From sequence record NC_010821.1: DNA of 64,000 bases; one strand, given 5' to 3'. Each line of letters opens with the position of its first letter. Positions within the stretch are counted from its first letter, which is position 1. The position numbers were made by a program, and so were the translations under genes. The notes beneath the pieces are model-generated. The model saw only the letters and a list, made by a program, of their open reading frames with translations. It was not told the origin of the DNA and did not search any database. Of the stretch, positions 1 through 64,000 are shown piece after piece.

Positions 1-1
1 T

Positions 2-247
2 GAACTGGTAGAACAGGCCCTTAAGGACATTCATGCGATACACTCCGATGGTGACTACGTTTTCAATCCAGATAACGTTTTGATCACATGGGACGGTCGT
101 TCAGAAACCCTCCCTAAATGGTTAGAACGCGCAGCGCGGTATCGTGCTTCTAATGATGAGGAACCGATCATCATCACTGAGAATTTCAATGGTGAAGTTG
201 ATTTCGGTTACTATAATAATGTAAAACTAACTTTGGGGAATAAATAA
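2..247 (+). CDS. partial hypothetical protein (5' end outside window)
   Basis: Open frame from base 2 to TAA at 245-247, overlapping the ATG of the next ORF. Confidence 0.7.
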   Translation, partial: ELVEQALKDIHAIHSDGDYVFNPDNVLITWDGRSETLPKWLERAARYRASNDEEPIIITENFNGEVDFGYYNNVKLTLGNK

Positions 248-486
248 TGACACGTACACGACTCGAGAAAAAATTGCTGAAAGACTACCTCCATTCACAA
301 AGCTTTGTTGAGTGGTTCCAAGACTTCCGTGGTGCACTACTGGAAACCTTGGAAGAGAACAATGATCCTCGGGTTATCATCCGTCAGTTCAAGAACCGTA
401 TGGTTAAACGGGGTAACCGTAATGTGTGGTTCCGTCGTACGCGGATGGCACATTACGTTAAAGTGGCATTGGACCTCGATCTGTAA
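247..486 (+). CDS. hypothetical protein
   Basis: ORF track; TAATG stop/start coupling. Confidence 0.7.
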   Translation: MTRTRLEKKLLKDYLHSQSFVEWFQDFRGALLETLEENNDPRVIIRQFKNRMVKRGNRNVWFRRTRMAHYVKVALDLDL

Positions 487-519
487 CCAATCCTGTAGTC
501 TAACTACAGGGGCTACACC

Positions 520-927
520 ATGACCTTTAATGTTGTTGAAACAGTGGTTGATCTGAACTATCGGTTCAACCGCACCTACTACGAACACGGGGATAACCTA
601 GTTAAAGTAGGTAATAAAGATTGGGGATTCACTGACGCGGATATTGTAGAGATCAAGTTGTATGGTTGGCAAGCTAAAGAACAGAAACTTAAGTTCTATA
701 AAGAACGTAACTATGTTCAGCAAGACCGATTGATCTTTACGATCTTTGATGAATACACTAACCTGATTCAAACTGAACTGCATGTAATCCTTTCTGAGAA
801 AAGAACTTACTGGCGTGAGAACCGCGAGACCCGTGGTCGCACGTTCCCTAATTTCTCATTAAAGCTTAAGATCATTCAAGATCCAAACAAGAAGACTTAC
901 GTGTGGTCTGGGGAGTATTGGGGATGA
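520..927 (+). CDS. hypothetical protein
   Basis: ORF track; GGGG SD-like sequence upstream. Confidence 0.75.
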   Translation: MTFNVVETVVDLNYRFNRTYYEHGDNLVKVGNKDWGFTDADIVEIKLYGWQAKEQKLKFYKERNYVQQDRLIFTIFDEYTNLIQTELHVILSEKRTYWRENRETRGRTFPNFSLKLKIIQDPNKKTYVWSGEYWG

Positions 928-1352
928 AGTCATCAACGCGTATCACGATACCTATTATCCACGGTGTTAATGGTTGCATCATGGATTTCCCATTTACACG
1001 TCAGGGTGAGACTAGGTTGGCTCCAATCAAATGGATTACACCTATCGAAGTTGAATACCCTGATGGATGGGCCATCTTTAAACTGAAAACCGTTCCTACC
1101 TTGATCCTTTATGAAGACCATAAAGAGTTCGAGATATGGGATCAGTACATGATGTCCAAACCTAAGTTGGTAGGTCGAGTTAAAATCAACTGCACTACCG
1201 ATTATTATGAAGTCGAACTTGAACCTAAGTACAGGTGTTTCCGACTGAGTATGATTCTGTTGGTACACCATAACCCACAGGAACCTTTTTATACCAATGC
1301 GTTTCGTAACCGTACTCCGTATGGTGAGTGGCGCTATAAGGATGTTATCTAA
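924..1352 (+). CDS. hypothetical protein
   Basis: ORF 903..1352; ATGA overlap with the previous stop and GGAG upstream favour a start at 924. Confidence 0.75.
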   Translation: MKSSTRITIPIIHGVNGCIMDFPFTRQGETRLAPIKWITPIEVEYPDGWAIFKLKTVPTLILYEDHKEFEIWDQYMMSKPKLVGRVKINCTTDYYEVELEPKYRCFRLSMILLVHHNPQEPFYTNAFRNRTPYGEWRYKDVI

Positions 1353-1601
1353 ATGTGGAACGATCCGTTAATCACCCCAAAGCCGGCTGCCAGGCCACCA
1401 GCACCAAAGGCACCACCACGGAAACCGGCTAAGAAGAAGCCTAAACCAAAGCCTAGGCCTAAGTCCACTGCTAAGTTGGAGAAAGACCTAGCTACCCTAA
1501 AAGAGTTGACTAAGTCTCAAGGTATCCAGCTTGCACGTTTGGGTGAGATCGTTACCAACCTTCAGTTGAATCATATTGATCGAATCGCGGTGGATACATG
1601 A
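1353..1601 (+). CDS. Pro/Lys-rich protein with C-terminal coiled coil
   Basis: PKPAARPPAPKAPPRKPAKKKPKPKPRPK followed by a heptad-like LEKDLATLKEL segment. Confidence 0.7.
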   Translation: MWNDPLITPKPAARPPAPKAPPRKPAKKKPKPKPRPKSTAKLEKDLATLKELTKSQGIQLARLGEIVTNLQLNHIDRIAVDT

Positions 1602-1921
1602 ATGACTTATGGGAATTGTTAAAGAAAGTCTTTTGTTCGAAGCGTAGTGAAGGGCACCATAAGAAACTTCATGACGCTTGTACACGCAAACCTTTACCTG
1701 ATAAGGCTCCACCTGGACCACCTAAGATCAATAAAGTTACTACCGTAAGGCTTGAGGTCGATATGGCAAAACAAACTAAGAAAGATAAGATTGTTGAACT
1801 AGAACGTGAACTCAAAGACCTGCGTCAACAATCTGAGAATCAAACAGCTTTGTTGGAAGTTATCGTTAAAGAGTTGTCTGGTCTACGCCGTGATCTCTCA
1901 CACCTACTCCCGGAGAAATAA
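1598..1921 (+). CDS. basic Pro-rich/coiled-coil protein
   Basis: ATGA overlap; RKPLPDKAPPGPPK then LERELKDLRQQ. Confidence 0.7.
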   Translation: MNDLWELLKKVFCSKRSEGHHKKLHDACTRKPLPDKAPPGPPKINKVTTVRLEVDMAKQTKKDKIVELERELKDLRQQSENQTALLEVIVKELSGLRRDLSHLLPEK

Positions 1922-1923
1922 GA

Positions 1924-2739
1924 ATGGCAATTGCAGTAGTTAACCATAGTGATCTTGTTAAGTTCACCGATGACTTGGGGTTTCCTAAGTACACCAAAGT
2001 AAAACTGGAACCGGGTGGTATTGGTTATCAGTATTACGATAAATGGGTACGCGAGAACGTGCAGTGGATTGACCTCATCAACCTAGATCCATCGGTACAT
2101 GTACGTATCACTGAATCGGCTCAATTGGTTGGCGAAATCCCTGAGGCGTGGAATCTCCGCCACCAACAGTTCCTTGAAGGTACCGAAGAACTAAACTCCT
2201 TTAAGGCAATCAGTACCGAGATCGATGGCGTTCCAATTGAGATTGAAACCCACGTGAACCGTAATGCCATTAAAGTAGCCGTAACTACAACTGAGTTGAA
2301 ATACAAGGTTGATTACGTCAAGTCTTTTGAAGGTGATGTACTCAATGAGAACCATTTGGTAATTGCCGTATTCGATTCTCCAGAAGATACTAGCATTAGC
2401 TATACGACGGAACTACCTGTTGACGTAATCTGGACAACTAAAGTTGACCACGTTGACGAAGGTGGTGTCGAGGTACCGTACCTTTTCAAACGGGCTTATT
2501 ACAACGATCCAGTGAAGGAAGAATCACATCCATGGATCTACGTGGGTAGCCTAACCGACGAAGAATACGAGATCTGGAAAGAGTACAATATCGAGAAACC
2601 TAAGACACTCGAAGATATGCTCGATACGGATTTCCGTGGTATTGATGAATCAAAAGTAAAAGCCGCCGCTGAATCTACCTTAACGTTGGCTAATGCTATT
2701 GGCGATGCCCGTAAAGGTATCAGTCATTTAGCTAGTTAA
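1924..2739 (+). CDS. hypothetical protein (acidic, 271 aa)
   Basis: ORF track; followed by a terminator hairpin. Confidence 0.8.
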   Translation: MAIAVVNHSDLVKFTDDLGFPKYTKVKLEPGGIGYQYYDKWVRENVQWIDLINLDPSVHVRITESAQLVGEIPEAWNLRHQQFLEGTEELNSFKAISTEIDGVPIEIETHVNRNAIKVAVTTTELKYKVDYVKSFEGDVLNENHLVIAVFDSPEDTSISYTTELPVDVIWTTKVDHVDEGGVEVPYLFKRAYYNDPVKEESHPWIYVGSLTDEEYEIWKEYNIEKPKTLEDMLDTDFRGIDESKVKAAAESTLTLANAIGDARKGISHLAS

Positions 2740-2743
2740 ATTA

Positions 2744-2770
2744 GTCCTCCCTTCGGGGAGGATTTATTCT
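2744..2770 (+). terminator. intrinsic terminator-like hairpin
   Basis: GTCCTCCC-TTCG-GGGAGGAT followed by TTATTCTG. Confidence 0.75.
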
Positions 2771-2789
2771 GTTTTGGAGTGGGTTAACA

Positions 2790-3032
2790 ATGCTTAAAAT
2801 ATTTGAGTTGATCTCATTAAATACATGGTTTCGTAAATTTGCCGCTGAATATAAAGTGGCCAAAGTTAAGTTGCTTCAACGTGAATTGGCATCGTGCAAT
2901 AAACGTTTAACTGATATCATCCAGCTAGCTAATGCGAACCCCACTGTAGACTACTCAGGGAAGATCATTGGATACTGTGATCTGATTCGACATTACGAAT
3001 GTAAGCTTATTAATAATGGCGTACAGATTTAA
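2790..3032 (+). CDS. hypothetical protein
   Basis: ORF track; GGAG upstream. Confidence 0.65.
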   Translation: MLKIFELISLNTWFRKFAAEYKVAKVKLLQRELASCNKRLTDIIQLANANPTVDYSGKIIGYCDLIRHYECKLINNGVQI

Positions 3033-3068
3033 CACTATAGTCTGCCCTCAATAACAAAGGTTTAACGG

Positions 3069-3437
3069 ATGCTAAGTTTAACACACGTAACACGACTGAT
3101 GCTATTAACTGGAGCTTTGATGTTCCCTACAATGGCACACAGCGTTCAACAGGTTTTCGTTGATCAGCTTTATTGTGATGGTCTAGCTGATATGGCTAAG
3201 GCTGGAGCAGAAGCTAAGCAACGAGGTGAGTCACTTCAACAGTGGCGAAACAACATGTTGGCCATGAAAGGCTACGGCGTGCGCAACGAAGATAACGTTC
3301 TTTTCCGCGTTCTGCCACAAGCAATTGAAGAAGCTGGTGAAGTCTATAAGGCAAAGCGTCCTCCGGTTGCCACCTACATCGCTACTTATAAAGCTTGCAT
3401 GGTATCAGACTTCGGTCATACCAAAATACTGCGATAA
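3069..3437 (+). CDS. putative exported/periplasmic protein with signal peptide
   Basis: N-terminal R-hydrophobic-AHS signal-like sequence; two Cys in the mature part. Confidence 0.65.
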   Translation: MLSLTHVTRLMLLTGALMFPTMAHSVQQVFVDQLYCDGLADMAKAGAEAKQRGESLQQWRNNMLAMKGYGVRNEDNVLFRVLPQAIEEAGEVYKAKRPPVATYIATYKACMVSDFGHTKILR

Positions 3438-3442
3438 AACAT

Positions 3443-3470
3443 CCCCTCCGAAAGGAGGGGCTTTATTTCG
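3443..3470 (+). terminator. intrinsic terminator-like hairpin
   Basis: CCCCTCC-GAAA-GGAGGGG then CTTTATTTCG. Confidence 0.75.
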
Positions 3471-3481
3471 AGGATGCCTTC

Positions 3482-3694
3482 ATGACTTTGCTAAATAAGG
3501 TTTACTTTTTTGTGATTCTACCACTTTGGTTAGGCTCAGCTAGCCTTAACATATATGCGTTCTTCAAGAAACGTACTGTACGTAGTCCAATGTTCAGACG
3601 TTGGAATCTAACCCATAGTGTCACTCAGGTGACCACCATCCTATTCGGTCTCTTAGTAGGTTTCCTAGGGGCTGAAGTTTATCGAAACTGGTGA
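3482..3694 (+). CDS. small two-TM membrane protein
   Basis: ORF 3395..3694; GAGG upstream of ATG 3482; two hydrophobic stretches. Confidence 0.6.
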   Translation: MTLLNKVYFFVILPLWLGSASLNIYAFFKKRTVRSPMFRRWNLTHSVTQVTTILFGLLVGFLGAEVYRNW

Positions 3695-3699
3695 ATTAA

Positions 3700-3933
3700 A
3701 TGTTTGAATACCTTAACGCTAAATTGATTCAACCTTTCCTACTCCGTCGTAAGTTGGCTAAACTCAAATTACTGCGAGAAGAATACGAGATACACAAATG
3801 GGCGTACGGTACCAGTGTACCTAATGAACGTAGTAAATGGTGTGATAAAAGAGCCAGTGCTATTAAGAATGAAATCCTTAATCTACTGACCGATGACGCC
3901 TACCCGTGGAACGCTGAGAATAAGGCTAAGTAA
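3700..3933 (+). CDS. hypothetical protein
   Basis: ORF track; coupled to the next gene. Confidence 0.65.
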   Translation: MFEYLNAKLIQPFLLRRKLAKLKLLREEYEIHKWAYGTSVPNERSKWCDKRASAIKNEILNLLTDDAYPWNAENKAK

Positions 3934-4277
3934 TGATTCCTTTCAAGGACGCAGATCAGTGGCGTATTAGTGAAGGTTATGCTGACATGACTGTCATTAA
4001 TACAGGTGGCTGTGAGAACTTCGCAACCGACATGCTACACCACATACCTAACGGTGAATTGATAGGTACTGAAAACGTGGTCTGCTGGGATCACACAGAT
4101 ACATGGCCAGGTGGCCACTGTTGGATTTACGATGGTGACAAACATTATGACAGTGAAGCACTAGACGGCGTGGATGACTGGCGACAACTTCCTTTCTTTA
4201 GTACTCGCCTCAAAGAACTTCGCGAAGTAACAGAATGTGATTGTCCACAAGTATGTTTTGTGAAAGTAAATAAATGA
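3933..4277 (+). CDS. hypothetical protein, possible Cys-His-Asp (papain/transglutaminase-like) fold
   Basis: GGCENFA, GHCWIY and YDSE motifs in catalytic-triad order. Confidence 0.55.
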   Translation: MIPFKDADQWRISEGYADMTVINTGGCENFATDMLHHIPNGELIGTENVVCWDHTDTWPGGHCWIYDGDKHYDSEALDGVDDWRQLPFFSTRLKELREVTECDCPQVCFVKVNK

Positions 4278-4282
4278 CATAA

Positions 4283-4303
4283 CCCCCTCCATTACGGAGG
4301 GGG
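4283..4303 (+). terminator. intrinsic terminator-like hairpin
   Basis: CCCCCTCC-ATTAC-GGAGGGGG. Confidence 0.6.
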
Positions 4304-4330
4304 ATGGTCTAATTCTTTTTTGGAGGTTTT

Positions 4331-4531
4331 ATGTATCACGTATATATCTGGTTGTCCCTAGCAATAACCTTTATTGCTTTAGTTTGGTTTGAACATAAGC
4401 AACTTACCAATGGTGGCCTGTTCTACGGATTTGGATTCTTCTTTAGTAGCATCGGATTCACACTTTCAACTATTGGTTGTGTTATCAGCATACTCATCGG
4501 TGCGGTGGAGTTGTTTAAGCTTTTAACTTAA
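4331..4531 (+). CDS. small two-TM membrane protein
   Basis: GGAGG SD; strongly hydrophobic. Confidence 0.7.
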   Translation: MYHVYIWLSLAITFIALVWFEHKQLTNGGLFYGFGFFFSSIGFTLSTIGCVISILIGAVELFKLLT

Positions 4532-4549
4532 CTCAAAAGATTTCAGATT

Positions 4550-4557
4550 TATATCAT
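4550..4557 (+). promoter_or_regulatory. variant early-type promoter TATATCAT
   Basis: 6/8 match to TATATTAC, in AT-rich intergenic DNA upstream of the SspB-like gene. Confidence 0.4.
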
Positions 4558-4603
4558 GTAGTTGAGTTATAAACCACTTCAATCAGCATAAGAGGAAACG
4601 TAC

Positions 4604-5725
4604 ATGTCTATCCAACGCATTACTTTCGAAGGTGTTCTGAACTGGCTGTCCACTAAGCAATCCGATAAGTGGCACATGGTATTTCAGGCATCTCAGTTTG
4701 ATCTGAATGACTTCGTTGATAGTGTTAGCTTCGGTCATCTGACTTTGAACCTGAGTCCTAACGCTACTCGTGACATGGCTCTGTATGATGAACACATCTA
4801 CTTCAAGATCTGCAAGCACGGCATCCCACAAGAGATGATGATTCCATATACAGCCTTGATGATCATTCAAGATCCAGATGATCCATCCGGTTCCATGCCA
4901 TGGCCTTATTTCTTGGATCATGGTGAAGACTACACTCCAGACGAAGATGAAGAACTTGACCAGGGTACCGTAGTTAAGAAATCCAATGTAATCGAACTAC
5001 CTAACTCGGGAGTTAAATTGGAGTTGCGTATTCCTACGCTGGAGGACTATAACAACCTGAATTTCGACAACGTACTTCAGTTCCCTAAAAAGGATGCTGA
5101 TGGAGAACTACCATCCGCCGAAGAAATTGCTGAACTCAATCAACTGATGTCGGACAATGGCATGGACATTAATCTGGTGGAGTTCAAACGAAATGACAAG
5201 GGTGAGTTTGAAGTTTCGCTTAGCCTTAATGATAATCCGGTAGTTGAATGGGACGGTAAAGATAAGCATCTCAAGCAACTGTCTGATAACCTACCTAAAG
5301 GACTGGTTTCCGATGACGGCATTATTGATGTAGTGAAGCTCGCTTCCAAGGCACAACGTCTGGCACTGGCTGCGCCGCCTACGTTGCAACAACGTATGGC
5401 TGAACGCGGTATGAGTGTGATCATCGGTGGAGCTAAGCCTGCTGAAGCTAGCATGCCTTTCATTGATGAAGTCTATCGTGCTAAGCGTGAACGCCGTGAA
5501 GCTATCCAGAAAGCGGCAGACGAAGCGTTGTTCAAAGAGCGAGCACTTCCAGCAGGTACAACCCTAGGTGAAATGCTTCAATCGCCCGGCATGACCATTC
5601 GTTCGGATGGTTCTAAAGGTAACTCGGTGTTCTTCCCTGATCTGGATGTACGTAAGTGCTACTTCCATACTCGACGTATTGTTCGTCCAGAATGGCTCCA
5701 AGTACATGAAGGGGGTCTGAAATGA
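4604..5725 (+). CDS. SspB-like (ClpXP adaptor) N-terminal domain with long acidic extension
   Basis: GHLTLNLSPNATRDMALYDEHIYFKICKHGIPQEMMIPYTALMII aligns by eye with E. coli SspB GQIVLNIAPRAVGNLELANDEVRFNARFGGIPRQVSVPLAAVLAI; C-terminus RPEWLQVHEGGLK resembles the ClpX-binding tail RPALRVVK. Confidence 0.7.
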   Translation: MSIQRITFEGVLNWLSTKQSDKWHMVFQASQFDLNDFVDSVSFGHLTLNLSPNATRDMALYDEHIYFKICKHGIPQEMMIPYTALMIIQDPDDPSGSMPWPYFLDHGEDYTPDEDEELDQGTVVKKSNVIELPNSGVKLELRIPTLEDYNNLNFDNVLQFPKKDADGELPSAEEIAELNQLMSDNGMDINLVEFKRNDKGEFEVSLSLNDNPVVEWDGKDKHLKQLSDNLPKGLVSDDGIIDVVKLASKAQRLALAAPPTLQQRMAERGMSVIIGGAKPAEASMPFIDEVYRAKRERREAIQKAADEALFKERALPAGTTLGEMLQSPGMTIRSDGSKGNSVFFPDLDVRKCYFHTRRIVRPEWLQVHEGGLK

Positions 5726-5886
5726 TTGACGGTATTTTTGCAGCGGCGTACATCTTCACCATCTTAGGTTGGATAGGTATCCCGATGGCGGTGCTAGGTA
5801 ATAACGATAGGATGTTTAAATATCTATTACCCACTACCATTTGCTTTTCAATATTCACTGTAATATGGACTATTTTCTATGGATAA
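5722..5886 (+). CDS. small two-TM membrane protein (54 aa, below track cutoff)
   Basis: Translated by hand: MIDGIFAAAYIFTILGWIGIPMAVLG...IWTIFYG; overlaps both neighbours. Confidence 0.6.
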   Translation: MIDGIFAAAYIFTILGWIGIPMAVLGNNDRMFKYLLPTTICFSIFTVIWTIFYG

Positions 5887-6277
5887 TATCGGTCGTAACA
5901 TCGAGGTTCGTGCAATTATCGAGAAAGCTTTTGAAGTATTACAGATGATAAAAGATCCATTGGAACTTTGGTGCATCGTAGACCTTGCTCCTGAAGTACG
6001 CGGTGCCATTCCACCGACAACAGAGAAGCTGGTGTCTATTGAACTGGGTCCGTTAACCCGTAATACCCGGACGACACTACATCCAGATCACTTGATGGTT
6101 TCACTTAGTGCAGACACACCTAAGGTTAAATTGCCCTACAGTGCTATCTACTGTATGGCAACCTCAAGTGATCTAGCCCAGGATCTCAACTGGATGCAGG
6201 GTACATCCGAAGGTCGCGACCTAGCCTATGTCGACTTGGTACAACCTTATCACGGGATTCCTAAGTACCAGCAATAA
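5879..6277 (+). CDS. second, diverged SspB-like domain protein
   Basis: LVSIELGPLTRNTRTTLHPDHLMVSLSADTPKVKLPYSAIYCMA matches the spacing of the SspB core and of the upstream paralog. Confidence 0.5.
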   Translation: MDNIGRNIEVRAIIEKAFEVLQMIKDPLELWCIVDLAPEVRGAIPPTTEKLVSIELGPLTRNTRTTLHPDHLMVSLSADTPKVKLPYSAIYCMATSSDLAQDLNWMQGTSEGRDLAYVDLVQPYHGIPKYQQ

Positions 6278-6286
6278 AACACTCTC

Positions 6287-6308
6287 GGGGATTACATATG
6301 TAATCCCC
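6287..6308 (+). terminator. hairpin between SspB-like gene and thyA
   Basis: GGGGATTAC-ATAT-GTAATCCCC perfect 9-bp stem. Confidence 0.55.
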
Positions 6309-6333
6309 TTCCTATTTCGCCTAGAGGTATAAA

Positions 6334-7707
6334 ATGCAACAGTATCTAGATTCCATCATTGACATTAAAGAGAACGGCGTTTTTAAAGGTGACCGCACTG
6401 GCACTGGTACTCAGAGCAAGCTGGGTCAACAAGAACGTTATTCGCTGCGTGACAACACCCTCCCAGTAATTACCACCAAGAAGATCCATCTACCGTCTAT
6501 CATCCATGAACTGATCTGGATGCTATCGGGTGATACACGTGTAGACTACCTGATCGAAAACGGGGTTCGAATCTGGAACGAGTGGGTAAAACCGCACACC
6601 GCTGAATACCGTGCTTTGATGCCAGGTGAATTGCGTAAAGCACTTCAACCAAAAATCGGTGATCGTCATCTATTGGTCTTTGTATATGGTGAACAGCGTC
6701 CAATCAAAGTGATCGATTACAACTCTTATCTGGATTCTCTGAAAGACGAAGCCGCGCGCGATTTCAAACAACAGTTCAATGAAGAGCAACTAACCACAGC
6801 TGAATACGTGATCGAAGTGACACCAGAAGACTGGCGTCGTGTTAGTACACCAGACTTCAAAGAGCACCTTACTCCAAACCTTATTCCGTACGAATACGAC
6901 CAGCGTATTTATCGACTACTGTTTGATAAAGAGCCGATGAAGTTGATCGGCGGTGATCTCGGTGCAGTGTATGGTAAGACTTGGCGTGATATCGAAGACA
7001 CCCGTGTGATTCCAAAGTATGACTGGGTTGATTATGAAGCTCGTGGTTTTGACTTCGTAGTGGATGTTCCCGGTACCAGCATTGAGAATGATCGTTGTGT
7101 TGTAACCCGTCGTATCGATCAGATCCAAGACATCATCGATCAACTCCGTACCAACCCTGATTCTCGTCGGATCATCGTTTGTGCATGGGCACCTCAACTG
7201 GTAGATGAGCAAGCACTTCCACCATGCCATAGCTTCTTCCAGTTCTGGACTCGTGAATTGACAGTGGAAGAAAGGATCAAGTTACTCCGTACGACTAAAC
7301 CTGAGATCTATAACGTGATTGATGGGACCACAGGGTATTTCGAACATATCGCTGATATCAATGATATCCCTAAGCGTGCAATTAGCTGTCACCTCTATCA
7401 GCGTTCGGTTGACGCCTTCCTTGGAAAGCCGTTTAACATCACGTTCTATAGTCTGCTGACTCACTGGCTGGCTAACCAACTGAACATGGTTGCGGATGAG
7501 TTCGTTTGGACTGGTGGGGATTGTCACATCTATTCCAACCACCAAGAACAAACTGATCTTCAGTTGACTCGTGAACCGAAAGCTCTGCCAACTATTCGCT
7601 TTACTCCTGAAGCTAAGGGTAAAGACATTCGGGAGATCCGTCCAGAAGACTTCGAGATCCTGAACTACGAGTTCCATCCACACATTGCAGGTAAGGTAGC
7701 TGTCTAA
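6334..7707 (+). CDS. thyA: thymidylate synthase with large insertions
   Basis: DRTGTGT, IHELIWMLSG, GDLGAVYG, SRRIIV, catalytic ALPPCH, YQRSVDAFLGKPFN, GDCHIYSNH motifs. Confidence 0.95.
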   Translation: MQQYLDSIIDIKENGVFKGDRTGTGTQSKLGQQERYSLRDNTLPVITTKKIHLPSIIHELIWMLSGDTRVDYLIENGVRIWNEWVKPHTAEYRALMPGELRKALQPKIGDRHLLVFVYGEQRPIKVIDYNSYLDSLKDEAARDFKQQFNEEQLTTAEYVIEVTPEDWRRVSTPDFKEHLTPNLIPYEYDQRIYRLLFDKEPMKLIGGDLGAVYGKTWRDIEDTRVIPKYDWVDYEARGFDFVVDVPGTSIENDRCVVTRRIDQIQDIIDQLRTNPDSRRIIVCAWAPQLVDEQALPPCHSFFQFWTRELTVEERIKLLRTTKPEIYNVIDGTTGYFEHIADINDIPKRAISCHLYQRSVDAFLGKPFNITFYSLLTHWLANQLNMVADEFVWTGGDCHIYSNHQEQTDLQLTREPKALPTIRFTPEAKGKDIREIRPEDFEILNYEFHPHIAGKVAV

Positions 7708-7940
7708 TGGGTCCTACAGCACTTGAGCTGATTGAAACGAATATCGGTAAAGGTATTCCACTCACGCTTGATGATCGCGTGTATTACCATGAAGCTAAGC
7801 AGATGGGCGCTGACTACCATAAGGTGGAACCAGCGATTACGAATGCTAAAGACATTCTGTCTTTACTGAGTCGACATGGCCTGAATCGCACTGAAGCTGA
7901 ACTATCCGAGTGGCTGGATAAACAAGGCGTACCTAAGTAA
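7707..7940 (+). CDS. hypothetical protein
   Basis: TAATG coupling to thyA. Confidence 0.7.
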   Translation: MGPTALELIETNIGKGIPLTLDDRVYYHEAKQMGADYHKVEPAITNAKDILSLLSRHGLNRTEAELSEWLDKQGVPK

Positions 7941-7950
7941 CTGACATAAT

Positions 7951-7972
7951 GGGTCCCTCCGGGGACCCTTTT
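7951..7972 (+). terminator. intrinsic terminator-like hairpin
   Basis: GGGTCCC-TCCG-GGGACCC-TTTT. Confidence 0.75.
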
Positions 7973-7987
7973 ATAATGTGGACTACC

Positions 7988-8542
7988 ATGAACCCTAAAT
8001 CTGGATTAAGGCCGTATCTGGAAAGAGATGTAGAAGATATCGTTGAGGCTATTATTGACGATGAAGGCAATGTGGCTTCTCAGATTAAGATCGTGGTCAA
8101 TGGTCAAACGAGGTTGGTTAACTTAGGTTTGATTAAGAACACGATGAAGTTCATCTGGGAACGACCTGAACCATTACCATGGGAGGATACGCTAAAAGAG
8201 ATACTACTTACAGCATTCCCTGATTACCTTTGGCCGGCAGATACCATAAGCGGTATTAAACTCGAAACCCCACGTAAGTTGATTCGAACTGCAATAACCA
8301 AACGAGACGGCATACTGGTTGCATCTAATGTATTCAGATGTCAATTTGGTGGAAAGGTATTTGGTCCAGAGATATCCGCACACTGGATATCAGAACCACT
8401 TACTAAATTCCAGCAGATTTACATCATGCATTTACTACTGGCACACGGTGAAGATGGACATGTAGGACATGGGATGGTTGACTGGGAACTATTCGTAGAT
8501 CTAACCACTAATGAAGCTCGATTCGACTTGAGGAATCAATGA
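7988..8542 (+). CDS. hypothetical protein
   Basis: ORF 7949..8542; start placed after the terminator hairpin (uncertain). Confidence 0.7.
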   Translation: MNPKSGLRPYLERDVEDIVEAIIDDEGNVASQIKIVVNGQTRLVNLGLIKNTMKFIWERPEPLPWEDTLKEILLTAFPDYLWPADTISGIKLETPRKLIRTAITKRDGILVASNVFRCQFGGKVFGPEISAHWISEPLTKFQQIYIMHLLLAHGEDGHVGHGMVDWELFVDLTTNEARFDLRNQ

Positions 8543-8862
8543 TGGAACAAGGTATCATAAACCGCATTCGCCAATTGGCAGAAGATCTGGATATCGCTGA
8601 AACGTATCCAAAGCACATCAACATCACCTTTGATGAAGCTAACGATTACGCAGTCAAGGTACTCAATGCTAAATTGAATGGGGTCCCAATGGCAGTGGTC
8701 TTGGTCAGTGTTGAATACGACCAAGGGTTGTTGAATTGCCTACGTGGGATTATGGAACAGCGCTTTGGGATGGGTGAACACATCCTCGACATCAAGGTTC
8801 CTAAAACACTCGATCGGATTATCATCAAGTTCGATCAACCTTATTCGTTACTGGAGGCTTAA
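8539..8862 (+). CDS. hypothetical protein
   Basis: ATGA overlap; GAGG SD. Confidence 0.75.
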   Translation: MMEQGIINRIRQLAEDLDIAETYPKHINITFDEANDYAVKVLNAKLNGVPMAVVLVSVEYDQGLLNCLRGIMEQRFGMGEHILDIKVPKTLDRIIIKFDQPYSLLEA

Positions 8863-9081
8863 ATGGATAGTCGTGCACAGATCATCGGCGCTCGGTATTC
8901 GCCATCAGTGAGAGGTTACATACTGGAAGCTATGGAATTAGAAAGGATCGTCAGTGACTTACATTGGTCGCAGATGGGCGCTAATGATTGTAAGAATGAT
9001 CATGGTGAACGAACCAACCATAAACTGAAAGATCAACCGTTCTATGCACGGGGTCGTAACGGTAAAATGCGCAATTGGTAA
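8863..9081 (+). CDS. hypothetical protein
   Basis: GGAGG SD. Confidence 0.7.
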   Translation: MDSRAQIIGARYSPSVRGYILEAMELERIVSDLHWSQMGANDCKNDHGERTNHKLKDQPFYARGRNGKMRNW

Positions 9082-9109
9082 CACTTTAATCTATTAAGAG
9101 GAAACAAAG

Positions 9110-10516
9110 ATGTCGGCAGTTAAATATAGTGCAGTAGTTGAAAACACCCGTAAACTGGTGCGTGTAGTAAAGGTAGATGCAATTACCCCAATCAAGAAAG
9201 CTGACTTTATCGAGCTGGCCAAAATCGATGGTTGGCAATGTGTAGTAAAGAAAGACGAGTTCAAAGCAGGTGATCTGGCAGTGTATGCTGAGATCGATTC
9301 CCTGTTACCACTCGACAATCCACTGTTCGCCTTCCTTGGTGAGCGTTCGGATGGTAAGCGGACATTTGATGGCGTAGCGTACTCTCGTATCCGCACCGCT
9401 AAGATGCGTGGTGAAGTATCACAAGGTTTGTTGCTACCACTACCAGAACAATTCAAGGGTAAGAAGGTCGGTACTAACCTGACCAACGAACTCGGTGTTC
9501 GTAAACTGGAAGCTGAGATCGCTAACGTTGATGGCTTTGATGGTCGTCTTAACAAGGATGGTCCGATTAGTCTGTGGGAACGTCTGGCGCGTTTTGTAGC
9601 AGGTCCACCTGCCGAAGCAATGCATCTTCCTTTCCCTGCTCAGATCTCTAAATCAGATCAAGAGCGTGTTCAGAATATCGGTAACCAATATGCCGAAGCA
9701 GCGGCGTCCGGCGAGACGTTCGAGGAAACGGTTAAGGTCGATGGTCAATCCATGACAGTTTATAGCTTCCGCGATATGGATGAGGCTGGTCCTATTCGCC
9801 GCTACGGCGTTTGTTCGCGTAACTTCGACATGCGTATGACTGATGTTGTATTCACCCCTGTACAGGCTTTCCGTCGCTTTGTAGCACAGAACATGCTTGC
9901 CTTAAGTGGTGGGTTCAGTGGTTTGTTCCGTACGGCTCAATTCCTGACTAAACAGGTTATGGATAAAAAGCTGGATGCCGACTACGCCATTAAAGAGTAC
10001 TTCACTAAGCGGTACTTCTGGTTCTCTCCATTTAAAATGTGCATCGCCGCAATGGATGATAACTGCGTCAATTATGTTATCACCAACAAAGTACTGGATA
10101 AACTGGCAGCTTACAACGTACTGCACGATGACTGCATTACTGTACAGGGTGAGTTGTTCGGTCCAGGTATCCAGAAGAACTATGAACGTCCTGCTGAGAA
10201 ACGTTTCGCAGTGTATCAGGTGTATCGTAATGGTAGCGAATGGGTTAAACCGATCGAAGCTCGCGCTATTACCGAAAGCATCGGCTTGGAATACGTTAAA
10301 GTACTGAATGGTTCCACTACGCTACCTAAGTCGGTTAAGGAAGTTCTGACCCGTGCTAAAGGTAAGGGTGCCTATGCAGCTTTTGACCCATCGATCAATG
10401 CCGTACCTGACATCAACCGTGAAGGTATTGTATTTAAATCAAACACTCGTGATTTCAGCTTTAAGGTAATCTCGACTGAATATCTTCTTGAAGCCGAAGC
10501 AGCTATGGAAGAATAA
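9110..10516 (+). CDS. ATP-dependent RNA ligase, Rnl2/DRB0094-like, with N-terminal OB-like domain
   Basis: N-terminal LAKIDGWQCVVKK...AEIDSLLP; nucleotidyltransferase motifs KVDG (I), QGELFG (III), FAVYQV (IIIa), EGIVFK (IV), FKVIS (V). Confidence 0.88.
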   Translation: MSAVKYSAVVENTRKLVRVVKVDAITPIKKADFIELAKIDGWQCVVKKDEFKAGDLAVYAEIDSLLPLDNPLFAFLGERSDGKRTFDGVAYSRIRTAKMRGEVSQGLLLPLPEQFKGKKVGTNLTNELGVRKLEAEIANVDGFDGRLNKDGPISLWERLARFVAGPPAEAMHLPFPAQISKSDQERVQNIGNQYAEAAASGETFEETVKVDGQSMTVYSFRDMDEAGPIRRYGVCSRNFDMRMTDVVFTPVQAFRRFVAQNMLALSGGFSGLFRTAQFLTKQVMDKKLDADYAIKEYFTKRYFWFSPFKMCIAAMDDNCVNYVITNKVLDKLAAYNVLHDDCITVQGELFGPGIQKNYERPAEKRFAVYQVYRNGSEWVKPIEARAITESIGLEYVKVLNGSTTLPKSVKEVLTRAKGKGAYAAFDPSINAVPDINREGIVFKSNTRDFSFKVISTEYLLEAEAAMEE

Positions 10517-10552
10517 GTAGTACTTACAAATTAATCTTAAAGTGAGGATACA

Positions 10553-11284
10553 ATGACACTGCGTATGGAATGGCGAGAAACCGTTGAATGGCTCCACATG
10601 GAAGCACGTATGTTCTATTTCCATGAACCACTCAAGTTCCCTGAAGGCGAGTTTGAGGTATTCGTACCAGCATGGTTGTTACGAATGGGTAGTTTGGTCC
10701 GCACTACCACGCATACGCCCATTGCGAACAATCCAAATGCAAAGTTTCTTTGGTGGTGTTGGCTGCGACTTGATCCCGAACAAAAGGAAATTCTTCAAGC
10801 GTCTGATACGATGGGTGTCATCGAACATATGGCTAGAGAGTTCGAGTGTTTCCCGACGCTCTTGGCTGACATGCAGGATCAGCGCAAGATTTATGACTAT
10901 TGGAACTCTAACCAATACGTCACCACTATCTACAAACTTACACCTAAGTGCATTACCCGTCTAGACAAAGAAACATACTTGGAAGTTTTCTTCCAGTATC
11001 AAAGTGATCTAAGGTATCCACGTATCAAGAACTTGGCTATCCAGTATCACGAGAACCTTGAAGACGTACTGGCCTATGTTGGCCCGACTTACACAGTGAT
11101 CTCACATACCGATGCACGACTGGTCCTCAAGACCCCTAATGGTAACGCACAGATCCTCAAAGACCAGTGGCTTTGGTTTAATGGTTTGGAATTCTGTCAC
11201 GGTGACCTCAAACGGTTGAAACAGGTTCAACTGGGATATCTTGATCCACGTGATGCCCCTGGTATCTGGATTAAGCCCACTTGA
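10553..11284 (+). CDS. hypothetical protein
   Basis: GAGG SD; 243 aa. Confidence 0.8.
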   Translation: MTLRMEWRETVEWLHMEARMFYFHEPLKFPEGEFEVFVPAWLLRMGSLVRTTTHTPIANNPNAKFLWWCWLRLDPEQKEILQASDTMGVIEHMAREFECFPTLLADMQDQRKIYDYWNSNQYVTTIYKLTPKCITRLDKETYLEVFFQYQSDLRYPRIKNLAIQYHENLEDVLAYVGPTYTVISHTDARLVLKTPNGNAQILKDQWLWFNGLEFCHGDLKRLKQVQLGYLDPRDAPGIWIKPT

Positions 11285-11313
11285 CCTAAACGAGCTATTC
11301 CGCAGAATAATCT

Positions 11314-11613
11314 ATGTCAAGAGGTAGTGTAATGATTAAGGGTCGACACATTTACAGCATCTACGAAAATACGATTGGTATTGTTCCAGGCAATAAGGTT
11401 CAATACCGTATCTACAAAGGTAGTGAGCTTCTGAGTTCAGTTAACCTGATTGCAACCAAGGTTGATATGGTTAATCGGAAACCCGTGGATGATTATCGTC
11501 TGTGGATGACTGGCGACGAACGCCAAGTTACAGTTGATGCAAGGGCAGTGGTGTTAGCTTACCAGAATGCCCCATTATCTGAAGGACTCCATTTTGAACT
11601 AGAGGTAATTTGA
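11314..11613 (+). CDS. hypothetical protein
   Basis: ORF track; start uncertain. Confidence 0.65.
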   Translation: MSRGSVMIKGRHIYSIYENTIGIVPGNKVQYRIYKGSELLSSVNLIATKVDMVNRKPVDDYRLWMTGDERQVTVDARAVVLAYQNAPLSEGLHFELEVI

Positions 11614-11768
11614 TATGAATGCAATCGGTTGTGAAGAAATTGGTGTAGGTGAAGGTCTCTTTAAAGAAGAATACGAGGGTCTTGATGAATATGAAGGGTA
11701 TTGACCAGAGTTATTTAATCATACGCTAGCCCCTCATTCCGAGGGGCGCGTCATGATAGGTAACTGTA

Positions 11769-12029
11769 ATGTCATACGACAAAGTGTCTCGCCGTGTTAA
11801 CCGTGTAGAATCCGCCCGAGTGATCCGTAACCAAACTACGGTCTATCTGCTTTACAACGAGTCGAAGTGGCTCAAGACGCAGAAACCTCATAGCTTCGCC
11901 AAAGGTAAGGCTATGAACTGTAGTTGCGGTACGTGCCGTGGTTGGGGACGAGTAGCACGTCAAGATCGTTTTAACCTCCAGTTGGAGAAATCAGGAATGA
12001 CTAAATATGACGTACGTCCAGACATCTGA
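11769..12029 (+). CDS. small basic protein with CxCxxC motif
   Basis: AMNCSCGTCRGW; possible metal binding. Confidence 0.65.
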   Translation: MSYDKVSRRVNRVESARVIRNQTTVYLLYNESKWLKTQKPHSFAKGKAMNCSCGTCRGWGRVARQDRFNLQLEKSGMTKYDVRPDI

Positions 12030-12111
12030 AGAGGAATGGGTATGAACAAAGAAACGATTATCGATGAGCGTCCAGATATCATCACTCGTGAAGAAGACTG
12101 GATCTAACTAA

Positions 12112-12140
12112 AAGAGTCCCTTCGGGGACTCTTTTATTCC
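12112..12140 (+). terminator. intrinsic terminator-like hairpin
   Basis: AAGAGTCCC-TTCG-GGGACTCTT-TTATTCC. Confidence 0.8.
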
Positions 12141-12160
12141 CTGTTATCAAGAGGTGCGGT

Positions 12161-12478
12161 ATGAGTACACTAAGTGTTTACCGAGTGGGGCTTGAAGGCA
12201 AGCCTGAGTTTAAAGTCGTCGTATCGGGTGGTGGCATTACCCGTGTACGCAATAGCTTCCTAGCGCGGTCTAAGGACCTTGTAAAGGCAAAGTTTAAAGT
12301 AATGGCTGTAAAGCATCGAGACTGGGCTATTGTTAATCGGCATCGCCTAGAAATTAATAATATCACCATCGAGACATTAGCGGAAAACCTACTCCCTGGA
12401 GCAGCTCAACTCTACGCTAATCTTTACATTAATGATTACCCTCAACCTGAACATATCCTCAATCACAAAGGAGCTTGA
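12161..12478 (+). CDS. hypothetical protein
   Basis: GAGGTG SD. Confidence 0.7.
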   Translation: MSTLSVYRVGLEGKPEFKVVVSGGGITRVRNSFLARSKDLVKAKFKVMAVKHRDWAIVNRHRLEINNITIETLAENLLPGAAQLYANLYINDYPQPEHILNHKGA

Positions 12479-12479
12479 T

Positions 12480-12875
12480 ATGGACCCGTATCCACATGGC
12501 ACTGCACACCTCAAAGGTAAAGATCGCTGGATCGCCTACTGGCACATCACTACGTTCCTGGCAATCCTTATGGGTGCATGGTTACTACACGTGTTGTTCT
12601 TTGGTTGGTACTATTGGTTGTTTAAGGGCAAAGGTTATCTCATCCGTGCAAGTGATATCGAGGAAGATTTGGAAGTTAACAATTCCAAATGGTGGAACAA
12701 ATATGATGTTGCAGCGGCTAAGAAAGCGGCGGCCTTAAATGATCCAGATAGTCTAGTGCTCTTTACATGGCGTGTACATCCCCTGTTTATGGCGACTGAT
12801 ATGCTTTATATCCAATCCAAAGGTTATGCTGCGCGGATCTGGGATGAACGCGAAAAGATTTACCACTTTCGCTAA
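12480..12875 (+). CDS. putative membrane protein
   Basis: ORF 12432..12875; AGGAG SD before 12480; one TM-like segment. Confidence 0.7.
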   Translation: MDPYPHGTAHLKGKDRWIAYWHITTFLAILMGAWLLHVLFFGWYYWLFKGKGYLIRASDIEEDLEVNNSKWWNKYDVAAAKKAAALNDPDSLVLFTWRVHPLFMATDMLYIQSKGYAARIWDEREKIYHFR

Positions 12876-12904
12876 TAGTCTGTAATACGTTCAATTTCTA
12901 AGAG

Positions 12905-13531
12905 GTGTATATGGAAGCTAAAGTCGGTACTAAACTGCAACCCCAAGGTGTATTTAGCATTGTGGGTTTGCTACCAAAAGAGCTACAGGAACGGTTCCGC
13001 AAAGAATGCTGGACCGAAGAGAAACAAGAAGAGACCGATTTCGTTCCAGATCCGGTACTCAAGTATGACCATGTATTGGGTCTGAGCTGGCTGACCGCTG
13101 AGGGTATCCCGAATACCCAAGAGGAACTCGATGCACAACGTGAGATGATCTTTAAGACGATGATCTCTGGTCCGACCACTTACAACGTGGGTCAGTTCTT
13201 TGTATTGTTCCCTAACGTGGTTTACACCACTCGGGACATTGAAGACTCTCTGATGATCGTTGAAGTGCTGGATGAACTCGAGTTTCCAGCTACTGACAAT
13301 CTGGTAACCCCTGCACTCCCTGAGTACAACCAATATGGTTACATGAGTCGTGAGGCTCTGGCCATACGTGCGGCACTGCATTCGTACGTTGCATCAGGCC
13401 GTATTAAGATTCACGAAGGTGCGATGCGCATGTACGCCTGTGAAGAACAATACAAATTTGAAGAAAGGTATAAGAAGCCTGACGAGAAGCCTTTGACTTT
13501 CGTCGAAATGGCTCGCCGCCGCCGAGGTTAA
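12905..13531 (+). CDS. hypothetical protein
   Basis: ORF track; GAGGTG SD. Confidence 0.75.
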   Translation: MYMEAKVGTKLQPQGVFSIVGLLPKELQERFRKECWTEEKQEETDFVPDPVLKYDHVLGLSWLTAEGIPNTQEELDAQREMIFKTMISGPTTYNVGQFFVLFPNVVYTTRDIEDSLMIVEVLDELEFPATDNLVTPALPEYNQYGYMSREALAIRAALHSYVASGRIKIHEGAMRMYACEEQYKFEERYKKPDEKPLTFVEMARRRRG

Positions 13532-13533
13532 TT

Positions 13534-13644
13534 ATGCGTTACGTGATTGGCGCACTGATTTCAATCGTAATCGTTTTTGGTTTGGGCTACGGCCTGAACC
13601 AAACGGTTATTAAAACTCATCAACTGGAGCAGCAGAATGAGTAA
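13534..13644 (+). CDS. small single-TM peptide (36 aa)
   Basis: Translated by hand: MRYVIGALISIVIVFGLGYGLNQ...; GAGG SD. Confidence 0.55.
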   Translation: MRYVIGALISIVIVFGLGYGLNQTVIKTHQLEQQNE

Positions 13645-14059
13645 ACAGCAGTATACTCACGCCATGCTGTTGGCAATGCAGCTGGCCAGCGTGTTTAAAC
13701 ACGTTGACGATTTAGGGATACGTCGAGAAACGTACCAGAACTTCACCCAACTCGAAGGCGAACACGATGACATCATTCGTATTAGCTATGATGAGGGTAC
13801 CCGTAAAGGCCGTAGTTATGTAGAGGCTATTGTTAATAGCGATCGAAATAGCTTTAGGTTCAGACAACGTTTTAATTTCGGTATTCTACTGGAACTTGAA
13901 ATTGATTACTTACACAGTGAAGGTGGTTATCGATCCCTACTCGAAACCATTAAAGACGATACAATCGATGCGGGTTATCGGACCGAACTAATCTTCGACT
14001 TCGAATACTGTATCTCGCTCTTTACTGAGCATGTAGCTTCCAACTTAAATAAAGATTAG
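13637..14059 (+). CDS. hypothetical protein
   Basis: GGAG SD. Confidence 0.75.
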   Translation: MSKQQYTHAMLLAMQLASVFKHVDDLGIRRETYQNFTQLEGEHDDIIRISYDEGTRKGRSYVEAIVNSDRNSFRFRQRFNFGILLELEIDYLHSEGGYRSLLETIKDDTIDAGYRTELIFDFEYCISLFTEHVASNLNKD

Positions 14060-14068
14060 GGTACCTGC

Positions 14069-14650
14069 ATGACCGATATAATGGACACTCTGATTCAAGA
14101 AGCTGTAAATGGCGCACGTGATATCACAGTGGCCATTGGCGATCAAGAACTTCAATTTGAGGTTTGGTTTAATTATTTCCTGAGTAAGGTGGGTGAACGT
14201 AACCTCTTTAACAAGGCCGTGATCTACGATGACCTAACCTTTAATATGGATGGGTACAGTCCAACCATGTTCCCTGTGGTCAATCAACTCATCAAAGGAA
14301 TGTCTTATGTAGGGATGGATATCATCAAGCCATCTAAGACTGGACCGGTTCCAGAGGAACTGGCTGAAACATTTGGCTCGATGATTGCTGACGACCTCGA
14401 AGATCTTTACTGGGTATTGTTCACCATCGTTGAACACGGACATCCATTAAAAGGTGTACGGTATGCCACAGCTTATCGTAACGGGGAATTGATTTACCCG
14501 CCAGTTGATCCGACCTTCACTGAATACTACCCTGATGAGCACGTGCATGAACAAGCCCGTGGTATTTTTATCGATATCAAAGAACGGTTTCTCCGCACGA
14601 CTCGTCCTGAACTTTTCAAAACTGACGCTAAAGGTGTATTGTTGCCATGA
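14069..14650 (+). CDS. hypothetical protein
   Basis: ORF track. Confidence 0.75.
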   Translation: MTDIMDTLIQEAVNGARDITVAIGDQELQFEVWFNYFLSKVGERNLFNKAVIYDDLTFNMDGYSPTMFPVVNQLIKGMSYVGMDIIKPSKTGPVPEELAETFGSMIADDLEDLYWVLFTIVEHGHPLKGVRYATAYRNGELIYPPVDPTFTEYYPDEHVHEQARGIFIDIKERFLRTTRPELFKTDAKGVLLP

Positions 14651-15264
14651 CCGATCAAGATCTGTTTGAAGAAATTCTGCGCATTATTAGCCATCCTAAT
14701 GTAGACGCGTCTAGCTTCAAAGGGCACCCACATGAAACAGCTGTTTTCGCCATGGGTGCTTTTTCTGCCGATCCCTACTATGATGGGAGTTCACCCATTA
14801 AATCGTGGAGTCGTGTACTACAACTTGGTAGGTTGATGCAATTATTCTACGATGCACCAGCGCCAGTCTCAATCGCTATGGCCTTGTGCACAATCGAAAG
14901 GTCTAAATATTGGCCAGGTGATTCACATAACAATGTGCTCGAGGGCTTCAAGCATGTAATGTCCGATTACGCTTATCGCATCGTGGTTAATGCTATGAGC
15001 GGCATTGAATCAAATACTACGCGGACATACCACATGCTAAACCATATCCTTCAACTGGGTTTGTTGTATAGAGTCCTAAGTTCGGGAAACCAGTCGGTTG
15101 ATCTGGAGTCAGTTCAGTATTCGCTCGGACGTGCCAACATTGGTTTGCAAAGCAGTGTTGCTGAAAGTGATGATGCCCACCCGATGGCACGGGCAATGCT
15201 TGAACGTATCATCGAAGAGGTACAACGACTTATCCAACCAAAGGTACGGAGTGATGCTGCGTAA
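14647..15264 (+). CDS. hypothetical protein
   Basis: ATGA overlap. Confidence 0.75.
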   Translation: MTDQDLFEEILRIISHPNVDASSFKGHPHETAVFAMGAFSADPYYDGSSPIKSWSRVLQLGRLMQLFYDAPAPVSIAMALCTIERSKYWPGDSHNNVLEGFKHVMSDYAYRIVVNAMSGIESNTTRTYHMLNHILQLGLLYRVLSSGNQSVDLESVQYSLGRANIGLQSSVAESDDAHPMARAMLERIIEEVQRLIQPKVRSDAA

Positions 15265-15595
15265 AACAATAACTGTACTCGGTTTCTTGACGTTAATTAG
15301 CTGTACGCCAAGTTATGCCAAAGCTGATGTGACACCCCTTACAGCAGAACACTGCAAGACAGTTAAGGTCATGGCTCGCCAGATCTTGATCGCCATGCAG
15401 CAAGGGGCAACACAGTATCAAGTCATGCAAGACCTTAACCATCGCTCAATGATGGATTTCGGAAAGGGTGGGGAGATAGTCAAGCTTTATCTGCAAGTGA
15501 ATACATCGGCCTTTGCGCGGAATATCAAGAAGGGGTTCCGTGTAGGTCAGATCTTGCAGATTGTGGACAAGGATTGTAATACACAAGTCGAATAA
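15254..15595 (+). CDS. putative exported protein with signal peptide
   Basis: ORF 15098..15595; GGAG SD before 15254; MLRK-hydrophobic-AKA signal-like sequence. Confidence 0.65.
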   Translation: MLRKTITVLGFLTLISCTPSYAKADVTPLTAEHCKTVKVMARQILIAMQQGATQYQVMQDLNHRSMMDFGKGGEIVKLYLQVNTSAFARNIKKGFRVGQILQIVDKDCNTQVE

Positions 15596-15598
15596 TAA

Positions 15599-15628
15599 CC
15601 CTCCCCTAAGGGAGGGCTTTATTCCGTT
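15599..15628 (+). terminator. intrinsic terminator-like hairpin
   Basis: CCCTCCC-CTAA-GGGAGGG-CTTTATTCCGTT. Confidence 0.75.
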
Positions 15629-15648
15629 AACACATTTTATTTGAGATT

Positions 15649-15656
15649 TATATTAC
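15649..15656 (+). promoter_or_regulatory. phiKZ-type early promoter motif TATATTAC
   Basis: Exact motif in intergenic DNA just after a terminator. Confidence 0.7.
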
Positions 15657-15683
15657 TAAAGTGTAATAATTCAAAGGTGATCC

Positions 15684-16121
15684 ATGGAACATACAAGATT
15701 AGTCGTGGAGGGCCGATGGGTAAATCGAGGTTGCGTCGGGTTACCGAAATGGCAGCTGATGGTTCATCCCGTCGTCATTAAGTCTCAAATCAATAAAGGT
15801 TATGCCGGATGTATCGTACTAGGTGATATGGATTTACCTGACCTACCTATAGTAGACTCTCAATCACCAAAGACAATTGATCTCACCCTGCACAACTTTG
15901 GGCAGTATAGTTGTAACGAAGGTTTTGAATGGCAGCTGTTGTTGACAACACCAGTACCGTTCATTAAAGACACAGCCTTCGAAGCACAACGTAAAAACGG
16001 TTATGTGTTTCTAGAAGACATTAAACCAAAAGATACTGAGGACGATCTCGATATGTGGATCTTTGAATCACTCAGTAGTTTGACCGGACCACGTACCATC
16101 TCATTCACAAAGGAAAGCTAA
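15684..16121 (+). CDS. hypothetical protein
   Basis: AAGGTG SD; first gene after the promoter. Confidence 0.7.
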   Translation: MEHTRLVVEGRWVNRGCVGLPKWQLMVHPVVIKSQINKGYAGCIVLGDMDLPDLPIVDSQSPKTIDLTLHNFGQYSCNEGFEWQLLLTTPVPFIKDTAFEAQRKNGYVFLEDIKPKDTEDDLDMWIFESLSSLTGPRTISFTKES

Positions 16122-16122
16122 C

Positions 16123-16479
16123 ATGACTATCTATTTCGAAGGTGACGGCAAATCCCGTCCAGTAACTATCTCCGAGTGCCGCGATCAATTCATCAGTACT
16201 TTGAAAGACGTACGTGATGAGATTCTGAACGATCCCACCTTGGAATCTTACGAGGATACTCCACAACGCGACCGTGTGATCGCTGACCGTGTGATCGGCG
16301 GCGTTCTGGGTGTGTTGGACGGTAACAGTGATACATTCCCAGCGGTAAACCTCATCACCTATATCGCTGACGGTGAAGTCGAAGAAGCCAAAGCCGCAGG
16401 TGCCAACTATCTCGACCACTCTGAGTTCGCCGACTTTGGTCAGGGTCTACAAGAGTATTGGAATCAGGTATCTAACTAA
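16123..16479 (+). CDS. acidic paralog family member 1
   Basis: VIGGVLGVLDG core; ends QEYWNQVSN. Confidence 0.75.
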   Translation: MTIYFEGDGKSRPVTISECRDQFISTLKDVRDEILNDPTLESYEDTPQRDRVIADRVIGGVLGVLDGNSDTFPAVNLITYIADGEVEEAKAAGANYLDHSEFADFGQGLQEYWNQVSN

Positions 16480-16751
16480 TGGCCAGCCTAGAAGACGACG
16501 TTGTATCCCATATCGCCTGGAACCTTTATGGGATTCGCAATACCCTGATCAACGATGAACTCCATAAGCTGACACCAGTGCAATTAGTAGACGCCGCTAT
16601 TAGTCGTACTACAGCAGCTATTCAAGATAGTTTCGAGTTGAAAGCTAAGGGTGCATGTGAATCGAATGGCGACCCTCATTACTGTGTCGACATCTCGACC
16701 TATTATTGGGGTATTGTCAATGACCCTAATGTGGTGATGCATGAGAGCTGA
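16479..16751 (+). CDS. acidic paralog family member 2
   Basis: DISTYYWGIVND near the C-terminus. Confidence 0.7.
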   Translation: MASLEDDVVSHIAWNLYGIRNTLINDELHKLTPVQLVDAAISRTTAAIQDSFELKAKGACESNGDPHYCVDISTYYWGIVNDPNVVMHES

Positions 16752-16965
16752 ATGGTGGGTGACTGAACGTAACAATCTACAGCTTTCAATCTCTTACCAA
16801 CAACCCAATGAAACCAGTTCCGGTACATCGGGCTGTAGTAGTGGATGGTGGTTACCTATAGAAGGTGGGATTGAAGCAACTGCCGAACGCATTCTGGCTA
16901 TCGTAAAGAAAGACTGGAATTGGCGTGAAGTTAAAGATCTCGATTCGTGGAAGAAACTTTTATGA
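16741..16965 (+). CDS. hypothetical protein
   Basis: Overlaps both neighbours. Confidence 0.55.
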   Translation: MRAEWWVTERNNLQLSISYQQPNETSSGTSGCSSGWWLPIEGGIEATAERILAIVKKDWNWREVKDLDSWKKLL

Positions 16966-17333
16966 AAACTGCAATTGTTCCAAATGACCCAGGCCTTACC
17001 CGTCTGATGGAAGTGAACGCTGAGCTCTCAGTGGCACTTGAACAATACGAGAATCATTTCCGTGGTGAGGTGGTCCGACACCAGTTTGATGCCGTGTCCA
17101 GTTCACTGAAGGCCATTACTGATCGCTTGCCCAATCTCAGTGATCAAGAACTACGTATCATTGAGGCTGGTGTCGCTGATGCCGTTCATAACGCCAGTGA
17201 ATATACCGTAGAAATGATCGGGCTACACGAGCGTACTCTTGGACTGACTTCCGAAACGGCTCCTGCCGAAATCGCTAAATCGGCCAATACCATTTTCGGC
17301 CAACGAATCGCTAAATATTGGGACGATGTATAA
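16962..17333 (+). CDS. acidic paralog family member 3 (tentative)
   Basis: ORF 16947..17333; ends IAKYWDDV. Confidence 0.7.
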   Translation: MKTAIVPNDPGLTRLMEVNAELSVALEQYENHFRGEVVRHQFDAVSSSLKAITDRLPNLSDQELRIIEAGVADAVHNASEYTVEMIGLHERTLGLTSETAPAEIAKSANTIFGQRIAKYWDDV

Positions 17334-17932
17334 TGTCAGAAAAAGGATATATCGTCGCCGTCACACCTTACGTTAAGCAGAGTCAGAAATATATGAAGAA
17401 GCCAGAAATGACTTACGAGTTTATTAGCCATACTGATCGTAAGCGCTATATCCAATTTGCTCACCAAGCATGGCTACTGGGTTTGCATGAAGATGGTTAT
17501 CTGCAAAGCCATCTCCGTACGATTTGGAATTGGGGCGATAACTACTTTAGCCAAAACTACACAATCGACTATGATTTCGTAGTAGTACGTGCTGACGGCG
17601 CGATCGTGGGTATCATCCTTCACGAACATCGTAACTCGACTATTGACACTTACGTGATCCCTAGTTGGCGCCGACGTGGTGTCGCTAGCGGTATGGTTAA
17701 TGCACTGCGTGGATTCGTTGGCGATAGTAAAGTGCTATGTGGCTGGCGCGGTAAGACAGGTCAAGGTTGGGAACGTTACTATGAACGTAACTTCATTCTC
17801 TATATGGACCAACCCGTCCCACGCGAGATTCTCGATAAGCACTTGACTAAATCTGACGCAGAAACCGCTTTCTTCAAATCCCTTAAACTGAAAATGTCTG
17901 CCGCTTATCGGAAACATAAATCAGGTAAATAA
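17333..17932 (+). CDS. GNAT-family acetyltransferase-like protein
   Basis: IDTYVIPSWRRRGVASGMV = GNAT acetyl-CoA motif A (R/QxxGxA). Confidence 0.75.
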   Translation: MSEKGYIVAVTPYVKQSQKYMKKPEMTYEFISHTDRKRYIQFAHQAWLLGLHEDGYLQSHLRTIWNWGDNYFSQNYTIDYDFVVVRADGAIVGIILHEHRNSTIDTYVIPSWRRRGVASGMVNALRGFVGDSKVLCGWRGKTGQGWERYYERNFILYMDQPVPREILDKHLTKSDAETAFFKSLKLKMSAAYRKHKSGK

Positions 17933-17933
17933 C

Positions 17934-18479
17934 ATGATTAACGTGACGCACGTAAAACGCTCTGACCATGACCACTTCATTCGCGTAAACCAAACATTGT
18001 TGAAAGGGCGCTACTTCGAACCAAGTGGCCTGCTAAAATTCAGATTAGCTCACACCATCGCCGGTGAAGGATGGGCATATGGCGAAGACTTTGATTTGTT
18101 CCTAGCCTACGCAGAAGGTCGATTAGCAGGCTACTGTGTTTACCTACCTAAAACTAATGGCGTTGAGTTTTACGTGGTGCCACGTTACAGACGACAAGGT
18201 GTAGCATCCGCTTTGGTAAAAGCTGTGCGTAAGCTCACTGGCTATACAGTACTATGCGCTAAGCCTGGATTTCAGGGCAGTGAAGAGTTCTTTAGACAGG
18301 CCCATATCTTTGTAGAAAACGATGATCGCGTTTATGCCACCTTGCGTGAACTAGGTGGTGATAATTACGCCTTGCTTCCACCCGATGAGTTCGTTAAACT
18401 CTATCACCGCGCAAACGCAACTCTTAAAATGCAACTACACCACGCTTTGAGAAAACAAAATGCAACTGCACTGGGCTGA
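17934..18479 (+). CDS. GNAT-family acetyltransferase-like protein (tandem paralog)
   Basis: VEFYVVPRYRRQGVASALV motif A; SEEFF segment resembles motif B. Confidence 0.75.
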   Translation: MINVTHVKRSDHDHFIRVNQTLLKGRYFEPSGLLKFRLAHTIAGEGWAYGEDFDLFLAYAEGRLAGYCVYLPKTNGVEFYVVPRYRRQGVASALVKAVRKLTGYTVLCAKPGFQGSEEFFRQAHIFVENDDRVYATLRELGGDNYALLPPDEFVKLYHRANATLKMQLHHALRKQNATALG

Positions 18480-18690
18480 ACTATTTATACTGGGTATGTG
18501 GACTTTAGCGGGAGGCTTTACATTCATCGGTGAGTTATTTAAAATACCGGTGATGCAATGTCAAAGCCTTTTTGGAGTTACCTCACGATGGGGTAAGTTC
18601 AGTATCGGTTTAGCTTTACTGGCATTCGTAATAATGCGAACCACTCAATGGCTGACGTCTGAAAACCCAACAATCAACTGGCAGATGTAA
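18460..18690 (+). CDS. small two-TM membrane protein
   Basis: Two hydrophobic segments. Confidence 0.6.
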   Translation: MQLHWAELFILGMWTLAGGFTFIGELFKIPVMQCQSLFGVTSRWGKFSIGLALLAFVIMRTTQWLTSENPTINWQM

Positions 18691-18717
18691 TAATTCTTTA
18701 ACTTAGAGGATTCACAA

Positions 18718-18996
18718 ATGAGCGTAGACAATTTCATTGGTGCAGTAAAAGTAAAACGTGACGAAGCTGTAGAACACTTCCTGTCGGAAGACTTCCACCA
18801 GGCTATGGCGAATGGCGTAGAAGAACCTGAAGCCGTAGTACGTAAAGGTATTGATCAACTAGTTGGCGGTATTCTGGATGTCATCTCTGAGCAGTATGAA
18901 GATATCGTAACTGCCGAAGATTCTGAAGGTGAGTCGGTTAGCGTAACCGTCGCAAGTGACCTCTCAACTCTGTACTTTGAAGAGGTATCGAACTAA
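18718..18996 (+). CDS. acidic paralog family member 4
   Basis: LVGGILDVI core; ends DLSTLYFEEVSN. Confidence 0.8.
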   Translation: MSVDNFIGAVKVKRDEAVEHFLSEDFHQAMANGVEEPEAVVRKGIDQLVGGILDVISEQYEDIVTAEDSEGESVSVTVASDLSTLYFEEVSN

Positions 18997-19310
18997 TGTC
19001 TGAAGCTAATGCAGTGGAACAAGAAGAAACATACGCAACTGGTACTCAGGTTGTATTGGCTGAATTGAATAAACTCCCTGAAAAGATTCTGGGTTACGCT
19101 ATTCTGGACAATGCTGCTCCAGATGTAAAACTCATTCAGGAAGCCATACGTCGAACGCTGGGTATCGTTGAAACCCATATGGATCTTAGCTATCCAGATT
19201 CTGACCTCGTACCACAAGGCGAAGGTCCTGACGTTCAACTGACTAAGGTTGAAGTTCATGTGCCAGTAACTGACCTCGCTACCAAGTACTGGGATATGGT
19301 GAACGGCTAA
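18996..19310 (+). CDS. acidic paralog family member 5
   Basis: Ends DLATKYWDMVNG. Confidence 0.8.
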   Translation: MSEANAVEQEETYATGTQVVLAELNKLPEKILGYAILDNAAPDVKLIQEAIRRTLGIVETHMDLSYPDSDLVPQGEGPDVQLTKVEVHVPVTDLATKYWDMVNG

Positions 19311-19786
19311 TGACTACTGAACGTAAGCCAGCCCCGGAGATCACAGATCCATGGCTGCGTGAACATGCAGCCTCGATTAGTGAAGGGGCTCAAATGCTAT
19401 TCGATCAAAGGGCTCTGAGTGCCGCTGCACAAGGTGCTAAGTCCATGATCAATAGTTGGGTAGGTGAAGCCATCCAAACAGCTGTATCGGCCGCTCTGAC
19501 AATGGAACGACCTAAACCTGATCCCGAGGCTAAAGCGATTCTCGACGGTTCGGTATGTGCGATCACTATTGGTCAATGCGAAGAACTGTTGTTGCAGATT
19601 GATGACGATAAAGCCCGCGCTGCCGTTCACTCAACGGTAGAGCATGTATTGGAAGTCATCAATGACCAGTTCTATCTGACCCCGAAAGTGCAGGCTAGTG
19701 TCGACGGTACCCTGACAACTCGTCCCGCTCCAGTAGACTCGATAGATGCTAATCTGGCATTGCTCTGGGAAGCAGTTTCTAACTAA
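19310..19786 (+). CDS. acidic paralog family member 6
   Basis: VEHVLEVI core; ends NLALLWEAVSN. Confidence 0.8.
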   Translation: MTTERKPAPEITDPWLREHAASISEGAQMLFDQRALSAAAQGAKSMINSWVGEAIQTAVSAALTMERPKPDPEAKAILDGSVCAITIGQCEELLLQIDDDKARAAVHSTVEHVLEVINDQFYLTPKVQASVDGTLTTRPAPVDSIDANLALLWEAVSN

Positions 19787-19807
19787 GTTCTTAATAAAGG
19801 TATAGTC

Positions 19808-20164
19808 ATGCAAACTCGTAAATACAAAATCGGTCAATACGTTTCCGCGACAACTCAACTGATCAATGATAAGACTGGTGAAGTCTATTTGAATCCGGGT
19901 GAGTTGGCCCGCATCATGGTTATCGATCCGGCGTTGCATGAAGGTCGCCCATACGGACTGCGTAAAGAAGGTAATGCTGAACTCGGTATTCAGGCTGAGC
20001 ATATTACCAAGAACTACTTTGCCGAAGACCAATTGTGTGCAAGTCCACAACACCCAGCTAAGGCGGATATCTGGACTGAAAAGCCAGAGCAGTACTTCAG
20101 TCATCCATCGCATCCGCGTCACAATGAACTGAAGGCTCAGGGCTTCCGCTACACCCCACAGTAA
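19808..20164 (+). CDS. hypothetical protein, possible SH3-like beta barrel
   Basis: KYKIGQYVSA...PGELARIMVID pattern. Confidence 0.7.
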   Translation: MQTRKYKIGQYVSATTQLINDKTGEVYLNPGELARIMVIDPALHEGRPYGLRKEGNAELGIQAEHITKNYFAEDQLCASPQHPAKADIWTEKPEQYFSHPSHPRHNELKAQGFRYTPQ

Positions 20165-20176
20165 GTTGAGGTTGTC

Positions 20177-20377
20177 ATGGCTGAGCCTACGTCGGTAAAG
20201 AATGTTTATGCTGCCCAAGATAGACCCACACACGGACAAAGAGTCATATACTACTTCGAGCCGTTTGAGCAGTGGTATGTCGGAGTCTATGATGCCGATA
20301 AAGATTCTGTTTTTGGTAAATCAGGTTTCACCAGTTGGTTACCAGAAGTAACTAAATGGATGGACGGAGTTAATTAA
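20177..20377 (+). CDS. hypothetical protein
   Basis: GAGG SD. Confidence 0.7.
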   Translation: MAEPTSVKNVYAAQDRPTHGQRVIYYFEPFEQWYVGVYDADKDSVFGKSGFTSWLPEVTKWMDGVN

Positions 20378-20439
20378 ATGCCCATTTACGTACAGGTACA
20401 TCCGCGAACTTTAAAGTAAACCTGCGGAGGTAATGTACC

Positions 20440-20610
20440 ATGTCCAAATCGCGTCGCACTTGCTATTTCATCAACACGAAAGAATTCTGGTCCCCACGAC
20501 CTTACCGTTTCTTCTGTTCCAATAAGGAGAACAAAGTACTCTGTCACAAAGCAGAACGTCGGGTGGTTAAGAAAGACATCATCGGTTGGGAATTGCAACA
20601 GTTGTATTAA
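20440..20610 (+). CDS. small basic protein (56 aa)
   Basis: Translated by hand: MSKSRRTCYFINTKEFWSPRPY...; GGAGGT SD. Confidence 0.65.
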   Translation: MSKSRRTCYFINTKEFWSPRPYRFFCSNKENKVLCHKAERRVVKKDIIGWELQQLY

Positions 20611-20619
20611 AGTAATATC

Positions 20620-20648
20620 GCCCTCCTTCTGGAGGGCTTCTATTCTTA
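20620..20648 (+). terminator. intrinsic terminator-like hairpin
   Basis: GCCCTCC-TTCT-GGAGGGC-TTCTATTC. Confidence 0.7.
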
Positions 20649-20661
20649 TAAGAGGCTTAAG

Positions 20662-21144
20662 ATGGATTGGAGAGTATACGCATCACTGGGACTCGTATTT
20701 CTTATTCTGTACATGCTGGTAGTGCCACCTAAAGCCGCACGTGAGAAACTCGTAGTGCAAGCTAAGCGTAAAAAGCGTAACGCAGAGAATGGTATCGTAG
20801 AGCCAAAGACCTATACCAGTATTAAGATCACAGGTATCACAGCTCGTCGGGGTGATTCAACCGTATACCTTACTGCACTCGGTGGCAATGATACGATCAC
20901 CTTTGAGGGTATCGCTAAGGGTAACTATTCAGAGACGGCTTATGTTCTGATTGACGGTCAAGGTCAAATGAAACAACATCCAACCGAGGTATTGGTACAG
21001 AATGAATACCGTAAAGGTGACTGGGGTATTCTGGCTGTAACGATGTCACCAGGTAACGTAACTCAACGCAGTATCGTACCTGGAGTAATCCATGAATCCA
21101 ACGCATTTAAGATCGAACTTAGTATGCATGTTAATCCTAAATAG
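20662..21144 (+). CDS. N-terminally membrane-anchored protein
   Basis: Hydrophobic N-terminus followed by a basic patch and a beta-rich domain. Confidence 0.75.
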   Translation: MDWRVYASLGLVFLILYMLVVPPKAAREKLVVQAKRKKRNAENGIVEPKTYTSIKITGITARRGDSTVYLTALGGNDTITFEGIAKGNYSETAYVLIDGQGQMKQHPTEVLVQNEYRKGDWGILAVTMSPGNVTQRSIVPGVIHESNAFKIELSMHVNPK

Positions 21145-21189
21145 TATAGGTTTGCAATTTCGCAATCCGTTCTAGAAAGGATTAAACTA

Positions 21190-21543
21190 ATGGCTATTCC
21201 AAGTTTGGCCGACATCAAGGCCACAGTAAGTGCCGCTGAGATCGCTCCGTATGAAGCAGATATCACAGCACATCTGGAAACAGCGGGTACTGTTGAGTAT
21301 CTGGAAACTGCTCCGGCTGCAATGATTGTTCGTACCTACCCTGGTAAAGTAATTACCCCTCAAGGTATTGAAGCATTGAAAGCTGCTCTGACTGCTGCCG
21401 GTTGGCTTACCCCTACCGTAGTTAACGGTCACGAGATCCCTGCTAGTGGTATTGGTGTTAACACCCAGCAACCACGTCCACAGGTAACCGTAACATTTAA
21501 GCCGCCAGCGGCTACCCCACCAGAACCAGATACCGGTGGTTGA
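21190..21543 (+). CDS. Ala/Thr/Pro-rich protein, possible virion component
   Basis: AGGA SD; composition only. Confidence 0.75.
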   Translation: MAIPSLADIKATVSAAEIAPYEADITAHLETAGTVEYLETAPAAMIVRTYPGKVITPQGIEALKAALTAAGWLTPTVVNGHEIPASGIGVNTQQPRPQVTVTFKPPAATPPEPDTGG

Positions 21544-21551
21544 TTTTAAAT

Positions 21552-21608
21552 GGTCCTACCTTCGGGTAGGACTTTATACCGTCATAAAGCCAGTCCTTCG
21601 GGACTGGC
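21552..21608. terminator. back-to-back terminators for convergent genes
   Basis: GGTCCTACC-TTCG-GGTAGGAC (+), then GCCAGTCC-TTCG-GGACTGGC. Confidence 0.75.
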
Positions 21609-21625
21609 AATTATGCTTTTCTTTT

Positions 21626-21859
21626 TTACAGATCTTTGAACCCTTTAGGACCAGCAAGTGTAGAAGTGGTCGTGTAGGTTTCTTTAGACGGTTTAGCCTT
21701 AGACTTCTCTACATGCTCAGGTAGTTTCTTTTTACTACCCTTGTCTTTCTCATTAAACTCTTTTGCAACTTTAGGATCGATTCCTACTTTCTTAGCGAAC
21801 TTAGGATCATGGCTAGCTGCGGCCATCAGCCGCTTTTGCGCTTCAGATTTTGATGGCAT
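21626..21859 (-). CDS. small Lys-rich phage protein (MPSKSEAQKRLMAAASHDPKFAKKVGI type)
   Basis: GGAG SD; TATGTA late-type motif upstream (21885-21890, - strand); recognisable as a widespread small phage protein, function unknown to me. Confidence 0.75.
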   Translation of the reverse strand: MPSKSEAQKRLMAAASHDPKFAKKVGIDPKVAKEFNEKDKGSKKKLPEHVEKSKAKPSKETYTTTSTLAGPKGFKDL

Positions 21860-21916
21860 GATTATGCTCCAAGTGAGTTGGTGGTACATAGGATATATTA
21901 GAAGCCTTTTAAAGAG

Positions 21917-21924
21917 TATATTAC
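21917..21924 (+). promoter_or_regulatory. early promoter motif TATATTAC
   Basis: Exact motif within GAAGCCTTTTAAAGAGTATATTACAATAGTGAAT. Confidence 0.75.
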
Positions 21925-21960
21925 AATAGTGAATTAAATACTTTCCCTAGGAGTAATACC

Positions 21961-22272
21961 ATGCGTAGCTCGGATGAGTTCAAACATTTTCACCGCCTCA
22001 TTCACGCTGTAGATGTATTGGATGCAATCAAAAACGAAGTCATGGTCTGGGTCGACGAACACGGGCGGTTCCAGGTTGATTTCAGTATCCTCGGTAAGCC
22101 AGCTAGGGCTCGGATGCGTCTGGAAGAATGCGATGAGTGCAGTATTGACCTGTATGATGAACTGGGTCAGATCGACGGCAAACTGATTGTTGATTGCGAC
22201 ACGGCCGAGGAGTACACTAAGCTCGCGGAACGTATGATCAGTTACCTGCATCTCCCACGCGATACCTTTTAA
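21961..22272 (+). CDS. hypothetical protein
   Basis: AGGAG SD. Confidence 0.75.
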   Translation: MRSSDEFKHFHRLIHAVDVLDAIKNEVMVWVDEHGRFQVDFSILGKPARARMRLEECDECSIDLYDELGQIDGKLIVDCDTAEEYTKLAERMISYLHLPRDTF

Positions 22273-22287
22273 CCCAAGGAACTTCTG

Positions 22288-22638
22288 ATGTTCAATATCG
22301 AAAACCGTGAGCAGGTCACAGATTCAGTTATTGCAGATGTATTGGAATACGCGCTGGTGGTCGGAGCGTACGACCCACTTATGGGACGTAAGTTCATGTG
22401 TAGTGCACTGTCTCAGCTTTGGTGTGACAACGTGATTAGCAGTACTGTTAGACTCGCCTGTGTGAAAGTTGTTCTTTCCGCCATCCAAGGCGATATCACC
22501 GTTGCCACATACCTGTTAAAAAACAATATGATTGACTATAACACTTTTGCATGTAAGGTTAGTCGTCATATGGAAACCTGCCGTCACTACTGGCGACTGA
22601 TTCGTAAACTACGGGGTCAACCGGCCTTGGAGATCTAA
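22288..22638 (+). CDS. hypothetical protein
   Basis: AAGGA SD. Confidence 0.7.
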   Translation: MFNIENREQVTDSVIADVLEYALVVGAYDPLMGRKFMCSALSQLWCDNVISSTVRLACVKVVLSAIQGDITVATYLLKNNMIDYNTFACKVSRHMETCRHYWRLIRKLRGQPALEI

Positions 22639-22639
22639 C

Positions 22640-22978
22640 ATGTTAGAAGTCTATAATGCGTGGCTGGCGCTCCCATGGGGCGCCAAGCTTTTGTGTACCG
22701 CCCCAATCATTGCGTTACCATTGATCTACTGTACTCACCCCAAACGAATGGGGATGGCGTGGTCACATGCTTGGACTCAACAAATCAACAAGGAGATATC
22801 CGCTACCCGCAAGCAGCATAAAGGAGCAGTACGTAAAGCGGAAATGGTTGAAACGTTTTATCGGGTAAAAGCAAAGCTTGCATTGGAAACAGGGGAGTTT
22901 GACTGCTACCCTGATATGACACCGGAACAACGCTACGTCTGGAATTATTTCCTAGAGCGTATACGCCCCCAACTTTAA
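22640..22978 (+). CDS. putative membrane-anchored protein
   Basis: N-terminal hydrophobic segment. Confidence 0.7.
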   Translation: MLEVYNAWLALPWGAKLLCTAPIIALPLIYCTHPKRMGMAWSHAWTQQINKEISATRKQHKGAVRKAEMVETFYRVKAKLALETGEFDCYPDMTPEQRYVWNYFLERIRPQL

Positions 22979-22988
22979 GGAACTGTCG

Positions 22989-23201
22989 ATGCGTCGTGAA
23001 ATCCGCGTCAACCCATACAAGTTCAATTATGGTGATGGTAAAGGTTCTCTGACCATCCTCATGGATATCGCAAAGGAAGTGGAGTGTGATGTCGACTATG
23101 GTAGTTGGAATAGTTGCGTTACCTACATGCCCGAAGATGATGTCCAGTTCAACAAAGTTACTGAGTTGTTGGACGCATTCGAATTCGAATACCGTAGTTG
23201 A
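22989..23201 (+). CDS. hypothetical protein
   Basis: AAGGA SD. Confidence 0.7.
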   Translation: MRREIRVNPYKFNYGDGKGSLTILMDIAKEVECDVDYGSWNSCVTYMPEDDVQFNKVTELLDAFEFEYRS

Positions 23202-23224
23202 TGTAATAGAAGCCTTTTAAACGC

Positions 23225-23232
23225 TATATTAC
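23225..23232 (+). promoter_or_regulatory. early promoter motif TATATTAC
   Basis: Exact motif within GAAGCCTTTTAAACGCTATATTACATTTGTGAAT. Confidence 0.75.
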
Positions 23233-23268
23233 ATTTGTGAATTCAATATTAACCCAAGGAGCATTACC

Positions 23269-23379
23269 ATGGAAATTAAAGATGTTGTTAAACAAATTGA
23301 TACAGTCGTAGCCATCGGCGTTGGCGCCATCGCTACACTGGTTGTACTCACCGCAATCGTTCTTCCAAGCAAGCGCTAA
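23269..23379 (+). CDS. small single-TM peptide (36 aa)
   Basis: AAGGAG SD; first ORF after the early promoter; VVAIGVGAIATLVVLTAIVL. Confidence 0.65.
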   Translation: MEIKDVVKQIDTVVAIGVGAIATLVVLTAIVLPSKR

Positions 23380-23387
23380 GGTCCCCC

Positions 23388-23630
23388 ATGCAACTGACTA
23401 ACACTGTAACGGCTTGGACCAACCAGCTTCATCATGCATTGGGTAACAAGATCGAGGAAATGATTGTAGCTGATCTCCCATCGTTCGAAGCAGATGAAGA
23501 ACTCCGCGGTTTCTTCGATCAGACCTACCTGGATCTGTACCAGCACGAAGCTTGCCCTAAGGTGCGAGCCGAAGTGATTGCTGTGATCCAAGTGCATGAC
23601 CATAAGCTCTGCCGGATTCAAATGCATTAA
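23388..23630 (+). CDS. hypothetical protein
   Basis: ORF track. Confidence 0.7.
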   Translation: MQLTNTVTAWTNQLHHALGNKIEEMIVADLPSFEADEELRGFFDQTYLDLYQHEACPKVRAEVIAVIQVHDHKLCRIQMH

Positions 23631-23673
23631 AAATTGGACTCTGGTCCATCAACTTAAAGACTGGAGTATCCAA

Positions 23674-24018
23674 ATGTCCAAATTCAAAAATGCTGTAAAT
23701 ATTACATTGTTCACGATGGGTGTAGCCGGCCTGTTTGTAGACTTTTATAGTCGCAGCAAAAAGGCACATCTTCGCAACGAACATGATGACGTATCGAACT
23801 GGTTTACCATTCAGCGTCATCAGATCGACCTGCTTGAAATCCAAGCCTGCTTGTCCGGCCAAGGTCCAGCTAAGTTGGTTGAGAATCTGGCGGGTGTTAA
23901 GAACATCATCGCTTACGAAAGTATCGATCGTTTCCCAGGTAGTCCAGATGCCGCTGGCGCGCTGACGAACCTGAATGATTACATTGACGAAATCATCAAA
24001 AGATATCAAGGAGTATAA
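23674..24018 (+). CDS. hypothetical protein with N-terminal hydrophobic segment
   Basis: ORF 23596..24018; GGAG SD before 23674. Confidence 0.7.
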   Translation: MSKFKNAVNITLFTMGVAGLFVDFYSRSKKAHLRNEHDDVSNWFTIQRHQIDLLEIQACLSGQGPAKLVENLAGVKNIIAYESIDRFPGSPDAAGALTNLNDYIDEIIKRYQGV

Positions 24019-24019
24019 A

Positions 24020-24256
24020 ATGGTTTTCAACCCCAAGAAGGAAGGCAATAAACTGGTCTACTGCACTCGCAACGCAAAAGTCGTTGCTGCTAAAGATCTG
24101 TGGCCTGAACTGGACAACACTGACGGCATCAACGTACTGCAAGCCGAGCACTATGTTCATGACGAGTGGCACCCAATCCGTACATCCATGATCGTTGACA
24201 TCCGTGGCAACGATTACGAAACCCGCAATTCCATCTACCGCGTTATCGATAAGTAA
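24020..24256 (+). CDS. hypothetical protein
   Basis: AAGGAG SD. Confidence 0.7.
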   Translation: MVFNPKKEGNKLVYCTRNAKVVAAKDLWPELDNTDGINVLQAEHYVHDEWHPIRTSMIVDIRGNDYETRNSIYRVIDK

Positions 24257-24266
24257 GGAATCGAGT

Positions 24267-24653
24267 ATGTCTCGTAAGAACAGTACCATCATCGCTATCG
24301 CGGTACATCCGAAACTCAGTATCGGTGACAAGTTCTATCGCGTTGGTTACAGTGGCGTGACCGAGATCGAACTGACCACCAAACCGTTTTGGTACAGCTA
24401 CAAGAGTTTCCCAGGTGGTCATTGGGAAATAGGCTTTAAGTCAGTGAGTCAGTCTGAAGGATCGTTTAATAAAACCATGATCCTGGCCGATGAAGGTTTC
24501 ACCGGTTTCGTTTATGACGATCGACCAAATCGTCTGGTGAAGAATGCAGAGGACATCGTGCAAGCGCAGATGGCTTACGATGCTTGGCTGGACCTTTCCA
24601 ATCAGGAAGCGGAATTCTACACCCGTTCAGCTGACTACCACGACGGCTATTAA
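24267..24653 (+). CDS. hypothetical protein
   Basis: AAGGA SD. Confidence 0.7.
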   Translation: MSRKNSTIIAIAVHPKLSIGDKFYRVGYSGVTEIELTTKPFWYSYKSFPGGHWEIGFKSVSQSEGSFNKTMILADEGFTGFVYDDRPNRLVKNAEDIVQAQMAYDAWLDLSNQEAEFYTRSADYHDGY

Positions 24654-24696
24654 GCCATCCCGTAATAAATCAAAACTAACTAAGGAGCAATATCAA

Positions 24697-24930
24697 ATGT
24701 TTAATACTACTCATATCGGCGACACCATGATCCTGACTCCAGATGTAGTTCGCATGACGCCTGAGCGTGAGCAGGCCATTCGCGACTTCACCGCTGAGCA
24801 CGGTTCCGTAGTGAGCGCTTCCATCGACACGAATGTTGACGGTACCCTGAAATCTGTCGATCTGTTCGGCGGTAACAAGGCTACCCGTGAATCGTTCCGT
24901 GAGTCGTTGGCAAAAGTGGCTCTCTACTGA
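24697..24930 (+). CDS. hypothetical protein
   Basis: AAGGAG SD. Confidence 0.7.
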   Translation: MFNTTHIGDTMILTPDVVRMTPEREQAIRDFTAEHGSVVSASIDTNVDGTLKSVDLFGGNKATRESFRESLAKVALY

Positions 24931-24994
24931 GCCGGGGTGCATTGGGGACCATCGGGTCCCCAAGCATTAACTTATTTTTTCGGAGTTTTTGGTA

Positions 24995-25696
24995 ATGGAG
25001 CTTTATCGCGATTTGGTATTCAAGCGTAACATTCATGGATACGCTGAAGAAACGCGTGTACAGTTGTACCGCACTCACATCCGTCAACTACCATTCTGGG
25101 TAGTGTACCACCCACATAACGAAGAACTTGATCTTCGCAAAGTTGAAAAGCTGGGTTCGTACTTCCTTGCTCCAGAAAGCGTGGTAGGTTATTTCAGGTC
25201 TTTCTATAACGCATGGGCAACCGGTAGTGAGTTCATCCCATCGATTGATATGACGGATGAAGCACTGCACGCACTGCGTAGCGCAAGACCTGACCCTAAT
25301 GGTCTGATGTACCGCGTCATCTACCGTAACCCGTTTGCCGACATCCCAGAGTGTGCGTTCGGCCATGGTTTATACGACATCGATGAACCGCGTTTTGTAT
25401 CTACCAAGACTAGTAGCATTGGTCATTGGTGTATCTACAACGAACACGTGGCAAAAGCAGTTACTCGCGTTCATGCTGCGATGCCTTTTAGCGGATACGT
25501 ATGGGACCGTCTTTGCAATAACCCTAGTGGTGGTTACATGGTAGTCCAAGCCACACCATTCAATCCGTCAGGAAACCCTATCGAGGGTGAAGAATGGCGT
25601 GACATTGAAGAGGCCCCCGTTTGGAACATTAGTGTTCGACTGGACTTCAATGCAGATATGTCTGATATAGAAACAATCTTTGAACTTAAACACTGA
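24995..25696 (+). CDS. hypothetical protein
   Basis: GGAG SD; 233 aa. Confidence 0.8.
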   Translation: MELYRDLVFKRNIHGYAEETRVQLYRTHIRQLPFWVVYHPHNEELDLRKVEKLGSYFLAPESVVGYFRSFYNAWATGSEFIPSIDMTDEALHALRSARPDPNGLMYRVIYRNPFADIPECAFGHGLYDIDEPRFVSTKTSSIGHWCIYNEHVAKAVTRVHAAMPFSGYVWDRLCNNPSGGYMVVQATPFNPSGNPIEGEEWRDIEEAPVWNISVRLDFNADMSDIETIFELKH

Positions 25697-25707
25697 GGAG
25701 GTAAAAC

Positions 25708-26187
25708 ATGCAGCATTATGGCATGGTCGCACAAAAGCTGGATCAACACAATACTTTTATGGAAACTGGACGTCGTCCATCCCTTCCGGGCCAGCAATAC
25801 AAAGTAGAATATCTTGAAAGTGCCGATAACCTGTATTCGGTTACATCCGACTGGCAAGGTTTCCCTAACTTCATGGTATGGAATGACGACCTCACGGTGA
25901 TCTTCGATCCAATCGGACATTTCAGCTCCAAAGAAGTATTCGATATCGTGTCTGGACATATGGCCAACATGACCGATGAAGAACGTAAACTGTTCGATCC
26001 TATTCTGATCCAGTTGATTACCCTCAATGGGATCAACCAGATCGTTCTCGGCGATGACTTCATCGAGATCTATACTCATGTCGCAGGTAAACAAAAACTG
26101 CTACTAGTCACCGTAATGAATATGATTGATACATCGGAACGATCGATCGACCGCATCCACTGGCGTAGTCGTTCCACACTTAACTAA
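25708..26187 (+). CDS. hypothetical protein
   Basis: GAGGAGGT SD. Confidence 0.8.
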   Translation: MQHYGMVAQKLDQHNTFMETGRRPSLPGQQYKVEYLESADNLYSVTSDWQGFPNFMVWNDDLTVIFDPIGHFSSKEVFDIVSGHMANMTDEERKLFDPILIQLITLNGINQIVLGDDFIEIYTHVAGKQKLLLVTVMNMIDTSERSIDRIHWRSRSTLN

Positions 26188-26216
26188 TTGGGGACTTTGG
26201 TCCCCATCGAGGGACC

Positions 26217-26486
26217 ATGATTCCTATTACGATCTTTAAACATACCTCGGGCGACTGGGTAGCTAATTGGGGCGGTCGCATTCACCATGTTACGTTTAAC
26301 CCAACCGATGATTTGACATTCGTGTCATTGGGGTTGACTGACTTTGGTGCCGTTAAGTTTGAACTAAACCCGCGTGGAGTGATCCTAGGGGTTTATAATA
26401 ACCGCACGGAGCAACCGCTTGAAGAGCTTGCATTCCCAGTAAACCACTCACTGTACCGTGAGTTAAATATAGGTAGGCCTGTATGA
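26217..26486 (+). CDS. hypothetical protein
   Basis: GAGGG SD. Confidence 0.7.
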   Translation: MIPITIFKHTSGDWVANWGGRIHHVTFNPTDDLTFVSLGLTDFGAVKFELNPRGVILGVYNNRTEQPLEELAFPVNHSLYRELNIGRPV

Positions 26487-26935
26487 AAACCCGCTATGCA
26501 AAACGTGAAGGGTGTGTACCTGATTGGGCGTCATGCATCCGCACCAACCTTGCTCCACCTAGTTTCCAAAGGAAACCCATGACCATCGAATTGGATGATG
26601 GTTCCGTAGTCTGTGGAAGTCACCTTCATGCAGATGGTCGGCGTTTTAACTTCAGGGATGTTTACGGCACACCAGTCGATAAAGATTGGGAATACCTACA
26701 TATCACTCAGCTTAGCTATACCGCTGAGGATGGCAGTACCCAGATCGTCGAAGTAGACCCACGCAATCCACACATCATCAACAAAACTCACGTGACTACC
26801 AAAATGGGCTACGTGACTAAAGTTAATGGTAAGCGTTGGGGCGTGATGGTTCATCTGAACTGGCGTACCGGTGATACCCAAATCATTCCTGACCAAGGTT
26901 CCCCAATCACGGGTGCCTTGATCCAACTGATCTAA
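26483..26935 (+). CDS. hypothetical protein
   Basis: ATGA overlap; followed by a TTCG hairpin terminator. Confidence 0.75.
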   Translation: MKTRYAKREGCVPDWASCIRTNLAPPSFQRKPMTIELDDGSVVCGSHLHADGRRFNFRDVYGTPVDKDWEYLHITQLSYTAEDGSTQIVEVDPRNPHIINKTHVTTKMGYVTKVNGKRWGVMVHLNWRTGDTQIIPDQGSPITGALIQLI

Positions 26936-26977
26936 TACGTCTCCCTTCGGGGAGACTTCTATTCCTTAGGAGTCAAT

Positions 26978-27142
26978 ATGCTATCAGATGATGCATGGGA
27001 TAAGTTATGCGATGAACTGAAAAAGAATCCTATCCCTGCGGTGCGTGTAGCCACATTCCCACAGCGCGATGCACCTATGGTCATGACTGACAAATGTAGT
27101 GGTATTTATCCGATCCGTGAACTTAAAAAGGACCGTAAGTAA
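26978..27142 (+). CDS. small hypothetical protein (54 aa)
   Basis: AGGAG SD; coupled to the next ATG. Confidence 0.6.
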   Translation: MLSDDAWDKLCDELKKNPIPAVRVATFPQRDAPMVMTDKCSGIYPIRELKKDRK

Positions 27143-27489
27143 TGTACGTCGAATTTTTCAATATCTCAACGCAAAAATGTTATTACCTGTGCGGTACCCT
27201 GGCAGACCCAGTTGCCATAGTGTACAAGCGCAATGTAACTGACATGATGTTGAAACTTGATGTTGAGATGAAAGTTATGGACGTGTTCGATATTGTCCGT
27301 CCAGTGGTGGATCGACTCATAGAAGTTGAAGGTAGTGGTTTCTGGGTGGTAAAGATCTTCGACTTCACGGACGAATCTACTACAAGTATAACCAGACACC
27401 GTCTCACCAAAGAATACGGAATCTACCGTGTAGGTGAACCAACTTATATTGATGGCGTCCTGCAACCAACGAAATTCATTTCGGTTTAG
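27142..27489 (+). CDS. hypothetical protein
   Basis: TAATG coupling. Confidence 0.7.
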   Translation: MYVEFFNISTQKCYYLCGTLADPVAIVYKRNVTDMMLKLDVEMKVMDVFDIVRPVVDRLIEVEGSGFWVVKIFDFTDESTTSITRHRLTKEYGIYRVGEPTYIDGVLQPTKFISV

Positions 27490-27600
27490 CAGTAGAATCA
27501 AAATCACATTTACATTATAGACCAGCAGTAAACAAACTAATACTATCCCCGAATCATCGTGGAGTAAGTTTATGGCTAAAATTAGAAATGGGGAAACGAA

Positions 27601-27879
27601 ATGGGTTGGTTTAGAGAAGTCGCTGGATTGATTGATCACGTTGCAAAGTCTGACGTCGTACGTGGCATGATTCTACAAGCGAACAGTGATATCTATCTAC
27701 ATAAGACAGATCGTGAAAACGGTTATACCGAAGTTAAGTATGCAAACGAAGGTGACGATCTTGAAGTCCTTTGTGAGGATCTTGAGATCGAAGGGGGCTT
27801 TCGCGTAATCAATCGTGACAATCATGACCAAATCGAAACGGTACAACTAACTGATCTTGATGATGGGAGTCATTCATGA
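27601..27879 (+). CDS. acidic hypothetical protein
   Basis: ORF track; GGGG SD-like sequence. Confidence 0.65.
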   Translation: MGWFREVAGLIDHVAKSDVVRGMILQANSDIYLHKTDRENGYTEVKYANEGDDLEVLCEDLEIEGGFRVINRDNHDQIETVQLTDLDDGSHS

Positions 27880-28070
27880 AACGTGCACGTCTAAAAGAAG
27901 CAATCGTTAATGTTGTATTGGATATACCTATCACCTTGGCTCCAGCTGGTGCGGAAGTAACGATCCTTGAAGATAATGGTTCCAACTATGAAGTTGCTTA
28001 TTATGGCGGGGAATCGCCTTCGACGACTTTCTATGTCCGTCCTAACCAAGTGGAGCTGATCAATGAGTAA
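27876..28070 (+). CDS. small SH3-like protein (tentative)
   Basis: AGAEVTILEDNGSNYEVAY...FYVRPNQVELI. Confidence 0.65.
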   Translation: MKRARLKEAIVNVVLDIPITLAPAGAEVTILEDNGSNYEVAYYGGESPSTTFYVRPNQVELINE

Positions 28071-28629
28071 TCCTCCTTTTATCTCAAGTCATCAAGCGAG
28101 ACAGCAGGTTGTTGATGCAATTGAACAGGTGACAAGTCGCATTGATACATTTGGCTTCGCTATCTGGCCATTGATGCCCTACACTGAACGAGGTATCCCA
28201 CCAGGCTTCATTACCATTGGCTGCACCAAGATTGGTATCCCTGAGTTCTACGTATCGGGTATTCCGGCACACTCTGATGAAGCTGATCAGCTCATTAAAA
28301 CCCTGCGTGAGTTCTACAGCTATGCTCGTGACAATGCAATGGGTATAGAGCCGATGGAATTGTGTCATATGGTCAACACCCGTGATGAAGGTCAGATTGT
28401 CCCACAATACCAATATCGGCCAGTAGACTCTGAGCGGCTGATGTATGGTCAGTGCACTATCTTGCGTCACTGGGCAGAGTCGGTCGGACTGAAAGAACAG
28501 GTGATGGGTGTTCAGATTGTACATCGCCAGACACCAGAAGCTGACTTCCCTATGTACTCAACCCCAGCCCAACTGTTGTTGGATTGGACTCCATTCGGAT
28601 TTAAACAAGAGGTTGTAACGGGGGTTTAA
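28063..28629 (+). CDS. hypothetical protein, DUF4262-like (tentative)
   Basis: FITIGCTKIGIPEFYVSGI resembles the YTVGL..GHPEL motif of DUF4262. Confidence 0.6.
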   Translation: MSNPPFISSHQARQQVVDAIEQVTSRIDTFGFAIWPLMPYTERGIPPGFITIGCTKIGIPEFYVSGIPAHSDEADQLIKTLREFYSYARDNAMGIEPMELCHMVNTRDEGQIVPQYQYRPVDSERLMYGQCTILRHWAESVGLKEQVMGVQIVHRQTPEADFPMYSTPAQLLLDWTPFGFKQEVVTGV

Positions 28630-28973
28630 TGGTACTAGAAGACATCAACGTTGCGCGTCCACGTTACTTACAGTGGACGCTCTTTAGGGATTACCATTAC
28701 GCTGTGTTCAACGAGCGTGGGGAAATGGTTATGATCCTGGTGATGACTAAAGGTACCTTGCGTAGTTACTGGGTTAAAGAGTTAAATCCTAAAACACAAA
28801 ACGTGGTTTATGAAAACCATGAGATCCATGCTCGGATGATGGCTTGCCGTTACATACGTGAGTCTGAAGATCTGGTTGCAAAGCTTGAGTCAGAGCAACC
28901 ACCCGGACAGTACTTCCTTTCGGTTGTTAACGCATCGGGTAAAAGACTTTACAACATTTCGATCTGGATCTAA
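28629..28973 (+). CDS. hypothetical protein
   Basis: TAATG coupling. Confidence 0.7.
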   Translation: MVLEDINVARPRYLQWTLFRDYHYAVFNERGEMVMILVMTKGTLRSYWVKELNPKTQNVVYENHEIHARMMACRYIRESEDLVAKLESEQPPGQYFLSVVNASGKRLYNISIWI

Positions 28974-29024
28974 GTTTTACCGAACAGCTTGATACTCTGT
29001 ATTAAACCATTAAGAGGCTATGAG

Positions 29025-29573
29025 ATGACACAGGTTCTTCGCGTTGGTAAGTTCTCCGGTAAATATGAATTCCTCGATAAGGAAGCGCAAGTTATCAGTC
29101 CAGAGACTGGTTCTGGACTGATTTCATCGGAGGATGCCGATGTTCTGTTGGAACGGATTCGTCAAGGGTATCAGTACATTCCAGGTGGCCACTATATTCT
29201 GCGTCTTGAAGACGTCGGTGGTATGGACGGCTATTTTGAATTTACTGAGATGATTACCTTCGACACAGATGACGATGGTTATGCGATCCCTCGCCATACT
29301 CAGCTGGTTACCCAGGCTGCGTTTGATGCCCCATTCTCCGATCACAACCAGATCCTTACAGCTAACGCCTTTATCGATTACGCTGAGCGTGTGATTCGTT
29401 GGATGAATAATCCAATCGGTTTTGATCAATATGTGTATGATCCAGCGCAAGCTGTGAAGGCATGTGATATCGATGACGACGTGGCTGTACTCATGACAGT
29501 CGGGGCACGTTATCTGATGCGCGATAAACCAACTCATTACTCTCTGATCCCTACGCGGTTCTACGTGAGGTAA
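29025..29573 (+). CDS. hypothetical protein
   Basis: ORF 28989..29573; GAGG SD. Confidence 0.75.
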   Translation: MTQVLRVGKFSGKYEFLDKEAQVISPETGSGLISSEDADVLLERIRQGYQYIPGGHYILRLEDVGGMDGYFEFTEMITFDTDDDGYAIPRHTQLVTQAAFDAPFSDHNQILTANAFIDYAERVIRWMNNPIGFDQYVYDPAQAVKACDIDDDVAVLMTVGARYLMRDKPTHYSLIPTRFYVR

Positions 29574-29575
29574 CT

Positions 29576-30091
29576 ATGGATACACCTAAGGTTCTCTACC
29601 ATGGGTCGCTTTATAAACAGAATGAACTCATGCCAGGCATTAAACGCTCGGGTGAGCTCACTGTATGGGATGGGGTAGAGACCAACCAGAATCTTTACGC
29701 TACTACTGACCCACAGGAAGCTGCTTTACTGGGGATAGGTTCAGCAGCCGAGAAGACGTTTGATACAGATCGGTTTATTGAACTGGACGGTAACATCTGG
29801 TTGTTTACACAAACCCAGATCGACATCAACGATTTCTTGGAGATGGTTATCTATCGATACACCATTCCGGTTCGGCCACAAGATGGTTGGACCAAGAACA
29901 ACAACCCGTACAACAATATTGATACTGAGTGGATCACACAGAAAACCATCCATGGTGTAAAGTGTGAGAAACTCGATATCCGTAAAGTAATGCGTGGGCA
30001 TACTGTGACAGTAACTCAAGCTCCGGTCGACGTAAGTTTACCTGAGATTACTACTCGTTATGGTAGCGATACAAAAGTGTATAAACTGTGA
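29576..30091 (+). CDS. possible ADP-ribosyltransferase-fold protein
   Basis: VLYHGS...NLYATTDPQEA pattern of H-Y-class ART folds; late DTEW. Confidence 0.5.
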   Translation: MDTPKVLYHGSLYKQNELMPGIKRSGELTVWDGVETNQNLYATTDPQEAALLGIGSAAEKTFDTDRFIELDGNIWLFTQTQIDINDFLEMVIYRYTIPVRPQDGWTKNNNPYNNIDTEWITQKTIHGVKCEKLDIRKVMRGHTVTVTQAPVDVSLPEITTRYGSDTKVYKL

Positions 30092-30118
30092 GTGGCTTAG
30101 CCACTCACTTATTCCGTT
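30088..30118 (+). terminator. intrinsic terminator-like hairpin
   Basis: GTGAGTGG-CTTAG-CCACTCAC-TTATTCCGTT. Confidence 0.7.
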
Positions 30119-30129
30119 AAGGATACAAT

Positions 30130-30381
30130 ATGGATTTTTGGTCTGGACTGTTTATAGCGTTCTCGGGTGGTGCGTGTGTATACGCTTCACTGGGACTGAT
30201 GTTGATTTATCGATATTGGTTTGAATCAGGTGCTAACCGTGGTGAAATCGCATGCACTCTTCGGGGTGTGGGGTTAACATTGATGGTGGGCATTTTGGTT
30301 CCAGCCATTTTACTAACACTGCACCTCACCGAGGTGATTACAATGTGGCGAGTCGGTTATGAGATCTTACGAGTACAATGA
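30130..30381 (+). CDS. two-TM membrane protein
   Basis: AAGGA SD; two hydrophobic segments. Confidence 0.7.
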   Translation: MDFWSGLFIAFSGGACVYASLGLMLIYRYWFESGANRGEIACTLRGVGLTLMVGILVPAILLTLHLTEVITMWRVGYEILRVQ

Positions 30382-30486
30382 CGAAGACTTCGAGCGGTTT
30401 GTTTTAGGTAGTACAGGTAACATGGGGCCGGGCGGTTTTATCGCTTTGGTTATCTTGATTCTTGTTTGTTTGATATGGTGGTTTAA

Positions 30487-30729
30487 ATGAGTCAGTCGGC
30501 ACCTAGATTCACGTTTTCAAATGTGCTGGAGCTACCATGTGGCACCACTACTGATTCACCCATCATTCGTATTCCACTGCGTGAAGAGTACCGGAGTAAG
30601 TTCAATGCCGCAGCGGCTCGGGATATTTTGAACTCCTTTAGCTTTGACGATATAAAGATCGTACTCTTGGATTACCCAGAGTACGGCCCATTCGATAAAG
30701 TTGTTGGCTTTTCGGTACAACCAAAATAA
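30487..30729 (+). CDS. hypothetical protein
   Basis: ORF track. Confidence 0.65.
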   Translation: MSQSAPRFTFSNVLELPCGTTTDSPIIRIPLREEYRSKFNAAAARDILNSFSFDDIKIVLLDYPEYGPFDKVVGFSVQPK

Positions 30730-30740
30730 GAAGGGCATCT

Positions 30741-31040
30741 ATGCACTTTAATGTAGAACTTAAAGTTAAACTCACAGCGGAATACTGGTTCATCTACCGT
30801 ACCATTAATGGCTGGGGTTTAACCCGTAGAATGCGCAACGCCACTGATTTCGATACATTCGCCGAAGCCAAGGCGGCCGTGTTGGAGTTGGTTAAAATGG
30901 ATCGTTCAGCGTTCCGTAAGTTCATTCATAAAGAAGATGACTTTGATACCCCCGTCTCACTAACCGTCCTCAGTCATATGACTGAGGGTGCAGAGAAGCA
31001 ATCTTTCCAAAAACTATATACTTTCAACGATCAGGAGTAA
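30741..31040 (+). CDS. hypothetical protein
   Basis: AAGGG SD. Confidence 0.7.
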   Translation: MHFNVELKVKLTAEYWFIYRTINGWGLTRRMRNATDFDTFAEAKAAVLELVKMDRSAFRKFIHKEDDFDTPVSLTVLSHMTEGAEKQSFQKLYTFNDQE

Positions 31041-31044
31041 TGAG

Positions 31045-31872
31045 ATGTCTAAGCGTTATAAGAACGAGCGTTATCACGTAGCTGTTCCACATCCACAACT
31101 GAGTGCCGCTCAGTCAGTATACGCTCGAGAAACCATGAACCGCCTGTTGGCCGATGTCGATCTGGCGGACTGGTTCGGTAAAGATGACGAAGATGGTACA
31201 GTGCATTATGTGTTCCGTACCTACAAGCTCGGTAAAGTAGTTGAAGAAGCTTTACTCGCGGAATGCAGTAGGCTGACCGATGCTCATCGTGTATGGGGTC
31301 AGCGTCATTGGGTTAGGAAGCCTAGTCGTATCCATGTAGGTCTGTTTACCGACGAAGGTATCTGTGCTATTGTGGCACCCGGTGATACCTTCAAGGGGAT
31401 GATGTTCAAACAAGTCAATGGTAAAGTTACCCAAGGTTGGTTTAATCAATCAGGGAAACATTTACCATCAAGAGAACTGGGTAAGCTCGTACGGTTATGG
31501 TTCCAAGGTGAGTCTACTGCCGTATGGAACGCACAGCGTCGATTCCGCTATGAGATGGATAACCCGGAGTCCAAGCATTACGGTGATATCGAATACGCCT
31601 TGGAGAAAGCTCGTGACCTACTGGGTAATAACGCGGCCATCCATTGTGTAAACGATAAAGGTGATCTTTATACCATCTCGGCATATGGGATTGAAGCATC
31701 CAATTACTGCACCAAGTTCGATCGTGGTGAACAGTGGGTGTTTGAATATGGTGTTGTTCCAGTGGGTATCCCGCATGAGGATGTGGTTTATAGCACGGGT
31801 AAGAAATCGGTCTTTAAGCAACAGCTCTTAGTGGCGAATACTATGACTATTCTCAAACGAGTTTGTATGTAA
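31045..31872 (+). CDS. ~280-aa paralog family member A
   Basis: WFQGESTAVWNAQRRF motif. Confidence 0.8.
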   Translation: MSKRYKNERYHVAVPHPQLSAAQSVYARETMNRLLADVDLADWFGKDDEDGTVHYVFRTYKLGKVVEEALLAECSRLTDAHRVWGQRHWVRKPSRIHVGLFTDEGICAIVAPGDTFKGMMFKQVNGKVTQGWFNQSGKHLPSRELGKLVRLWFQGESTAVWNAQRRFRYEMDNPESKHYGDIEYALEKARDLLGNNAAIHCVNDKGDLYTISAYGIEASNYCTKFDRGEQWVFEYGVVPVGIPHEDVVYSTGKKSVFKQQLLVANTMTILKRVCM

Positions 31873-31881
31873 GGAGTTATA

Positions 31882-32703
31882 ATGCGTACGCCCTATGTAT
31901 TTAAGTTGGCTTCGGATGCACCTGCTCCCGAGGTAGCAAAGATCTTCAACATTATCCATTCGATGGATCGTGTTGATAAAAACGACACTCATAAAATCCA
32001 TGAGGTGCTGTATCGAGATCCTCGTGGTAAGTATCGTACTTACATCGTGCCGTTCGACGAGGAAACAGGTTGCAAGTTCCAGCAACGTTGTAATGCTGCC
32101 GGTCTAAGTGCGTGCATTGATACGGAATACGTAAGTCCACCAGATCGGCATTACGTGGATGTACAGGCGTCTGGGTTGATTAAACTGCACTGGAGTAAGA
32201 AGGATACCTTTATTAGGGTTAAACCTGATGATACGTACCGTCATGAAATCCTTGGTCCAACCTCGGAGCAGACTGGGATTTACCCAAAAGAGATTTTCTT
32301 TGTGGGTCCCATTAAGCAGATCAACAAGGCCTATCGTCGTTACCTTTCAGTGATGCGTAAGCTCCATACCAGTAATGGTTACCTCACTACGTATCAACTG
32401 GACGATATTCTCAGTGCAATCGAGACTACCGGTGAGGCTTATGGTGGTGCGATGTATATTCTGACCGAGACTGGGTTGATCGCTCAATTGACTCGCACTG
32501 GATTCCATTGGGTAATTAACCGTCCGCCAGTTAGTGAGGATCAGCGTCGTAGTCGGGTGATCCACGGGTATAACGAAACGGTCATTGGTGTCGGTAAAGC
32601 AGATTGGTACACAAACTACTTTCGTGGGCGGGTAAAGAACCTAGCGTTTTGTGAGTCTTTGCTCAAAGCGGGTGTTACTCAAGAAGCTTACCTGAAACTT
32701 TAA
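31882..32703 (+). CDS. ~280-aa paralog family member B
   Basis: AAGGAG SD; FFVGPIKQINKAYRRY motif; terminator downstream at about 32711-32728. Confidence 0.8.
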   Translation: MRTPYVFKLASDAPAPEVAKIFNIIHSMDRVDKNDTHKIHEVLYRDPRGKYRTYIVPFDEETGCKFQQRCNAAGLSACIDTEYVSPPDRHYVDVQASGLIKLHWSKKDTFIRVKPDDTYRHEILGPTSEQTGIYPKEIFFVGPIKQINKAYRRYLSVMRKLHTSNGYLTTYQLDDILSAIETTGEAYGGAMYILTETGLIAQLTRTGFHWVINRPPVSEDQRRSRVIHGYNETVIGVGKADWYTNYFRGRVKNLAFCESLLKAGVTQEAYLKL

Positions 32704-32748
32704 TTAATCTGCCTCCCTTCGGGGAGGCTCTATTTCGAGGAGTAATAG

Positions 32749-33117
32749 ATGTCCTGTACTAATGAAATGGCTGAGATGTTGATCCACTGGTATAGCAACT
32801 TACCCGACAGTCAATTGGTATCCCCTCAGTTCCGTCGTGAAGCTCTGTGTGCCGTAACAGAGCTTACTGCTTACGATGCCATTCATCACATCGTAAGGAA
32901 TAGTCCAGAAGCTTTCCAGGTCTATGTAGGTTATCCTAGCTATCTCATTATCCGTCCTTCAGTAGGTGGATTGTTCACAACCTCGGAAATGCGCTATCAA
33001 TCCCAATTACCAGAGGGCGGTTATTCGCAACTACATTCGGTGGGGACCAATACAGCATTCGATGCGATGATCAACCTCAAGCAGCGTTATGAGTGGGAGA
33101 TGGCTAATGGACAATAA
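32749..33117 (+). CDS. hypothetical protein
   Basis: GAGGAG SD. Confidence 0.75.
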   Translation: MSCTNEMAEMLIHWYSNLPDSQLVSPQFRREALCAVTELTAYDAIHHIVRNSPEAFQVYVGYPSYLIIRPSVGGLFTTSEMRYQSQLPEGGYSQLHSVGTNTAFDAMINLKQRYEWEMANGQ

Positions 33118-33391
33118 ACCTGTCAACGGGATTTACAAGACTCGACCTAACTGGTACAAACAAACCGGTTGGCCTGAGGATCGTCATGTCTTCATTCAAG
33201 GCGATTCAGTTTGTCTTGTAGATTACATCGCTTACGGTGAGGAGTCTTATCATCGTGAGATCTACAGTTACCATAGTTTCTTCGAGGCGAATGAACTTGG
33301 TGAACGTGTAGGTCCATTACCTGAAGGTGATTTCAGTATCTGGACTTATCAAGGTCCACCCAAGGAGGAAGGGAAATGTCTTACGCCCTGA
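33107..33391 (+). CDS. hypothetical protein
   Basis: ORF 33089..33391; GGAG SD. Confidence 0.7.
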   Translation: MDNKPVNGIYKTRPNWYKQTGWPEDRHVFIQGDSVCLVDYIAYGEESYHREIYSYHSFFEANELGERVGPLPEGDFSIWTYQGPPKEEGKCLTP

Positions 33392-33564
33392 TTGGTTTCC
33401 TAATGACACTCAGTTTGATCTTGCTGATCGGATGGGTCGGTATGGGTTTCAAATCGAAGGTCGATCGAGTAGTCCATACCCGTGTTGGTTTTGCACTACT
33501 GTTTTCAGTAGCCATTACGGTTTACGCTAACCTTATTACCCTGAGCGTGGAGTTAGCCAAATGA
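33376..33564 (+). CDS. small two-TM membrane protein
   Basis: GGAGGA SD; hydrophobic. Confidence 0.7.
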   Translation: MSYALIGFLMTLSLILLIGWVGMGFKSKVDRVVHTRVGFALLFSVAITVYANLITLSVELAK

Positions 33565-33998
33565 GTTTCTTTGTGTGTAAACGTGATGACATTATCCACT
33601 TCGGTGGAATGCAGTCCGTCATGATGGATTGGGAACACGTACCTACATTCGGTACGTTCAGCGTGGTCATGAATGATTGCCGTTTGATGTCACCTGACGA
33701 TATCTGGGTATGGGTCGGTAGCTCAGTTATCACCGGCTACATTAAAGGTCGGTTTGTTAATACCGGTCTATGGACCGAACAGGAAATCTGTCGACTGTCG
33801 TATGACAACAAAGCCTTGATCATTATTCGTGAAGGTAAAAATTACTTCATTTATAAAAACGGACACAAGGAATTCCGTACAGAGGTATCCGACGGTAGTT
33901 TGATGTATACCCATGGTTGTGTTGAAGGTCAGGTACTCGATGCCATTGATCGTGACATAATGCCAACGCGTTGGGTCATCGACAAACGTAAGGTATAA
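33561..33998 (+). CDS. hypothetical protein
   Basis: ATGA overlap. Confidence 0.75.
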   Translation: MSFFVCKRDDIIHFGGMQSVMMDWEHVPTFGTFSVVMNDCRLMSPDDIWVWVGSSVITGYIKGRFVNTGLWTEQEICRLSYDNKALIIIREGKNYFIYKNGHKEFRTEVSDGSLMYTHGCVEGQVLDAIDRDIMPTRWVIDKRKV

Positions 33999-34033
33999 CA
34001 ATACCCTGCTAACCCATTTGATAGGAGCTTGAT

Positions 34034-34321
34034 ATGTCCAAAAGTAAACTTGAAGCAATCGTGGATTTCATCATCTCTAAACAGGACGAGTTTAAAGATA
34101 CTCCACTCAATACCGAACGTGTATTGTATCCAGAAGACTTCCTCGTGGATAATGTCTCGGCTCTTTACGTACGATCCGTTTCAGAAGAGAAATCGAACAT
34201 CTACGATGGTGTCTGGAACGGGTTGTATTGGATGGCCCGTGAAATCAATAACTATCGTATCAACGTCGCTAATGACTGTGACCGTATCAACTTAATGATC
34301 GAGGGGCTTAATGAGCGATAA
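34034..34321 (+). CDS. hypothetical protein
   Basis: AGGAG SD. Confidence 0.7.
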   Translation: MSKSKLEAIVDFIISKQDEFKDTPLNTERVLYPEDFLVDNVSALYVRSVSEEKSNIYDGVWNGLYWMAREINNYRINVANDCDRINLMIEGLNER

Positions 34322-34550
34322 ATCCATTCCGCCGACGCAAACGTATTTTGACGTAGACCGTAGTGGGTACTGTTACCTACTTAAGGTTAAGTTCTCCTTT
34401 AACAAGAAAGGGGAACTCGTGGAAACCATCATGAAGGTTACTCATCTGGGTAAACTGTCTCATCTGGACTATGTACTTGACTACAGTTCCTATGTGGTAT
34501 GGCCACGCGCTTTCGAATCTAACGATATCAAACAACTGGGAGTTAATTAA
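34311..34550 (+). CDS. hypothetical protein
   Basis: GAGGGG SD. Confidence 0.65.
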   Translation: MSDKSIPPTQTYFDVDRSGYCYLLKVKFSFNKKGELVETIMKVTHLGKLSHLDYVLDYSSYVVWPRAFESNDIKQLGVN

Positions 34551-35446
34551 TGTCTAAGTCTAAACGTCACAACACCGTAAGTTTGTCGATCCACTACAAA
34601 AACGCCAACGATCGTACTGCTTTTGAAAACGAACTCAACCTCGTTCAAGACCTCAGTACGTTGATGACTGCATCGGCGAAGTTGCATAACCACGCTGCTG
34701 ATCCTTTGGTGCGACCGCAGGCTTACGTAAAAGACGTTGACGATTACTATGGCTCGATCACTCTTCAGTTCCCATTGAAGGCCAAGTGGTACAGTGAAGA
34801 AAACGACATGCGTTGCTACAGCCATGTTGGACTGTATAACCTTTTGAAGTTGATCTCAGATGTATGCTCGACGCACTCGGTCAACTTTGAAGAGTTCCGT
34901 ACTCATCTGGATCTGGGCGGGATGAAAGCCCCATGGGTTCTGCCTGTTGAGGGGATGGGTGTTATTCTTCGTGAAGGTTCTCGACAGATGACTCTCACTG
35001 GCGATGTATTGCCACGTGCGGTAAGACTGGGCGTTGCTGAATATGAGGTTGAACAGTTGATCGTGGTGGGTGAACCTCGTGCAGTTGAAGACTTCAGTCG
35101 GGCATGGGGTCACGTAGCCGATAAATACCGTCGTGTGATGCAGAAGTATCCCACGCATCAGTATCACGGTCGTGGTCCGCTGATGGACGTAAGTACCATG
35201 AAGTACTCGTGGGGTAACCATAACTGGCAAAACGTTGGTGTGTTCGCATTGGTCAAACGTCCTGAGTTTGAACCGACTTGGGTAACTTTGGGCGAGATGC
35301 ATAACTCGTCGGTGCTGAAGAACATTATTGATATCGGTAATCACATGTTGAATACCCCACTTCAGTTCTCTAACACGGAACCCTCGATTCGTAATAACAT
35401 CTTCCTTTCGGACCATGCATATTACAGCTTTGAGTCGGTAGTCTAA
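34550..35446 (+). CDS. ~290-aa paralog family member C
   Basis: IVVGEPRAVEDFSRAW motif. Confidence 0.8.
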   Translation: MSKSKRHNTVSLSIHYKNANDRTAFENELNLVQDLSTLMTASAKLHNHAADPLVRPQAYVKDVDDYYGSITLQFPLKAKWYSEENDMRCYSHVGLYNLLKLISDVCSTHSVNFEEFRTHLDLGGMKAPWVLPVEGMGVILREGSRQMTLTGDVLPRAVRLGVAEYEVEQLIVVGEPRAVEDFSRAWGHVADKYRRVMQKYPTHQYHGRGPLMDVSTMKYSWGNHNWQNVGVFALVKRPEFEPTWVTLGEMHNSSVLKNIIDIGNHMLNTPLQFSNTEPSIRNNIFLSDHAYYSFESVV

Positions 35447-35487
35447 ACGGCATAAGCTGGGGTTGCTAATACAACCCCTTTCAAATT

Positions 35488-35495
35488 TATATCAC
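35488..35495 (+). promoter_or_regulatory. variant early-type promoter TATATCAC
   Basis: 7/8 match to TATATTAC, after the hairpin at 35459-35478. Confidence 0.5.
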
Positions 35496-35523
35496 TTTAA
35501 TGATAAACCACAGGAACTCTACA

Positions 35524-36408
35524 ATGTCGAAGAATAAAACCTTTCATAGTGTCACCTACACTTTTGAAAACGATGACCATCCAATCGTGATCGAATGGTT
35601 TGGTAAGAAAATGCTCGAGTTACAGCAGATCGTAAAAGTACATCTTGCTGATAACACTATTCGTCAAGATAAATTCAAGGTCGAATTTTTCGGCAACGGG
35701 ACCATGGTGAAGCTTACCTTCATCACTAACTTTCTGGGTGATGAGCAACTCTACACCAGCTTGATGGGTTACGTGAACCATCTGATTGGCGTGGCATCGC
35801 AGTACGTGGAAATCAAAACTTACTTTGAGTGTAATGACACTCGTCGTAATCGGTTTGCTCTGTTCAACGACTTCGGTTTGATGATCAAGCGTAATGCCCC
35901 ACTGGAAGTTCGCAGTGTCGGTAACGTAGCATATAACATCGGTAATGACGTTAATGGCGTGTGGGTCGCCGGTGAACCAAATCTGGTGCGTAAGGTAGTG
36001 GGTCGCATTCGCTACCTGTTGCGCAGTGGTAACAAAAACGTCAGGTTCGGCTATGATAAATTTATCAAAGAGGTAAAGCTATTTCTTGGTAAAGACGCTG
36101 CCGTTTATGTAACACGTGAGGGTGCCGGTTGGGGTGAAGTAATTCATGACGATGGCTACTCTGCCGCTAGTTGGCAAGATCCATTCCTGAGCGGTTACGT
36201 GGAACTGATCGAGGCCGGTAAAGCACCGGATGTATTTGATCTGGTGGGCGCCAAAGACAACTACTTCGATTTCCCTGCTTTCATGGCGGTGATCTTGGAG
36301 CGTGTTGAACAACTGCGTCAAGAAAAACCCCGTCAAGGTGGCTGGGTAAATATCCCAAATGAATTCATTCAATCTGTACTGAAGGAGATTACTGATGTCG
36401 AGTCGTGA
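35524..36408 (+). CDS. ~290-aa paralog family member D
   Basis: ORF 35500..36408; AGGA SD; WVAGEPNLVRKVVGRI motif. Confidence 0.8.
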   Translation: MSKNKTFHSVTYTFENDDHPIVIEWFGKKMLELQQIVKVHLADNTIRQDKFKVEFFGNGTMVKLTFITNFLGDEQLYTSLMGYVNHLIGVASQYVEIKTYFECNDTRRNRFALFNDFGLMIKRNAPLEVRSVGNVAYNIGNDVNGVWVAGEPNLVRKVVGRIRYLLRSGNKNVRFGYDKFIKEVKLFLGKDAAVYVTREGAGWGEVIHDDGYSAASWQDPFLSGYVELIEAGKAPDVFDLVGAKDNYFDFPAFMAVILERVEQLRQEKPRQGGWVNIPNEFIQSVLKEITDVES

Positions 36409-37213
36409 TTCTCACCGCGTTAAAGTAGTAATTGGTTGGACCCTACCTAAGGATAATGAACTCAGTGTTATCGCTGATCATTCTTTGGTAAATGATCTTC
36501 GGGTTCTACAGAAACGTGTCGACGGACACTACATGGCAGGTAGTGTGATAAAGACTGTTCAACGTGACGGCGATTCGGTAGTGCATACTTTCCGTCTACG
36601 TCATAAAGGTTATTCGCGCCATACGCGTAAGACCAGCTGGACCCAGTTGTTACTGTTTGTTGCACAGGTCAAGAAATTGTCTGCCAGTATCCCAGCAACT
36701 ATGAATCCAGTATTCGATCTGGATATGGAACAAAACCACATGCCGTGGGTATTCCATACTGGGTTCAACACAGATGGTCGCACTAACCTTTTCCTGAGGC
36801 CTGAGGCTATTCGCAGCGTTGTTCAACTGAACCGGAAAATTCGTATTTCTAATCCAGAAAATGTTTTCGCTAACCTGATGGATCATGGCGATCGGAAAAC
36901 TTATGCTATGTCTGATCAGTTTATGTTGTTTGGTCGTGAGCGCGCGGTTGAGAAATACGAGCGTTCGCTACGAGCAATCGAACAGGCAGGTCCAAACAAG
37001 AATATCATTGATCCCTATATCCGTGCATCGGGTCAATACGGGTATCCATTAGAAGATCAACTGTTGGTACTGTATCGCGATTCAGCCGGGCAATGGGTTA
37101 ATATCCCAGGTACTGGCTTTGAGGTCACTGATGGTGAGTTCACCCGTGAAGCTCTGACCAGCCAAAGAGATACTATCTTCGGTCTCAATTACGAACCACG
37201 CTTTGTTAACTAA
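36395..37213 (+). CDS. ~270-aa paralog family member E
   Basis: AAGGAG SD; MLFGRERAVEKYERSL motif. Confidence 0.8.
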   Translation: MSSRDSHRVKVVIGWTLPKDNELSVIADHSLVNDLRVLQKRVDGHYMAGSVIKTVQRDGDSVVHTFRLRHKGYSRHTRKTSWTQLLLFVAQVKKLSASIPATMNPVFDLDMEQNHMPWVFHTGFNTDGRTNLFLRPEAIRSVVQLNRKIRISNPENVFANLMDHGDRKTYAMSDQFMLFGRERAVEKYERSLRAIEQAGPNKNIIDPYIRASGQYGYPLEDQLLVLYRDSAGQWVNIPGTGFEVTDGEFTREALTSQRDTIFGLNYEPRFVN

Positions 37214-37220
37214 CCTAACC

Positions 37221-37238
37221 GGGGTAGTTCGCTACCCC
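37221..37238 (+). terminator. hairpin
   Basis: GGGGTAG-TTCG-CTACCCC. Confidence 0.6.
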
Positions 37239-37271
37239 ATAACACAATCTTACCTAAAGGACTAATAATAA

Positions 37272-37940
37272 ATGCCGATCGCTCGCACACCTGAGCACAC
37301 TGCAATGCGTAAATTGCTGATGCGCTATATGGCGGAGTATACAAATAACTCTTCAGCTCCAGCAAACATCCGGGGTGGTTTCTTTGCAATTCATATCACC
37401 GACACTAACATGGTGTGGGTGAACGAAACAGGTAGCTTTGCCAGCACACTCCAACGCTGGAAGAATAAAGGTACTTTCGCCGATTGCGTAGGACAAGCTA
37501 TTAAACGTGGTGCTAAACTGGAACTTTGGTTCTTGACACAGCCACAGCGGTTCTGCGTGAACGAATTAAAAGAAGAACTCAGCGAATTGAATAAAATAGC
37601 TGAACGAAAAGAACGCGTTATGTCTGGTCCTGGTAAACTCTACAGTATCCGACATGCTGGCTCAATGGACTTCTTCCTTTTAGCCGATCGTATCAACACC
37701 GCACCAACTTCACTGCTGTCTAACTTTGTTACCCGTCTGCAAACCATGCGCGGTGACAATCGTAATCAATTGTTGGACCAGTTTGTTAGTGAGCAGACCT
37801 CTGACATCATTAAAGGTACCGGTTTCGATATTACTCATATTGATGACTTCGATAGCTGTGAGGACCTCTGGCTGAAACGTCAGGTCTATATCGATGACAA
37901 CAAATTCGGTCGCAATCTGAACTGGCACAACGTGGACTGA
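37272..37940 (+). CDS. degenerate tandem GIY-YIG-like domain protein (tentative)
   Basis: GFFAIHITDTNMVWVNETGSFASTLQRW and GKLYSIRHAGSMDFFLL echo GIY-x(9-10)-YIG-...-R spacing. Confidence 0.45.
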   Translation: MPIARTPEHTAMRKLLMRYMAEYTNNSSAPANIRGGFFAIHITDTNMVWVNETGSFASTLQRWKNKGTFADCVGQAIKRGAKLELWFLTQPQRFCVNELKEELSELNKIAERKERVMSGPGKLYSIRHAGSMDFFLLADRINTAPTSLLSNFVTRLQTMRGDNRNQLLDQFVSEQTSDIIKGTGFDITHIDDFDSCEDLWLKRQVYIDDNKFGRNLNWHNVD

Positions 37941-37971
37941 TCCACTCAATCTTTCTATTAGGTTTACTGCA

Positions 37972-38652
37972 ATGACTTCTAAAATCGTAACCTTTCCAGA
38001 CGTACCAATGACCATGGTCATTAAGCGTCTTACCGATTACACCGTGCAACACTATTCCGGCTTGGATGACATTCCACATCTCTGTGTGAAAGTCCGCCAT
38101 CATAATGGCTTCGCGTGGTTTGGTATCAGCATCATTCCAACGGGTAATTATCCTAACGGGTTCCCTGCACCATGGCCGGCTCAGTTGGTACGTAATGTCA
38201 AGACCCAGTTCCTTCAGGCGATGGCTCAGGTTATCGATCTGGCTGAAATGGATTCTGACGTGGATCTGTTGATGCGTAGTATCCAAGACATCTGCGCCAA
38301 GCGTAAACGTCCTGTGATGTTCGGTACTGGCGGTAATGAGTTCATCCAGATCTCGTCTACCAACAACGTTCAGATCGAGCTGTATCGCGATGAGGTGAAG
38401 CCAGAGTCGTCGACTTACGGTGGTTATTTCTTCGTGGTGGAATATGACGGTCAAACCTTTCCGGGGTTGCTGTACCATCGTGGGATCATTGCATACAACT
38501 ATATCACCAAAGAAGCCGCTCATGGTTTGATCCGTGAAGAACTCCAAGCTAAGTTCCCTGAGTTCTTCAATGACCCATCGAAGTTGGTGATCCCTTTCGG
38601 TGAAATCATGCAGTTACCACGTAACCGTAACAAGTGGGCTAAGGTGCGATGA
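37972..38652 (+). CDS. hypothetical protein
   Basis: ORF track; 226 aa. Confidence 0.75.
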   Translation: MTSKIVTFPDVPMTMVIKRLTDYTVQHYSGLDDIPHLCVKVRHHNGFAWFGISIIPTGNYPNGFPAPWPAQLVRNVKTQFLQAMAQVIDLAEMDSDVDLLMRSIQDICAKRKRPVMFGTGGNEFIQISSTNNVQIELYRDEVKPESSTYGGYFFVVEYDGQTFPGLLYHRGIIAYNYITKEAAHGLIREELQAKFPEFFNDPSKLVIPFGEIMQLPRNRNKWAKVR

Positions 38653-39026
38653 AAACACAGACGCTAGTTATTGACCTGATTCGTAACTGGCTTCCGAACG
38701 CTACCACTGGTTTGTGGGCGAAGCACTCGATGGAGGGCTTCGATATCATCACAGTTCTGACTGAACCCGAGTACCCTGGATTGGAAAAGATTCAGGGGAA
38801 AGTCATTTGGGCAGAAGACGGTGTAATTGATGACAAGGCTAATGCTGAACGCAATCTGCTGATTCATCAGGTAGCCCGTAAGTTCGCCAAAGCCACTGAA
38901 ACGGTGCTCATTGGCGTCAGGCATGTTGATCGTATTACATACCTCGACTTCAAAGGTGAGTCTATCAAAAACGTTGAAGGGTTCGACTGGGTGGATGTCG
39001 TTCTAGAAAAAGAAATCATCGTTTAG
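38649..39026 (+). CDS. hypothetical protein
   Basis: ATGA overlap; AAGGTG SD. Confidence 0.75.
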   Translation: MKTQTLVIDLIRNWLPNATTGLWAKHSMEGFDIITVLTEPEYPGLEKIQGKVIWAEDGVIDDKANAERNLLIHQVARKFAKATETVLIGVRHVDRITYLDFKGESIKNVEGFDWVDVVLEKEIIV

Positions 39027-39053
39027 TAAAAGAATACTCAGTGTGTAATATTA

Positions 39054-39522
39054 TAGGAGTGAATGCTCCTAGCCCGTGATAAAAGCCTCGTAAAAGTGTT
39101 GCTTTCATTTCCCACCCCATCACGGGTTCCCCCTATTCAGGATCACTGCTCTGGTAGTGAACCAAATGAACAAGGGTGTTCGCAGGGGTTATCTCTCTAA
39201 CCAGGGTCCCCGTCACCATAAGCAGTAGGTTAGATGCCCTGCTCGAACACCCGCCTAAGCATAATGAACTTTCGGAATAATTCGCCCGTCCCCAAATAAG
39301 GTGGGATGGTTAGTTGGAGATGACCAGTCTCCTAAACCGAAGCACTGATCACTAGGGTGGTACCTATTCGATACAGTGAAGTTACTCGATCATATCGGTG
39401 TTACACCCCCGATCGAAGTGGCGACTGACAAAGTGATACTTCCTACTAAATGGGTTGTTCAGCTGGCCAGCACACATGCGTCAGATTAAACCTCAAGCCC
39501 CCACCCTCGTAGGTGGGGGCTT
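39054..39522 (+). ncRNA. candidate large structured non-coding RNA of unknown class
   Basis: About 500 bp gap in an otherwise gene-dense genome; seven nested or serial helices; promoter-like AATATTAT upstream and a strong terminator at 39495-39530. Confidence 0.65.
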
Positions 39523-39530
39523 TATTCCGT
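39495..39530 (+). terminator. strong intrinsic terminator-like hairpin
   Basis: AAGCCCCCACC-CTCGTA-GGTGGGGGCTT-TATTCCGT. Confidence 0.8.
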
Positions 39531-39544
39531 CTCAAGGAGAAACT

Positions 39545-39742
39545 ATGAGTTTGTACGATCAGTTGTTTAAGCTGTATATTACGGTGAAAGATCCGAAGGT
39601 TGTCCGGTATCGTCGACATCCATGTCAACTGCGTATTGTCGGCAAGGCCCGGCATATGTGGGGTAACGAAAGTAAACTCGATCCCGGTTCTCAAAGCACT
39701 GAAACGATTGAAAAACTCATCGCCCGTTATTACATCGATTAA
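39545..39742 (+). CDS. hypothetical protein
   Basis: ORF 39455..39742; AAGGAGA SD before 39545. Confidence 0.7.
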   Translation: MSLYDQLFKLYITVKDPKVVRYRRHPCQLRIVGKARHMWGNESKLDPGSQSTETIEKLIARYYID

Positions 39743-39751
39743 GGAGTTCTT

Positions 39752-40243
39752 ATGAAAAAGCTTGATAAAACAGGTCCACTTAAAGCAGCCTATTATCTCA
39801 TCACCAGTTATGCTGATTATGAGAAGGCTATTCTCGAATACCTTAAAGAGAATGATCACAAACCTGAGGACTGGGGTATGCGTGACCAGTTCAATGTGAA
39901 TGAATTGGTTGAAGGTCATCACATCAAAGGTAATCGTGAACTCTACACCAACGGTGAATCCCCAGAGTTCATCCTGTGCATCAACTTCGATGATCAGTTT
40001 GTACAACTCATCGTTAATTTCGTGAGTGTGTCTGACTTCATCGTACCAGAAGGCGATGTACCTGCACACATGTACGAGTTCGAAATCGAGCGCCACATGC
40101 GAGAATCCCCGTACCGCATCCACCGTAGCCAGTATCAAGTTATGGCTAAGGATGCGTTCGAGGCGCACGTGCTGGTAGGTCAGTGCTATTCCCGTGACGA
40201 AGAGTATGATCTCAAAATCGCTAGCTGGAGGAAAGTAAAATGA
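39752..40243 (+). CDS. hypothetical protein
   Basis: AAGGAG SD. Confidence 0.8.
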   Translation: MKKLDKTGPLKAAYYLITSYADYEKAILEYLKENDHKPEDWGMRDQFNVNELVEGHHIKGNRELYTNGESPEFILCINFDDQFVQLIVNFVSVSDFIVPEGDVPAHMYEFEIERHMRESPYRIHRSQYQVMAKDAFEAHVLVGQCYSRDEEYDLKIASWRKVK

Positions 40244-40737
40244 AGCGCCTTGACCAATACGAAGGTAGCAATCGCTCAGGCATGTTCAAGTATCGGATCG
40301 AAGCTGATGGTGAACTCGAACAGGCTATCCAAGCTGCGTGCGATGAGATGTCAGTTAGCACGGGGGAACCGCATGGTATGGATGATCGCCCGAAGCATTA
40401 TCCTTACATTGCGTTCATCCACCCTGACGATGAATACTATCGCGTGGATCTCGGCTTTGCGACTGCTGAAGATCTTGTAGGGGATGGTCCAGGTAGTCTG
40501 GATGAGCTGAAGGATATGCTCTATAACTACACTACCATGAAGCCGTGGTTGGATCGTATTCATGAAGCCGCACAACTTAACGGTGAAGCAAGTATCGAGT
40601 TCCGCGATCTTGATGATGAACCTAACTTCGGCAATCAGTACGCTATGAACAACAAACAGGCTGACTGGCTCCGTAGTCAAGGCTGGGTGGTGCACTGGGA
40701 GAAATACCCACGTACTTGGATCGTATCTGGCTGGTGA
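40240..40737 (+). CDS. hypothetical protein
   Basis: GGAGG SD; ATGA overlap. Confidence 0.8.
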   Translation: MKRLDQYEGSNRSGMFKYRIEADGELEQAIQAACDEMSVSTGEPHGMDDRPKHYPYIAFIHPDDEYYRVDLGFATAEDLVGDGPGSLDELKDMLYNYTTMKPWLDRIHEAAQLNGEASIEFRDLDDEPNFGNQYAMNNKQADWLRSQGWVVHWEKYPRTWIVSGW

Positions 40738-40758
40738 TTTCAATTAAGGAGTAATAGC

Positions 40759-40899
40759 ATGCATGACATCGTAGGAGATCGTCTTAAGAAACAGATTCAA
40801 TCCCGCCGTACAGAACGGCTACAGTATATTTTCCTCTATTCATTCCTCGGAGTGAATGGACTGTACATCGCATACGAACTAATCAAACGATTTATCTAA
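40759..40899 (+). CDS. small membrane peptide (46 aa)
   Basis: AAGGAG SD; YIFLYSFLGVNGLYIAYELI. Confidence 0.6.
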   Translation: MHDIVGDRLKKQIQSRRTERLQYIFLYSFLGVNGLYIAYELIKRFI

Positions 40900-40907
40900 G
40901 GACGAAT

Positions 40908-41339
40908 ATGAAAACCCTAAACCCGATCCATGCTGATCACGAAAAGGTCTACAACCACTTTGTAGACCGTCAGGAGAACGGTCAGTTCGATCGTTACAAC
41001 GCTGATATGCAGTCTTTTATCAATCGGGTCTGGAATAAGAATCTGGGTGTAGTAGCTGCTATGTCACATAGTGGTATTGGAGCAGACGTATCGAACGGCT
41101 TTGTGCAGTTTGTTGCAGATAACCCATCCATGATGGTTCGCCTTATTGGATGGCTGACTGAGGTACGTGACGCTTTACCAAAACTACAACAACCCACGGT
41201 TGAGATCCGTAGTAAGACTACTCCTAACCATATCGATGATGCAACTCATTATCTAACAGTAATGTTTCGAACCCCTCGATTCAAAACTAAGGATGATGCT
41301 AACACCTGGTGGAGTAAACTGGTCCAATCTTATAACTAA
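40908..41339 (+). CDS. hypothetical protein
   Basis: AAGGA SD; weak TYW3-like N-terminus (see findings). Confidence 0.75.
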   Translation: MKTLNPIHADHEKVYNHFVDRQENGQFDRYNADMQSFINRVWNKNLGVVAAMSHSGIGADVSNGFVQFVADNPSMMVRLIGWLTEVRDALPKLQQPTVEIRSKTTPNHIDDATHYLTVMFRTPRFKTKDDANTWWSKLVQSYN

Positions 41340-41354
41340 ACATTGGAGCAGACC

Positions 41355-41795
41355 ATGAAAGCAGTATTGATTAAAGGTAATCCCAAATTCGTTAGGGGTG
41401 ATGAAGCAAAAGCGTACTATCAGGAAATCGTTGAGTTTATGGAAGGACTTGGCGTGGAGGTCATCGAAGACCAAGGTCTCGACAACACGTGTCCACCTCC
41501 AGCTGATTTCTACGTGGCCCATTCACGTGGGGTCGATCGTGAGTGCTGTTTCGATACACCAGAACAAATGGCTAACTTCATTAAGTTCGGTGTACCAGAA
41601 GGCGTGATCCATCCAGTCGATTTAGATTGGTGGGATCGTGGGCGTAAAGGTGTTCCACCCCGTGAGCACTTTGTGTTTACAGCAGACCAGAAGCTGGCTA
41701 TCCAGAATAAGGTTGATGCCTTGCGTAAAGCTACCACTCCAGTACCGATCCAGAAATCACGCCAGTCTGCTTCACGCAGGCCGGGTGTACGATAA
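41355..41795 (+). CDS. hypothetical protein with alpha/beta-hydrolase-like nucleophile elbow (AHSRG)
   Basis: VLIKGNP...FYVAHSRG; GGAG SD. Confidence 0.6.
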   Translation: MKAVLIKGNPKFVRGDEAKAYYQEIVEFMEGLGVEVIEDQGLDNTCPPPADFYVAHSRGVDRECCFDTPEQMANFIKFGVPEGVIHPVDLDWWDRGRKGVPPREHFVFTADQKLAIQNKVDALRKATTPVPIQKSRQSASRRPGVR

Positions 41796-41806
41796 CACGT
41801 CATAAA

Positions 41807-41826
41807 GCCCCTCCGCAAGGAGGGGC
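41807..41826. terminator. bidirectional terminator at strand switch
   Basis: GCCCCTCC-GCAA-GGAGGGGC between convergent ORFs. Confidence 0.8.
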
Positions 41827-41845
41827 AATATGTTGTTTTTTTCTT

Positions 41846-42250
41846 TTATGCCATGCGAACTACGCGTTGTAATTCTTTACCCTTAGCCCAGAGCTTAGGG
41901 AACAAATCGTCACGCTCTCGTACGACCATACCGCCACCACGAACCTTATTCGAAGAGGGATACAGTTCTGGGTTGTCTTGGGCTTCTTTCATAAGTTGGG
42001 TCATGTAAAGATCCAAGGTATTCTGATCATCTTGCGTGCATTTAGAGAACACACGCTTGAAGTAATCGTCACAGTAATCGAAGTCACGTACTACGCGATA
42101 CCCACGGCTTCCCAGATCGATACGGAAGTATTTACGGTAGTCGTGGTAACCGCCACCAATACGCCACATCTCGTTACCCGGTTTATTCACGAGGCGTTCG
42201 ATTTTAAAAGATTTAAGGTCTTTCCATAGTTGAATCAATTTAGTTTTCAT
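41846..42250 (-). CDS. hypothetical protein
   Basis: ORF track; part of a coupled - strand operon. Confidence 0.7.
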   Translation of the reverse strand: MKTKLIQLWKDLKSFKIERLVNKPGNEMWRIGGGYHDYRKYFRIDLGSRGYRVVRDFDYCDDYFKRVFSKCTQDDQNTLDLYMTQLMKEAQDNPELYPSSNKVRGGGMVVRERDDLFPKLWAKGKELQRVVRMA

Positions 42251-42492
42251 TTTACACCATTGATGGTTTTGATGAAGGTATGTGCTTCATCGATATTAAT
42301 GATCTTGATATATTTTGAATCGTTGTTGCCTACCATCATATTAAGTTGACTTAGCCATGACGAATAGTGTTCTGGCCCCTTGAGACGAGATGGCCACTGA
42401 GTCAACTCAAGCATGTGTTGGTAAGCACACTTAGTAGGGCGTCGATCGGGTAGCAATAAACTACCCAGCCATCCTAGAATTCTTTTTAGCAT
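42247..42492 (-). CDS. hypothetical protein
   Basis: Coupled overlap. Confidence 0.65.
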   Translation of the reverse strand: MLKRILGWLGSLLLPDRRPTKCAYQHMLELTQWPSRLKGPEHYSSWLSQLNMMVGNNDSKYIKIINIDEAHTFIKTINGVK

Positions 42493-42899
42493 TTATTCCA
42501 ATCATCCACCTGCTTGAGGAAATCTTGAATGACCCAGCCCCATTTACCAGCCCATTCTTTGACGGTATAGGGTATACCAGATGGACCAGCAACCGATTCC
42601 AGTATGGTCGACCATTCGGTCTTATAGCAGTACTCTACTTGAGACTCGTAACGCTTTATCGAGATATCCAGTAGGTAAAGATTCTGGTCTGTTACGGTTG
42701 CTCTCAATCCTAGGTAAAGACCCTGTTCCATTAAGTGGGCAAGCTCGACCCGTTTAAAGTCCTTCGGGTTGAATGTCACAACTATATCTGGTAGTGGTTC
42801 ACCGGGCTGAGTTCTTTGAAAAGGTAGTTCATCCTTAGGTGGAAGTTGCTCAGATGGTGCAGGACGATTATTGATCAAGAACTTTGAAGTATCAAACAT
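42486..42899 (-). CDS. hypothetical protein
   Basis: ORF track. Confidence 0.7.
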   Translation of the reverse strand: MFDTSKFLINNRPAPSEQLPPKDELPFQRTQPGEPLPDIVVTFNPKDFKRVELAHLMEQGLYLGLRATVTDQNLYLLDISIKRYESQVEYCYKTEWSTILESVAGPSGIPYTVKEWAGKWGWVIQDFLKQVDDWNKC

Positions 42900-42902
42900 A
42901 GT

Positions 42903-43154
42903 TTACCCCACGCTGTAACCGACCGTGTAAATCTTACGTTTGATCTTGAACTTAAAGACCTTGTAAAATTCACCTAGTGGCGGTACATCCGTTTCGAACC
43001 GACTACCATAGACCATGTCATCGGTTTTTTCAAAGAACGTAATACACTTACGTGCAATGTAGTCTCGTCGACCTTTGGTTAGATAAGGATAGGTTACTTT
43101 GAGCTGCTCATCAATCAGCTTTGGGAGGTGTTTTGCAATGTAATCATCAATCAT
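42903..43154 (-). CDS. hypothetical protein
   Basis: ORF track. Confidence 0.7.
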   Translation of the reverse strand: MIDDYIAKHLPKLIDEQLKVTYPYLTKGRRDYIARKCITFFEKTDDMVYGSRFETDVPPLGEFYKVFKFKIKRKIYTVGYSVG

Positions 43155-43161
43155 CGTAAAC

Positions 43162-44070
43162 TCACTTTAAGAATGTACCACAGGAGGCCTTCACATCAGT
43201 TCCTACGCGTGGGATCAGCTTAACCTTAGCATCGGGTAGATGACGCTGGATAAAGCCGTGTAGGTACTTTACATGACCCTCCACGGGTTCCTTGGAGTAG
43301 TGACCTTCCGGTGGATTGTATCGGACGATGTTCCAGTTCACTTTCAGTCCAACTTCTTTGATCTCATCAATGATAGCTTTAACGTCACCGATGGAATCGT
43401 TCTGATCGTTAATGAATGCATAATGAATCTTAGGTGTTTTACCGGTAGCTTCTTGCCAGCACTTCAGTTCATCCAGTGCCGTTTCAGGTGCTGCCGCTTT
43501 AGGTAGCCACTGTTTACGGAACTTAGGATTCAGACTGTAAAGTGAGTAGTAGAGTTCAGGGTAGACTTCTGGGTCAGTGAACACATCAGTCAGTTTAGTA
43601 AAGCCGAACTCTTTTGGCCAGATGGTGGAGATCAGGAACTTAGCTTCCAATCCCCATTGTTCGGCCATACGCTTAAGACCACGTAGGATCTCATCGGCAT
43701 TCTCAACGAAGTGTTTGTTAGCTAATGGTTCACCACGCGCCATGAAGTTGAAGTGTACCTTAGTGGCTGCACTACCTACATGGTTATTTCGGACCATGTC
43801 GATGTAATGGTCGAATACACGTTCAGCTTGTTCGAAGTATTCCTGTACAGTAACGTCACGGGAATCCGTCTGACCAGTTGCAGTCAACCAACACATCCTG
43901 CAAGCTTGTTTACAGCCTGTCTGAGAGCTTAGATAAACAATGAAGTAATCGTCTACCCTTTGTACGAAACGTGCTTCTAATCGCCCTGTATGGTCTTCAA
44001 ACTTACGCTCGAAGTTAACGGAGCGATCTAGCTCAGATTGGTGCGTCGTGTAAATCAATTGACTCTGCAT
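43162..44070 (-). CDS. RlmN/Cfr-like radical SAM protein
   Basis: SSQTGCKQACRMC (CxxxCxxC with the RlmN-type SSQxG prefix), FMARGEPLAN (cf. MGMGEPLxN), C-terminal ASCGTF (cf. AACGQL). Confidence 0.85.
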   Translation of the reverse strand: MQSQLIYTTHQSELDRSVNFERKFEDHTGRLEARFVQRVDDYFIVYLSSQTGCKQACRMCWLTATGQTDSRDVTVQEYFEQAERVFDHYIDMVRNNHVGSAATKVHFNFMARGEPLANKHFVENADEILRGLKRMAEQWGLEAKFLISTIWPKEFGFTKLTDVFTDPEVYPELYYSLYSLNPKFRKQWLPKAAAPETALDELKCWQEATGKTPKIHYAFINDQNDSIGDVKAIIDEIKEVGLKVNWNIVRYNPPEGHYSKEPVEGHVKYLHGFIQRHLPDAKVKLIPRVGTDVKASCGTFLK

Positions 44071-44323
44071 GGGTGCTGGTCCTCAAACGGTAAACGAATC
44101 GAATAGGTGGATAACCATTAACTGTTATGGTGGATTCATCGAAGTCTTTGTTATCGTACTCAACTGTAACTTGATGGGGCCAGAACAACCCTTTTCTTAT
44201 TTGATCTTCAATTTGACAAACTAGGTGGTAACCACGCATTGCAGCATTACACCCATTAAAGTGATCGCTGCAAACGTGGTCAACCAGTTCGTCAAGCTTA
44301 CGCTTGATCGACTCCATCTTCAA
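44033..44323 (-). CDS. hypothetical protein
   Basis: ORF track. Confidence 0.6.
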   Translation of the reverse strand: MKMESIKRKLDELVDHVCSDHFNGCNAAMRGYHLVCQIEDQIRKGLFWPHQVTVEYDNKDFDESTITVNGYPPIRFVYRLRTSTHAESIDLHDAPI

Positions 44324-44624
44324 CTCCAGTTACCAGACTAGGTACATCATACCTTGGTTTGATTTTGATATGGGGTTTGTCACCCAATTCTGACAGTGTC
44401 AGGATCACTTGGATTTGCTTGTCCCCTTTAGGGTTAACTCGAATACTGTGTGGACCTGGATAGGAATCAAAATGATCCCTTAGAGTAACGTATACTTCAT
44501 GTGCCGATTGCAGCTGAGTCAGGTCCGGTTTATTTTTAAAGACCTGTCCAACAATGTTAGTTACGGTATTGGTCCAAGTTGCAGCATGTTCCGCTTTGGC
44601 TGCAACAATTGCTTCAGTAGTCAT
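44298..44624 (-). CDS. hypothetical protein
   Basis: GGAG SD. Confidence 0.7.
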   Translation of the reverse strand: MTTEAIVAAKAEHAATWTNTVTNIVGQVFKNKPDLTQLQSAHEVYVTLRDHFDSYPGPHSIRVNPKGDKQIQVILTLSELGDKPHIKIKPRYDVPSLVTGVEDGVDQA

Positions 44625-44636
44625 TTTGAAACTCCG

Positions 44637-45140
44637 TTATTTAATCAAGATCACAAAGGTATCTGGGTGAAAGGTTTCAGCAACCCATTTATTAAATTCA
44701 GCGCGTTTGACGTAGCCCGCACCGACAGTAAATTGTGCATCATCAACGATCACGTACCGCGTGTTAAGTTTCTCTTCGTCGCTTAGTTGTGCATTCCACT
44801 TCTCAATGGTTCCACTCGCACTTGGTACTAGCTGCGTGTAATCGACCCTTTCGCGCCCGGTATTTTTTAAGTAGTCATTAGCTAGTGCCAATTTAAGATA
44901 ACTGTCTTTAGTAATTAGAATGCATTTATTGGGATGTTTAGCGATCCATTTCAATGCGCCTTGACTAAGCCCACACTGACGACCTACGTAAAGACCAATG
45001 GTTTTACAATCTCTTACCACCCAAGCCGGATCACCTCTATGTTGGGTATTACCCCACCGTTCCCAATTGTAACGTGTAACTTTTTCTAAGGCGTCTATAA
45101 TGCTAACATAATCGACAAGCGGTTTAACGTAATCATTCAT
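44637..45140 (-). CDS. degenerate P-loop-like protein (paralog of 51690..52208)
   Basis: KTIGLYVGRQCGLS...CILIT...VIVDDA. Confidence 0.6.
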   Translation of the reverse strand: MNDYVKPLVDYVSIIDALEKVTRYNWERWGNTQHRGDPAWVVRDCKTIGLYVGRQCGLSQGALKWIAKHPNKCILITKDSYLKLALANDYLKNTGRERVDYTQLVPSASGTIEKWNAQLSDEEKLNTRYVIVDDAQFTVGAGYVKRAEFNKWVAETFHPDTFVILIK

Positions 45141-45229
45141 GTTTCATACTCACTATTTAATTGTTTCAGAGTAGGCGGTATGCCTACAATATCAGCACGC
45201 TCAGTATTTATTAGAACCCGATTAAAGAG

Positions 45230-45237
45230 TATATTAC
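45230..45237 (+). promoter_or_regulatory. early promoter motif TATATTAC
   Basis: Exact motif within TTAAAGAGTATATTACAATGGTGAAT. Confidence 0.75.
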
Positions 45238-45267
45238 AATGGTGAATCTAAACCCTTAAAGGAATTA

Positions 45268-45624
45268 ATGATGCGTGTAAAAGCGATGGATCTCACCTTG
45301 GAGATGGTTAAGGCATCAAGTGACGCTAATCCCATCATCATAGAACACTCACACGGTACTTTCACCATCAAACGTGGTTGGTACGGTACGTCTGGTGGTC
45401 GTGAGCTGCCCGGTGGTACCGAATACATTATTCCAATACTACTGTTGGAATTCCGTGACCGTAATGATTGGTTAGTCGGTTGCGAAGAACACTACGAAGG
45501 GGTATTCCAGTTGCTTAAACTGAGTATCCTTGATAAGGTCCGCACCAATACCTTTGTGTTCGATAAAGGTATGGAGCTGGAAGATATGGTTTCCCTTTGG
45601 CTGCACAACACAATCACGGAGTAA
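45268..45624 (+). CDS. hypothetical protein
   Basis: AAGGA SD; first gene after the promoter. Confidence 0.75.
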   Translation: MMRVKAMDLTLEMVKASSDANPIIIEHSHGTFTIKRGWYGTSGGRELPGGTEYIIPILLLEFRDRNDWLVGCEEHYEGVFQLLKLSILDKVRTNTFVFDKGMELEDMVSLWLHNTITE

Positions 45625-45629
45625 TAGCA

Positions 45630-46115
45630 ATGCGTAAGGTAATTGCAGTTGTAATGATGGCATTCGCTGGTTTGGTGCAAGCTGGTATCAACAGTAACAT
45701 CGAATACGAATATCAGGTTGCTGTACCAAAGACCATGGTGGATGTCGTCGTGACTCCAGCAATGTGTTCTGAATACAGTGGTCTTGCTGTTGGGGCTAAG
45801 GTACTGTTTGATTTGAACCTCAGTGATGAGGCCATTCAAAACAGCATGGTTAACGTCGCTGCGGATAACATGGGTAACCGTGTAGTGTGGTCGACTTTCC
45901 ATATGGTGCTTAAGCTTGACACCATTACGGCAATGCGAGATTGGCCTAACCAGGCTGAATTCCAGAAGGTGCGTAAGGCCAGTCCTAATCAAGATGAACG
46001 TCTTTACTATCAGAAATATGCCGAGCAACAATGCAAAGCTAATCAAGAAGGTAAGACTATCAAAGTGCTTAAAGTTGTTCGTCGGGTTGCTGGTAGTAAC
46101 ACTGAGTTCAAATAA
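45630..46115 (+). CDS. putative exported protein with signal peptide
   Basis: ORF 45597..46115; GGAG SD; MRK-VIAVVMMAFAGLVQA signal-like sequence; two Cys. Confidence 0.7.
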   Translation: MRKVIAVVMMAFAGLVQAGINSNIEYEYQVAVPKTMVDVVVTPAMCSEYSGLAVGAKVLFDLNLSDEAIQNSMVNVAADNMGNRVVWSTFHMVLKLDTITAMRDWPNQAEFQKVRKASPNQDERLYYQKYAEQQCKANQEGKTIKVLKVVRRVAGSNTEFK

Positions 46116-46124
46116 CGACATAAC

Positions 46125-46160
46125 GCCAGCTCCTTCGGGAGCTGGCTTATGCCTTTTCTT
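46125..46160. terminator. bidirectional terminator
   Basis: GCCAGCTCC-TTCG-GGAGCTGGC-TTATGCCTTTT between convergent genes. Confidence 0.8.
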
Positions 46161-46162
46161 TT

Positions 46163-47023
46163 TTACAACAATTCAAAACTATACAGCATCTGAACACTCA
46201 GTGATTCACTGTGACCCACTTCCTTTGTGTCACCTGCATCGTTAATGGCCCAGAATTTACCAGTAGATGATTCAGTACTGGTCAGGTACCATTTGCCGGG
46301 TTGCAGTGACCAGCCGGATATTGGTGGATTCGTAGAGGGGATACCCGATAAGAAGAATGTGCCAAGGATAGCCTTGAATTCATCTAATGTAGGTACCCAT
46401 GTCTGGTATTTCACTTGAGGTGTAGTCAGAGTCCGTCCTTGGGTAACAGCCCCACCTAGCAAAGTAATCGTCATAGGTAGGTACTGATCCACTAAGTCAC
46501 CTGACCTCGCAAAATATCCATTACGGTAAAGTGCGACCGCAGTAACCATCCCCTTGTTTGGTGTAGTATTGCTGCCATAGAGCACACCGTCAATCGTACA
46601 CCACATGGGAGCGCTAGCCGCATTATCCCAACCGATATTGGTACCTGCTAATGCTTCAAATGCGCCAATATTTGGTCGCTCAGCTGCAATGATACTTGAA
46701 CTAATATAACCTGCATTAGCATCACCGTAAAGGTAATATGGATTCTTGCTAAAGATCGCAATCATCTTATCGGACCAATCGATCAATCGAATACATGGAC
46801 CGTAAACGATCTGATTGTCTCGTCCACGATAAGCCCACATCACCCAGTAAGGCTTGTCCTTAATCGGAAAGGTTAGATTATATCCCGAATACGAAGTGGT
46901 GTTGTTCATATAGGGTTCAGGTAAGCTATCCTTATCGAACTTGGTTTCACTCACATAAACGTAAAGGCCATCGATGTGCTCACTCCCGGTTAACCCATAG
47001 GGGTTATCAACTGATATTCTCAT
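46163..47023 (-). CDS. putative virion/tail-associated protein (FN3/Ig-like N-domain family)
   Basis: Shares N-terminal pattern and a G-D/N-x-x-x-G second domain with three adjacent genes. Confidence 0.65.
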   Translation of the reverse strand: MRISVDNPYGLTGSEHIDGLYVYVSETKFDKDSLPEPYMNNTTSYSGYNLTFPIKDKPYWVMWAYRGRDNQIVYGPCIRLIDWSDKMIAIFSKNPYYLYGDANAGYISSSIIAAERPNIGAFEALAGTNIGWDNAASAPMWCTIDGVLYGSNTTPNKGMVTAVALYRNGYFARSGDLVDQYLPMTITLLGGAVTQGRTLTTPQVKYQTWVPTLDEFKAILGTFFLSGIPSTNPPISGWSLQPGKWYLTSTESSTGKFWAINDAGDTKEVGHSESLSVQMLYSFELL

Positions 47024-47880
47024 GAGTAATTCCTATCTGTCTTTGGTAAGAACCGGATGATGGGTTTCCAATACCACTCGTAGTTGTAATGGGTATTCAT
47101 ATAGATGGACTGTGGTCGGCAAGGAGCGTATGGATTTGCTTGTTGAACTAAAGACTGTCCATTAGATTCATTAGCTATCGCGAATACCATGTAGCTATTG
47201 ACGTCCTGTCCTACAATTGGACGTAAGGCATTTTGTCGCGGGTATTGTTTAGCGATGTTCCACTTAGTTGGCGTTTGCCCATCCAGAATAGCTAAAGCAA
47301 CGCTATTGTCAATTGATTTGATATATTCATAGCTGCAATAACCAACATCGACATTACGCATTGAGCCGCCACCGGCCCTGCTCATGAAAGCTTCGAAGTT
47401 ATCAGTTGGGATCTTTATCACACCTGTTGCCAATGTGTAATATATGTCGGACCCTACCTTAAATTTTAGCCATCTACCATTCCAGTTTTTAAACTCGATG
47501 CCTGGACCACCTACGTTAGCTAAGTCAGTTACGCTTGGTAAAAGGCTGGCCTCGCCAGCGTCGACGAGACCAAAACTCCAAATCGTGTCAGTACCTGACT
47601 CGGCCTGGTCGTATGTACCCGGACCATAGAGACTAACGTCGCCTAATACAATGTTAGGTGACATCACTGATTCGCCACCTTGTTTGTAAACACGGAAACG
47701 ATAGTTATAGTCTTGACCCAAAACAGTATCACGGTCAACGTACTGTGTTTCAAATCCATCAAGTGTAGCAATAGGTGGATTTACAGGAACATCTGGAATC
47801 TCAGTACCGACGGGTTCACGGTAGAGATCAATATTCGTCAGTGTTCTGGAGTTAGGGTTATTAAAGTTGATAGTAATCAT
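47020..47880 (-). CDS. putative virion/tail-associated protein (FN3/Ig-like N-domain family)
   Basis: NIDLYR...YVDRDTVLGQDYNYRFRVY, typical FN3-like. Confidence 0.7.
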   Translation of the reverse strand: MITINFNNPNSRTLTNIDLYREPVGTEIPDVPVNPPIATLDGFETQYVDRDTVLGQDYNYRFRVYKQGGESVMSPNIVLGDVSLYGPGTYDQAESGTDTIWSFGLVDAGEASLLPSVTDLANVGGPGIEFKNWNGRWLKFKVGSDIYYTLATGVIKIPTDNFEAFMSRAGGGSMRNVDVGYCSYEYIKSIDNSVALAILDGQTPTKWNIAKQYPRQNALRPIVGQDVNSYMVFAIANESNGQSLVQQANPYAPCRPQSIYMNTHYNYEWYWKPIIRFLPKTDRNYS

Positions 47881-49835
47881 TGGACCACCACCTTAGCATA
47901 CGGAGGGTAGATACGATCAACTTGCGGTGCGATCGTATTGATAGGTTTGAGGACTGTCTCCAATGGATCTGCCAGATCCAGAACCAACAATATCGAATCC
48001 GAGGTGTCATTCAACCATGGTTGGCTAAGCATTGTGTAGATTCGATTGTTGTGGAAAGTGGACGTACCTTTGAATCGCTTCTGTGCACCGATGCTAGGTA
48101 CGTCGGCCATAACTTTCAGCCATCTGGATTCATTTGGTAACCACTGATAAACATAGAACTTAGCTTCGTCTGACGGAATACTTGCGCTGGTAACCAAGAA
48201 CAATGTGTCACGCCATGTAAATAACTTACCGCCTTTGGTGACTGGCAGTTCGGTACCTTGGGTTGTGATGCTCGACATATAGAACGAGTTCGGTGGGTTC
48301 AGCGGTAAAGCTTTACGATAAGCTGCGTTCGTATAACCATTAGCTGAACGCGTGCCGCCGACCTCCATCAGATATCCAGCGTATGCCCCAACAGCTGCAC
48401 CGCCGGAGGTTGATGGCATTCCCGTAGTACCTGTTTGCAGAGTACCGTCAAACGTAGCCGCTTCGGCGGAGTAGTAAGTACTAGCTATGGTGGGTTGTTC
48501 GGTGTAATAAGCTCCGAAGATAAAGATCATATCTTTATTTAGAGCCGTATCGAAGTAGACCGTACCACTGGAACCAAAGCCAAATGTAACGTTGGTAGTC
48601 AGTGTAGTCCACAACCCTTCCGGTGTACCATTGTCCTCCCAGACTTGAACGTCGTTGTAGAGTTCTTGATAACTCCACTCGGTCGTGCCAATGCGCTTCA
48701 CACCACCAAAACAATAAATCTTATTGTTATAGACCCACGTTACTGGCTGGTAAACTCCAACTGGTAGCGGTGCATGGATTTGTTCGTCCTCACCATTCAA
48801 ATCAAAACTGATGTGCCTGGTAGATGCATCTAACCCGGTAGTGAAGGTGGTTGAAATACCACCGAAGAAGTGAACTCGGTTGTTAACAACTTCTGCACCA
48901 CACATCATCATCCGGTCTTCAGGTAGAGTAGGTTTAACCACTACATCAGAATCTGGAAAGGCTGTGTCACTCCGACTAACCAATTCCAACACCATGAACA
49001 ATGGGTGCACACCATTCCAATCAATTAGTATTTGATTGCCGGCAAGATCGACACTAAGGTTATCTGCTTCGGTCATACGACTTGAAGTAACAACAGGTGA
49101 ACTGTAGGTATGTGGATTGTTATTAGAGATCGCAACTTCCTGTTGATTACCCAATACCGATGATGGATACAGTTTGATATAGAGTTGATTGAACTCGTTC
49201 TCAGTCATCAATCTGAATCGGTAGGTAAATCCATTAGCATGTACCTTACGACCTTGCTGCACTTTAGTTGTGATGGAGTTATATAAAACCGCATTAAGCT
49301 GGTCCTTACCATCGCCACTGCTAAATAATGCACCTGCTTTATAAAGCTCTTCCAAAGAACCTTGTACCACGGGTACGTCTGTAATAAAAAGTACCTTGTC
49401 ATCAATCAAACATTTCTCAACGTTTGTGTTAGCATGATCGACCCCTTCGATCCATGGGATATTAGGAAAGTCTACAGGTAACTGACTAACTGGATAAACC
49501 GTGTTAAGTGGAATCGATCCATAGCGTCCTACTTTAGCATCACCCCTTAAGATCATATCGGGAACGGTACTATCTGGATTGACCTGAGGACCCGTGAAGT
49601 ATTTCTTCATGGTCGTGTACATCGGACCAACGATCTCAGATGCGTTGTGCACTACACCAATCCGGTAATACACTAGTCGATTAAGTTCAACTGTGGTATC
49701 ATGGTACTCGGTTGTAGTGGCGGGTAAAGATACCAGGGGAGTAGGACACTTATCATAAGTGAACGTTTCGTAACTGCGATAAATATTAATTGTGCTATCG
49801 GCAGTCGTATTGTAATTCGTCAAGTCAATACGCAT
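47877..49835 (-). CDS. putative virion protein: FN3-like domain plus Kelch-like beta-propeller
   Basis: INIYRS...YHDTTVELNRLVYYRIG; Kelch-type repeats VHFFGG, IYCFGG, IFIFGA, LMEVGG. Confidence 0.7.
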   Translation of the reverse strand: MRIDLTNYNTTADSTINIYRSYETFTYDKCPTPLVSLPATTTEYHDTTVELNRLVYYRIGVVHNASEIVGPMYTTMKKYFTGPQVNPDSTVPDMILRGDAKVGRYGSIPLNTVYPVSQLPVDFPNIPWIEGVDHANTNVEKCLIDDKVLFITDVPVVQGSLEELYKAGALFSSGDGKDQLNAVLYNSITTKVQQGRKVHANGFTYRFRLMTENEFNQLYIKLYPSSVLGNQQEVAISNNNPHTYSSPVVTSSRMTEADNLSVDLAGNQILIDWNGVHPLFMVLELVSRSDTAFPDSDVVVKPTLPEDRMMMCGAEVVNNRVHFFGGISTTFTTGLDASTRHISFDLNGEDEQIHAPLPVGVYQPVTWVYNNKIYCFGGVKRIGTTEWSYQELYNDVQVWEDNGTPEGLWTTLTTNVTFGFGSSGTVYFDTALNKDMIFIFGAYYTEQPTIASTYYSAEAATFDGTLQTGTTGMPSTSGGAAVGAYAGYLMEVGGTRSANGYTNAAYRKALPLNPPNSFYMSSITTQGTELPVTKGGKLFTWRDTLFLVTSASIPSDEAKFYVYQWLPNESRWLKVMADVPSIGAQKRFKGTSTFHNNRIYTMLSQPWLNDTSDSILLVLDLADPLETVLKPINTIAPQVDRIYPPYAKVVVQ

Positions 49836-49837
49836 GT

Positions 49838-50803
49838 TCAGCTCCCATCAATAGGTCCAGTTAGGCCAGTGTAAACCAGTACGGGCCAGATCAACGTAGA
49901 GTCCCAATTACTCGTAACTGAATAATCAACATCTTCCACGTGTAGTTCTTTTGGTCGAGCTGGGGCAGGACCTGTCGCGGTCGTCCAATTAATAGACGTT
50001 CCAGTGGTATCAGTCCAATCGCAAGTTAAGATCCACTTCACAGTGTCGCTTGGGTAACGCTGTGTAAGTGTATCATAGAACTTCACTTGACCATTATTGA
50101 TACCTAACCGATTACCTGTTTTGTTGCCAGTATCAGCGTCTTCAATCCGAGAATACATCTCAGTGATCACACCCAACATGGATCTAAGTTCGCCAGGGAA
50201 GTGTTCTATGTCATGTTCAGTATTAGACGAGTGTACTGCCGATGGAACTAACAAAGCCCATTCATGTAAACCCATCGTGAATTTAATGGGTTGACCTGAG
50301 ATCAATGTTTGGACCTGGGTGTCTTGTAAACTGATCTCAGTACCTAATGCAACCGGGTAACTAAAGGTACCGCGTACTGAACCACCTACAGCGAACTTAT
50401 GTGGGTAAGTATTAAGCGATTCATCTAGTGGTGATAAGCCAAGTATATTGCGGACATAATTCAAAGAAGGTATCGTAGCCCCATCGGATGGGAATACGTC
50501 GTAATAACCAAATCGTTCATCACCAAAGACGGTTCTCGAATTACCTGGACCTGTATACGGGTTTGCATCAAACGCAAATAGTTTAGACATTGGGGACGCG
50601 TCCTGTCCCGTAACAGACTTAAACCGATAATAATAGGTTAAGCCCTGCTCTACGTCCGTATCAAGGTAAGTCGAAATACCGTTGTCGACTGTTGCGATTA
50701 AAGCTGCCTCATCAGGACGCTCAAAAGGAGACGTTGATCGATAGATCTCAGTCTTATGTACTGACCCAGTATTAGGGTCTAACCATTTAAGTTGAATTAA
50801 CAT
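49838..50803 (-). CDS. putative virion/tail-associated protein (FN3/Ig-like N-domain family)
   Basis: LKWLDPN...TEIYRS...YLDTDVEQGLTYYYRFKSV. Confidence 0.7.
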   Translation of the reverse strand: MLIQLKWLDPNTGSVHKTEIYRSTSPFERPDEAALIATVDNGISTYLDTDVEQGLTYYYRFKSVTGQDASPMSKLFAFDANPYTGPGNSRTVFGDERFGYYDVFPSDGATIPSLNYVRNILGLSPLDESLNTYPHKFAVGGSVRGTFSYPVALGTEISLQDTQVQTLISGQPIKFTMGLHEWALLVPSAVHSSNTEHDIEHFPGELRSMLGVITEMYSRIEDADTGNKTGNRLGINNGQVKFYDTLTQRYPSDTVKWILTCDWTDTTGTSINWTTATGPAPARPKELHVEDVDYSVTSNWDSTLIWPVLVYTGLTGPIDGS

Positions 50804-50804
50804 A

Positions 50805-50966
50805 TTAGGCCGGTCCTGGTATAATCTGTGGTTCTTCGGTAGTTGTGTTATCTACATCTATAACCTGGAATGTAGCAGCTGGTGGAATGCTACCTTCGTA
50901 AACGTCAATCGCGTCAGTGATTGCCTGTAACGGCACACCACCAACAAATAGTAAGGCGTCTATCAT
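50805..50966 (-). CDS. small protein heading the virion cassette (53 aa)
   Basis: GAGG SD; TATGTA late-type motif at 50991-50996 (- strand). Confidence 0.6.
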   Translation of the reverse strand: MIDALLFVGGVPLQAITDAIDVYEGSIPPAATFQVIDVDNTTTEEPQIIPGPA

Positions 50967-51002
50967 AGTTACCTCGATGATTTACAGAGTTACATAACAT
51001 AA

Positions 51003-51030
51003 CGGCATAAAGCCTCCCCGGAGGGAGGCT
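51003..51030 (-). terminator. intrinsic terminator-like hairpin
   Basis: AGCCTCCC-loop-GGGAGGCT-TTATGCCGTT on the - strand. Confidence 0.75.
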
Positions 51031-51340
51031 AATATAGTGTGCCGATCATGTAATTGGAAAGATAGATATCGATACTTCTGTCAGTATGGGTAACTCGCGG
51101 TTTCCAATAAGTGTCTCGGCCAGCCAGTGCATCTCGAGCTAAATGACTTTTATATAAGTCCAATAGAAAAGACTCCAGCATAGCCGCCTTTTGAGCGAGG
51201 GTGTGCGAAGAGTCACAGAGGATATTAGCTTCAATATACGTGCGCAGGTTGGTAGCGTAGTATTGGATCAGAGCTTTATCGGGACCAGCTATTTCATCAT
51301 ACGGATCATGTTGCGTTCCAGTCAAATTAGTTTGTATCAT
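51029..51340 (-). CDS. hypothetical protein
   Basis: AGGA SD. Confidence 0.7.
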   Translation of the reverse strand: MIQTNLTGTQHDPYDEIAGPDKALIQYYATNLRTYIEANILCDSSHTLAQKAAMLESFLLDLYKSHLARDALAGRDTYWKPRVTHTDRSIDIYLSNYMIGTLY

Positions 51341-51348
51341 GGTTGTTC

Positions 51349-51693
51349 CTAAGTGATGGTGAGAATACTATCGCCATTATAGAAGACTTCAACAATAGTC
51401 TTGTTTATATTAACCCATTTTGCTTCGATCGTGTGATCGGGTTTAGTTGCGAACGACATGATCTTGTAAAACTCTAGGTGTTCATTCAACCGATTCAGGA
51501 CAAACTGATCGAGTAGTTGTCCCCGATACCTTTCGACAAATATTGGAACTACGATATTGCAGTACGTTTCGATTAATTCATCATGTGGACATTTGGTTGG
51601 GAAGGCCAACTGATATTTTAACCTAGTTAGATCCCATGACGCGTCTCTTTCAGCCTGCGATCTGAAATCGTTAGTGTAAGGATACATAATCAC
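51349..51693 (-). CDS. hypothetical protein
   Basis: ORF track; weakly similar to 51029..51340. Confidence 0.7.
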   Translation of the reverse strand: MIMYPYTNDFRSQAERDASWDLTRLKYQLAFPTKCPHDELIETYCNIVVPIFVERYRGQLLDQFVLNRLNEHLEFYKIMSFATKPDHTIEAKWVNINKTIVEVFYNGDSILTIT

Positions 51694-52208
51694 CCCATGT
51701 CGTTGCAGATAATGACGCCATCAAAGCCAATGTTAGTCAGCCAGTTATAGAACTTCTCTTTACGCACTGCTTTAAAGAAGGCCACCGAATTCTGAATGTA
51801 AATTCTATTAATGGTGATATTGAAGAAATCGTAATCTTGGCGAACGAATTCAGATATCTCCATCTGTGTTAACACTCGCCTTACCACACTTAGCGGTAAG
51901 CTGGTATTATCCCCGGTTGAGCCGATCGGAACGTATTCACGGTTAAATGTAAAGCTATTGCGAAAGGTCTCACGAACACTTTGGTTAGGGGTGATTAGGA
52001 TAGCATCGTCGTACTTAAGGAAATCTTGATGCATCCAGTACGCAGCACCACATTGCCTAGGTGCACGATAACCTACTGTTTTAAAATCTTTAAGCCATGT
52101 AGCTTGATCATGTTCCAACCCGAAGTGTGCTTTCAATTCAGTGTGGGTCGTTGCTTTCTCAATCATGCCATCAATGAAGCTTTGAATAGCCTCTATATGT
52201 GGATACAT
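51690..52208 (-). CDS. degenerate P-loop-like protein (paralog of 44637..45140)
   Basis: KTVGYRAPRQCGAA...AILIT; GAGGT SD. Confidence 0.6.
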   Translation of the reverse strand: MYPHIEAIQSFIDGMIEKATTHTELKAHFGLEHDQATWLKDFKTVGYRAPRQCGAAYWMHQDFLKYDDAILITPNQSVRETFRNSFTFNREYVPIGSTGDNTSLPLSVVRRVLTQMEISEFVRQDYDFFNITINRIYIQNSVAFFKAVRKEKFYNWLTNIGFDGVIICNDMG

Positions 52209-52262
52209 TGTTATTACCTCTTAGTCGAAATAAATCCTGCCCGAAGGCAGGACTATTAGAAT

Positions 52263-52349
52263 TGGTGCCGGTGGTGGGCCTCGATCCCACAATCCCTTAC
52301 GGGCGGCGGATTTTAAGTCCGCTATCTATACCAATTCGATCACACCGGC
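52263..52349 (-). tRNA. trnL: tRNA-Leu (anticodon UAA), class II, encoded CCA
   Basis: GCCGGTG/CACCGGC acceptor, D loop with GG, GCGGA-CTTAAAA-TCCGC anticodon arm, long variable arm CCCGTAAGGG, T arm GTGGG-ATCGAGG-CCCAC (non-canonical ATCG in place of TTCG), ACCA end. Confidence 0.93.
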
Positions 52350-52469
52350 GGGTAGCACTGACGAATCAGTGCGACGGACTATACTGGTCCGTTGCAGCTC
52401 AGTTACCATGAGTAGGCTATCACGGAGTGTAATTACTCATATAGTATTACACTCCTGGTATTCTTTTAC

Positions 52470-53138
52470 TTAGGGGGTTACCAGCTCGCCCCATTTAGGA
52501 TCAAAGGCAATCAACTCGTCACGACTGAGTTCACGCATCCGCCAAGCTTGGATGGAATCAAACTTGATTGTGTTATCGTGACAGGAGTACATGTATCCTT
52601 GAATTCGGTGACCGTCGGTAGTATAGCCAGTGGTTTCAATTGGGCACACGAATACGTTACCGCGTGCACCTTGCTTGAACGTGTAGTCCTTTAGTCCGTA
52701 AACACGTACATTGATTCCTTCACTGACCGTACTTGAGCGACCAGTGGGCCATATGGCATTTTCATAGTAATCAACTTGAGCAATGGTAGCGGGCAGCAGT
52801 TTACGGAGTTCATATTCAAACTCTATCTTCAGCTTGATGTTATTCAGTGCATCGAATACGACTTGATCAAATACATAGAAGCCTTCATGGGTGTGTCCTT
52901 CGCCTCTATGTACGATGAAACCGTGTTCGCGTTCACCTACGTGAATCGGGTATTGCTCCGTAGATTCCTTAATAGCCCAATCACTGACGTATTCTATTGA
53001 TTCTACGACTGTTAGAGTCTTACCAGATTGGTGAGTGACCGTGATTGGACCGTGTTGGTCGATGTACGTGCGGATGATGTTGTCATTCATTTTTAATTGC
53101 CTTTGATATTGGACATCGTCTTGGTGACGTGCCTTCAA
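52470..53138 (-). CDS. hypothetical protein
   Basis: ORF track; TATATTAA promoter-like motif at 53143-53150 (- strand). Confidence 0.75.
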   Translation of the reverse strand: MKARHQDDVQYQRQLKMNDNIIRTYIDQHGPITVTHQSGKTLTVVESIEYVSDWAIKESTEQYPIHVGEREHGFIVHRGEGHTHEGFYVFDQVVFDALNNIKLKIEFEYELRKLLPATIAQVDYYENAIWPTGRSSTVSEGINVRVYGLKDYTFKQGARGNVFVCPIETTGYTTDGHRIQGYMYSCHDNTIKFDSIQAWRMRELSRDELIAFDPKWGELVTP

Positions 53139-53161
53139 TAAATTAATATAGCTAGTATTAT

Positions 53162-53740
53162 TTAACCGTTGAACTTACGAGCTTCGGTTTCATTATCGTA
53201 GAGTGTGCAACCCCAGTTAGACCAGAGTCCGGTGTTAGGGTTGTAACGCCACTCTTTGGTTTTGTGTTCGCCGAGTTGTTCTTTAAGGTTTTTCACGGCT
53301 TCATTAAAGCTATAGCCTACACCTTTACCCAACAGGTGGGCTTTAGCGTCTTCACCCGTTGCGCGATAACCTTCCATCCATACTTCGAACTCACGTAGTT
53401 TCAATACCGTACCACGTTGCTCCTTCAGGACTTGCATAACTTGTTCGAAGTCGTCATAACCCAATGCGGTTAAATCGCGCATCAATGCACGTTGCGCGTC
53501 ACCATCTTTCAGATGTTCCACCAGATCCTCGTCAACGATCATCAGACCGCCTAATGCAATGATGTTAGCTAACTGTTGTACTTTCATCCACTCGCCCTTA
53601 GGATCGACTACAGGTTCTCCTGAAGGTGGGGGTGCATGACGGTCTAAGATGATACCGATTGGTTTGATGGTGTATCGAGTTAGACGTTTAAACACATTAG
53701 TGTGGTCTAGGTTAACTTCGGTTGTAAATTCTTGTGTCAT
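53162..53740 (-). CDS. hypothetical phage protein
   Basis: C-terminal EVWMEGYRATG...WGCTLYDNETEARK domain, a pattern common in large phages. Confidence 0.75.
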   Translation of the reverse strand: MTQEFTTEVNLDHTNVFKRLTRYTIKPIGIILDRHAPPPSGEPVVDPKGEWMKVQQLANIIALGGLMIVDEDLVEHLKDGDAQRALMRDLTALGYDDFEQVMQVLKEQRGTVLKLREFEVWMEGYRATGEDAKAHLLGKGVGYSFNEAVKNLKEQLGEHKTKEWRYNPNTGLWSNWGCTLYDNETEARKFNG

Positions 53741-53749
53741 TTTAGTTAC

Positions 53750-54007
53750 TCAGTGAATTACGTCAATGCCATGGGTATGACACATGCACGTACATAGGTC
53801 GGATTCCTTCCCGTCTAGTAATAGGAAGGATTGTTGTGGCCATCGTTGCTCACGACTGTAGATCCATTTAGCCATATCAGACTCACGGTCTTCGCGGACT
53901 TCTACAATAGCACTTAAGCCGAATAACTCCCGGATGGTTTCCATATTGACTGCACCCGGAGAAGTTTGATATTTTGCATAGGTTCTTTCACAGCAGGGTT
54001 GGCACAT
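53750..54007 (-). CDS. small Cys-rich protein
   Basis: ORF 53750..54079; MCQPCC...CTCMCH suggests metal binding; start uncertain. Confidence 0.6.
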   Translation of the reverse strand: MCQPCCERTYAKYQTSPGAVNMETIRELFGLSAIVEVREDRESDMAKWIYSREQRWPQQSFLLLDGKESDLCTCMCHTHGIDVIH

Positions 54008-54014
54008 GGTCACC

Positions 54015-54197
54015 TCACAGTGTGCATCGACGGTTAAGTAGTTCTTCTGTAACTTCTTCTGCCTTGAGTTGTGCTGCAATCCGACGGTCGGTTGCAGCTA
54101 GTCGTTCCTGAGTCTTACGTAAGCGCTCAGCCCGTTCCTCAGGGGTTTCCTTAGAACGACGATAATCAATTAGATCTTGAATAGATTGAAGGCTCAT
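54015..54197 (-). CDS. small charged helical protein
   Basis: Ends VTEELLNRRCTL; ATGA overlap. Confidence 0.7.
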   Translation of the reverse strand: MSLQSIQDLIDYRRSKETPEERAERLRKTQERLAATDRRIAAQLKAEEVTEELLNRRCTL

Positions 54198-54367
54198 AAA
54201 TCGACCACTCGGTTTAGCATTTCTGGCGTTACTTTTTGTGCTTCAGCTTTTCGCTTCAGAATAATTGTCATTATCCTAGTCCTAGCTCGTGCCTTACGTA
54301 AGAATTCCTCGTGGGAACTGTACCCCATTACTTTCCAACAACTTGGTTCGCGTTCCTGAGTCGACAT
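54194..54367 (-). CDS. small basic helical protein (57 aa)
   Basis: Translated by hand; GGAG SD; ends VTPEMLNRVVDL. Confidence 0.65.
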   Translation of the reverse strand: MSTQEREPSCWKVMGYSSHEEFLRKARARTRIMTIILKRKAEAQKVTPEMLNRVVDL

Positions 54368-54414
54368 AGTCTTAACTCCGATTTATTAGTTATAATAAGT
54401 GCACTCCAGTAAAA

Positions 54415-54444
54415 TACGGCATAAGGAAACCCCTGAGGGTTTCC
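54415..54444 (-). terminator. intrinsic terminator-like hairpin
   Basis: GGAAACCC-TCAG-GGGTTTCC-TTATGCCGT. Confidence 0.75.
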
Positions 54445-54633
54445 AAATACCACACGGTCCCACTAGGCAGCTTCAGTATGCGATGGAAGGACTTCAAGTG
54501 TTATGCTACAACGCTCTCTCCGGCAACTACGGGTCTTTTCCCTCAATCCGTGAGGCCCAGGGTCTTCTCACGCTTACGAGGCGCTGGCACTATCGTAATT
54601 TGCATGAGCGTTGTATTCCCGTGCACAGGAATT
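54445..54633 (-). ncRNA. candidate structured RNA (or structured 3' UTR)
   Basis: 10-bp perfect helix TACAACGCTC/GAGCGTTGTA continued by GCAAATTACG/CGTAGTTGC; no credible gene. Confidence 0.4.
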
Positions 54634-54744
54634 CTAGCGTTGCTTGGCTATCAAAGCCAGTTGTCTAGCAAGTAATACATCACGTAAGCGATCACGTTTC
54701 TCACATTCTTTTACAGGTGTGTCTTTGGTATCGTTCACAGTCAT
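54634..54744 (-). CDS. small peptide (36 aa) co-transcribed with the tRNA-like RNA
   Basis: GAAGGT SD; MTVNDTKDTPVKECEKRDRLRDVLLARQLALIAKQR. Confidence 0.5.
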   Translation of the reverse strand: MTVNDTKDTPVKECEKRDRLRDVLLARQLALIAKQR

Positions 54745-54765
54745 TACCTTCAGTTCATATATAAT

Positions 54766-54857
54766 TGGAGTACCCGACATGATTCGAACATGTAACCTCC
54801 TGAGATCGGCACGTAGCTTATGATCTTGGGACTCTATCCAATTGAGATTACGGGCAC
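54766..54857 (-). tRNA. tRNA-like RNA / pseudo-tRNA with aberrant anticodon arm
   Basis: 7-bp acceptor GTGCCCG/CGGGTAC, perfect T arm ACATG-TTCGAAT-CATGT, D loop AATTGGATA with CTC/GAG stem, encoded CCA; anticodon region expanded and mismatched. Confidence 0.8.
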
Positions 54858-54887
54858 CTCTACATATAGTACTAAAGCTAGTATTGT

Positions 54888-55601
54888 TTAACCGCTAACG
54901 TATTCTAAAACTGGGCGCCAGCCCCTGATACGATCGCTGTTCGCTACACCACTAAATGGATATATTCCACGAACGTTACTGTTGCCATTACCTCGGGCAA
55001 TTTGCAATCCAGTTGACGTAGTTTCTTGAATGATGGCGCTTACACCGTCAGATGTAGTTGGGGCTAACCCGAGGTCGCCGATACTGTAGCTGGCGAGGGC
55101 AGGTCCCTCTAAAGCTGCGGCTCCAACCACGGTGGACATTAAACCATACATCAGTTTGTTCCATTCTGTGCCATTCCCATATGGGATGCCATCGTCAACG
55201 TTTGCGCTTCCAGGATATGGGTTAACGTTACATGCATTTATTAATCGCACTCGATATACCTTACCTAAAATCGTGATAAGTTTATTTTGTGCTGCTGTGA
55301 CAATACCTAAGTTATTCATTGTTGCCCATGGTAGGTTAGCACGGGCTGCGCGTTTAGGCATATATTGGACATTCCCGTTATACGCCATTTTAAGCCATCC
55401 CTCGGTAGGATATGGGTTAGTACCAGTTGTGATACCCACCGCTGTAGCCAAGGCCGCGTAGGTGATAAACTCACTTGAACTTACCTCACCGAAGAATCCA
55501 ATAGTCGAGTTCCCTGTTTTAAGTGATTGAGGGCCTGGTAATCCTTCTGGCCAATTACCGCCGCTCGAGGAGCCGCCAGTAGTCATTAGTAAGTCGATCA
55601 T
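54888..55601 (-). CDS. putative virion protein, single copy of the GFFGEV...GWRPVLE domain
   Basis: ORF 54888..55640; start 55601 matches the MIDL start of 59305 and lies downstream of TATGTA (55621-55626). Confidence 0.7.
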   Translation of the reverse strand: MIDLLMTTGGSSSGGNWPEGLPGPQSLKTGNSTIGFFGEVSSSEFITYAALATAVGITTGTNPYPTEGWLKMAYNGNVQYMPKRAARANLPWATMNNLGIVTAAQNKLITILGKVYRVRLINACNVNPYPGSANVDDGIPYGNGTEWNKLMYGLMSTVVGAAALEGPALASYSIGDLGLAPTTSDGVSAIIQETTSTGLQIARGNGNSNVRGIYPFSGVANSDRIRGWRPVLEYVSG

Positions 55602-55669
55602 TTTAGTAATCCTGAATAAATACATAGAATAGCACGTCATAAGACCTCCCCTTTCGGGGAGACCTATAT

Positions 55670-55882
55670 TTAACGACAGTGTCTCGACATTGGATCAACT
55701 ACGGCTGCAACACATGGTTGATATGGGATACCCAACTCGATACATTTTTCACGGAGGGTAGTATCCGCAGCAATAGCGGCTTTGATTAGCTCCATCGAAC
55801 GCTTCTGTTGTGCCCGACGTTCTTCGATGGGGGTGTTGTTTACCACTTCACGCAGTTTGGTGATATTCAGTACAGGGATCAT
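55670..55882 (-). CDS. small hypothetical protein
   Basis: ORF track; terminator-like hairpin at 55646-55661. Confidence 0.65.
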   Translation of the reverse strand: MIPVLNITKLREVVNNTPIEERRAQQKRSMELIKAAIAADTTLREKCIELGIPYQPCVAAVVDPMSRHCR

Positions 55883-55883
55883 A

Positions 55884-56729
55884 TTAACCTACGAAAACGA
55901 TACGGGTATTAATGCGACCGAGCTTAGCGAACAGTCGATAGAGTTTGGTAAGGTTCAGTTGGTCCGAAGTAAGATAACGATGCGCATTGAAGATTACCAG
56001 CAGATTGAAATTACGCTGGAACTCTGGGATCTGGATAAGCTCACGTGCGAGATACTTAGATTCCATCAACCACTTGGATGGTTCTACAACGTCAGACGTA
56101 TACGCACAATCGTCATCAAGATCAGGCAACGCTACAATGTCACCACCTGAGGCGTTGAAGAAGTCAATTACCTTACGTGGACTCATACGGTAGTCTTCGC
56201 ACAAACCTTCCTCGATCACGGTTTGAGTTCTGTGTGCAAGACCCATGAGTTTGTTAAGTGCCGGGGTTTCTACTTTATCAGGTTCGAGATAGTTGGATGC
56301 GTCCAACATCACTACTTCATCAGGCTTCAAAGCGTTAATGTGTTTACGGATATTTACCATTTGATCACGGGTGAATTCACCTGCAATAAAAGAGGCGTTA
56401 GAGCGGATCTCTTGCCATGTAGGCTCTACATCAAGGTAGGCTACATCAACTGGCCCTTCGTAACAATCAAATGCTTGGATAGCCAGATGTGCAATGACTT
56501 CTGCTGCCGTAGATGTGCGGTCTATACCTCTTGCTTGGATGCCATAATCATCTGGATCAGATTGTTCAAAGTAATGGTGAATCGCGTCAATGGAGTGGAG
56601 GTAACTGGTATCGAATATACGTGCACCATCCGCATAACTAAGTGTGCCTTCGATATAAGATGTTGGATCGTATTTTACAGGCGTAATGTCTGGTGCGCAA
56701 TCAGCGCTCTTTTCAGCTATTGTACTCAT
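55884..56729 (-). CDS. acidic hypothetical protein
   Basis: AGGA SD; 281 aa. Confidence 0.8.
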   Translation of the reverse strand: MSTIAEKSADCAPDITPVKYDPTSYIEGTLSYADGARIFDTSYLHSIDAIHHYFEQSDPDDYGIQARGIDRTSTAAEVIAHLAIQAFDCYEGPVDVAYLDVEPTWQEIRSNASFIAGEFTRDQMVNIRKHINALKPDEVVMLDASNYLEPDKVETPALNKLMGLAHRTQTVIEEGLCEDYRMSPRKVIDFFNASGGDIVALPDLDDDCAYTSDVVEPSKWLMESKYLARELIQIPEFQRNFNLLVIFNAHRYLTSDQLNLTKLYRLFAKLGRINTRIVFVG

Positions 56730-56818
56730 TTCTGTATCCTATTCCCTTCAGGGATGTGGTGTCAGTTATGTAGCGAAACTGCTACACATGGTACCCACTG
56801 TAGTATTTTTACGTCATA

Positions 56819-56853
56819 AAACCCACAACCTAGTTAGACTAAGCTGTGGGTTT
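56819..56853 (-). terminator. terminator-like hairpin
   Basis: AAACCCACA...TGTGGGTTT followed by TATGACGT on the - strand. Confidence 0.6.
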
Positions 56854-56926
56854 CACGAAGACTTACTAAAAAATCAAGTAATTCAAGGTGTTACATATAA
56901 TTGCTTATTTTGCGGGGACTTTATGA

Positions 56927-59233
56927 TCATGAATCTTTAACTGATTTTTCGATCAATTGGAATACTGCCATGATGTAGGGCTGGAGTTTATGGAACTCAA
57001 CGCCAACTCTACGCAAGTCATAGGTACGCTCCATTGCTTTCTCATATAGATCTGCAAACTTAGGATCTTTAACCTGATTATACATCTCGCTGTAGTTGGA
57101 CTTACCTACGTATTTCCAATCCATCCAAGCCGGGGTGTTAATAAAATTATCATTCCAGCGTTTAACGAAGGTTAGGTCTGCTCCCAGTGTATCGAACAGC
57201 GCGTGCAGCGTTTTAGCTTTAGCAACAACCTCTTCGGGGGTCAGTGTCTTAACTTCTCCAGGTTGTGGTTTCGCTTTAGGTATTTCAACCTCAGGTGCTT
57301 TCAGTTGACGAGTGGCCTTCATTATAGTAATGGCTTTCTCGACGTTAGCTGAATTATCGAGCTGCTTACGTTTGATCATATCCATAACCGTTTCCATGTT
57401 ATTGAATGCCTGTTCCGCTACCTTGTGATGTTCCACTCGGTTGGCTTGACAAGCCTTAATAAACTCTGGAACAACAGTATCATACTCACTCAACAAGTTA
57501 GCACCATCTACAGTGACCGTCGCCTTATCTGCTTGGCCATGGGTTTTTACCCAATTGAGGTTAGTGTACTTCTTAACTTCTTCCTGAAGTGACTGTAGGA
57601 ATCCCTTACCTACGGTATCGTAAATCGCGGTATCCTTACCCTTCGTGAAGAACTTTTTTATTGAGCTAAGTAGGTCTTCCGTAGATGGTACTGTAGGCAT
57701 AGACTCATAGTTCTCAATCGATACCTGTACCACTGGTTGGAACGTTTCCAATCCAACGGTCATTATTTTACGGGCTACTGGATCTAGCCCATCTGGGCCT
57801 GCCAGTTCAATTTGTTGTTTATATCGGTTTAATGTCTGGCACATATAGTCTTTACCCTGTCTTTGTTTATAGTTTTCACCACTGATAATTGAATCTCCTT
57901 TAATAGACACATCCAAATACCTTACCAACCCAACAATAGCGTCCCAGTAAATACGGTTTGCAATCATCCCACTGCTGTGCGTTGTACCAGTAGTATTAGG
58001 ACTTAAGATATCCCAGATCAGGGAGTACCAGTCACCGTAAGGCACTTTACCGTAGTCTTTAGGTTCCATGGTGTAGACCATATCATGCATGACGTCGGGC
58101 CAATTATCTGGTGCACCAGTCATGTTCGTCTTGAACTCATCAATCGAACGTTGTACATCAGAGGCTACTTGAAGTGCACCCGCCTCGTCAAGCGCGGGGA
58201 TTGGTCGATCATCGACAGTGTATACAAAATCCACCCGTTTCGGATTTTCATGTTTTACACCGTTGCCCACGATAGGTTTTGTAGGATATTTAATATCATG
58301 GTTTTCCATTGGGATCTTATCTACCAAAGCTCTGGCTTCGGCGTAGACCTCCGGTGAAAGCTTTCGCGAATTCTTAATCAATAGGTCTGCTGCGGGTTTG
58401 GTCTTCTGACGCCAACTGTCCGTAACGGATTTAACTTTTGCGCGAGTGGCGAGGAATGCATCCAGTTGCTTCTTAGCACCAGCAATATCGACCTTACCGT
58501 CTTTACCAATATACTTAAGTACGCTTTTCCCACTCACATCACCTTTGATGTAAGTCTGGTCTTTTAGCCAGGCGGGCCGAATTATATCTCGCTCAATATG
58601 CTGGATTATACTCCAACCAAATGTGTTGTCAATAAACAGCTTCTGCGCGGATTTATTTGACATCCCGAAGAATTTCTTTACATCGGCAATCAACCCCTCA
58701 TTACTGATAGTGTTGCTCATCATGGTATTCCTAAATGATTGTAGGAGTTGGAGTCGACGATAACCTTCAGGGTTATAGTGTTCCATACCCGGTTTAATTG
58801 TAATGGTACCTTTATAGTTACGACCAGCATAGTTGGCCTGAACTATTCGGGTGATGTAAGAGTTAAGTCCTTTTCCAGCCATGGCTAGTCGACGCATGTA
58901 ATCGAGTTGTTCTCGTTCAGTAGACTTCAACGTATACAGATAGCGTGAACCATCTGAGAACATTACTACCAGCCAGTCTTCGCCATGATCATAACCACGG
59001 ATACTGGAGTTACCTCCAATGTTGGCATACTCGAATGTATGTCGATGGACTTCCAATAGTTCTGCTAAAGCTGTTGGTGTAACACCTAGCTCTTCGGTGA
59101 GCTCTTCGTCCACCTCAGGCCAGAATGTTGTGCTAACATCATCCCAGTACTGCTTAACTGTATCGAATGCATCCTCATTAGAGACGCTTGGTCGATAAGT
59201 GAGCTTGTGAATCAGTCGTTCTAATCTTTTCAT
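56927..59233 (-). CDS. putative internal head (ejection) protein, multi-module
   Basis: Two modules beginning ISNEGLIADVKKFFG and STEDLLSSIKKFFT; several S-x-E sites; N-terminal KTSC-like segment. Confidence 0.7.
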   Translation of the reverse strand: MKRLERLIHKLTYRPSVSNEDAFDTVKQYWDDVSTTFWPEVDEELTEELGVTPTALAELLEVHRHTFEYANIGGNSSIRGYDHGEDWLVVMFSDGSRYLYTLKSTEREQLDYMRRLAMAGKGLNSYITRIVQANYAGRNYKGTITIKPGMEHYNPEGYRRLQLLQSFRNTMMSNTISNEGLIADVKKFFGMSNKSAQKLFIDNTFGWSIIQHIERDIIRPAWLKDQTYIKGDVSGKSVLKYIGKDGKVDIAGAKKQLDAFLATRAKVKSVTDSWRQKTKPAADLLIKNSRKLSPEVYAEARALVDKIPMENHDIKYPTKPIVGNGVKHENPKRVDFVYTVDDRPIPALDEAGALQVASDVQRSIDEFKTNMTGAPDNWPDVMHDMVYTMEPKDYGKVPYGDWYSLIWDILSPNTTGTTHSSGMIANRIYWDAIVGLVRYLDVSIKGDSIISGENYKQRQGKDYMCQTLNRYKQQIELAGPDGLDPVARKIMTVGLETFQPVVQVSIENYESMPTVPSTEDLLSSIKKFFTKGKDTAIYDTVGKGFLQSLQEEVKKYTNLNWVKTHGQADKATVTVDGANLLSEYDTVVPEFIKACQANRVEHHKVAEQAFNNMETVMDMIKRKQLDNSANVEKAITIMKATRQLKAPEVEIPKAKPQPGEVKTLTPEEVVAKAKTLHALFDTLGADLTFVKRWNDNFINTPAWMDWKYVGKSNYSEMYNQVKDPKFADLYEKAMERTYDLRRVGVEFHKLQPYIMAVFQLIEKSVKDS

Positions 59234-59304
59234 AATATACTCAATATGGCGTTGAGATGACCTATGCTATATACAATGTTTTTAAAGCCCACAGGTAAAG
59301 TAAA

Positions 59305-60564
59305 ATGATTGACCTAATGTTAAGTTTAGTTCAAAAGCCAGCGATCGAGGAAGATGATTCCGGGTTACCTTTCCCAGCTGGTACGCCGTTTAAAGGTGTA
59401 GTGAAGTCAGCTGATTTTATTAATGGTACTAGTTTGGCTGGACTACTCGGTATAACGGCCGGTACCCCTATTAACACCAACTCGGGCTGGTTACATTTTG
59501 TAGAGGACAACGGCTACAACATCTACATTGCTAAGAAACCGTTAAGATACGGGCTGACGTGGGAAGCCATTAACACGGGTCAGACGGATAAAGAGATTGT
59601 GATTGGTGGCACCACTTACACCGTGCAGTTTATGACGGGTACTAAAGCGGCAAACCAACCAGCAGTTGTTGCAAGTGGTGGTGGTCAATGGGACCGCTAC
59701 ATGTATAATATCTACGGTGGTGAATTAGCCAGTTCGCTTCCATCCACCCGTTTAAATTGGGGTAGTTACACTGAGAAGATGCTTGGTATCCCGTTGATCT
59801 CTGAAGCTCAAAACGTTAACACTCTACCATTCGGTTGTGCCAGTTACACACTGTATACATCAAGTAATGGCGGGCATGCCACTCGTGGTCTCCGCTACCC
59901 GCTTGGTACAGGTACTCCAGAAATCATGGGTGTGTGGTGGGGTGGCGCCAGTAACTTCGAGACGCATTACGGCTGGAGGCCAATGCTTGTTGAGAAAGGT
60001 ACTGTACCGCCAATTGAGGAAACACCTTACAAGGGATTGATCCAGCCAGCTGACCTAATCTCACCAGCTGACCTTTCGACATTACTAGGTATCACTGAAG
60101 GTCAGATCGTTTCTGGTGCAGGTCAATGGATGAAGTTTGTTGAGAATGGTAAAGAACTCTATATCGCACAGAAATCTTTCAGGTCATCTATTCGTAAGAA
60201 AACGCTTGACGCTGCCGGTGTGAGTAATGTGGCGGCAGGTAAGTTGGTAACGATTGGTGGTAAGAACTATCAGTGCCGTCTAATGACTGATGCTGAATGG
60301 AACAGATACATGTATTCAGTGTATAACAACGCTATAACTGTAGTGAATACCAATTTCTGGGCAATGTACACTCCTGCCGAATTAAACGTTTCTACTGGTG
60401 CAGCGTCCGCTGGTACGTTATCGTACATATATGGTAACCCGGCGAGTACGGGCACTCGTGGATTCACGGGGATCGGTAACTCGTGGGGTGTGGCCGACTG
60501 GGCTGATGGTGGTACCGCGGTTCCAGGCTATGGCTGGAGACCAGTGCTTGAGTTGGTTCCATAA
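59305..60564 (+). CDS. putative virion protein with two tandem copies of the GWRPVLE domain
   Basis: Repeat 1 ends YGWRPMLVE, repeat 2 ends YGWRPVLEL; both contain GWxxFVE.NG...YIAxK and WxRYMY. Confidence 0.75.
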   Translation: MIDLMLSLVQKPAIEEDDSGLPFPAGTPFKGVVKSADFINGTSLAGLLGITAGTPINTNSGWLHFVEDNGYNIYIAKKPLRYGLTWEAINTGQTDKEIVIGGTTYTVQFMTGTKAANQPAVVASGGGQWDRYMYNIYGGELASSLPSTRLNWGSYTEKMLGIPLISEAQNVNTLPFGCASYTLYTSSNGGHATRGLRYPLGTGTPEIMGVWWGGASNFETHYGWRPMLVEKGTVPPIEETPYKGLIQPADLISPADLSTLLGITEGQIVSGAGQWMKFVENGKELYIAQKSFRSSIRKKTLDAAGVSNVAAGKLVTIGGKNYQCRLMTDAEWNRYMYSVYNNAITVVNTNFWAMYTPAELNVSTGAASAGTLSYIYGNPASTGTRGFTGIGNSWGVADWADGGTAVPGYGWRPVLELVP

Positions 60565-60574
60565 TAACATAAAC

Positions 60575-60640
60575 GCCTCTCCTTTACGGGAGAGGCTTTA
60601 TGCCGTAACGGGAAATAAAGTCCTACCCGAAGGTAGGACC
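60575..60640. terminator. back-to-back terminators for convergent genes
   Basis: GCCTCTCC..GGAGAGGC-TTTATGCCGT (+) and GGTCCTACC-TTCG-GGTAGGAC-TTTAT (-). Confidence 0.75.
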
Positions 60641-60751
60641 ATATTCATCAACCAACACTAAAGGAGAGACCAAATCATGCAACACCAAGCAATCAATGGA
60701 GCAACGAATGCATCGCTACATAACATGGGTAAAATTTATCCTTTAGGTTAC

Positions 60752-61912
60752 TTACAAATCGAAATCAAATTTGTCTTGTTCATTGGACGTATTGATAACG
60801 TTCACCATGTAAGAGTTCAAATCGACCTCTTGAGCTGCCGATTGGTTTGCCCCAAGATCGAGGTATTCTACCATGTATGGCAGTGGGTTCTTATCAGGGA
60901 ACTCTAATTCAAAGCCGGTGGTGGCCAAGAACTCTGCACGCATCTCGTCAGTGATACCGTCTTTATGACCAGTGAAGGTGCCGGCAGCATTGCAGTTGAA
61001 CAGTACCCATTGAACCATCTTCTTCAGGGTGACGCCCGGTAGTTCACGACCTTCAGAGAACAGGTAGATCAACCAGTTCACTTCGGACATCAGGATTTCC
61101 CAGAACAACTTAATGCATTCTGCTTTCGTGTCTTCGTATGCAATCAACCCACGCTCTGTTTTGAGCAGTGCTTTAATCACTTCCTGACCGAACTGTGCAT
61201 GGATCTCGTATTCGTCTTGAGCGATCTTCTGGACACCCATAACGATCGGTTGGAACATACCCAGCTTACCCAAAGCAAACGTTACAGCAAAGGATGCCAT
61301 GAACTGAATACGCTCAAGGTAGTACAGAGCCATGAAGAACTTAAAGATCTTGTTGTAGAGAGCTTGATCGTTGGGGATCGTACGGCAAGCATAGGCGTGA
61401 GAAGCATCATGTGCTTCACCCATGATCTTAGCCACAGTTACCAGACGTTGCTGTGCTTCTTCTACACGCAGGATCTCCTCCAGAATAACCTGTGGATCTT
61501 TGAAAGAGTTACGAACGATCTCAGAGTAAGTCAGGGCATGAAGGTTTTCGTTATCGTTAATACGGACATAGCCTGCCCATACACGTGAGTCAGTCAGTAC
61601 TGGACCCAGAATGTTGACGATAGCGCGAGATGCCGTAGCGTCAGCTTCCCATTGCCATGCTAGGGTCTTGATCATCATGTCGTAGAACTGTTTATCGCAG
61701 GTCTCGAATTCGTGCAAGCAGTCGCCGTATGGGAATTCGTTTTCATCCCAGTCCATACTACGCAGACGCTTATAAAGATCAAACAGAGCTGGGTGGTGGT
61801 TGTGGATCGAGTCAAACAAGCCCGGCTCTTGACCCAGAATAATTTCAGGGGAATTGTAATCAGTCTTGGTGTTGTTGAAGATCTTGATTGGAAGGTCTAC
61901 TTTCTTGGACAT
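60752..61912 (-). CDS. nrdB: ribonucleotide-diphosphate reductase class Ia beta subunit
   Basis: WEAD, ENLH followed by radical-site TY, LERIQFMASF, DEYEIH, C-terminal AAQEVDLNSY. Confidence 0.93.
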   Translation of the reverse strand: MSKKVDLPIKIFNNTKTDYNSPEIILGQEPGLFDSIHNHHPALFDLYKRLRSMDWDENEFPYGDCLHEFETCDKQFYDMMIKTLAWQWEADATASRAIVNILGPVLTDSRVWAGYVRINDNENLHALTYSEIVRNSFKDPQVILEEILRVEEAQQRLVTVAKIMGEAHDASHAYACRTIPNDQALYNKIFKFFMALYYLERIQFMASFAVTFALGKLGMFQPIVMGVQKIAQDEYEIHAQFGQEVIKALLKTERGLIAYEDTKAECIKLFWEILMSEVNWLIYLFSEGRELPGVTLKKMVQWVLFNCNAAGTFTGHKDGITDEMRAEFLATTGFELEFPDKNPLPYMVEYLDLGANQSAAQEVDLNSYMVNVINTSNEQDKFDFDL

Positions 61913-62337
61913 TATACTGCGCTCTTAGTTTTGAAGAATTCGTTTTCGTAGTAGTCTTTCATTGTTACTTGTTCAGTCCAGTTACCTACTGGAGCTAGGA
62001 CGACACCGAAGTACTGGTACTGACCTTCCAGTAATTCAATCTCGTTCACTGATTCATACGTCCATTGTTCTGCAAGCAGATGTGATTGGGCATTAGGAAT
62101 GGCTTTGAGGACCTCAAAGATATTGTGGCCGTCGGTTTTAATCACGTAATGAGGGTAGGGATCGAAACGTCCAGTTTTTTCTCGATTAGGATCGATTAGT
62201 TGGATTTCAAATTCATGGGACTGATCCAGTTTAACGTATCCAAATTCGGTATACAGTGCTACCACAACGCGGTCGCCATGTTCATTAAGCCATCGCTGAA
62301 CGTTGTCATCACCTTTAACTAGTTTAATTGTAGCCAT
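61912..62337 (-). CDS. hypothetical protein
   Basis: TAATG coupling to nrdB; AAGGA SD. Confidence 0.75.
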   Translation of the reverse strand: MATIKLVKGDDNVQRWLNEHGDRVVVALYTEFGYVKLDQSHEFEIQLIDPNREKTGRFDPYPHYVIKTDGHNIFEVLKAIPNAQSHLLAEQWTYESVNEIELLEGQYQYFGVVLAPVGNWTEQVTMKDYYENEFFKTKSAV

Positions 62338-62411
62338 TGTAGAATCCTTGAAATTGATTTGTCTGTATTAGATACAGCTTGTAAGTAAATTATTGAAAGT
62401 CATTTAAAGCC

Positions 62412-62419
62412 TATATTAC
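62412..62419 (+). promoter_or_regulatory. early promoter motif TATATTAC
   Basis: Exact motif within TTTAAAGCCTATATTAC in a divergent intergenic region. Confidence 0.7.
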
Positions 62420-62522
62420 TACTGGGTAATACCGTTAGTACTATTTGTCACATCCTAGCTATGTGATGGTCTAAACTTACAGAGGACTCATTATGATCCA
62501 TAATACAGCTTGAGGTTACAAT

Positions 62523-62855
62523 ATGTTTGCAAGACTTCGCGCCACAGGTAAGGCGGTTATTCCGACAGCGTCGATGAATCACGACATAAAGTGCATAGTG
62601 AACGGAGCAGCAACTCCGTTCACTATGGCTAACGACGAGGTTCATTGCTTTGGACTATTCGACTCGCGTGATCGATTAGTGGGGTACTTCGGAAATCAAG
62701 GATTAGTCCCTGAAATACGAGATGCCACTTATATCGATGGGTTTATGGAACCGATGGTAACAGATGCGCCGGAAGGTTGCTATGTTAAATCGGTATCCAG
62801 ATTTTACAAATCAGTAGACCCTAAGATCTACTATAAGGTACGCACTTTACATTAA
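62523..62855 (+). CDS. hypothetical protein
   Basis: GAGGT SD. Confidence 0.7.
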   Translation: MFARLRATGKAVIPTASMNHDIKCIVNGAATPFTMANDEVHCFGLFDSRDRLVGYFGNQGLVPEIRDATYIDGFMEPMVTDAPEGCYVKSVSRFYKSVDPKIYYKVRTLH

Positions 62856-62888
62856 GGTGTAGTAAAACCGTAGTGCACTGTTAGCGCA

Positions 62889-63329
62889 GTGCATTACACT
62901 ACATATCATTGCAATATGAGTAATTCTTTTATGACCGAAATTAAACAGTTGGATCTCAGTATCCTTAAACGCGAGCAGTTCGAGAACAAGCGTAGTTACG
63001 ATAACGCGGTGTGGTATCTCGAACATTTGAACGACCTCGTGATGCTCCACAACTCAGGATACATTCTGTTCTATAAAGACCGTATCTTCATTCCTGAATT
63101 GAAGGTTAGCTATTACGCTGTCGATGATGCCCCATTTGATGGCGAAGATGGTGAATTCGAAAAGACCGGTGAGGTTAGATTTATCGGTTTCGGTCCAGCT
63201 GGGTTGATCGGTATTACTCGCTGCCTTAAGAAAGGACGTATCTACGTTTCCAAGCGCGAAGCTAAGGAATACCTCAAGGCTATCCAAGTTGTTCATAAAC
63301 CCGACTTCCATAACTTTCTGGATCTGTAA
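62889..63329 (+). CDS. hypothetical protein (paralog of next)
   Basis: ORF track; true start probably downstream. Confidence 0.7.
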   Translation: MHYTTYHCNMSNSFMTEIKQLDLSILKREQFENKRSYDNAVWYLEHLNDLVMLHNSGYILFYKDRIFIPELKVSYYAVDDAPFDGEDGEFEKTGEVRFIGFGPAGLIGITRCLKKGRIYVSKREAKEYLKAIQVVHKPDFHNFLDL

Positions 63330-63332
63330 ATC

Positions 63333-63698
63333 ATGGCTAAGCTGAAACTACTTAATACCAAAGACATCACCGCTGAAATGTTCGACAGTGAACGTAGCTT
63401 TATGGCGGGTATGTTCGCGATCAATGTCTGCAACAAAATCATTGAGCGCGCGAATGCTGGTAACATCGTATTCCATTTCGAACAACTGGTGAAACCGGAA
63501 TTCGAACTCCGCTGGGAAGGTGATAAGTTCCTAGGTCTTTACCTGAAGGACTTTGAAAATGCTTGGGTTCAAATTGTTGGTGATCACACTAACGATGGTA
63601 AAATTGTCTGTCGTAAGTATGACATTCGTGACTTCTTTAAGTTGTGGCGTGTGGCAGAAATTAAAAACGTTTACAAAGTATCTGACCTGACTCGATAA
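63333..63698 (+). CDS. hypothetical protein (paralog of previous)
   Basis: ORF track. Confidence 0.75.
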   Translation: MAKLKLLNTKDITAEMFDSERSFMAGMFAINVCNKIIERANAGNIVFHFEQLVKPEFELRWEGDKFLGLYLKDFENAWVQIVGDHTNDGKIVCRKYDIRDFFKLWRVAEIKNVYKVSDLTR

Positions 63699-63710
63699 GG
63701 AACCACTGCT

Positions 63711-64000
63711 ATGACTATCACCTCTGTCTCGGAGAGTGCAGGACTACGAGAGCGTTTTATTGAAGATGCAAAAATGGTATATAAGAACCGCAATTTAGAT
63801 TTCTCTCAAAGCAAACACCCTGGCCAAGAAGGTCGTTTCCTTGATAAGAAGGTCCACCACATGTGGCTGGGTTATGAACTCATACACACTGCTGGCCAAT
63901 GGCGGGATAAGGAAGATGTGCCATCATCTATCCTCGGTCACTACATTGTTGGTAACCACACTGGTCCGGGGCTTAAGCTTGTGACTGGCTATAGACCTTT
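63711..64000 (+). CDS. partial hypothetical protein (runs off window)
   Basis: AAGGA SD; open to the end of the window. Confidence 0.7.
   Translation, partial: MTITSVSESAGLRERFIEDAKMVYKNRNLDFSQSKHPGQEGRFLDKKVHHMWLGYELIHTAGQWRDKEDVPSSILGHYIVGNHTGPGLKLVTGYRP

What the first reader, a model, noticed from the sequence alone, without database searches (positions are those of the whole stretch)
54766..54866. tRNA-like RNA with intact elbow and CCA, a G3.U70 pair and a 22-nt anticodon loop
Seen (- strand): GTGCCCG-TA-ATCTC-AATTGGATA-GAGT-CCCAA-[GATCATAAGCTACGTGCCGATC]-TCAGG-AGGTT-ACATG-TTCGAAT-CATGT-CGGGTAC-T-CCA. The acceptor stem, T arm, D-loop GG and CCA are intact. The anticodon stem has two mismatches and the loop is 22 nt (closable by GATC/GATC), containing both AT-CAT-AA and GT-GCC-GA anticodon-like heptamers. 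Acceptor pair 3:70 is G.U. A late-type TATGTA lies a few nt upstream (54861-66). Known: G3.U70 is the major AlaRS identity element and is also used by tmRNA, although the Ala discriminator is normally A73 and here it is U. Inference: preservation of the RNase P/synthetase-facing half with loss of decoding suggests a non-decoding tRNA mimic (decoy for anticodon nucleases or tRNA-sensing defences, or a mini tmRNA-like species) rather than a randomly decaying pseudogene.
Basis: partly seen in the sequence, partly recalled or inferred. Interest (0 to 1): 0.75.

Follow-up and report, generated by a model that had tools for sequence, protein, structure and literature searches.

The report
Conserved non-decoding tRNA-Arg-derived phage RNA
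Jumbo phage 201phi2-1 carries an unannotated small RNA gene that descends from an arginine tRNA, keeps the tRNA body but has a long hairpin where the anticodon should be, and is conserved with compensatory changes in two distant relatives, so it is probably a working tRNA look-alike of unknown role rather than a dead gene.

Summary
ARAGORN and Rfam do not call it.

- **Real gene, not decay.** Two diverged homologues exist, in phage Viktualia and in a 211-kb metagenome contig. Seven of 23 pairs show compensatory double changes in the acceptor stem, the T stem and the 4-bp helix that closes the "22-nt loop".
- **Shared architecture.** All three have a 9-level "anticodon" helix with a conserved A.C mismatch. 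The apical loop is not conserved (8 or 14 nt).
- **Shared promoter.** All three have the same phiKZ-type promoter geometry: an AAnnATAC box at -25..-17 and TATG at the start site.
- **Origin.** The body derives from a phage tRNA-Arg(ACG) lineage that already has U73. G3.U70 is specific to 201phi2-1 (A3:U70 in the others), so the AlaRS and tmRNA ideas fail.
- **Not decoding.** No shared anticodon exists.
- **Function untested.** My best reading is a tRNA-processed, non-decoding body mimic acting in trans.
- **Closest known.** T4 stable RNA C (role unknown) and engineered "tRNA scaffolds".

A second unannotated structured RNA ("Y", 54507-54632) follows it in all three genomes. No expression data could be reached.

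The parts
54880..54888 (-). Upstream promoter box AACAATACT, at -25..-17 from the inferred start site
   Evidence: The same box at the same distance precedes the Viktualia copy (AAGATTACC) and the L049 copy (AATAATACC). It resembles the phiKZ middle-promoter motif AAanTTACc (PMC4666361). A similar box plus ACTATATG lies upstream of the 201phi2-1 tRNA-Leu, which PMC11512511 assigns to a middle promoter.
54863..54866 (-). TATG start motif; inferred transcription start at G 54863, giving a 6-nt leader (54858-54863)
   Evidence: Sequence. In phiKZ the last G of TATG is +1 for the non-virion RNA polymerase (PMC4666361). TATG is conserved 5-6 nt upstream of all three copies. The start site is inferred, not measured.
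54766..54857 (-). tRNA-like RNA 'X', 92 nt including the encoded CCA
   Evidence: model R1: 100 bits here, 112.5 and 111.4 bits in the homologues.
54851..54857 (-). Acceptor stem, 5' strand. It pairs with 54770-54776. Position -1 (54858) can also pair with U73.
   Evidence: Two pairs are doubly compensated and two change on one side. In natural strain variants 54858 is A instead of G, giving A:U with U73 as in both homologues.
54831..54848 (-). D arm: 3 bp plus one extra or bulged nucleotide, and loop AATTGGATA with G18 G19 A20
   Evidence: Identical in all three copies. The same D-arm 16-mer occurs in unrelated phage tRNA-Arg genes. Because it never varies, covariation cannot test it. An alternative pairing with AGGTT is within 1.5 kcal/mol.
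54799..54830 (-). Elongated 'anticodon' arm: a 9-level helix (CC, tandem C.A/A.C, AGATC/GATCT) with a 14-nt apical loop
   Evidence: Pairs 32:55 and 36:51 are doubly compensated. The A.C mismatch at level 4 is present in all three. The loop is 8 nt in the homologues.
54777..54793 (-). T arm with canonical TTCGAAT loop
   Evidence: Three of five pairs are doubly compensated. A strain variant changes 54793 from A to G, which keeps pair 49:65 as G.U.
54766..54776 (-). Acceptor 3' strand, discriminator U73, encoded CCA
   Evidence: U73 plus CCA is also found in phage tRNA-Arg(ACG) genes L066 and L067.
54507..54632 (-). Linked second structured RNA 'Y' (about 125 nt), downstream on the same strand in all three genomes
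   Evidence: 92.9% identical to Viktualia. RNAalifold predicts 40 pairs, 6 doubly compensated. Model R2 scores 142-152 bits in the three genomes only. No Rfam hit. A 124-nt piece is 100% identical in a plant metatranscriptome contig.
54634..54780 (-). Annotated ORF gp451 (48 aa), whose first 5 codons lie inside X; a doubtful gene call
   Evidence: Annotation. tblastn finds no homologue in 50,697 phage records. No Pfam hit. The spacer is replaced by tRNA-Ser in Viktualia and by unrelated sequence in L049.

Best explanation
X is a functional, non-decoding small RNA gene that descends from a phage tRNA-Arg(ACG) gene.

Shown:
- The acceptor stem, T arm and a 9-level helix replacing the anticodon stem-loop are kept by compensatory substitutions in three diverged jumbo phages.
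- All copies share the same promoter geometry.
- No copy has a usable anticodon loop, and they share no anticodon.

Inferred mechanism:
- The phage non-virion RNA polymerase starts at the G of TATG, 5-6 nt upstream.
- The intact acceptor/T-arm/elbow and encoded CCA let host tRNA-maturation enzymes (RNase P at the 5' end, endo/exonucleolytic trimming at the 3' end) produce a stable RNA of about 86-92 nt.
- The arm is about four base-pair levels too long and its loop is irregular, which keeps the RNA out of ribosomal decoding.
- The invariant parts are the D arm (with the ArgRS-type A20), the variable loop and the lower stem, while the apical loop drifts. I therefore think it acts in trans through its tRNA body, as a ligand or competitor for a protein that reads the tRNA(Arg)-like core, elbow or CCA end. 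That protein could be a host tRNA-directed defence or modification enzyme, or a phage factor.
- It is probably co-transcribed with the downstream structured RNA Y.

The stated confidence of 0.5 is for the whole statement. It splits into about 0.8 that X is a conserved non-decoding tRNA-derived RNA gene, and about 0.35 that it works specifically as a trans-acting body mimic.
For: - **Homologues and covariation.** Homologues lie in Viktualia (L002 4221-4306) and metagenome contig L049 (2742-2827). 95.7% of cells are paired, and 7 of 23 pairs have changes on both sides. No shuffle out of 500 reached this, and slid controls gave 0-1.
- **Flanks are not alignable.** X is 87% identical and Y about 90%, whereas the flanking sequence does not align. 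The neighbouring virion protein is 34% identical.
- **Strain variants keep pairing**.
- **tRNA-Arg origin.** BLAST hits to the 3' half are almost all annotated tRNA-Arg. The best canonical hit of model R1 is a tRNA-Arg(ACG) with U73 and variable loop AGGTT, at 57.9 bits. The acceptor stem of the L049 copy differs from that of the PR1 tRNA-Arg at only one pair.
- **No decoding.** ARAGORN finds nothing in default, intron or tmRNA modes. At a relaxed threshold it calls Phe(gaa) in one homologue, Ile(gat) in the other and nothing in 201phi2-1. Known decoding tRNAs have 5-6 bp anticodon stems (PMC7609411).
- **Promoter.**; PMC4666361; PMC11512511.
- **Context.** In Viktualia and L049, X sits in a tRNA cluster (Tyr, Asn, X, with Ser following in Viktualia). 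In 201phi2-1 it stands alone next to Y, without those tRNAs.
Against: - There is no direct evidence of transcription, processing, stability or charging. The 201phi2-1 ONT-cappable-seq supplement and reads could not be reached. The only RNA-library contig covers Y, not X.
- Only three independent sequences exist.
- The D arm and lower stem never vary, so the cloverleaf there rests on descent from tRNA-Arg. An alternative pairing of AAUCUC with GAGGUU is within 1.5 kcal/mol.
- Folding z-scores are unremarkable.
- The D stem has an extra nucleotide, and the L049 copy has A53:U61 instead of G53:C61.
- No partner protein is identified, and no protein gene is conserved next to X.
- The family is rare. 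It is absent from the Psa21 and RVTF4 loci examined and from all other records searched.
Confidence: 0.5

Rival explanations
1. Natural 'tRNA scaffold'. The tRNA body only provides processing and nuclease resistance. The functional module is the displayed hairpin (GAUC/GAUG helix, A.C internal loop, apical loop), which binds a specific protein or RNA.
For: The architecture matches the engineered tRNA scaffold: acceptor, D and T arms are kept and the anticodon stem-loop is replaced by a hairpin insert. Such RNAs are processed and stable in E. coli (PMC3753655). The extension helix is kept by two compensatory changes, and the A.C mismatch is conserved.
Against: The apical loop is not conserved (8 nt versus 14 nt, different sequence). 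The strongest sequence constraint lies in the D arm, variable loop and lower stem rather than at the tip. No conserved neighbouring protein gene exists.
Confidence: 0.2
2. Cis-acting processing element. X serves as an RNase P / 3'-processing site at the head of a small non-coding operon (X, tRNA-Ser, Y, small ORFs), defining ends or stability of the downstream RNAs rather than acting itself.
For: X always directly follows the promoter, and Y always lies downstream on the same strand. In Viktualia the spacing is tight: X, 6 nt, tRNA-Ser, about 1 nt, Y.
Against: In 201phi2-1 and L049, Y starts 133 and 93 nt after the CCA, so processing of X would not set Y's 5' end. In Viktualia tRNA-Ser already provides such a site. 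A mere processing signal would not need an invariant D arm or a conserved elongated arm.
Confidence: 0.12
3. It still decodes, either after removal of a mini-intron or as an unusual tRNA (for example the relaxed ARAGORN fold with a 7-nt loop and a long variable region).
For: At -ps90 ARAGORN draws a 7-nt loop with U33 in Viktualia (GAA) and L049 (GAU). The 201phi2-1 loop contains CUACG, which matches the start of a tRNA-Arg(ACG) anticodon loop.
Against: - The proposed anticodons differ between near-identical bodies (Phe versus Ile), and 201phi2-1 has no such fold.
- That fold ignores the two compensated pairs of the extension helix.
- ARAGORN's intron mode finds nothing.
- I saw no bulge-helix-bulge motif, and the inserts (9 to 15 nt) are far too short for a group I intron.
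- Known decoding tRNAs have 5-6 bp anticodon stems (PMC7609411).
Confidence: 0.05
4. A decaying tRNA-Arg pseudogene that is merely young.
For: It is not called by tRNA finders. There are mismatches in the anticodon stem and a G.G in the Viktualia acceptor stem.
Against: Seven pairs are doubly compensated, the promoter geometry is conserved, and 24 nt are identical across phages with 34% protein identity in the neighbouring gene. X is retained in 201phi2-1, where the neighbouring canonical tRNAs are absent.
Confidence: 0.05
5. An alanine-accepting mini-tmRNA-like or AlaRS-directed species.
For: G3.U70 in the 201phi2-1 copy.
Against: Both homologues have A3:U70. U73 is a tRNA-Arg lineage trait. 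ARAGORN -m finds no tmRNA. I saw no tag reading frame or pseudoknots in the 92 nt.
Confidence: 0.03

Closest known systems
Phage T4 small stable RNAs, RNA C (species 1) and RNA D (species 2)
   Same: They are encoded inside a phage tRNA cluster, and in T4 they lie in tandem right after tRNA-Arg. RNA C has a canonical T arm (GGTTCGAATCC), an acceptor-like helix and a long hairpin where an anticodon arm would be. Model R1 hits its 3' part at 19.3 bits, similar to its scores on genuine T4 tRNAs. They are non-decoding, and their roles are still unknown (PMC3014915, PMC9697503).
   Different: There is no sequence homology beyond the T arm and acceptor. RNA C is 139 nt with a large extra 5' domain and has no encoded CCA in the annotation. 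X is a compact cloverleaf clearly derived from tRNA-Arg. Y is not related to RNA C or D by model R2.
Canonical phage tRNA-Arg(ACG) with U73 (e.g. Providencia phage PR1; IMG/VR contig L067)
   Same: The acceptor stem is nearly identical to the L049 copy. They share U73-CCA, variable loop AGGTT (L067), the T arm, and a D loop with G18 G19 A20.
   Different: X replaces the 5-bp stem and CUACGAA loop with a 9-level mismatched helix and an 8-14-nt loop. It has one extra nucleotide in the D stem region, and tRNA finders do not recognise it.
Engineered 'tRNA scaffold' RNAs (Ponchon and Dardel)
   Same: The design is identical: acceptor, D and T arms are kept and the anticodon stem-loop is replaced by a hairpin insert. 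Such RNAs are processed and protected by the cell's tRNA machinery (PMC3753655).
   Different: The scaffold is a laboratory construct. X is natural and conserved, and its 'insert' is only a short helix with a drifting loop.
tmRNA tRNA-like domain
   Same: It has an acceptor stem plus T arm plus CCA, with the anticodon arm replaced by a long helix. The 201phi2-1 copy has G3.U70.
   Different: I saw no mRNA-like domain or pseudoknots. G3.U70 is not conserved, a full D arm is present, and ARAGORN -m is negative.
Eukaryotic mascRNA-type tRNA-like small RNAs (from my own knowledge, not tested here)
   Same: They are non-decoding cloverleaf RNAs released by tRNA-processing enzymes and carrying CCA.
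   Different: They belong to a different domain of life, are cut from the 3' end of a long ncRNA, and share no homology with X.

Membership tests
Canonical decoding tRNA (Rfam RF00005) | 7-bp acceptor stem, discriminator, CCA | tested here: met
   The stem is kept by compensatory changes.
Canonical decoding tRNA (Rfam RF00005) | T arm with a 5-bp stem and T-psi-C loop; D loop with G18 G19 | tested here: met
   TTCGAAT and GG are invariant, and the T stem covaries at 3 of 5 pairs.
Canonical decoding tRNA (Rfam RF00005) | 5-bp (at most 6-bp) anticodon stem and a 7-nt loop with U33 and an anticodon shared by orthologues | tested here: not met
   The helix has 9 levels with mismatches, and the loops are 8 or 14 nt. 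Relaxed ARAGORN gives conflicting anticodons or none. See also PMC7609411.
Canonical decoding tRNA (Rfam RF00005) | Recognised by tRNA covariance model or ARAGORN | tested here: not met
   No RF00005 hit even at E<=10 in a 461-nt search. ARAGORN default finds nothing.
tRNA-Arg lineage (by descent) | Closest canonical relatives are tRNA-Arg; D loop with A20 | tested here: met
tRNA-Arg lineage (by descent) | C35 and the Arg anticodon in a normal loop; arginylation | tested here: not met
   No conserved anticodon loop exists. Charging itself is not testable with these tools.
tmRNA | G3.U70 conserved | tested here: not met
   Both homologues have A3:U70.
tmRNA | mRNA-like tag ORF and pseudoknots | tested here: not met
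   ARAGORN -m finds none. I saw no tag reading frame or pseudoknots in the 86-92 nt.
Intron-containing tRNA | Bulge-helix-bulge motif or group I intron in the anticodon loop, giving the same mature anticodon in orthologues | tested here: not met
   ARAGORN -i finds none. The helix is continuous without the two 3-nt bulges, and the insert lengths differ with no common anticodon.
tRNA pseudogene | Uncompensated decay across arms; no conserved expression signals | tested here: not met
   Promoter geometry is conserved.
T4 RNA C / RNA D-type stable RNAs of phage tRNA clusters | Location in a tRNA cluster; tRNA-like T arm and acceptor; non-decoding | tested here: met
T4 RNA C / RNA D-type stable RNAs of phage tRNA clusters | Sequence homology to T4 rnaC or rnaD | tested here: not met
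   The R1 match to rnaC is limited to the acceptor and T arm. R2 (Y) has no hit in the T4 region.
T4 RNA C / RNA D-type stable RNAs of phage tRNA clusters | Accumulates as a stable processed RNA during infection | not testable with these tools
   No usable RNA run was available, and the supplement of PMC11512511 is not held.

The most novel reading that the evidence does not exclude
X, possibly together with the linked RNA Y, is a dedicated counter-defence or host-takeover RNA of nucleus-forming jumbo phages. It would be a tRNA(Arg)-body decoy that is matured like a tRNA but cannot decode. It would titrate a host factor that recognises the tRNA core, elbow or CCA end (for example a tRNA-directed immune nuclease or acceptor-end-modifying toxin), or alternatively carry an amino acid for a non-ribosomal reaction. 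This would explain why 201phi2-1 has X although it lacks the neighbouring canonical tRNAs found in its relatives.
Probability: 0.15. Interest if true: 0.8.

Novelty: new variant of a known kind. Interest (0 to 1): 0.5.

Why it matters
Phage tRNA clusters have been known for decades to contain small stable RNAs that are not tRNAs, such as T4 RNA C and D. Their roles are still unknown. X is a cleaner example. Its origin is readable (tRNA-Arg), and exactly one arm has been remodelled. It has its own promoter, and it sits in a phage that otherwise carries a single tRNA. That makes the question "what does a phage do with a tRNA that cannot decode?" testable in a tractable chimallivirus, at a time when tRNA-directed defences and phage tRNA countermeasures are under active study. 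It also corrects the annotation: there are two unannotated RNA genes, and one doubtful ORF overlaps one of them.

Tried and rejected
- **Exact and gapped pattern scans.** I scanned IMG/VR five times and the metagenome and genome collections once each. These yielded one new true X homologue (L049) and one informative canonical tRNA-Arg (L067).
- **Chance matches.** L034, L064 and L065 are chance matches in coding sequence, and so is every metagenome locus (L037-L063) except L049.
- **Synteny.** I looked for X in the syntenic or tRNA regions of the closer relatives Psa21 and RVTF4, with model R1 and filters off. Only canonical tRNAs were found.
- **Conserved partner protein.** I looked for a conserved neighbouring protein gene and found none.
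- **Expression data.** The supplement of the 201phi2-1 transcriptome paper is not held, and the 2008 genome paper is not held. The run searches returned no run of infected cells. The one RNA-library contig covers Y only.
- **Intron, tmRNA and relaxed-tRNA readings.** All were rejected using ARAGORN.
- **Y versus T4 RNA C/D.** Homology was tested with model R2 and rejected.
- **CUACG in the 201phi2-1 loop.** This could be a remnant of the Arg anticodon loop. The same 5-mer occurs at a different, non-homologous place in Viktualia, so I treat it as unresolved.

Full report
**Identity of the window and of the element**

The window is part of Pseudomonas phage 201phi2-1, a nucleus-forming jumbo phage. 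Record position equals window position plus 248000.

It has:
- a 7-bp acceptor stem with G3.U70, followed by TA;
- a D arm whose loop contains GG;
- CCCAA/TCAGG with two mismatches;
- 22 nt that can be closed by GATC/GATC;
- AGGTT, then a T arm with loop TTCGAAT;
- U73 and an encoded CCA.

The record annotates nothing here except the 48-aa ORF gp451, whose start lies inside the T arm. ARAGORN reports only tRNA-Leu(taa) at 52263-52349. Rfam gives no hit at gathering threshold, nor at E<=10 in a 5-kb or a 461-nt search. The folding energy of the single sequence is not unusual (z about -1). The observation therefore stands, but the evidence that it is a gene has to come from comparison.

**Homologues**

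I found two diverged copies.
- One is in Pseudomonas phage Viktualia (L002 4221-4306, - strand).
- The other is on a 211-kb metagenome contig (L049 2742-2827).

No other phage record or IMG/VR contig has it. It is also absent from the syntenic or tRNA regions of Psa21 and RVTF4, even with the family model and filters off.

The three phages are far apart. The virion protein next to X is 34% identical between 201phi2-1 and Viktualia, and the DNA between X and the next conserved block does not align.

X itself has 87% mean column identity, including a run of 24 invariant bases across the D arm. On my cloverleaf with an elongated arm:
- 95.7% of cells pair;
- 7 of 23 pairs change on both sides while staying paired (2 in the acceptor stem, 3 in the T stem, 2 in the upper part of the long arm);
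- no shuffle out of 500 reached this, and sliding the partners gave 0-1 such pairs.

Contigs from four metagenome or metatranscriptome runs add near-identical strains of 201phi2-1. The only change inside X is A to G at 54793, which turns pair 49:65 into G.U. A second change, just upstream at 54858, turns position -1 from G to A. This makes it complementary to U73, as it is in both homologues.

This is not random decay.

**Anatomy shared by the family**

All copies share the following:
- the same D arm, with one extra nucleotide relative to canonical relatives;
- a continuous 9-level helix in place of the 5-bp anticodon stem, with an A.C mismatch at level 4 in all three and C.A at level 3 in two;
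- an apical loop that is not conserved (14 nt in 201phi2-1; UGAAAGAU and UGAUAGAU in the others);
- variable loop AGGTT, T loop TTCGAAT, U73 and CCA.

There is a caveat. The D arm and the lowest two pairs of the long arm never vary, so covariation cannot test them. RNAalifold prefers an alternative in which AAUCUC pairs with GAGGUU, and the two folds lie within 1.5 kcal/mol of each other. The cloverleaf in that region rests on descent from a tRNA.

**Origin**

- The 16-nt D-arm motif occurs identically in unrelated phage tRNA-Arg genes.
- BLAST hits to the 3' half are almost all annotated tRNA-Arg, with 94.6% identity over 37 nt to the Providencia phage PR1 tRNA-Arg.
- The PR1 gene has anticodon ACG, U73-CCA, and an acceptor stem that differs from the L049 copy of X at a single pair.
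- The best canonical hit of the X model (57.9 bits) is a tRNA-Arg(ACG) with U73, AGGTT and the same T arm.

So U73 and the wobble pairs of the acceptor stem are inherited from this tRNA-Arg lineage. G3.U70 is a change specific to 201phi2-1 in what is A3:U70 elsewhere. The AlaRS and tmRNA reading therefore fails, and ARAGORN's tmRNA mode finds nothing.

**Why it does not decode**

- ARAGORN finds nothing in default or intron mode.
- At a relaxed threshold it draws a different fold, with anticodon GAA in Viktualia, GAU in L049 and nothing in 201phi2-1.
- Two nearly identical bodies with different "anticodons", and a third with none, are not a decoding family. That fold also ignores the compensated pairs of the extension.
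- There is no bulge-helix-bulge motif, and the inserts are far too short for a group I intron.
- Known decoding tRNAs have 5-6 bp anticodon stems (PMC7609411).

**Expression signals**

TATG lies 5-6 nt upstream of all three copies. In phiKZ this motif is required by the non-virion RNA polymerase, and its G is +1 (PMC4666361).

A box of the form AA-n-n-(A/T)-T-A-C-(C/T) sits at -25..-17 in all three. It resembles the phiKZ middle-promoter motif AAanTTACc (PMC4666361).

The same architecture precedes the 201phi2-1 tRNA-Leu, which Poppeliers et al. assign to a middle promoter (PMC11512511). That paper reports 11 small RNAs, but its tables are not held, and no run of infected cells was available. 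Transcription and processing of X are therefore inferred, not shown.

**Context**

- In L049 the order is tRNA-Tyr, tRNA-Asn, X.
- In Viktualia it is Tyr, Asn, an inserted ORF on the other strand, X, 6 nt, tRNA-Ser.
- In 201phi2-1, X stands alone directly after gp452.

In all three genomes a second conserved block, Y (window 54507-54632), follows on the same strand.
- It is 92.9% identical between 201phi2-1 and Viktualia.
- It folds into a 5' hairpin plus a long closing helix, with five fully compensated pairs among three sequences.
- It has no Rfam match.
- Its model finds it only in these three genomes among the seven sources I searched with it.
- A 124-nt piece is 100% identical in a plant metatranscriptome contig, which then diverges.

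X and Y probably form one small non-coding transcription unit. No protein gene is conserved beside them.

**Mechanism**

Shown: a conserved, structurally constrained, tRNA-Arg-derived RNA gene without a usable anticodon.

Inferred: transcription from TATG, maturation by the host tRNA machinery through the intact acceptor/T-arm/elbow/CCA, and exclusion from decoding by the long arm.

The invariant parts are the D arm (with A20), the variable loop and the lower stem, whereas the tip drifts. I therefore favour action in trans through the tRNA body, as a ligand or competitor for a tRNA-recognising protein.

The rival readings are:
- a natural "tRNA scaffold" that displays a functional hairpin (PMC3753655);
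- a cis-acting processing element for the X-Y unit;
- residual decoding;
- a pseudogene;
- the AlaRS/tmRNA idea.

The last three are disfavoured by the tests above.

**Comparison with known systems**

The nearest known natural case is T4, where tRNA-Arg is followed in tandem by stable RNAs D and C. The 3' part of RNA C has a canonical T arm, an acceptor-like helix and a long hairpin, and it scores 19.3 bits with the X model. The roles of these RNAs remain unknown (PMC3014915, PMC9697503). X is not homologous to them beyond the tRNA-like module, and Y is unrelated to them.

I file X as a new variant of the known kind "non-decoding tRNA-like RNAs of phage tRNA clusters". It is not a member of the tRNA, tmRNA or intron-tRNA families.

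**Verdict**

- Interest is moderate (0.5). This is a well-supported new small-RNA family, and a linked second one, in a model jumbo phage. Function and expression remain to be shown.

Noticed in passing
window 54507-54632 (- strand); L002 4002-4125 (-); L049 2921-3043 (+): An unannotated structured RNA of about 125 nt ('Y') lies downstream of X in all three genomes. It has a 5' hairpin and a 9-bp closing helix with 5 fully compensated pairs, and 40 predicted pairs in all. It has no Rfam match. A 124-nt piece is 100% identical in a plant metatranscriptome contig that carries a different 5' hairpin. In Viktualia the region is annotated as a 38-aa CDS.
   Followed up: partly
window 54634-54780 (- strand), annotated gp451: The first five codons of this 48-aa ORF lie inside the T arm and acceptor of X. 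It has no homologue in 50,697 phage records and no Pfam hit. It is probably a spurious call. If the ORF is real, its likelier start is the in-frame GTG at 54738, which follows a GAAGG.
   Followed up: partly
window about 54457-54501 (- strand); L049 about 3090-3140: A further conserved non-coding block (ACACTTGAAG...CCATCGCAT.CTGAAGCTGC) is shared by 201phi2-1 and L049 just after Y. In L049 it ends at the GTG start of a Laminin_G_3-domain ORF. It may be a conserved 5' UTR.
   Followed up: no
L002 (Viktualia record, features list): The tRNA locus tags run 0001, 0002, 0004, 0005. The missing 0003 would fall exactly where X lies, which suggests the annotation pipeline predicted something there that did not reach the record.
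   Followed up: no
L049 2587-2674; L035 (Psa21) 10212-10299: The tRNA-Asn(GTT) genes are 88 nt long with a paired long variable arm, a class-II-like shape that is unusual for Asn. The Viktualia tRNA-Asn is a normal 76 nt.
   Followed up: partly
window 52350-52470 (- strand): tRNA-Leu(taa) has the same promoter architecture as X (AAGAATACC box plus ACTATATG) but an 89-nt leader. This fits the '5'UTR-derived sRNA upstream of a tRNA' mentioned in PMC11512511.
   Followed up: partly
L035 (Psa21) 9843-9920: ARAGORN calls an unannotated tRNA-Gly(acc) with an A.A mismatch in the acceptor stem, between the annotated tRNA-Pro and tRNA-Asn.
   Followed up: no
L068 (phage T4) 2907-3001: The 3' 95 nt of T4 RNA C score as tRNA-like with the X model: an acceptor-like helix CGGAACG/CGUUUCG, a canonical T arm, and a 10-bp hairpin in the anticodon position.
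   Followed up: partly
L067 (IMG/VR contig, 165 kb) 1398-1773: This viral contig carries a tmRNA gene (tag ANDNSPMVEDFRIAA) among many tRNAs, including three tRNA-Arg isoacceptors.
   Followed up: no
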